Assembly: GCA_033442325.1 (NCBI GenBank)
Contig: JAWQFM010000002.1
Span: 2,320,615-2,384,614, forward strand
Direction: 5' to 3'
Source of the DNA: Salpingoeca rosetta
Lineage: Eukaryota > Protista > Choanoflagellata
DNA: 64,000 nt
In this document: positions 1 through 64,000 of the stretch, piece after piece
Layout: the number at the start of each line of letters is the position of its first letter
Position numbering within the stretch: position 1 is the first letter of the stretch
Position numbers and translations under genes: made by a program
Notes under the pieces: model-generated
What the model was told of the DNA's origin: nothing
Seen by the model: the letters and a program-made list of their open reading frames with translations, nothing else
The model's database searches: none

Positions 1-115
<115 letters not shown>

Positions 116-275
116 CGAGATGCACGGGGGCAGACAAAGGTCGGTGGTGGTGGACGCACGCAACACCACTGGCCAGCAGGCACCACCCTCCCTCCGTCTT
201 CTGTTCACTTCAACAGTGGGTTGCTGTTAGCCCAAGTCACACCAGCACCCATCCACCCGCTCGCACTGCGCGTAC

Positions 276-1523
276 CTTTGAAGTTCCGTAGGCTCAGCTG
301 CTTGGCCATGCTGCTTGCTTGCTTGCTTGCTTGCCTGTCGTCTGAGACTGTGTGTTTGTCAGTGCAACAATGTCGTTTGGTGCGATTTCAGTGCAATGTG
401 AATGTATGTGATGTGACATGCCCTTGTGCCTCCCCTTTCTCTCCCCCTACCTCTTCCCCTTCATGCCTTCGCTGCTGTTTGCTTTTTGCTTGCCTGTGTC
501 GAAGTCAGTTAAGTTTACTCGCCTTCTACCCCTGTCTGTCTCTGTCTCTCTGTCTCTGTCACCGTCTCTTTGTTACCTCAAGCCGCCACTGTCACGGCTG
601 TTATTCGCATCATCGTCATGATCATTGTCATCGTCATCGTCATCATCAATGAGCAGCACGACGTCCTCATCGTCGGCGGCACATGTTGCGCCATTGCTGC
701 TGTTGTCATTGCTGTTGCCGCTGCCGTGTGCCAGCTTTGCCGCGCGCTCGCCCACTGCGCCCGCGTGCGTGTGGGAGAGTTCAGAGAGCGATGCAAAGCG
801 CAGGAGGTCATGCTCCGACACGTCCACGCGGATACGGGTGGCTCTCTTTGTCGACGCCGCCGCCACCAGACGGGCGCGAAACCGCGAGATGACACGGTGC
901 GCCGTGACAAACCCCAGCGACTGGCACAGCGCCTCGCACTCCTTCACCACAGCTACCGTCTCCGTTCGTGCGGCAACGCCCTGGCCCAGCCGCCTTCAGG
1001 TTGTGAGTGTGAGTTAAGGTGAGTTGAGGTGAGTTGAGGTGAGTGAGTGAGTGCGTGAGTTGAGGTGAGTTGAGGTGATTGAGTGAGTGCGTGAGTGAGT
1101 GAGTGAGTGAGTGAGTGAGTGAGTGAGTGAGTGAGTGAGTGAGTGAGTGAGTGAGTGAGTGAGTGAGTGAGTGAGTGAGTGAGTGAGTGAGTGAGTGAGT
1201 GAGTGAGTGAGTGAGTGAGTGAGTGAGTGAGTGAGTGAGTGAGTGAGTGGGTGAGTGAGTGAGTGAGTGAGTGAGTGAGTGAGTTGAGCGACTGAGTGAG
1301 TGTGTTGGGTGTTATCTGAACTAACCCGAGGAGCGCGGTGATGGTGCGGAGATGGCCTGTCCAGCAGGCGTAGTGGAGAACAGTGTGGTTGTTGCAGTCA
1401 CGAGCGAGCGGGGACACCCCCTTTCGCAAGAGGCGGTTCAGGCCCGCCACGTCACCTGACAAGCAAAACCACGAGGGCACGGACGCAGTTGCACAGTGAG
1501 GCGCAAGGCTTGGCATCGCGCGC

Positions 1524-1572
<49 letters not shown>

Positions 1573-1631
1573 CACACACACACACACAGACAGACAGACA
1601 GACAGACACACACACACACACAGACAGAGAC

Positions 1632-1662
<31 letters not shown>

Positions 1663-2539
1663 CACACACAGACAGACAGACACGCGCACACACTGACAGA
1701 GGCGTGCATCGACACGCAGACACATGCACACACACATACACACGAACGCACACGTACTACAAATGCATCTACCTTCAAAAGCCATCATGTGTATCGGGGA
1801 TGAGAGATCGAGGTACTTATCCTTCGGGGCGTGGCCTTGCCAGACAAGACGGCGCCCTGCACCTACAGGAATGTCTCCTGGCGACTCATCAACATACCGC
1901 ACGAAGAACGTGGCCATGCTCTTGTTCATCCAACGAGCGTCCACGAGCAAGGCGTGAGTACGGGGTTAGTCGACAGAGAGTGAGCAAATAGTGGGGAGAG
2001 GCACGGGTGGAGGGACAGGTAGGTGTTGAGCCAGGCTTTCACACACACACACACACACACTCACACTCTCACACACACACACTCACACACACACACACAC
2101 ACACATTCACAGACAGACAAACACACAAACGCACATGATACTGTCGACTCACTGGAGGAGGCAGTGGGGAATGCGTGAGCCGGGCTGCCCAGGCGCGATG
2201 TGCTTGGTACTGCTGGTAGTCCGTGGCTGTTGTGAGGGCGCAGCGGGCCTTGATTTCGTCCAGGCGCGAGGCAGAGTAGCCGACGCGACCGGGAAACAGC
2301 AGCTCATCCTGGATGGCGATGGTATCGATTGTGCGATGCACTGTTGCGTGAGGTTGAACGGCTCGACAACCTGGCGGAGTTGCAGAAGCAGAGTTGCAGG
2401 CAGATAGAGAGGACAGCGAGACAACCTCAGACAGACAGACAGACAGACAGACACACACACACACACAGACAGAGACACACACAGACAGACAGACACACAC
2501 ACACAGACAGACAGACAGACACACACAGACAGACAGACA

Positions 2540-2597
<58 letters not shown>

Positions 2598-3113
2598 CAC
2601 CTCAGCGTAGTCGGTGGAGCGGATCTTGGCTTCACTGGGCCGAACGAGGCGAATGTAGGTGACAAAAGGGACGGACGAGCCAGCGATGGTGAAGATGCGC
2701 ACGACTTGTCCAATGATATCCGTCGGTCGACCTGCTGCGTTGTTGTGAACATGATTGCGGGTCACGATCCCATCTCCAATGCGGATCAGCCACTGCCCAA
2801 CCTTGGCGTTGGCGTACGCCTGCACGGCCCGACCACAGGAGAGCTGGCGCTCGATGTCATGCAGCTGTGGCGCGGGCAAGCGGCCACTCAGCGACCACCC
2901 ACCATCCCCCATCTTTTGCATGTCGTGTTCGCTGGTAGCTGTTTTCCCGCCACTTTTCTTCACTGATGTGACATGCCGCAAAGTGTTTCGGTTCTGCACG
3001 TCACACATCCCAACGCCCCTTGCTCTTGCCCTCTCTCTCTCTCTCTGGCCCTCCACTCGACAGACAGGACGCTTTGTTTGAGCAGGGCGAGGCGGATGCG
3101 TTTGCTGGTCCAT
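276..3113 (-). CDS. Ankyrin-repeat-containing hypothetical protein (multi-exon; 3' end probably runs off the left edge)
   Basis: The exon at ~1326-1456 encodes GDVAGLNRLLRKGVSPLARDCNNHTVLHYACWTGHLRTITALL, an ankyrin consensus. It splices in phase to ~578-993 (..VKECEALCQSLGF..acidic D-run) and probably to ~276-311. Upstream coding-like blocks lie at ~1817-1920, 2152-2370 and 2601-3113, but their phases are not fully resolved. Confidence 0.55.
1003..1300. repeat. (GAGT)n tetranucleotide satellite, intronic; (TCAC)n in the sense direction of the minus-strand gene
   Basis: Near-perfect gagt array filling most of the intron between the ankyrin exon and the next exon. Confidence 0.95.
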
Positions 3114-3459
3114 TATTGATGAGAACAAACAACAACAATGTTGCAGCAAATGCAAGCAACAATGGCCACACAGGGTGAGGTGGTGCGAGACCCAACACGA
3201 AGAGGTTGTCAAGTCCACGCACACACACAAACACACATGCGTGGGGTTGTGCAAGAAAAGAGCAAACAGCACGAGGCACAGGTGCACCAGTGTGCTGCCG
3301 TCACCACAACACGAAGGACAACTTGGTTACGACGCCAACGCACACACGACACACGGAAGCATGTCGACGAAGCGAAGGAAAAGGGGGAGAGAAAAAGAAA
3401 GTTGAGTCAAATGTGGATGAGTGGAGGAGAGAGAGAGAGAGGGGGCGCCATGACGCAGC

Positions 3460-5232
3460 TTAGAGCTGGCCGCAGTCGGCAATGGTCACGGTCTTGCTGG
3501 TCTTGCCAGACTGGCTGCCGAGAGCCTCCATCTTGCGGACGACGTCCATGCCTGCACAAGAAAAAAAAGCAGCCGCGCGGGGGGGGGGGAAGACGAAATG
3601 TCGTGGTGAGCGCTCGAACACAGCAAACAGCAGGCAAGCAAGCAAAGGTGCGTTGGGTGGGTAATGTCAGGGCGACGAAGAGAGGATGATGGGAAGTGGA
3701 AAGAGGAAAGAGGAAAGAGGAAAGAGGAAAGAGGAGAGAAAGAAAGCCTCAGGAATCAATAAAGAAAAGGATTCTCCACACGCTGTTTCAATTCGGTGAG
3801 GGATAACTGTTTTGAAGCATCAAGGGCGTTCTCTCAGAACAAAAAAAAGGGGGGGGGGGAAAGGAGAAAAAGAGGAAGAGGGAGCAAAAGTAGCAAGGGA
3901 AAGAGAAGCACAAAAGGGAGCAACAAAACACACGCGCACACAACGCAGCACGCCACAGACGGACGCAAACACAAGGAGCCTCAGTCGCCGTGTTACAAAG
4001 GCATAAAGTGTTCTCCACACGCTGTTTCAATTCGGTGAGGGATAACTGTTTTGAAGCATCAGCGGCTCACATGCAGCCAAGCAAAAAGAGCAGAACGAAT
4101 AAACGCGTGTCACAGCGGACACGGTTATGATGTTATCGTTGGTTTGACATTGAGTAGGGAACGCACCATCAACGACGCTGCCGAAGACGACGTGCTTGCC
4201 GTCGAGCCAGCCGGTCTTCTCGGTGCAGATGAAGAACTGGGAGCCGTTGGTGTTGGGGCCGGCGTTGGCCATGGAGAGGATACCGGGGCCAGTGTGCTTC
4301 AGGGTGAAGTTCTCATCGGCAAACTTCTCGCCGTAGATGGACTTGCCACCAGTGCCCTGCAATCAAGGGCACAACAAGGTCAAGTTTGGGTGAGACACAA
4401 GAAGACGAGCGGCACCATTAGAGCCTGAGGTGGATGGTACTGGTGCTGGTGAACGACGTTGATGGTTTGTGTGTCTCAGCCAGCAAGTCACGATACGACG
4501 TCGTTTACAACCGCAGGTGAAAACAAAAACCAACAACATACGTTGCCGCGGGTGAAGTCGCCACCCTGGCACATGAAGCCGGGGATGATGCTGTCAACAC
4601 GAGGGAAGAGGAAAACAGAGCAGGGCAAGAGACGTGAGCTTGCGCGTGCATGCACCAAGCAAGCAGGTGATGCCAAGCACAAAAAGGAGCACGCACAGGG
4701 ATTCACACACACACACACAGCCACACGACGCACCGGTGGAAGCTGCTGCCCTTGAAGCCAAAGCCCTTCTCGCCAGTGCAGAGGGCGCGGAAGTTCTCGG
4801 CCGTCTTGGGGACGACATCGTCGCGGAGCTCAAAGACAACGCGGCCAACGGGGGAGCCGTTGGCGGTGACGTCAAAGTAGACCTTTGGGCGGCTGCGCAA
4901 CAAAACAAACACATACAAACACACAAACAAACAAACGCGGGTCACCAGCACACAATGTTGTTGATATTGATTGACACACAAAGGAGGAGGAGATGGGTGG
5001 GTGAGTTTTGGTGCAAGCAATAGCAGCACAGGACGAGACACCACAGGTGATGCAAATGTGCCACTGAACATACATCACCCACAACAACAAAGCATCCACA
5101 AGCATTCCTTCTCGCCTCCCAGTTGTGCAGAGATTGTCATCGATCGATCGCATGGACCCCACACATCCCAACACATCCCACCGCTCTCCGTCATCATCAA
5201 CACCACCATCACCGCTGATGAACGTACGACAT
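3460..5232 (-). CDS. PPIA-like: Cyclophilin-type peptidyl-prolyl cis-trans isomerase (cyclophilin A-like), 5 exons
   Basis: Exons 5228-5232 (ATGTC), ~4733-4892 ([34 protein letters not shown]), ~4541-4591 ([16 protein letters not shown]), 4167-~4357 ([45 protein letters not shown]) and 3460-3551 ([23 protein letters not shown]). The junctions checked are GT-AG and in phase. Confidence 0.98.
3746..3827 (-). ncRNA. snR38-like: Box C/D snoRNA, snR38/SNORD1-like (copy A), in cyclophilin intron 4
   Basis: Minus strand reads gcc-ct-TGATGC (C-like)-ttcaaa-ACAGTTATCCCT-ca-CCGA (D')-..-GTGGAGA (C'-like)-..-CTGA (D)-ggc. It has a terminal gcc/ggc stem, and the guide is antisense to the conserved LSU rRNA segment AGGGAUAACUG. 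Confidence 0.85.
3976..4068 (-). ncRNA. snR38-like: Box C/D snoRNA, snR38/SNORD1-like (copy B), in cyclophilin intron 4
   Basis: Minus strand reads gagcc-gc-TGATGC-ttcaaa-ACAGTTATCCCT-ca-CCGA-..-GTGGAGA-..-CTGA-ggctc. It has a 5-bp terminal stem (gagcc/ggctc), and a ~50-nt core identical to copy A. Confidence 0.88.
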
Positions 5233-5935
5233 GGTTGCGGTCGAAGGAAAGAAGAGGTGAGCGAGGAGAGACAAGAAACGAATAGGCAGCGGAACAAGGA
5301 AAATGTCAGCAAAACTTGCACCAGCACCACCGGTGCAGCAGAAGAAACCGTGCGTTGTGTGGTGTGGTTGCTTCGTTGCTTGCGGCCACTGAGCAGCAGC
5401 GGCGAATGTTCTTTCGGGACCAGAAAACAAGATTGGAAAACAAGTGTGGAATAACGATTGAAGATGTTCGCCAAAATTCGCGTGGAGGATTGTGAAATAC
5501 ATATGACTTGCGCGGAATTGTGCGGCTAGTGCGCATTGGTGGATACGATCACTTACCGCCAACACAACCAAAACATCCACAGCCAACGCATCAAAAGGTG
5601 CTGTGGCGACGCGCAGGCGTGCAGAAGAGATGCAGGCGAGAGAGAGAGTGTGTGTGGATGGATGATGGCGCATGATGGGCAAGGCAGCAGGTGGAGGAGG
5701 AGGAGGAGATGAGAGGGCAAGGCAAGCACGGGAAGAAGAGGCGTTGTGAGCGGCATGGATGGTGCATGTTTGTGTCTATGTGTGCTTGTGTTTGTTGCGT
5801 GTTCAGTGGCCAGAGCGCAGGGAGCATGTTGAATGTGTGTGTGTTTGTGTCATGTGCACGTATGGTTGCACAATGACACTGCCAGTGCTCACAAGGACTT
5901 GTGTTTGGCTTGTCACACACACACACACACACACA

Positions 5936-5976
<41 letters not shown>

Positions 5977-5996
5977 CTCGCTTCCAAGGTTCAGCC

Positions 5997-6846
5997 ATGC
6001 TGTCACGCGTTCTCGGCCAAGGTCTCCGCCTCGGCGCTAGGGTACGTTATGTGACTGTGTGTGTGTGTGTGTGTGCATGTGCGCATGTGCGTGTGTGCAG
6101 ATGCGCGCACGCTCTGTGGGACCCGCTCTGTGGGACCATAGCTGTTGCGTGGGTGTCCAGTGAACACCGTCATGTCGCCAACCCTACCTCCCGCCCCCAA
6201 ACACACACTGAACTGTGGCGCTTACGCCTTTTGCACCTGGTGCGCCTGGCCTGCTTTTGTTGCTCGTCAGGGATCTCCGGCTCTCACTTCCCTCGGCGGT
6301 GCACGGCGTCTCCTCAACATCCACGAAGGTGCGTGCTGTGCGCGTGGCTCTGTTTGTGTGTGTGTGCGGCTGTGGCTGTGTGTGTGTGTGTGTGTGTGGC
6401 TCTCTCTCTCTCTCGCTCTCTCTGTGTGTACACCTGCGTGGCGTCTTGTGTTGGATCCTGCATAGATTACCTTGCGCGAGTGTGATCTCACCGCGCTGTG
6501 TGTGGTTGTTGCTCGCCCAAACCACTCTCACACGCAATGCATTGGTTTGACCTCTTGCACAGCGGATAGCCAGGAGCTGATGAAGTCCTATGGGCTCAAC
6601 GTCGCCCGTGGCGCAAAGGCCAAGTCCCCAGAGGAGGCCGTCACTGCTGCCAAGTCCATGAGTACGTTTGCAGCTTCGTGTGTGCATACATGTGCGTGCG
6701 TCCGTGTATATGCGCGAGCGTGTGCAGCGTTTCGATCCTTGTACACGCTACGCGCATTCCTTTTCGCTGCGGGCACGTCAATCGTCCAGCTCCCATCCAG
6801 CCAGACGCGTCCTCTTGCATCCGCACACCCACACGAACACACACAC

Positions 6847-6891
<45 letters not shown>

Positions 6892-9800
6892 TCCGCACGA
6901 CCACCCACACATATGCACACATGCCGACATACTCACACTCGCAAACACAATACAATGGCTGCAGGCACGTCGAAGGTCGTGCTCAAGGCGCAGGTGCTTG
7001 CTGGTGGACGTGGCAAGGGTGTCTTTGACAACGGCTTTTCTGGCGGCGTCCACGTCCTCGACAACGAGTGCGTGTGAACCGAGACAACACGTTTGGGGGA
7101 CAAGCAAGATAAGGAGGGCGTGTGATATCTGTACTGCATGGAACGTGTGTCGTACCTGTGGTGTGTGTGTGGTGTGGTGTGGTGTGGTGTGTGGTGTGGT
7201 GTGGTGTGAGCGATGTCTCCGGGGGTTGTGAAGCTGCCCATGCTCGAGTGGCTGGTTCAGTGCGTGCGTGTGTGTGTTGTTTGCTGAACCAACGCGCTCA
7301 TACCCCATGTCTCGCGTATTCGTGTTCTCCATCTGTGTCGATCGCCGTGCTCGTGCACCACTGCAGCGAGTCAAAGGTGCGCGAGATTGCCTCGCAGATG
7401 ATTGGGCACAACCTCATCACCAAGCAGACTGGCAAGGAGGGCCGTCCGTGCAACATGGTGCGTCATTTACCGCATCTGTTTGAATGTATCGCGGCAGAGC
7501 TTGCTCCTGGCTGCGTGATTGCTGCGGGCGTTTCAGCTGTGCAGCCACTCACCCTGCACCTGTCGTTGTTTCTCTGCTGGCGTGTGTGCGATTGTGTGTG
7601 CGTGTGTGCGTGCGTTTGTGCGTTTTTGTGCGTTCGTGCATACGTTTGTGCGTTTGTGCGCCTTCTTACCTGCCTCCCCCCTGCCTCCTCCCCATCCCCA
7701 TCCCCATCCCCCTCTCTGTCTCTGTGCTTGTGATTTTATCGGTACAGATCCAAGTTGTGGAGGCTGTGAATGTGCAGAAGGAGTTCTACCTTGCTCTTCT
7801 CCTTGACCGCGCCGCCATGGTAAGGATTCAAGCACCCTGCCCAGCTGCTGCTCCATGTTGCCCGCACAAGCTGCTGCTCCATGCTGCAAACTCCAGACAC
7901 AATACAACACACCATAACACAGCAGAACACAACACCACACAAACACCACACAAACACACCACAACACAAAAAACTCATGCACACGATGTTGCCCTCACAC
8001 GTTCCGCTGCGCCACTGCCGTTAGGGCCCTGTGATGATTGGCAGCTCCCAAGGTGGCATGGACATTGAGGTCAGACACACAGCCCACATGATACCACCGA
8101 CATACCATGTCTCTATCCACCACCTGCATGTTTTTGAAACGCCCATGTCTGGTTTTTTGTTTGTCCGCCTTTGTTGCCCCTCCTCCGCTCTTCAACCTCT
8201 TCGATCTGTTCATGTGTGTGTGTGTGTGTGCAATGTGTGCGTGCTTGTCCTGTTAACCCCTCGCGCGTCAACAGGCCGTTGCCGCTGAGAACCCCGATGC
8301 CATTGTCAAGCTCCCCATCGACATTGACGGAGGTGTGTGTGTGTGTGTTTGTACGCGCGTTTGTTTGCGGTGATCGTTTGTGTGCTCTGTGCTGTGTGTG
8401 TGTGTTGTGTTGTGTGTGTGTGGCATCTGGTTGTGGCTTGTTTCACAACCGTGTACCGTCACCACAGCATGTTCTGGTTTGCGTTCTTTTCCCCTGTGCT
8501 TGTGCTGGACGCTGCGTGCTCCCCACTCCTCTGGTACCGGTGCCCCCCACCATCTCATCTCGCCTCCGCTCACAACAATTATGTGCCTGCATGCTTGCTT
8601 CCCTCGTCCCACCAGGCCTGAGCATGGAGGCCGCCACGAACTTTGCGCGTCAAATGGGCATCCCGGACAGTTGCGTCGACAGCGCCGCCGACCAGATGGT
8701 CAAGCTCTACCAGCTCTTCCTCGAGGTGGGCGGGCGTGCTGGCTTGCGATTTCCCTCACTTCCTTGCACGTGTGCCTGCATCTCATGTATTCGTGTTTGG
8801 TTTTGCGTGTTTGATTGTGCTGTTGAGGTTGCATCTGTGTGTGTATGTGCTGCGAGTTTGCGCGCTTGTTACGTGTTGGTGAGCGCCTGTGTAGTACCTC
8901 AACAATCCATTTTCTCTCACACACTCTCTCTACGCTGGTGCTGCTGCTGCCTATTGTGTGTGTGATTGCAGCGCGACTGCTCCCTTGTTGAGATCAACCC
9001 CTTTGCGCAGGTCGGCCCCAGCGAGGTGATGTGCCTCGATGCCAAACTCAACTTTGACGACAATGCTGAGTTCAGGCAGTCGGGCGTCTTTGAGAAGCGC
9101 GACACCACCCAGGTTTGTTAGCGTGTCATGTAGGGGGGGGGGGGCGAGTGTGTGCGTGTGTGCGCCAGATGTTGCGCCCCCCACCACACACAGAAAGCAA
9201 ATGCATATTCGCACACGCGTGTACATATTCCCTCCTGCTGACTCACCCAACTCCTACCCACCCCCCCCCCCCCCCCCCCTGCCAAAACACACGTGTCTTT
9301 CCAACACACTTCAACGCCACCGCGAACGTGCAGGAGAACAAGGCTGATGTTGAAGCTGCCAAGTTTGACCTCAACTACATCCAGCTGGACGGCAATATTG
9401 GCTGCCTCGTCAACGGCGCCGGTCTTGCCATGGCAACCATGGACATCATTCAGGTGGGCGTGGCACTCGCATGCCTTGGATGAGTCAGGGCAATGGGGGC
9501 GGGCTTGGTTTGCCACCATGCGGTGGAAGACAGACACTGTTTGTGACGTGACGTGATGTCGTTGTCATCATTGCCATCTCATTTTCCACGCTCTCATCTC
9601 ACTCGATTATCACGCACACGCACAATCTGCTTCTTCTTGCCTGCGTGTCTGCCCACACTGCCTTGTACGTGTCTGTTGTGTTGGTCACATGCAGCTGCAT
9701 GGTGGCAGCCCGGCCAACTTTCTTGATGTCGGCGGCGGCGCCACTGCCCGCCAGGTCACAGAGGCCTTCAAGCTCATCACACAGGACCCCAACGTATGCC

Positions 9801-10742
9801 CCTCTCCCTCCGTGTTGTGTTTATGTTGTATTATGTTGTGGTTCTTGTGAGGCTGAGACTCGCACTCTTTTGTTTCGGTTATTCGACTCATCTCCGCTCT
9901 CAGCCACTTGCTCACCACAAGCACAAACAAGCACAATACCAACGACGGCCACAACAACGCTGATTCCGGCTTTTCCTTACGCGTGTGCGCCTGCGTCGCC
10001 TCGTCTGTGTGCAGGTGTCTGCGATCCTTGTGAACATCTTTGGTGGCATTATGCGCTGCGACGTGATTGCCGAGGGTATCATCCACGCCGCATCAGACCT
10101 CGACCTCTCCGTCCCCATCATCGTCCGCCTCCAGGGTACGTCCTGCAGTCGTCTGTCGCGCCCAGCTCTGTGTTATTTTTGTGTTGCATGTGTGCGAGTG
10201 TGTGTGTGCGTGTGCGAGTGTGTGTGTGCGTGTGCGAGTGTGTGTGTGTGTGTGCGAGTGTGTGTGCGTGTGCGAGTGCGCGTGTGTGTGCGTGTGCGAG
10301 TGCGCGTGTGTGCGTGTGCAGGTTTTTGAGCTGATTGTGTGTAGACTTTTGGCGTTTTTTTGGTCGACACTGCATGTGGGCAATTGCTGCATTCCACAGA
10401 AAGCGTCTTGTTGTCATTTCTCTGCATCGCACGTTTTGCCTCTTCCTGCTCTCTGCTCTCTTCTTCCTTCCATTACCCGTCTCATTGCAAATGTGTCCTT
10501 CCGTGCACTCCGCGTCCTCGTGCATGCCTGATCCAGGCACGAACCGGGAGGAGGCCAAGGAGATGATTGCCAACAGCGGGCTGGACATCATCTCGTCGGA
10601 TGAACTTGACGACGCCGCGTTCCGCGCTGTGCAGCTGTCCAAGATTGTTGAGCTGGCGCGCCAGGCGCACGTGCACGTGACGTTCAGGGAGGCTGAGCGC
10701 CCCCACCACGACGACGACGTCATGACCCCTTACTTCACCTAA
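5997..10742 (+). CDS. SUCLA2: Succinyl-CoA ligase beta subunit, mitochondrial (ADP-forming type likely), ~14 exons
   Basis: Transit peptide [15 protein letters not shown]. Motifs [105 protein letters not shown]. The C-terminal [17 protein letters not shown] extension resembles the ADP-forming isoform. Confidence 0.95.
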
Positions 10743-11724
10743 GCGATGATCACCGCAACGTCCCACCTCATCCACCCTCTTTCTCGGCCCAGGCACAACA
10801 ACTTGCACACACACACACACACAAAAGCATGCACACATGCACACATATGCACACACACACACACACAAGCATGCACACATATGCACACATGCACACATGC
10901 ACACATATGCACACACACCGCCCTTGGTTCTTCTTCTCCTCGCTGCTGACACACGGCGTGCGCGCGTGCGCGCGTGTGCTTTGGTGCTGCCCTGTGCTGC
11001 TGCTGCTGTTGTTGTTGTTGCCTTTCCCTTGTGCTGGGATTTTGTCCTTCCTTCCTTCCATGGTTCGTCTTGGGTGTGTCTTCCCTTTTTGTGCTTAGGC
11101 AACTGTTGCTTGGTGTCTGTGTGTTTGTTCTGGCTCGCTGTGGAGGCAACAAAGGTGGTGGTTGTTGTAGCGCCCTTGTACTGACTGTTTGCTTGTGGGT
11201 TTGCTGTGTGCGCGATTGTGTTTTGAGGTGTGTTACTCGTGGACAGTGTGAACGCACGCACACCCGCGCGTATGTGTGCGTGATTGATTGTTTGCCGTGT
11301 GTGTTTGGCTTGCGTGTACTGGACCTTCCTTCGCCTCTCTTCTCTTCCTGTTCCCTGTTCGATTGATTGATTGACTGCTTCTGCTCGCTCGCTCGCTTGT
11401 CTCTGTGTGTTTGTTTGTTTGGTGTATTGCTGGTGATATGGCTGTCTCCGAGACCTCATCACAATAGACAACAAAAGGCTTGAGATGGAGGCACTGTTGT
11501 GAACAGCTGTGCAAGGTGAGCGAAGAGCGCTGGATACGTGATGGTGGCGATGACGGGGGGGGGGGAGTGGGGACCTTGCAGTGATGCACTCGCACTGCGA
11601 GCAAGAGAGCAATCAGCTACGGCATACCCCAACATTGTTGTAACGCGTGTGGTTCTTGGCACCCCACGTGCAAGTGACTTGCTTTGGCTGTGGTGTGCAT
11701 TCAGGTAACAACAGTTGTCAAGTG

Positions 11725-12915
<1,191 letters not shown>

Positions 12916-13299
12916 TACGTTCGGAGCATTACATGAAAATATCCACTAACATTCGGCATTCTCACCTCACCATCAAGGCACACGTCGCGATCGCGACGTG
13001 GAAGAGTCCACCACGACCACAAAGAGAGAAGGAAGCACACACACACACACACACACACACACATCAAACATAAGCACCGCACTGCAAGCACTGCACGCAA
13101 GCACTCTGCATGCAACTCAAGGCAACGCCCACAACAGCAGCAGACAGAGACAAATAGATGGAAGCGGAGGGTTCACTCGATCGCTCGATTTCAGGCTGAA
13201 CCGTTTGACTGCCGGATCCCACAACCGCTCTCTCGCACGCACGCAGGCAGGGCCCCTTGCGAGCACCAGCCGACCGGAAGGACTGGAGCGATCTGAGCG

Positions 13300-16200
13300 A
13301 TGGCTCGTGCCTTTTGTGCCACCGCACTCACCGCAGTGTTTCTGTTACTTCTCAGCACGCTGTCAGTAGCACAGCAGGGGACCAATACGCAGGATGAGCA
13401 AAGCGATCTGCACAATTTGCCAATCGCCACCTGTCCCATGAACACAACAACTGCTCTCAATCGCTCATGCGTCACAGGGGGCTCCGACATCGTCTGTTCG
13501 CTCGATGGCACAGAATATCGTAAGTCCTTGCTCACAAAGCACATCCACCTGCGTGTGTGTGTCCTCTTCCTTTCATGTTTCTCCACCCTTCCCCTTTAAC
13601 ACGTCGCGGGTCTCGAGGTCATCACATCACTTCACTATCGGGTGTCACTGCTGGCGCTCTCCCACACTTTACGTTCAAGTTCAGCTGCTTCCTTCAACCT
13701 TCTCTTGTCTTTCTCTTTGTTTACCGTTAACCACGCACTCAATCATGTCTGGTGAATTCATTCCGCAGGCAATGCTGCGTGCGCTGTCTGCCATGGTGTC
13801 GTGGGCATTGTGCCTGGCAAGTGCCCAGAGGTCGTTGCCACCTGCACCAGCGTCGCCGATATGCAGGCCGTGCGAGCGTGTGTCGAGGGCACACAGGACC
13901 TGGTCTGTGGCACGTCCATGATCACGTACCGAAACATCCATTGCTTGGACTGCAGCGGAGATGCGTACCTGCGCACCGGCGTCTGCGCAAACCCAGCCCC
14001 TCCCATCGTGGACACGTGCTCTTCAAATACCACCTGTGGCCTCAGCTTCCTGGACGCGTGCCAGACCCAGGACGCTTCCTACGTGTGCCATAACGGCACC
14101 ACGTACAAGAATGCCGCGTGCGCCATGTGCAACGACGTCCCTCGCTCCGCGGCCGGCACAGGCCGCTGCTACTCGCCACCAGCGCAACCGTCGCCCTTCT
14201 TCGAGGACTGCCCCGAGTCCGCGCCGCCAGCGCTCAAATCCGCCTGCAGCGCATCAAGCGTTGACCCCGTTTGCGGCTGGGACGGCGTCACGTATCGATC
14301 GCACGCGTGTGCGGTCTGCAACAACGTCCGCGCCCCCACCGCTGGCACGTGCGTGAGCTCAAACGTGTCTGACGTGCATTGTCGCGATGGAGACTGCGGT
14401 GTCAACGCCCACTGTGTCCGAGATGTTGTTGACTGCGACTTTGAGACGCCGTGTGCGTGGGGCAGCGTACATGATCTTGGCAGCAGCAGCAGCGTCGCGG
14501 GTGATGGTACCAGTGATACAGAGTCTGCCGTTTCGTTTCATGTTGTTGATGTGTCTGCCTCCAACAACATTGACGGCGTGCCATCCGTTGACCACACGTA
14601 CATGAACCGCACGCGTGGCCACTACATTGTTGCCAGTGCACACACACGCGCGCGTCTGCAGTCGCTGCTCTTCTCCACACGTGACCCGGTCACCCACCAT
14701 GCGTGCCATGTTGCGTTTGCATATGCGTTCAGCGGTGTCGGCGCACATCTCGACGTGTTTGCTGCCACCGCTAGTGAGCTTGCATCCCCAACACTCGTCC
14801 TGTCTCTCAGCAGCAGCAGCAGCAGCAACAACAACAACAACAACAGCAGCAGCACCAGCCCCAACGACAACAGCACAGCCACAGCCGCACAGGTGTGGTC
14901 GACAGCCCACGTCCCAGCAGAGGCGCTGGTGGGCGTTGGCGAGGAGGTAGTGGTCCGGTTCGCCTTGAGCTATGATGAAGGCGGTGCTGGTGGCAGCAAC
15001 AGCAGCAGTGTAGCCAGCGGCGTGTATGTTGCGCTGGATGATATTGCGCTCGTGTGTGACGGCGTGCAGGAGCACGTGTGCCGGTGTGATGACGGCTTCC
15101 ACAATTCCGCAGCAGGAATGGACAGTGATGTTCTTGACTGTAGACCCATTGAAGGTGACACCAACACCACCACTGCCACCGCCACCGCTGAAAGCAATGT
15201 GAGTGTGAGTGTGAGTGTGAGTGTGAGTGTGAGTGTGAGTGTGAGTGTGAGTGTGAGTGTGAGTGTGAGTGTGAGTGTGAGTGTGAGTGTGAGTGTGGGT
15301 GCGAGTGTTAGTGTGAGTGTGAGTGTGAATGTGAGTGCGATGGTGCGCCCTGCCTCTGTGTTCAACCGGGTCTGCATATTTGTTTCCTTTCGGTAAGCGA
15401 GGAAATGTGTTCACCACCACCACCACCACCACCGTCATCACCGCCATCTCCATCATCACGATGATCAATCCACGTCAGGCCGTGTCCGTGTGTCGCGCTG
15501 GCGCCACATGCGAGGAAGTGCTGGAATGCGAACAAGGGGCACCCGATCTCGTTTGTGCAGCAGGCACCCACTTCAAGGTTCGTCTTTCGCGCCAGCAGTT
15601 GTGATGACGAACGATGCATGTGCTTGTTTGTGCGTGTGCATGCGTGTGTGCATGTGTGGGTGTGTGCGTGCGTATGTTTGTGTGTGTGCGTGCGTATGTG
15701 CGTGCGCGTGCGTATGTATGAGCGTTGAGGGTTCCGTTCATCAAGGTTTACACGTCCATCTTCCTTCGTCATCCAAACACACGCGCGCACATCTACTTAT
15801 CGGCCGCTGGTAGAATCGGGCGTGTGCCAAGTGCAACTACGAGATGCCCTCTGCCGTGTACAGCGGTGTCTGTCGCGCTGTACCTGATGACGGTGCCTTC
15901 ATCGACGCGTGCCCGGCAACTGCTGTTGAGTTGTTTCAAAGGTGCGTTTCATCGCCTGCAGGTTGCTTGCAAGCAAATTGCTACGTTGGTGCGTGTGTGT
16001 ATGTGTGTGTATGTGTATGTGTGTATGTGTATGTGTGTATGTGTGTGTATGTGTGTGTATGTGTATGTGTGTATGTGTGTATGTGTGTGTATGCGTGTGT
16101 ATGTATGCGTGTGTATGTATGTGTGTATGTGTGTGTATGCGTGTGTATGTATGCGTGTGTATGTATGCGTGTGCGTGTATGCGTGTGTATGTGTGTATGT

Positions 16201-16417
16201 ACGTGTGTGCGCAGCAATACTACTTCTTCGCACATTGCCGTTAACAGTATGTCCACGCTTTGCATACCTCATTCTCACCGCTTCCCAATACTTTCGTCCT
16301 TCAGCGCGTGCGAGAACCAGCCTGTTGACGTTGTCTGCTCAGACGGACGCAACTACAAGAACACCGGTGAGACACAGTGTATGTATGTGTGTGTGTGTAT
16401 GTATGTGTGTGTGTGTA

Positions 16418-16494
<77 letters not shown>

Positions 16495-19400
16495 ACGTCC
16501 GCATTTGCGTGTTTGTGCATGCACGTGTACATCTTGAATTTCGATCACAACACATCATACAGCATGCACTGACACGCCCCACCATCGACCTCGCGTGCCA
16601 TTGCACTTTCATCCCCCGACACACCACCTGCTTTGGCTCGCCCACCACAGCCTGTGCGCAATGCAACGGCTTTGTTTCCTTCGCCACATCATCGGCGGTC
16701 AGCAGCGTTCCTTCTGTGTTCTTTGGGCCGTGCTCCACCGTCATTAGTGCGCGTACGCGTGATATCGTCACCACTTGTCCCGACACAGCCAGGTGAGGGG
16801 GAAGGGGACGTGTAGATGTGTGGACTTTGGAGTGTGGGCGTGGATGTGCGGGCGCATGCAGAAGTGTATGTGTGCATGTACGTTGATATGACTGTGTGGT
16901 TGAAATTGGCCGCTCTCTGCTGTGCCCTAAGTTAGTAGACACTCTGCGTACGTGCGTGTGCGTGTGTGTGTGTCAACATGCCCCTCCACGCTGTGCAATG
17001 GGGTAGCTGACACTCTGTGACCACCACAACCATTACTATCATCACCACGTTGCACCTGACGTGCTCGTTCCCCAAACAGTGCCGCTGAAGTTTCAAGCTG
17101 CAGCAGCGGTGCAACGTTCGTCATCTGCGGCTCCGACGGCAACCAGTACAGGGTACGCAGCCATGCAAAGCTACTCACGCAATGCAGCTTTGTGGTGGAT
17201 ATGGGTTTATGTATGTGTGTGTATGCATGTGTGTGTATGTATGTGTGTGTATGCATGTGTGTGTGTATGTATGTGTGTGTATGCATGTGTGTGTATGCGT
17301 GTGTATGTGTGTGTATGTGTGTATGTGGGGGGGGGGGCACGTTTGATCTTTCGCTTGTGTGCCGTCAGCGCTCATGAGCACGAAACCTTGCACCCCCCCC
17401 CTCCTCACAACCATCACGACGACGACGACGACGACGATCACCACCACCACCACCAATGTTGTCGCCACCAACACCCGCCACCACCATGACAGAACCTTGC
17501 GTGCATGCGATGCAATTCTGCTTCCTTCTCTGGGCTTGGACTGTGTGGCGCTCATGCTCAAGTGGAGGTGAGCACAATGCACGTGCCATGTCTGCGTATG
17601 AATTGTCTCTGTGTCTGTGTGGGGTCGTTAATGTGTGTTGTGTGTACTTGAGAATGGTCGGTTGTGCTGCGTTGCTTCACCCCTTTATGCAGATGTTCTC
17701 ACTGTCAGTGCTCTCGATGTGCGTGTGTGCGTGTGTGCGTGTGTGCGTGTGTGCGTGTGTGCGTGTGTGCGTGTGTGCGTGTGTGCGTGTGTGCGTGTGT
17801 GCGTGTACGTGCGTGTGTGCGCGCGTGTATGTTTTCCTGTGTGCGCGCGTGAAACCAGGACGGGCGAGCCGTCATCTCGACGTGCCCTGCATCCTCCAAC
17901 CCGTTCTTCGCCACGCTGTGCAATACGCGCGAGCCGCGTATCGTCTGCGCAAACGGCTTCAACTTCAAGTACGTGCATGCTCTTACGACGCGGCATTCAT
18001 ACCCATTTGCCGGCGAACGTGTTGTGTGGGAGTCAGCTCTTCCATGTCTTGTGTGCACACTGTGCACAGCAGCTATCACGTTGCTGTTGTTGTTCAGATT
18101 GGCGTACTAACTGTTGTTGTTTCTCCCTTGTGTTTTGTATGTGTATGTGTGTATGTGTGTGTGCGTGTGTGTGCGTGTGTGTGTGTGTGTGCGTGCTCTG
18201 TAACTGCGATGGTTGACAGGAACACGTTTTGTGCGCGATGCAACGGTTATTCGAGTGAAGTAACCACTTCCCCATGTGAGTGACCCCAGTGCAAATGCGT
18301 GAAGGAGAGGGGGGGGGGAGACGAGAGGTGAGAAAAGGGGAGTGTGCTTTTTCCAGGTCAAGCGCGAGCACGCTCCTAGATGTGCAGACACGCACATCCA
18401 CACATACATGCACCTTTGTGCGTGCACCTCGTTCACCTATGTCCCACTCACATGACGGTTACACGCACTCACAATCCTCTCTTCACACACACACACACAC
18501 ACACAACAATGTGCTCGAATTGCATTGCACATGGCAACAGGTCTTACACTGCAGTATCCAGTGGTGGAGACGTGCAGCGGCAGCAGCAGCAGCACCACCA
18601 CCACCACCACGTCTGAGGATCAGTGTCATGACTTCACACCCGACCCCGTTTGTGGCAGTGACGGCAACTCATACATCAACAGGTGCGCGCGTTTGTGGAG
18701 TGTGTGCGTGTGCGTGCATGCGTGTATTTGCGCGAGGTGTCATTTGTGCGTATGTGCGTGTGTGTGTGTCAGATGTGCAATCTTCATTGCTTGCTTTCAT
18801 TCACACCTGCACACGCACACGTCGTCACATCGGCTGTTGCAGACCCTGTGCCGCGTGCAACGGGCTCAATCCAAATGTTGATGTTGTGGACGGCGCATGC
18901 TACGGCCAAGAGATGGTGTACGAGCCTTGTGCAAACGTCACATGCGACATCAACGCGTCCTGCGCCAAGACATGTCAGTTGCCGCATGTTTCTTGAATCT
19001 GAGCATGTGGCGCTGCACATGTGTTGGGCATGCGAGAGATGACACCACGCTACGTTTACCACTCGTTGAACGGCAAAAGTTCATACACTCATTCACACAC
19101 AAACACACACGCACTCTCTTTCATTCACACATTCACACACATTCACACATTCACACACATTCACACATTCACACACATTCACACTCACACAGTGCTGGAC
19201 TGTGACTTTGAGACGGACATGTGTGGATGGCGCAACAGCAAAGGGGACGATTTGCAGTTTCAGCGCCACAGCGGGTCCACGTCAACGGCACAAACCGGAC
19301 CAACGGTCGACCACACGCTCAACACGACCGAGGGTGTGTATGTGTTCATGGATGCGAGTGATGGTGCGAGCGGACACGAGGCGCACCTGCTGTCTCCGCT

Positions 19401-20956
19401 GCTTACAGCGCTGCAATTCGGCCACAGCTGCGTGCTGGAGTTTTACTACCACATGTGGGGCGCAGACGTGCACTCGCTCTCTGTCGAGGTAATTCGCAAG
19501 CAGGAGGACAACACGTGGAAGGAGCTGTGGCGTGTGGACGCAGGGAACACCCCGAGAGCCGAGCACCGCAACACTTGGCGTGCTGCACACGTCGACCTGT
19601 ACGCGCTGCGCGATGTCGGTGTGGTGCAGCTTCGCTTCGTTGCTCGGCGTGGCGATGGTCCACAGGGGGACGTGGCCCTTGACGATGTGCGGATGGTCTG
19701 TGGAGACGAGAGCAGCGGCACGTGCGTTTGCAACCCTGGCTGGATTGGTGATGGCCATACGTGCGTGCGCGATCCTGATGAGGTTGTGCCCACCACAGCA
19801 CCTCCACCCAGTAACAGCAGCAGCACCAACAGCACACCAGCCACTCTGTCCCCGTCGACCACTACCCAAGCTGCAACGGACACCACGTTTGCGACCACCA
19901 CCAGCGCCATCGTGGAGAATGTTGTTGAGTCGTGCAACCTGCCGGGTGGTATCATTGACCCGTGCGAGTACACCGCGGAGAGCTTCGTGTGCGGAGATGA
20001 TGACGTGACATACAAGAACGCCGTGTGCGCGCTGTGCAACGGCATGACGCAAGTCGTGTCAGGGCCCTGCACCAAGAGCGGCGATGCTGCGACCGTACAC
20101 ACATGCACAGACCTGCAGAGCCCCTTGTTTCTGCAGTGCAACTTCCAGTCTGAGGAGCTGGTGTGCGCAGACGGGAGCTTGTACCGCAACAGGCCGTGTG
20201 CGCTGTGTGCCGGATACGCTGAGGACAAGATTGAGGATGGGCCGTGCGACGGCAGCATCTTTGACCCGTGCAGTGCTGTTCAGTGTGTGGACAACGCAGT
20301 GTGCACGCACACGGCTGCTGACTGCGACTTTGAGGATGCTGCCATGCCCCTCTGTGGATGGACCATTGACAGCGACGACGGTGATGGTGGTAATAGTGGC
20401 GGTGATGGTGGTGGTGATGATGGTGGTGGTGGTGGTGCCAGTGGACGCTTCTCGTGGGTGCGGTGGAGTGGACCAACGCCGTCGAGCCAGACCGGTCCCA
20501 GCGTCGACCACACACTCGGCAACGCCACGGGCCACTACATGTATGCTGAGGCGACGGGAGGCTCGCAGGGGTCACGCACGTTCATGCAGTCACCCGTGTT
20601 TGCGCCCTCGTCGCTTGGGTCTGGATGCTTCCTGGAGTTTTGGTTCCACATGTTCGGGCAACACGTGGAGCCGCTCACGGTGCAGGTGCGGGAGATACGC
20701 AATGCGACGGCATGGGAAGATGTGTGGCGCATATACCCGCCAGCCAATACCGCGGATGCCGAACACGATGTGTGGAGACGCCACGCCACCATCAGCTTGG
20801 CAGCATACACCGGGCCCATCCAGGTGTGTGTGTGTGTATGAACATGTATGTGTGTGTGTGCGTGCGTGGAAGTTGGCAGTGCCGTTTGCGTTTACGGTGT
20901 TTGTTGGTGTCACTTTTCAGCTCTCACATACTTTGACAACTAACCCACACACCCCC

Positions 20957-21033
<77 letters not shown>

Positions 21034-24000
21034 CACACCACGTCCTACGTACAACACATTACAGGTGCGCATTGTTGCTGAACGCGGGAGCGGAATTGAG
21101 GGCGACGTGGGCATCGACGACATTCGCGTGCTGTGCTCGGCGGAGACCGTTGGCCAGTGCGTGTGCAAGGAAGGTTACGCCATGTCGAGTGATGGCACAG
21201 CGTGCGTGCCCAACATTCTTGCGTATCTGTTGTCACGCCCCGACACGCAGCTTGCACTGCAGCTCATCAAGGCATCTGGATTGGGCGATTTCGTCGCATC
21301 TGCACAAGGCCTGACGCTGTTTGCTCCGTCCGACGCCGCCGTTCTCAGCGCATCTGTCAACCCAGATGTTGACCTGACCGACAGGGACACCTTGCGTTCG
21401 TTTGTGCTGCACCACCTCGTCGGCGCGCCGCTGTTGCCCCGACAGCTGGTGAGCGGACAGCGCCTCAACACGCTCTTCGTCACAGACGCCGGATTCCCAC
21501 AGACGCTGTTGGTGCAGCGGCAGAATTCGCAGCTCACAGTCAACGGCGCAACCGTCACCACGCCGAACCTCCATGCCTCGTACGTTTGCTGCAGGTGTAA
21601 TTGGGCGTGTGTGTGAGTGAGTAAGTGAGTGAGTGAGTAAGTGAGTAAGTGAGTGAGTGAGTGAGTGAGTGAGTGAGTGAGTGAGTGAGTGAGTGAGTGA
21701 GTGAGTGAGTGAGTGAGTGAGTTAGTGAATGAGTGAGTGAGTGTGTGAGTGAGTGAGTGAGTGAGTGAGTGAGTGAGTCAATGTGAGTGCGTGAGTGCGT
21801 GAGTGGGTGAGTGAGTGAGTGAGTGAGTGAGTGAGTGTATATGTGTGTGAATGGGCAACACGATGTGCGCACGCACGCGTGAATTACAGGTGTGTGACTG
21901 CAAGGATGCTCTGCTAACAAACGGTACATGCACCCGCTTCCACTGCCTGCGTGTGTGCACACGAACTAGGAACGGGGTGATCCACATTGTGGACGACATC
22001 ATCGCGTTTGATGAGGATCTGTGTGGCGGAACAGAGTGCACGGATACGCAGGAGTGTACGCTTGCCTACAGCAGCAACTTCACTCGCTCCGACAGCTGCG
22101 ACTGCCCGAGTGCCTTTTCATCGGTGTGCGCCATCAGCCCCAGTGGACCGCAGCTGTTCTTCAGTCCATGTGTTGCAGAATGCCTGGATGCACCCATTGT
22201 TGGCACTGGAACCTGTGGTGCACCCCAGTGTCAGGATTTGGAGTCGTGCGACGGCGTGTTGTGTGATTTGCACGCAACTTGTACACCAACAGGGTATGTG
22301 TGAAGTGTGCCTTCTTGCGTTCAAGCAGAAGTGGAAGATGGTGTCCTTGTTTCAGTGTGAGCGTATGAGCCCATACATTTGTTGCTCAGGTTCTGTTGCC
22401 CCTGATGCAAGCGCCCCCATTCTCGTGCCGTTGCTCCCCAACACACACGCACACACATACGTTGAATACACTTGATGCATTGAATAATATGCACGCAGGT
22501 GTCAATGCGCGCTCCGGTACGTTCCTGCAAATCCTGCGCTCGGAGGACAGCGTGGCAACTGCGTGCTGCCATCAGAACGGACGACGACGTCGACGACAAC
22601 AACGACTACAACGACAGTGGAGTCGATGAGCACCACCACTGCTGTAACCACGGGAGCAGTGACACCTGCTGCGACAACACATTCAGACACATCGTCTACG
22701 TCGAGCACTTCGTCTGCAGCAACAACGACGCCAGTGATGGTGGCGTTTGTTTCGAGTGCCCGCTTTGATGCTGAGCTTGCAACTGAAGACCGCGCAGACT
22801 TTGTACAGGCCCTGCGCGAGAGCGTGGTTGATGCTGGTGTTGCACGCTATGACATTCTTGGTGTCGTGTTTGAATCTGACGAGAACGGCGTCGTCGTGCT
22901 TATCAATCTCAGGACGGAACAGGATAAGGCGCGTGTGCGTGTGCGTGTGCATGTGCATGTGCGTGTGCATGTGCGTGAATGTACATGTATGTATGTTCAT
23001 AAGCAACAGCGCGACCATTTTCTCGGTTTGATAGCAACACAACACGCTCACCCTTTCCCCCGTTCCTTGTTTCATGTGTATGTGTGTGTGTGTGTGTGTA
23101 CTCCATCAGGCACTGGTTGATGCTGCCATTGCCGACGGCGACATTCGCGTGTTGTTCTCCTCCCAAACCTTCATTGCTGCACCCGCTTCCAGCCCAGACT
23201 CCGATCAGAACGGTATGTGTGCGAGTGTTCCCATGCGTTCCGTCTCGATGTGTCCATGTGTACATGTGGTGCTGTGCGCGTGTGTGATTTGCGCGTTTTG
23301 TTGGATCGTGTGCATTTGTGTGTGGAATCACAGCATGCGTGTGCTGTTGCCCACACCCACATACATACACACACACACACACGCACACACGCACACACAC
23401 ACGCTCACATACATACATACACCCACATACATACACGCACACACGCACACGCACACACGCACACACACACACACACACACACGTTGTTTGTGCGCGTATT
23501 GCTTCGCAGGTTCACCCAAGACAGCGGCCATTGCTGGCAGCGTTGTGGCTGTGGCCATTGTAATTGGAGGTGCGTGATGGTGTCGTGAGGTGTGCGGGTG
23601 GGAAGCGGGTGTTTTCATGTCGCGTGAATGCCCACATTAGACTAGACGACTCTTTCCTTTTGAATCTCAAACACGACTATGTGGCCTCACATGGGTTTGT
23701 GCGTTTGAGCGTGCGTTTGTGTGTGTTGTTGGTTCCTTGTGCTGCGTACACAATGCAGTTGTGTATATTATGTATCGTAGGGGACTATGCGCTCGCAAGA
23801 GCAGCGTCGGTTATGATTTCACCGCACCCAGCGTCGCATTTGACAACCCGGTAACGTGATTGATTACTTGCCGATGCGCTGTCAACCTGAATGGCATTAC
23901 TGTTGAAAAGGAGGGTGAGGGCACTTGCGAGCACAACTCACCACACACACTCTCACATACACACATACACCCATGGTAGATGTATGACGCGCACGAAGGC

Positions 24001-24072
24001 ATTGTGACCAAGTTATCTGGGTTTGATGATGGCATGCACGGCGAAGATGGATACATGACGGTGGAAGCATAA
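13300..24072 (+). CDS. Large single-pass cell-surface protein: signal peptide, ~12 Kazal-like repeats, 3 MAM domains each flanked by split EGF halves, FAS1, EGF, Thr-rich stalk, SEA-like domain, TM helix, Tyr-motif tail
   Basis: Signal peptide [24 protein letters not shown]. Repeated C..C..VC.DG.TY.N..CA.C..G.C units. MAM motifs CDFE..CGW / GPxxDHT / FYYHMxG / ALDD. FAS1 motifs [46 protein letters not shown], then tail ..[16 protein letters not shown] (stop 24070-24072). About 19 exons join in phase with GT-AG. Confidence 0.9.
15199..15336 (+). repeat. (GTGAGT)n hexamer array beginning exactly at a splice donor
   Basis: 16 perfect units at 15199-15294, then degenerate units. Confidence 0.95.
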
Positions 24073-24093
24073 AGGTTGCTGTTCAAGATGAAA

Positions 24094-24140
<47 letters not shown>

Positions 24141-24960
24141 TGATGATGATGATGATGATGACGATGATGACGATGAGTGAACGAGCTTTGTGCTTTCTTA
24201 TGTCGCTGTCATTGTTGACCTTTGAGCACGCACGTGTGTGCATAGCGTCAGCGAGCCCTGAACCTGTGGGAGTATGCCAGCATCTCTCTCTCTCTCTCTA
24301 TCTCTATTCTGTGTCCGCGGTTGTCATTCATTGGTTTCAACACACTTGGCTGACAGACAAGACTGTAATTGGTGATGCGGGCGTACGATTGCTTTGGGCA
24401 ACAACAGACAACAAGAGGAAGCAGAACGGAGCGGAGAAGTGGAAGTGTGTGGCACTAGCATGCATATGGAAGGGGGGGGGGGAAGGTGTGTGGAAGAGCG
24501 AAGGGGACAGATCAATGCACAGGCAGGAGGAGGGACAGGGGAGTCAGCCAATCTGCTCAATCAAAGACATAACGTGGGTGAAACTCGACAACACACAAAC
24601 AACAAGCACGCACAACGGCGGCAGGAAAGAAATGAAAGCAAGGGAGAGACACGTAGAGCTCAAGATACACACACACACGCTGCAATGCTACCACCGCACT
24701 CGTTGTCTGTGCGTGTCAGACAAGTGACAGCCAAGTGAAGTGTGGTCAAGGACGGCCAAGCACAACGGCAAGGGGGTGGCAAGGCACACAAGATGCTGTT
24801 GGTGGACGAACAAAGCAATGAAAAACGAAGCGATGCTTATGGCCAAGTGGTGTCACGTACTCATGCGCGCACGTGTGTCTTTGTCGATTGGAAAGAGGGC
24901 AAGCAAGCAAGCAAGCAATGCAGGCGTACACGTGTGCATCTGTGGACCGCGCGAGTTGGA

Positions 24961-29300
<4,340 letters not shown>

Positions 29301-29605
29301 TGGCGATGAGGCAAAGAAGGGTTCAACAGCACAAGCTTCATGTGAATGGGACATGGGAGGTAGGCAAGATGGCATGCATCACAACGATCAAGGGGAGCAA
29401 GAGCAGCATGCAGCTGTTACACAGCTTGCAGCAGAGACATCATCATGTGGAGAGAGGCAAACGGGGAGAGGCAAACGCACCATGCTGATGTTTCAATGAT
29501 ACGGTTGATCAGACACCACTCAAAGGTGAACAGCTATCGGGATCTCTGTGCTGTCATGCAAGGCAAGAAGCGCAGCGCCGTCAATGAGCCCCGAGATTCA
29601 CACAC

Positions 29606-29658
<53 letters not shown>

Positions 29659-30969
29659 CACCACCACCACCACACACACGTTCCCCAAGTTAGGGGCGAG
29701 CAGGCAGCAAACGATGCGCAGGCAAGGAAACAGGCCGAACAACGTACTCAGCCAGCCAACAACTGCACGAACGCAAACACACGCATGTGCATGCACACAC
29801 ACACACAAAGTAAGCGCAGACATTGGCGGCATTGGTGTGTTAACAGTCAAGCAGAACATACCTAACAGCGAGAACAGTCAACGATGAATGTGATGTCGTC
29901 TCGTGTGGAGTGAGCTGTTGCAAGTTGCTGGCTGGTCACCGGGCCCGCCACAAAACAAACAAAAAAAGTTGTGCAGGTGTCTTGCTTGGTTGGTTGGTTG
30001 ATACGGGCAATGTGGCTGTTGCACCGAGCCACACGAAACGCTGCGTGTCCAAAAACAAACAGCAGCGAGAGCGGTGGGAAACGGCTGTTGGCTGCTGCTG
30101 TCTGTGATACGATACGAGGCAGCCTCAAGGGAGAGCAGCAAGGCAGGCGGAGGGAGTGTGTGTGTGTTTGTTGTGTGTCGTCTCGCTTCTTGTTCGGCAA
30201 ACGATGAGTTGTGTGGTTGTGGCGGAAGCGACAACAGCAGCGGGAGCAGCCAAAAAAAAATATGACGAAAATCAGCCAAATCAAGCACAACACTTCCCTA
30301 ACAGAGGTCGACTTGCAAATATGTGAAAACGTCTGTAAATTTTCGACGGGAACCGGAACAGAGACATGACAGCACAATTTATTGTTGCTGACAGTTTGTG
30401 GGAACTTGCTCGCTGCTGCTCGCTGTGCGTTTTTTCCCGCACAACGATCACATCCTGATTCACCGACAAGCAGAGCAGGGCAGAGTGGCAGAAGAAGCAA
30501 AGAAGTGAGTGGCGGGGCTTGTCTCGTCCGCAACGTGAGGGTTGGAGCAAAGACAACAAGGCACAAAGGGGCGAGGGAGAGCGGTGAAGCGGGTTTACCT
30601 TTTGATTGATGGTGTGTGTTTGTTGCGGTGAAACGGCAGCCACGTGGCTTCGTTGTGTCGTTTGGCGCGGTCTCGCGCTACGAAATTGGCGGTTATCATG
30701 GAGTGGCGTGGAGGGGGGAATGGGTTGCGTTGCATGCTTGATGACCTGCATGACTGTGCGGCGATGAACAACGCTCGTTGGCATTGTGGTATTGTGGTGT
30801 GGTTTACTGGCGAGTGTTGGTGGTCTGTCAGTCTGATGACTGTTGATGGGTCTTGTTTCCATGCTCAAGGACTCAAATAACCTTTTTTTTTTCTTTTTTT
30901 TTTTGTGGTGTGCCACACGGCAGACGCACACGTTGTCTCGACCGTGGGCCGGACCACATACCCGCCTGC

Positions 30970-31170
30970 ATGGAATCGTCTGGGTGAGCGCGGTCAAGGC
31001 GTGTCCTGAACGGCACTGCCTGGCCTGCGTGCATGCATGCTTGCTTGCTTGCCACGTCTTGTCGCACCAGCACAGCATGCTCGCACACAAAGACACGTCG
31101 ACACACATATCCGCATGTCGGACACACATATTTTCCGCATTGTATCGATGCTCCGATGGCGGGTTGTCTT

Positions 31171-31206
<36 letters not shown>

Positions 31207-33795
31207 ACACACACACACGCACGCACACGCGCGCACTTGCACATGCACACACGCGCACTTACAAACCATCCACACGCACATGCACACACTGCCACTCTTT
31301 GGTCCCGCCACTGATTCGTCTGCTTGGCTCGGATGTGGTCGACAACAGCAGCTCCAACCCGAAGAAGCGAGCCAAGTACGTGAATGATGGCACGCGTGCT
31401 GAACTTGCAGCTGGCTGGCCCATGGAATTGTTCCCCACACAACCATTCTTCCCCACACAACCATTCTTCCAACGTGATGTGGTGTGATGTCGTGGCATTG
31501 CAACACAATAATGCATGTTTGCATCCGCTCATGCATGTTTGTGTGCTCCAACGACTCGCCTTGCAGGAGGAAACCACGAGCCGCTGACGTTACCATCAGC
31601 GGCAGCAGCAGCAGCAGCAGCAGTAGCAACAGCGGCGCGAACAGCGGGAACAACAGCGGCAGCGAGAGCGTCAGCTCCAGGACCAGATCAAGGACCTCAA
31701 CGCCCCTGCCGCCCTCGTACGTGGCGTCGTATGGTGCCTGTGGTCCTGTGGTGTAGTTCATCAGTGTCGCGTGCTGTCGTCTTGCTGCCTGCGCTGTGCA
31801 TGAGCGTGTGCCAAGAGTACTCGCGCGCTCGTACACCTCATGCCCTTAACCATTTCCTTGTCTTGCTCATTGTTGTTTGTGCCTTCCTCATGTGTGCTTT
31901 GCTGAACTGTTTGCACGTGCGTGCCCCGTGGTGCAGGGGTGACGCCGCAAGCGACACCCTTCCTCCTCCTCCTCCTCGCCGCAGCTCGCGCCGGAAAGCA
32001 AAGAAGGCCACCCAACCCAGCGAGGCCGCCACTAGCGCCACAACCAGCAAGAAGAGCACAAGCAGCAAGGCCAGCAGCAGCAGCAGCCGCCGCAACAAGG
32101 GCCAGGCCAAGCGAAAGGCGGTTGCAACAAGCGAGTGGATCGAGGAAGACATCGACACTGCTGACACTGCTGACACCGGCACCACCACTGCCACCACCGC
32201 GGACACCGCTACCAGCAGCAGCAGCACCAGACGAAGCAGACAAAGCGGCGTCTCCCAGCGCAAGCGCGCCAAGACACGTCGCAGAAGCCACGCACCCTCA
32301 CCACCGCGTACGCCAGCAGCGGCGCCAAGAATTTGCAGCAGCAGCAGCAGCAGCAGTAGTGGCAGCGGCACCACAGGACCCGCATCCTCATCTTCATCTC
32401 GACGGCGCGCAAGCAGGCCATCTCAGAGGCAGCGCCGACAGCAGTTACAGCAGCAGCAGTTACACCAGCAGCAACAACAAGCACGCCATCGTCCGCAGCC
32501 AGACATGTCCGACAGAGCTGGTGAGTGCGCAGTGGCACGCATGACGCTGGGTGTGTGAGTGTGAGTGTGAGTGTGAGTGTGAGTGTGAGTGTGAGTGTGA
32601 GTGTGTGAGTGTGAGTGTGTGAGTGTGAGTTTGAGTGTGTGTGTGTGTGTGTGTGTTGGCATGTTTTGCAGTGCCAGCGGTTTTCCTCAGCACGCCTTTT
32701 TTTTTTCTCACCTTCCGGCTGCCTCCCTGTGTGTGCGCGTGTTCAGAGTCGTTTATGGCGGGCCTGCCCTTCCACCAGATTTTCGGCGCGCCACTCATGC
32801 AGCAGCGCGGCGGCTCGTCAGGTACACGTGCTTGTTGGTTTGGTTATGTGCTGTTGTGTGTGCGTGCATGTGTGTATGCGGCACAAGGGTTGTGCCTGTG
32901 TTTGCTGTGTTACTTCTCCGCGCCCATAGAGCGTGTGCGTGCGTGCGTGCTTGAAACACGCAGCCCAACTCGCAGCTCAACTCAGCCCCGCGTGTATGCG
33001 TGGTGTGTACACAGGCATCGTTGCTGGGTTGAAATCGGGTGATTTCCTGCAAAAGGAGCATGCCCTCGACACCCTCAACACCGTACGTCGCAGCGTGCTT
33101 TTGCAGCGCTTGTTTGTGTCTCCGCGCACCGCGTGCATTTGTTCGTGTTTCCTTTCTCTTCGCCTTCTTTGGGTCTGCGATGCGCATACACACGAACGTG
33201 ATGCCTGCCTCTGCTTAGCTACCTCCTGCTGACTCACTACATTTGCCCCTCCCCCGCTCCACGCACTGCAAACACACACGAATGCATGCGTGTGCATTTG
33301 GTTTGTTTGCGTAGAAATTTCTGATGGAGCCAGCGGAGCAGTGGCGATCGCTCCCCTTTGAGGAAATCATCGATGCTTTGGTGAGCCAGCCAGCCAGCCA
33401 GCCAGTTGTGTTGTGCCGTCTGCGCGCGCGCGTGTGTGTCTGTAAATTTGCGTGTGATCTTGTTTGTTGGTGTGTGTGCGCGCGCTTTGGGTTTGTTTGC
33501 GTGCTCGCGTCTGTGCCTGATTGTCTCGTTGACGTGCGTGTTATGCAGCTGCTTGCTACTCATCTCGCACATCGCGCAATACCACCGAATACCACGCAAT
33601 ACGACGCAATGTCACGCACTGCCCCTTGCAGGATGCCATCATCAAATCCATGAGCCCTGAGGACGCCCACCTTGTACGTCAACCCCATCCATAATCTATG
33701 TTCCCGGTTCTTCAACTCCATTGCACGCACTCTGCCTCGTTACTCTTTTTCTGTCTGTCTGCCTGTCTCTCTCTCTCAATATCTCTCTCTCTCAA

Positions 33796-33847
<52 letters not shown>

Positions 33848-36800
33848 CCCCCCCCCACATGCCTCTTTCATTTCCATCCTTTTCCCTCACTCCACCACGA
33901 TCGCTTTTCTTGTTCCCCCTTCGCCTTCACCCCCAATCGCTTGATGTGCTGTGCTATTGTTTTTCTGCCATATTGGTGTGGTGTGCAGGCGTCGCGCGCT
34001 GCCCGCGCTGCGTCGAGTCTTCTCGAGGCGCGGCCGCAGACTGCAAGCATCGTTGCCAAGCTGGGCCCCGCCATCATGTTTAGGGTACGGTGGTTTACTG
34101 TGTGCGCACGCGTGAGCTCAATGTGTGTGCGCATGTTCGTACGTGCGTGAAGAAAGGCCCACGCTCCACAATGCGCGCGTGGGGTCAGGCTCACGTGCGC
34201 ACCTTCCGTGTCGCATGCCCATGCTCATTGGTGCCATCTTATTCAAGCCCTCACGACACGTGCGACACGTGCACCGTTGCTGATGGTGGTGTTGTTTCAA
34301 CGTTTAGTTCCAGCAAATGGACATGGACTTTACGGAGGCTGGCCTGGCGTGCCTGAAGCGGCTGGCGCGCGAAGCTCCAACAGAAGTCCTGCAGCTGGTG
34401 CGTGCACCCGTGTCGACATGCCTTTCCATTCTGGCTGTCTGTGTCTGAATGTGGATGTTTCGTGTGTGTCTCTTTCGTGTGTGTATCTTTTCTTGTGTGT
34501 GTGTGTGTGTATCTTTTCTTGTGTGTGTGCTCTTCTCTCACTTGCGCTTCTTGTATCCGCTCCTGCCTCACTTCTTTCTGCGTGTTGTTCCACCCTGCCC
34601 CCTCCCCTTTCCATTCCCGCCCCGCCAACAGAATGCCGTGCCAACGGTGACGATGATGATCGACTTCTTCATGGGCGCCTCCCAGAAGGACGCCATTGAG
34701 CTCATCTCCTCCGCCGCAGACGTGTGCGACGCGTCCACCTTCCCCCAGCACATGCGGGAGGCTGTGTCGGGCCTGACGCAATTTCTCCGCATGTTTGCCG
34801 TGCGCGACCCCGCAGTTGTGGAGGCAACGTGCGTGCTGTTCTTCAAGCTCACCCGCAACCTGGCTGCGTCGCCGGAGCACGTGGAGGCCCTGGCCAGCGA
34901 CGGCCTCCCCGCCGTCTTTGTGCAGATTCTGCAGACCAAGCCGCTGCCCATTGCGCGGGAGGGGCTGACGGCCGTGCTGGCGTCGCTGGCCCTCATGGCG
35001 CGGTCGTCCACGGCAACGGCGGTGGCGCTGGTGCAAGACGACGCGCTGCTGCCCATGCTCAAGATGGCTCTCACCGACGCAAAGCACCGCAGCCGCCGCG
35101 CTGGCAGCACTCGTGGTGCTGATGGCACCGGCGCGGGGACAGCAGGTGCAGACGAGGACGTTGGTGTTGATGACGAGGGCGATGATGACGATGACGTTGC
35201 TGTTGTGGAGGGTGGTGCCGAAGACACGGCCACTGGCGCAAGCGCGCAACAGGGACAGGGACAGGAGGACGAGAAGCAGGAGAATCAGGGTGGTGCTGGC
35301 ATTGGCATGCAGTTGCGCGCCAACCAGCTGCTGCATGTGGTGGCCCTGATCCGCCACCTGCTCCCGCCGCTGCCGACAACCCACCCATTCCACACGTTTA
35401 CGCGCGACGTGCTGCCCACGGACGACGAGGCCGTGTGGGAGTGGCGCAGCGGGGCCAGCACGTGGCGGCCCTACACCACCGCCGCCACCGCCAGCATCGA
35501 GCGCGCATATGCCACGGGCGCGCCCTCTGTCACCATAACCGTCGGCTCGCAGACGTTTGTGGTGGACGTGCAGCGCATGCGGCAGATCAACCTGTCCTCG
35601 CACGGCGTGCGGGAGGTGCGGCGCACGGAGCGGCCAGCACCACCGCCCCCATCTGGTGACGCACTGCACAAGCACTACGCGCAGCACCCGGCCGCCTTGT
35701 CCAGCATGATTGTTGAGCTGATCCGCCCGCTGTTTGAGCTCTACCTTGCCAGCGCGCGCACGGACATCCACGCCGAATTTGCCCACACGCTCGTGCGCAT
35801 GGTGCACGCTGCGACGCCGCCGACGCTGGTTGAGTCGCTGCGGTCCGTGTCCATGTCAAACTACCTGGCGCAGATGCTGCACTCGCGCGAGCCCGTGGTG
35901 GTGATGGGCGCGCTGGCCACGGCCTCGTGCCTGCTGCAGCGGCTACCGGACATTTTCGCCGTCCACTTCCGCCGCAAGGGCGTGCTGCATCGCGTGGAGC
36001 AGCTGTGCAAGATGCGCGTGGAAGTGGTGGCGCCCACGCCGGCGACGCCAGGCGCATCCACAGCAGCGGCGGAGGGAGGGTCAACGCCGTCCACGCCGGC
36101 AGCGGCAACAGCAGCGACACCCGCCACGCCCTCGGACGCGTTGTCTGCACCCTCCCCGCACGCAGCCATGCTGTCGCTGCAGCGCAGAAACACGGCGGCG
36201 GCGCGCGAGGAGAGCAGGAACATGCGCCGACGCGCCCGCAAGCAGCGCATGATGCAGGCGAAGAAGGTCGCGTACGACTTTGCTCGCGAGGCTTTTGGCG
36301 ACGTGCTGGCCTCCACGGAGGCAGACGCCGACATCGACGCCATCATCTCGTCAGTACACTTTCATCTGTTGATGCGCAGTTCGTGGTTGTGCGTGTGCGT
36401 GTACTTGTGTGTGTGTGTGTGTACTTGTGTGTGTACTTGTGTGTGTACTTGTGTGTGGTTGTGTGTACCCTCGTGTGTGTACTCGTGTGTGTGTGTCTGC
36501 CTATGCGTGCGCGTGGGTTTGTATTTGTGTGTTCACGTGCGCCCATGCTTGTGTTCTTCATGTTGCGTTTGCGCGCACATTCACTTGCGCTGTTATGATG
36601 TTGCCACCTTGTGAATTCTTCGTCGTCTGCTTTCCTTGTGTTACCCCTCATCCCATCACGGTCACGTTCGCACAACACTCGGTGCTCAATGCTCAACGGG
36701 CAATCTCACCCCCCCCCCCTCTTATGCCCCCAACATTTGCCACCATTTGCCACCATTCGCTGCTTGCGCAGGGCGGTGAAAGCGGCGACGTCGGAGTTGC

Positions 36801-39430
36801 GTGCAGCCACGTCCCCGTTTGACCAGGACAAGGCCAGTGCCGCGCTGACGAAGCTGTCTGACCTGTGTTCAGGCAATGCAGACGGCATGACGGCCTTTGA
36901 GTTCACCCACTACGGTACGGCACACGCCCTCGCCACATTCCTGACGGTGGAGGATGACACGACCCCGCACAGGCTTGCGCTCTTTGCCCACCTGTTTCTC
37001 GTGCACGACGCGGCCAAGTTACATGCGCTGCAACGCCTGCTTGATCTGGTGCACGGCGCCCTCAACCTCAACGAGAACTTTGAGTCGTCGGGCCCGACCA
37101 AGCAGCAGTTTGAGCGGCGCAACTTCACCGTACGCGTCTCCCGCGCCGCTGATGAGAAGAACCTGGGCAGCGTCGACCTCAACCTCTCCGTGCCTTCCAC
37201 AGTCACCGTCCAGGTGCGCTGTGTGTCATGCGTTTGTGTGGGGTGTCTGCGCGTGCTGTGTTTGTTTCATGTTCGTGCGCGCATTCGCTTTTTCCATTCA
37301 CTCTTTCCATTCACTCTTTCCATTCACTCTTTCCATTTGCTCTTTCCATTCACTCTTTCCACTGCTCTTGAGCATGCACTCACGCTCCAACCCCACACAC
37401 AACCTTGACCCCTCTCCCTCGTCACGCCCCACGTGTTTCAGGCGCTGTATGACTATGTGGACAAGCACCTGAAGCAGGCGCGGACGGGCCCCGACCGCCT
37501 GCGCGAGGCACACCGCCTCCTGCGCCGGCACACCGAGGCACAGCGGCGACGCAGGCAGCAGCAGCAGCAGCAAGAGGGCGGTGGTGGTGATGATGGTGGC
37601 GAGGGCACACGTCGACGGTCCTCCCGGCGGCGCGGGCAGCAGCAGCCGGCGCTTGGTGGTGCTGATGCTGATGCTGGTGGTGATGGCGACGAAGACACGA
37701 CGGGCAGCGACACCACGCGTACGCACGCCCGTCGCTTGCGGCGGTCCGCCCGGCGGCACGGCGCTCGCAGAGGAGGCAGCAACGGCAACGATGGCGGTGA
37801 CGAAGACGCTGGTCTTGGCAGCGGGGACGCGGCGTCGGACCTGCTGTCTGCGATTGCTGCCACGCTGCGGTCACGTGGGCGCGCTCCCGGCAATGACGAA
37901 GACAACGAGGACGAGGATGACGATGGTGACGGCGACGTGAATGAGGATGGGCTTGAGGCCGAAGAAGTGCTGCGCTACTTGCTGGGCGGAGGCGGTGAAG
38001 ACGAGGAGGAGGAAGAAGCCGATCTCGAGGCGCAGGAGGAGGAGGGCGATGAGGAGACGCCGGCAGATGCACCCCAGAAGGTTGTGGTTGACGACGCTGG
38101 CGACGACGCTGAAGGTGGTGCTGATGCGGACGATGATGATGGGCATGGCAATGCGGGTGATGGCGGTGCTTCGACGGGCTCCAACGCGAGTACCCGTGCT
38201 CGCTTGTCGCGCACCTCTCGTTCACGCGCATCTCGACTCCGTCACCAACGCCTTGCACGCAGCGATTCAGGTGAGCGCGTGCGTGCAATATGTCGTGATG
38301 TTGTGATGTTGCAATGTTGGGCTGTGTGTTGTGCGCGCGCGCAAGGGAACAAGACGTGCTTGCGCCTGGAATGCGTGTTCGTGTAGTTAAATGGTCGCAG
38401 CTGTACATTTCTGTCTTGTCCCCCCCCCCACACACACACACTCACGCATCTCGTTGTGACATCATCTGCTTGCATTCGCAGGCCAATCTGTGCTGCGCAT
38501 CTCCGCCGGGGATGACTGGTGGAAGGTGATTGCAAAGGGCTTCCGCAACAAGAACGCCCTCGACCTCACGCTCAACGGGCAGGTGCTGCCGTGGAACTAC
38601 TCCATGATCCAGGCGGTGCGCGAGCTCACCTCCGCCTCCCGCCCAGCCAGCCGCAGCGGCAGCCGCACACCAGGAGTGGACGCATCTTCCACCGGCGGCA
38701 GTGACGACATGCCAACACGCGTTCACGTGAAGTACCGCAAGGCCAGCGCCCGCTCACGCCAGGTGTCGGTGCAGAGCCTGCGGCCAGACTCGCGCACGGG
38801 TGGCGCCGGCATTGGCGGTGTTGGTGGCGGGGACGCAGATGGCGCGGCGACCACGCTTGACCTGCCGGCAGCGGCCACGTCCATCACGCAAGCGGAGGAA
38901 GTGGCAGACCTGCTCCGCATCCTGCGCGTGCTGCACATCCTGGCCACGGACGGTGTGCGTTGGATTGGCGCCTATGCTGCAGCCGCCATCGCCATCTCGC
39001 CAGCCGCGTTTATCAACCGCCGCCTGGCCGCCAAGATCATGCGCGAGGTGGCCAACACGCAAGCGCTCACCAGCGGCACGTTTCCGGACTGGGTGACGGA
39101 CGCCATGTCCTGCTGCCCGTTTGTGCTGTCGTACGACCAGCGCGTGCGCTTCTTCCGCTACACGGCGTTTGGCTGTGCGCTCGGCCTGCGCTACCTGACG
39201 GGCGACGCCGGCGAGGGCGACAACCAGCCGCTCGCGCAGAGCAAAGTGCAGGTCTCGCGCAAGCACCTGCTGGCAAGCACGGCGCACATCATGCACCTGT
39301 ACGCCACGCACCCGACTGAGCTCTCCGTGAGCTTTGTCGGGGAGGTGGGCACCGGGATTGGGCCCACGCTCGAGTACTACGCCCGCACGTGCGAGCAGTT
39401 TCAGCGGCGCGACCTCAACCTCTGGCGTGA

Positions 39431-39474
<44 letters not shown>

Positions 39475-41383
39475 CCACCACCACCACCACTGGCAGCAGT
39501 GGTGACGGTGGTGATGCAGTCGCCAAGGCAGAGGAGGCCGATGAGGAGAAGAAGGAGAAGACGAAGGAGGAGGAGAAGCAGACGAAGCAAGAGGAACAGC
39601 AGCAGGTGCGTGAGGGCGGCGATACCAGCGCAACAGCGGGTGATTCCAGCGAGCACGAGTTTGTGTTTTCGCCGCAGGGCCTGTACCCCAAGCCCGTGCA
39701 CGCGCTGGGTGAGCGCGAGGGGTACATCTTTGAGCTGTTTGGCGCGTTTGTGGCCAAGGCCATGCAGGACAACCGCCCGCTTGACCTGAACCTGAGCCCG
39801 GCGTTTTACGGGTGGATGGTTGGCGCGCCGCCGTGCACGCTCGCAGACGTGCGGGATGTGGACGAGGGCCTGTACAAGTCGCTGGTGAAGCTGCAAGCAG
39901 CGGCTGATGCGAAGAAGGCCGTGGACAATGACACCTCCCTCGACGCAGCGGCGCGCGCAGAAAAGCTTGCCGCCATCACGGTGGACGGGTGCCCTGTTGA
40001 GGACCTGTGCTTGGACTTTACGCTGCCGGGCCACCCTGACGTGTCGCTTGGTCAGGCCGGTGCAGACACGCCTGTGACGCTGGAGAACCTCGGCGAGTAT
40101 GTGGCCGCTGTTGTTGATTTTACGCTCCTGCGCGGCGTGCGGGATGCAATGACCAGCTTCACAGCCGGCTTTGCCGCCGTGTTTGACATGCGCACCCTCA
40201 CCCTCTTCACCGTCGAGGAGGTGCGTCTTGTTTGTGGGGACGCGAGAAGGGGGGGGGGGAGTGACAGTGAGAGGGGAGGGCAGTGAGAGGGGAGGGCAGA
40301 GGTTTGCTGGTAATGTGTTTGGATGTATGTGTGTGTATGTGTGTGTGTCGATGCATGTTTGTGCATGGTTGTGACCGTGTGTAATTGTGTGTGCGTGTGT
40401 GTATATGTGCGAGTATGTGTGTGATTCAGTGTGCTTGTTTCTGGATGTGCGCTCTTTGAACCGGCTGCTCACGGTTTGGCTTGGTGCATGTGGTGGTGTT
40501 GGTTTGCGCGTGCACAGGTTCGCACCGTTGTGTGCGGTTCTCGCGTGGAATCGTGGGACTACGATGGTGAGCAGCCATGATCTCGTGGTCACCACCTGTG
40601 ATGTGATGTGCATGCAGCGGTGTTGTTGCGGAGGGCTGTTCAGGCAGAGTTCATTGCCACGCTTTACATCTCATCACCCCCTCCCCTTTGCTCATCCCCA
40701 CTTGTGTTTCGATTGCCTCCCTCTGCCCCCCCCCCCTCCCCAAACACGGCATGTTTTGTTGTCAGAGCTGCGCGCGTGCATCAAGGCCGAGCACGGGTAC
40801 GATTCATCGTCGCCGCAGGTGCAGCAGCTGCTGGAGGTCCTGGTGGAGCTTGATGTCGACAACAAGCGGAAGTTTGTGCAGTTTCTCACGGGCTCGCCAA
40901 ACCTTCCTGTCGGAGGTGCGGTTTGCGGTGTGGTGTGGTGTGTGTGTGGGGGGGGGGGTTGTGTTCGTGGTGTGATCATGGATTTGTGATGTGGCGTGCT
41001 TGTGGTGGGGTGTGCGTTTGGCTGTCTTGGCTGGTCTTTATGCTGTGGATTTTTCCTGCCTGCCATTCGTCTGCATGATGCGAGGTGATGTGACTTGTAA
41101 TTTTGATCAGTGCACTGTGATTTCTGCCACAACGTTTCCCTCACCGCCCCCCCCCCTTCTTCTTCCTCCCCGCTTTTTCGGTGCATCAGGCTTCAAGGCG
41201 CTCAAGCCGCCGTTTACCGTTGTGATGAAGGACGCGCAGGGCCTGTCCCCAGACCAGGTGCTCCCCTCTGTCATGACGTGCCAAAACTACTTCAAGATGC
41301 CCACGTACAGCAGCAAGGACGTGTTGCGCGAGAAGCTCCTCATGGCCATCACCGAAGGACAGGGCAGCTTTGACCTCTCTTGA
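30970..41383 (+). CDS. TRIP12: TRIP12/UFD4-like HECT E3 ubiquitin ligase with ARM region and WWE domain
   Basis: Proposed start MESSG|SSNPKKRAK. S/R/K-rich N-terminus, ARM-like exons (..IDFFMGASQKDAI..), WWE (VWEWRSGASTWRPY..IERAY..VDVQRMRQIN..REVRR, ~35433-35625), FRRKGVLHRV, and HECT motifs FVGEVGTGIGPTLEYY, DLCLDFTLPG, HGY, FVQFLTGSPNLPVGG, LPSVMTCQNYFKMPTYSS..EGQGSFDLS*. Confidence 0.94.
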
Positions 41384-41438
41384 GTGGACGGCACGCGTGA
41401 TCACCAGCAGCACACGGGGACGAATGTCAACAGACGTG

Positions 41439-41512
<74 letters not shown>

Positions 41513-41812
41513 CTATGATGGCAAGACCAAGCCGTTTCTTCCCAACACCAAGCGAGCCAGATCTTAGAGTGCCAGCCCAATAAACTACATGGGTCAACAC
41601 AATCACATGGTTGCTTGTTTGGAGAACGTGTTTACTTGCAACCAGAAGCTCGGCGGCCGGCAACGTTTGCGGAACAAAAGCGCACGCACGCACACGCACG
41701 CACGCACACGCATGCACACACACACACACACGCACACACACACACACGCACACGCACACAGAGGGCCAATAAGTAGGCGAGTTGGAGTTCGGACGAGGGC
41801 ATGAGGCATCCA

Positions 41813-42000
41813 TCAGTCCGCGATGGCGAGAACGCCAAGCGTGATGTAGCGCTGTGCAGTGATGCGTGGGTTGGCGCCGGGCAGGTCAGCCACCTTCATC
41901 ACCGTGTTGACGGGAATCTCTTGCATCTGCTTTGCCAGCGTCCAATCCTCGTCCGAAAACTGCATCACCCACCTGCGCGGGGTTGGGCGAAACAGGGCAT

Positions 42001-42084
<84 letters not shown>

Positions 42085-42278
42085 NNNNNNNNNNNNNNNN
42101 NNNNNNNNNNNNNNNNNNNNNNNNNNNNNNNNNNNNNNNNNNNNNNNNNNNNNNNNNNNNNNNNNNNNNNNNNNNNNNNNNNNNATTATCGGGGAAATCT
42201 TACGACACAATCCAAGAGTGGGTCAAGTCCCATTGTTCCCACAGTCGAGACTTGCAATCAAACATACATACAAGCAAA

Positions 42279-42339
<61 letters not shown>

Positions 42340-43450
42340 GCGCAAAGAGCCAGGACTGACTTCCTGTTGATGCCGAGGATGCGCGGGACAAGGGAACCGG
42401 GCTCATCAACGAGGTCCTCGAGGGCGCAGATGAAGACGCCGCGACGCCGGAACACGCGCGTCTCGCCCGTCAGCGTCACCAGTCGGCCAATCGAGCCCAT
42501 GTCTGCAGAGGGAGATGCATGTGTTGTGTGTGTGTGTGAGAGTGTCATGTTGTGCTTCGCGTGGTGGCTGTCGCGCACAGTTGAAACGCACACACTGACA
42601 CGCACTCACTTACACACACACGCACACACACACTGACACATTGACACACACCATACAAGACACAAGACACTCACACATAGATCAAGACCAAAACCCAGGT
42701 CCATCCGCCCACACCACACCTGGCATGGCCTTGAGATGACCGCCGCAGTTCATCATGACTGGCAGCTTCAGCCCGTGCACGAGGCCCTGATCACTGCGCA
42801 GGCGACGGAACGCCTGCTTGGTGGCACCACACATGCCGCGGGGCGCGCAGTACTCTTGCAGCTGGTCGATCGCCGACTGCCAGCGTGGGCGGATGGCATC
42901 GACCACCTCCGTGGGGATGCGTGCGTTGTCGTCCAGACCTGTCGGCAGGGATTCGCGCATGATCCTGAGCGTCGAGGATGACTCGTACGTGTGCTGCGAC
43001 AGCTGTTGATTGCATCAGGTGTGAGTGAGTGTGTGTGAGTGTGAGTGAGTGAGTGAGTGTGTGTGAGTGTGAGTGAGTGGGTGGGTGAGTGTGTGAGTGA
43101 GTGAGTAAGTGAGTGAGTGAGTGAGTGAGTGAGTGAGTGAGTGAGTGAGTGAGTGAGTGAGTGAGTGTGTGAGTGAGTGAGTGAGTGAGTGAGTGAGTGA
43201 GTGAGTGAGTGTGTGTGTGTGTGTGTGTGTGTGTTCGCGCGAAGACACAATGGAAGTGAGAGGCGAGCACAGTTATGATGTATGTGCGGCGCAGGCATGT
43301 GGACGCAGGCAAACACTGTCACGTACGGAGCTTGCAGTGGCGGCGCTGAGAGTGTTGTGTGTTTGAAAGGTCATGAGGGCCTGAATGATGACGTTCACAA
43401 ACGTAAAACCGTTGTCGTCGAGCGAGACGGTCAAGTGCAACGAGTGCTCA

Positions 43451-43507
<57 letters not shown>

Positions 43508-45381
43508 TTCAGAGTGGGTGGTCAACAAACGCGCAAATCAGGAAGCAATGAGGAGTGCTGCACGTGTGCAAATATGCTGCGGGCCAAGCGAATATTGGAA
43601 GAGAGGCCATACCAGATGTTTCGGCAGCGTGGATGACGCCTGTGTTGCAGATGGGGCGAGCAGACGATCCGTGGTGAGCAATACTTAATCATGCCACGAA
43701 CACTGTCGCATAATGCAGATATCACCCACACACACACACACACACACACCACCACACACACACACACACCACAGGTGAACACAGTGCTTGTAGGTGTACA
43801 AGCGTACCGCGGGGCACAATGAGGGTGTCGCCTGCGTGCAGCGTAAAGTTGAACTCTTGCAGTCCGACAAGTTCCTCCTCCTTGAAGAAGCGTGTCAGCC
43901 GCTGTGACGCAGCCTCTTGCTTGTGGTACCAGGGGAACGACCGCTCTTCCGGTGGCGTGAACAGCCGCCAGTGCTTCTTGCCTTCAAGCTGTTTGAAAGT
44001 GTGTGTACAGACGCGTATGGGCGTGTGTTTGGCACTTGTCAGCAAGTGAGGTACGATGTCCATCGTACAACCAGGTAGGCAGGGAGGCAGGCAGTTCGAT
44101 ACACACACACAGACACAGACACCGACACAGACACACACACACACACAGACACACACACACACACACACAGACACACACACACACACACACACAGACACAG
44201 ACACACACGCACGCACGCATGGAGGGGACCTGGAGGATGATGACGGCATGAACATCTTGGTGGAAGATGAAGCCGCGAGACTGGGCCGGGGTCAGATAGA
44301 TGTTGGTGGCAGAGAACAGACTTGTCTCCTGTCAGGTGCAGCAAAAGGACCAAAGCAAGCAAGCAAGTGGAAAGGTTTGGATCAGCGTGAGTGAAGAAGC
44401 GCTGACGGAACGGACAAGCGATGAAGACCACAAGAAGAGCACCTGGAGTAGTTCAGCCCAGATGTCACAACGACAACACCGGTGACTGGATGCACTGCAT
44501 TGTCAACAACGCGACACACCAATGCGGGTGTGCACTGACCCTCTCCAAAGCCCACGAGAGCGCCCAGATGTGTTCGTCGCGCGTGTGGACTGCGGTCATG
44601 ACGGCGGTGCTGCCATTGCGGGCAATGGAGTCCAGCACATCGCCGAGCTGGACGGGCTCGTCGTTGGCGAAGACCTGATTGAAGGAAGAAGATGGTGGGA
44701 GTTAGGGTCGGTGAATGGAAGGAAGGGCAAAGGCATCAACATCGCCTTGTATGGTCAGTGAGACGACCACAAGCAATCGGATACAAGCACATGGATACAA
44801 GCACACGTGCGCGTTCAAGCAAGAGCATGCAAGTACACTCGCATGCACTCACACACACACGCTCACACACTCACACATTCGCACACATACGCACACGCAA
44901 ACGCACACATATACATATACACAAACACTCGCACATACATACACACACGTGTGCATGACCCAGCATCAGCACTGACGGTGTCGCCGTTGCGGACGAGGTT
45001 GAAGCCGGCCTCATACTTGTGGCGATAAAAGGTAAGGAACCGGAAGAAGTCTGATGAGGTGAAGAGCTGGCCATAGTAGTTGGGGTCATCGCGGGCAATG
45101 TGCAGCGGTCTCCTGCCCTCCACAATCAGGTCTGTGATCTCCTGGAATCGGTGCGGCCACACGATGCGCTCTCCCGTTGCCAGGCAGTGGCAGTCTGGAT
45201 CTTCCTCGTCGTTGCTGATGCGCGTGCACTTGCTCGGCCGCATGTACATGTGCATGTCATCGTGAACCGCCCGCAAGTGCAGTGGGCAGTCAATCTCCGA
45301 AGGCAGCGCAGTGCTCCAGCCACAAAGCACAGCCAGCACTCCTACAACAACAGCGACCAGAGTCGCAGCAATCCCCTTCAT
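41813..45381 (-). CDS. RIOX/NO66/MINA53-type JmjC (cupin) 2OG-Fe(II) oxygenase with N-terminal signal peptide
   Basis: Spliced product: MKGIAATLVAVVVGVLAVLCGWSTA-LPSE..RPLHIARDDPNYYGQLFTSSDF..|..TNIYLTPAQSRGFIFHQDVHAVIILQ|LEGKKHWRLF..TLHAGDTLIVPRG|VIHAAETS|DEHSLHLTVS..MRESLP..|..MKVADLPG..AQRYITLGVLAIAD*. The HxD..H triad and the 2OG-binding Lys are present. One intron contains an N gap. Confidence 0.88.
42085..42184. other. Assembly gap (100 N)
   Basis: N run next to a (GT)n tract. Confidence 1.

Positions 45382-64000: not shown

What the first reader, a model, noticed from the sequence alone, without database searches (positions are those of the whole stretch)
41813..45381. Ribosomal-oxygenase (NO66/MINA53/YcfD-type) enzyme apparently re-routed into the secretory pathway
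Seen: a classical cleavable signal peptide (MKGIAATLVAVVVGVLAVLCGWSTA/LP) and a short 4-Cys segment lie in the same exon and frame as the RIOX N-terminal motif (PLHIARDDPNYYGQLFTSSDF). Downstream come NIYLTP..HQD..LQLEGKKHW..PRGVIHAA..SLHLTVS and a C-terminal VADLPG..LGVL segment reminiscent of the RIOX winged-helix. Established: characterised RIOX enzymes are nuclear/nucleolar or bacterial cytosolic His/Arg hydroxylases of ribosomal proteins. Inference: an enzyme hydroxylating His, Arg or other residues on luminal or extracellular substrates.
Basis: partly seen in the sequence, partly recalled or inferred. Interest (0 to 1): 0.75.

Follow-up and report, generated by a model that had tools for sequence, protein, structure and literature searches.

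The report
Signal-peptide-bearing RIOX-type oxygenase gene
A choanoflagellate (Salpingoeca rosetta) gene encodes a complete NO66/MINA53-type iron/2-oxoglutarate hydroxylase that begins with a signal peptide, so an enzyme type known from the nucleolus probably works in the secretory pathway or outside the cell; related receptor-like genes were predicted by computer in 2010, and none has been tested.

Summary
Window 41813-45381 (minus strand) is a 9-exon, all GT-AG gene. Its 518-aa product is identical to the database protein PTSG_01480 of Salpingoeca rosetta. The N gap (42085-42184) lies inside intron 8. The splice phases fit across it, and the orthologue aligns without a break over that junction.

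Residues 1-25 form a signal-peptide-like N-terminus. Residues 26-89 carry four cysteines. Residues ~67-518 fold as a full three-domain ribosomal oxygenase (VIA Z 29 to NO66, 27.6 to MINA53), with H203/D205/H277/K218 intact.

Relatives in S. infusionum (a complete transcript ORF), in an AT-rich unidentified eukaryote with the same intron positions, and in a metagenome also start with signal peptides. The genome also holds separate RIOX1-like and RIOX2-like genes. The quick tree places this clade outside RIOX1+RIOX2. It is not a JMJD8-type JmjC-only protein.

The novelty is limited. Iyer et al. 2010 (PMC2938197) predicted extracellular MINA/NO66-clade JmjC domains in receptor-like Monosiga proteins. 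S. rosetta has 13 or more further PF08007 loci, and seven of the nine examined have signal-peptide-like upstream ORFs. Earlier notes of this scan had flagged that family on other DNA of this genome. This gene is the stand-alone, full-architecture form.

The parts
41813..45381 (-). Whole coding region of PTSG_01480 from start codon to stop codon: 9 exons, 518 aa
   Evidence: Splice model; identical to P0001
44977..45381 (-). Exon 1 (res 1-135): signal peptide, 4-Cys segment and the start of the RIOX core
   Evidence: conserved at 49% identity with the same exon end in orthologue L020
45307..45381 (-). Signal-peptide-like N-terminus, res 1-25 (MK + 19 hydrophobic residues + S-T-A, likely cut before L26)
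   Evidence: 19-residue Kyte-Doolittle window of 2.57, the only hydrophobic segment in the protein; also present in P0121, P0123, P0124 and P0147
45115..45306 (-). Clade-specific N-terminal segment, res 26-89, with C32, C52, C64 and C66
   Evidence: all four Cys are conserved in P0123/L020; the AF2 model has low confidence at 23-65
44540..44674 (-). Exon 2 (res 136-180)
   Evidence: 60% identity to L020 with the same borders
44230..44328 (-). Exon 3 (res 181-213), holding the Fe(II) ligands H203 (44262-44260) and D205 (44256-44254)
43808..43988 (-). Exon 4 (res 214-274), holding the 2OG-binding K218 (43976-43974)
43613..43639 (-). Exon 5, a 27-nt micro-exon holding the distal Fe(II) ligand H277 (43631-43629)
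43327..43451 (-). Exon 6 (res 283-324): end of the JmjC barrel and start of the helical domain
42720..43002 (-). Exon 7 (res 325-419): helical (dimerisation-type) domain with C376, C382 and C410
42361..42502 (-). Exon 8 (res 419-466) with C444
41973..42360 (-). Intron 8, which contains the assembly gap at 42085-42184
   Evidence: the orthologue is continuous across the junction
41813..41972 (-). Exon 9 (res 466-518 plus stop): C-terminal winged-helix-like part
   Evidence: structural alignment to NO66 reaches residue 518

Best explanation
The gene encodes a stand-alone Fe(II)/2-oxoglutarate oxygenase of the ribosomal-oxygenase (MINA53/NO66/YcfD, Pfam PF08007) fold. It has the JmjC barrel, the helical dimerisation-type domain and the C-terminal winged-helix-like domain. 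Its N-terminal signal peptide inserts it co-translationally into the ER. The catalytic domain therefore sits in the lumen of the secretory pathway, or outside the cell, because there is no KDEL-type end and no second membrane span. By analogy with its solved relatives, it most likely hydroxylates a side chain (His or Arg C-3 type chemistry) on secreted, surface or matrix proteins. It would use luminal Fe(II), 2OG and O2, as the collagen hydroxylases and AspH do. Shown here: the gene structure, the fold, the intact catalytic residues, the conserved hydrophobic N-terminus, and cysteines that are specific to the clade. Inferred: cleavage of the signal peptide, compartment, catalytic activity and substrate.
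For: The gene model is identical to PTSG_01480. PF08007 scores 72.3 bits against a cut-off of 22. phmmer gives MINA53 1.8e-17 and NO66 5e-16, with alignment starting at residue 90. The AF2 model has pLDDT 76.7. VIA gives Z 29.1 to NO66 over model 31-518, 27.6 to MINA53 and 18.8 to YcfD, but only about 14 for JmjC-only enzymes. H203, D205, K218 and H277 are invariant in 105/106 aligned relatives. The N-terminus is the protein's only hydrophobic segment, and S and A sit at -3 and -1 before L26. RIOX1 and RIOX2 lack any such segment. The closest relatives found among 1.84 billion representatives also begin with signal peptides: S. infusionum P0121 (a complete transcript ORF), P0123/L020, and P0124. 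L020 shares the intron positions and all four N-terminal Cys. The 8 Cys of the mature protein lie in columns that are gaps in other family members. Separate RIOX1-like and RIOX2-like genes exist in the same genome. In the quick tree the clade sits outside RIOX1+RIOX2.
Against: The hydrophobic core is 19 residues long, which is long for a cleaved signal and compatible with an uncleaved anchor. No retention signal, substrate or partner is known. The Cys-rich segment is modelled with low confidence. The dimer prediction gave no verdict. The in-frame region upstream of the ATG has no stop for about 630 nt, but it runs through microsatellites and the neighbour's first exon.
Confidence: 0.7

Rival explanations
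1. The same enzyme, but the N-terminal segment is an uncleaved type II signal anchor. The protein would then be a single-pass membrane protein of the ER, Golgi or cell surface, with a 2-3 residue cytosolic stub and a luminal or external catalytic domain.
For: The hydrophobic run I4-W22 is 19 residues long with a mean Kyte-Doolittle value of 2.57. The only charge before it is K2. The AF2 model draws residues 2-19 as one helix.
Against: The relatives have shorter, classical h-regions of 9-13 residues, followed by Pro/Gly and small residues at -3 and -1: P0123 ..PTTTNA/A, P0124 ..LVVA/H, P0121 ..AIALPG. S-T-A before L26 fits the -3/-1 rule.
Confidence: 0.2
2. The signal peptide is an annotation artefact. 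Translation would start at a downstream Met (M43, M45 or M47) or from an unseen upstream exon, and the enzyme would be cytosolic or nuclear like other RIOX proteins.
For: There is no RNA evidence for the 5' end. The start codons of this gene and of its head-to-head neighbour are only about 106 bp apart.
Against: Residues 1-47 are conserved as protein in L020, including C32 and the hydrophobic start. The S. infusionum transcript ORF, called complete and preceded by 94 nt of leader, also starts with a signal peptide. The nuclear-type functions are already covered by RIOX1-like and RIOX2-like genes.
Confidence: 0.05
3. The protein is secretory but is not a protein hydroxylase. It could oxidise a small molecule or a glycan, or act mainly as a binding or sensor protein.
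For: Bacterial MINA/NO66-like genes occur in peptide and secondary-metabolite clusters, and a redox-sensor role was proposed for the Monosiga receptor-like forms (PMC2938197). The closest sequence scores outside the clade include many apparently bacterial proteins of about 400 aa.
Against: Every characterised three-domain ROX enzyme hydroxylates a protein side chain (PMC6182338). All catalytic residues are kept.
Confidence: 0.1

Closest known systems
RIOX1/NO66 and RIOX2/MINA53 (eukaryotic ribosomal histidyl hydroxylases)
   Same: It shares PF08007, the HxD..H triad plus Lys, and the three-domain JmjC / helical / winged-helix architecture. These are the best sequence and structure matches.
   Different: It has a signal peptide and a 4-Cys segment where RIOX1 and RIOX2 have a charged nucleolar-type N-terminus. 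It has eight clade-specific Cys. It gives no Pfam hit to the WHD_RIOX1 or WHD_ROXA models. It lies outside the RIOX1+RIOX2 clade, and the genome has its own RIOX1-like and RIOX2-like genes.
Extracellular MINA/NO66-clade JmjC domains of receptor-like choanoflagellate proteins (Iyer, Abhiman, de Souza, Aravind 2010, PMC2938197)
   Same: Both are choanoflagellate proteins with a signal peptide followed by a MINA/NO66-clade JmjC domain, and both are predicted to modify surface or matrix proteins. S. rosetta has 13 or more further PF08007 loci; seven of the nine examined have a signal-peptide-like ORF upstream on the same strand. An AU test does not reject a common clade.
   Different: This gene is stand-alone at 518 aa. 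It has no receptor ectodomain, transmembrane span or kinase/SH2 part. It keeps the full ROX C-terminal domains. It shares only about 30% identity over 125 residues with a paralogue, and it is separate from the paralogues in the free tree.
JMJD8 (ER-luminal JmjC-only protein; PMC5684140)
   Same: Both have a signal peptide in front of a JmjC domain.
   Different: JMJD8 is a JmjC-only protein of the Cupin_8 type. Here Cupin_8 scores below its cut-off while PF08007 scores 72 bits. The fold also carries the ROX helical and WH domains. No JMJD8 sequence was on hand for a joint tree.
YcfD/RoxA and bacterial MINA/NO66-like cupins
   Same: The same three-domain fold (Z 18-19). The C-terminal V-x-DLPG motif is shared with some relatives of about 400 aa, such as P0126.
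   Different: Those proteins are cytosolic and have no signal peptide. E. coli YcfD is an arginyl hydroxylase of Rpl16 (PMC6182338).
Luminal 2OG oxygenases of other folds (collagen prolyl and lysyl hydroxylases, AspH)
   Same: The proposed mode of action is the same: hydroxylation of secretory proteins in the ER lumen.
   Different: These are unrelated subfamilies of the 2OG oxygenase superfamily. The resemblance is in function only and is inferred.

Membership tests
Ribosomal oxygenase (ROX) structural family: MINA53/NO66/YcfD, Pfam PF08007 | PF08007 JmjC_2 match above the gathering score | tested here: met
   72.3 bits against a cut-off of 22, residues 172-294. Exons 3 and 4 each match adjoining parts of the profile.
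Ribosomal oxygenase (ROX) structural family: MINA53/NO66/YcfD, Pfam PF08007 | HxD...H Fe(II) triad and a 2OG-binding Lys | tested here: met
   H203, D205, H277 and K218 align to MINA53 H179, D181, H240 and K194 (MINA53 numbers were counted from the printed alignment). They are invariant in 105/106 relatives.
Ribosomal oxygenase (ROX) structural family: MINA53/NO66/YcfD, Pfam PF08007 | JmjC domain followed by a helical dimerisation domain and a C-terminal winged-helix domain (PMC6182338) | tested here: met
   AF2 model. VIA Z 29.1, 380 residues, model 31-518 against NO66 182-636. This holds at the fold level only: there is no Pfam hit to PF21233 or PF20514, and residues 447-475 have low confidence.
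Ribosomal oxygenase (ROX) structural family: MINA53/NO66/YcfD, Pfam PF08007 | Homo-oligomerisation through the helical domain | tested here: inconclusive
   The homodimer job on residues 67-518 gave no verdict.
Ribosomal oxygenase (ROX) structural family: MINA53/NO66/YcfD, Pfam PF08007 | Hydroxylates a ribosomal protein in the nucleolus or cytosol | not testable with these tools
   The signal peptide argues against access to ribosomal proteins.
RIOX1 or RIOX2 orthologue group | Falls inside the RIOX1 or RIOX2 clade and is the genome's copy of it | tested here: not met
   It lies outside the starred RIOX1+RIOX2 clade in the quick tree. Separate RIOX1-like (L022) and RIOX2-like (L025) genes are present.
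JMJD8 (ER-luminal JmjC-only) | JmjC-only architecture of the Cupin_8 type | tested here: not met
   Cupin_8 scores 27.3 against a cut-off of 27.4, while PF08007 scores 72.3. The extra ROX domains are present. JMJD8 itself was not aligned.
Choanoflagellate extracellular MINA/NO66-type receptor-like proteins (PMC2938197) | Signal peptide plus a MINA/NO66-clade JmjC domain | tested here: met
Choanoflagellate extracellular MINA/NO66-type receptor-like proteins (PMC2938197) | Fusion to Cys-rich, Ig or other ectodomains, a membrane span and intracellular signalling domains | tested here: not met
   The protein is 518 aa, has no other Pfam domain and has no second hydrophobic segment.
Choanoflagellate extracellular MINA/NO66-type receptor-like proteins (PMC2938197) | Common descent with the S. 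rosetta paralogue expansion | tested here: inconclusive
   The two are separate in the free tree. The tree constrained to hold them together is not rejected and is slightly better (p-AU 0.64). Long branches are involved.

The most novel reading that the evidence does not exclude
PTSG_01480 and its relatives form a third, old eukaryotic ROX lineage dedicated to the secretory pathway. It would be the little-changed, stand-alone relative from which the choanoflagellate extracellular JmjC receptor expansion arose. It would introduce hydroxy-His or hydroxy-Arg into matrix or surface proteins, possibly co-regulated with the head-to-head neighbouring secretory oxygenase as a luminal hydroxylation module. 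If so, the ROX winged-helix domain is not a ribosome-targeting device.
Probability: 0.25. Interest if true: 0.7.

Novelty: new variant of a known kind. Interest (0 to 1): 0.5.

Why it matters
Every characterised three-domain ribosomal oxygenase acts on ribosomal proteins. Its winged-helix domain has been read as a sign of a conserved ribosome-related role (PMC6182338). A complete ROX enzyme behind a conserved signal peptide, in the closest living relatives of animals, would show that this chemistry, histidyl or arginyl C-3 hydroxylation, was also used on secreted or matrix proteins. S. rosetta can be transfected and edited, so the 2010 prediction of extracellular MINA/NO66-type enzymes could be tested on a small soluble protein rather than on large receptors.

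Tried and rejected
The 5' end and the splice junctions, including the one across the gap, have no RNA support here.
- Exon-wise searches of solved structures gave nothing useful.
- The spliced model that I built was never handed to a search tool as a joined sequence. It was joined only inside scripts, to check the frame and to compare it with the stored database protein P0001. After the exon-1 search found P0001, searches used exon references or P0001.
- The word search with P0001 and with the clade profile A3 found no new member of the signal-peptide clade. Only the exhaustive representative search did.
- Homodimer prediction on residues 67-518 gave no verdict. It counts neither for nor against dimerisation.
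- P0147 carries a signal peptide but does not group with the clade in the quick tree and sits on a long branch, so I do not count it as a secure member.
- Neighbour gene: Pfam on its larger open pieces was blank, and a PF13640 scan of the genome did not hit it.
- No SignalP-type predictor was on hand. Only hydropathy and the -3/-1 rule were applied.
- Mitochondrial targeting was rejected. The N-terminus is a long uncharged hydrophobic run, not an amphipathic Arg-rich presequence.
- A GPI anchor was rejected. The C-terminal hydrophobic stretch is a confident strand of the WH-like domain.
Full report
**What is there**

The window belongs to Salpingoeca rosetta. An exon-1 search returned the database protein P0001, "hypothetical protein PTSG_01480 [Salpingoeca rosetta]", at 100% identity. 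On the minus strand between 45381 and 41813 I built a nine-exon model from open frames and splice signals.

- The exons are 45381-44977, 44674-44540, 44328-44230, 43988-43808, 43639-43613, 43451-43327, 43002-42720, 42502-42361 and 41972-41813.
- All eight introns are GT..AG, and the phases are consistent throughout.
- The model gives 1557 nt, which is 518 aa plus TGA.
- The translation is identical to P0001.

It was joined only inside scripts, to check the frame and its identity with P0001. Later whole-protein searches used the stored protein P0001.

**The gap**

The 100 N at 42085-42184 lie inside intron 8 (42360-41973), next to a (GT)n run.

- Exon 8 ends with two bases of codon K466, and exon 9 supplies the third.
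- The S. infusionum relative reads "VNGKW" where S. rosetta reads "INRK|W", so the alignment is continuous across the junction.

A lost exon is therefore unlikely.

**Identity of the enzyme**

- Pfam: PF08007 (JmjC_2) scores 72.3 bits against a cut-off of 22. Cupin_8 scores just below its own cut-off.
- Sequence: the best solved relatives are MINA53 (1.8e-17) and NO66 (5e-16), aligned from residue 90.
- Structure: an AlphaFold2 model built on a 106-sequence alignment has mean pLDDT 76.7. It shows a confident JmjC barrel (about 70-300), a helical domain (300-408) and a C-terminal alpha/beta domain.
- Fold search: Foldseek ranks NO66 and MINA53 first over about 500 columns. VIA-align gives Z 29.1 to NO66 (380 residues; model 31-518 against chain 182-636), 27.6 to MINA53 and 18-19 to YcfD. 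JmjC-only enzymes such as JMJD5, FIH, JMJD7 and TYW5 reach only about 14, and only over residues 74-294.
- Catalytic residues: H203, D205, K218 and H277 are invariant in 105 of 106 aligned relatives.

The protein therefore meets the structural definition of a ribosomal oxygenase given in PMC6182338, which is a JmjC domain, a dimerisation helix domain and a winged helix. Dimerisation itself could not be judged, because the job gave no verdict.

**The N-terminus**

Residues 1-25 are MK, then 19 hydrophobic residues, then S-T-A. This is the only hydrophobic segment in the protein (19-residue Kyte-Doolittle window of 2.57). Vertebrate RIOX1 and RIOX2 have no such segment.

An exhaustive search of 1.84 billion representatives gave only three hits below 1e-30. 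The best full-length relatives, and one N-terminal fragment, all start with signal-peptide-like sequences.

- P0121 is from Salpingoeca infusionum, from a transcript ORF called complete (MLWKMVQRWLLVVTVVAIALPG...).
- P0123 is a 140-aa exon on contig L020 (..FVTATAISAILFLPTTTNA/AE..).
- P0124 is from a metagenome (MKFFLLAGLVVA/HES..).

L020 comes from an AT-rich (37% GC) unidentified eukaryote. It shares 49-71% identity exon by exon. Exons 1 and 2 end at the same residues as in S. rosetta, and all four N-terminal Cys are conserved. Conservation extends upstream of M43, M45 and M47, which argues against a downstream start.

The mature protein has eight Cys. They fall in alignment columns that are gaps in nearly all other family members. 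Four of them also line up with Cys in the S. infusionum protein. This fits an oxidising compartment.

There is no KDEL-type end and no second membrane span. The 19-residue core could also act as an uncleaved type II anchor. The shorter, classical signals of the relatives make cleavage more likely.

**Place in the family**

The genome also carries a RIOX1-like gene (L022, exons up to 80% identical to snake RIOX1) and a RIOX2-like gene (L025, up to 64% identical to opossum RIOX2). The first ORF of the RIOX2-like gene has no signal peptide.

In a quick maximum-likelihood tree of 53 proteins, PTSG_01480, P0121 and P0124 group together (SH-aLRT 83). They are sister (86) to a starred clade that holds RIOX1 and RIOX2. 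This support is moderate.

**Prior art and the wider family**

A PF08007 scan of the genome found 44 matches at more than 20 places. Many lie in large open frames. At seven of nine loci examined, an ORF with a signal-peptide-like start lies upstream on the same strand. In L007 the signal and the JmjC domain share one 709-aa ORF.

Earlier notes of this scan pointed to a 2010 prediction, which I then read. Iyer et al. (PMC2938197) state that all previously known eukaryotic MINA/No66 members are intracellular. [quoted passage not shown]

The RIOX evolution paper PMC6006756 mentions neither choanoflagellates nor signal peptides. No paper names PTSG_01480.

An AU test does not reject a single clade uniting PTSG_01480's group with the receptor-like paralogues. 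The constrained tree is 3.9 log-likelihood units better, with p-AU 0.64. Long branches are involved, so common descent stays open.

**Verdict**

This is a secretory-pathway version of a ribosomal-oxygenase-fold enzyme. It is not JMJD8-like, and it is not RIOX1 or RIOX2. It is new as a stand-alone form with the full ROX architecture, conserved in at least two choanoflagellates and in environmental eukaryotes. The general idea of extracellular MINA/NO66-type enzymes in choanoflagellates is 16 years old and still untested. Localisation, cleavage, activity and substrate are all inferred.

Noticed in passing
window 45487-49626 (+): A head-to-head neighbour gene has its first ORF starting about 106 bp from this gene's ATG. 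It has a signal-peptide-like N-terminus (MMMMNSRVG(n)[25 protein letters not shown]). My Pfam scan of its open pieces and a PF13640 genome scan did not confirm or refute this.
   Followed up: partly
window 40991-41383 (+): The C-terminal end of a HECT ubiquitin-ligase domain (PF00632, 60 bits), convergent with the 3' end of PTSG_01480.
   Followed up: partly
G000 loci L002-L008, L017, L018 (e.g. L007:397-2523:-): A large S. rosetta expansion of divergent PF08007 JmjC genes. Seven of nine loci examined have a signal-peptide-like start upstream on the same strand. These are probably the receptor-like extracellular MINA/NO66 family predicted for Monosiga in 2010.
   Followed up: partly
L022 (G000:C32:568500-575500) and L025 (G000:C29:520000-529000): Canonical multi-exon RIOX1-like and RIOX2-like genes of S. 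rosetta. The first ORF of the RIOX2-like gene lacks a signal peptide and is followed by a Lys-rich stretch.
   Followed up: partly
L020:764-2447 (+): An orthologue from an unidentified AT-rich eukaryote (Logan contig of SRR14727191). Exons 1 and 2 end at the same residues as in S. rosetta, and the N155 sequon (NGST) is conserved.
   Followed up: partly
window 41980-42084, 42280-42345, 43010-43232, 43450-43506, 43720-43775, 44100-44205, 44850-44945: Every intron of this gene carries long microsatellites, (GT/CA)n and (GAGT)n. The assembly gap abuts one of them.
   Followed up: no
P0147 / L019:347-1936: A 529-aa PF08007 protein with a signal peptide, from a compact, apparently intron-poor eukaryotic contig next to ELMO and WD40 genes. 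It does not group securely with the clade because of a long branch.
   Followed up: partly
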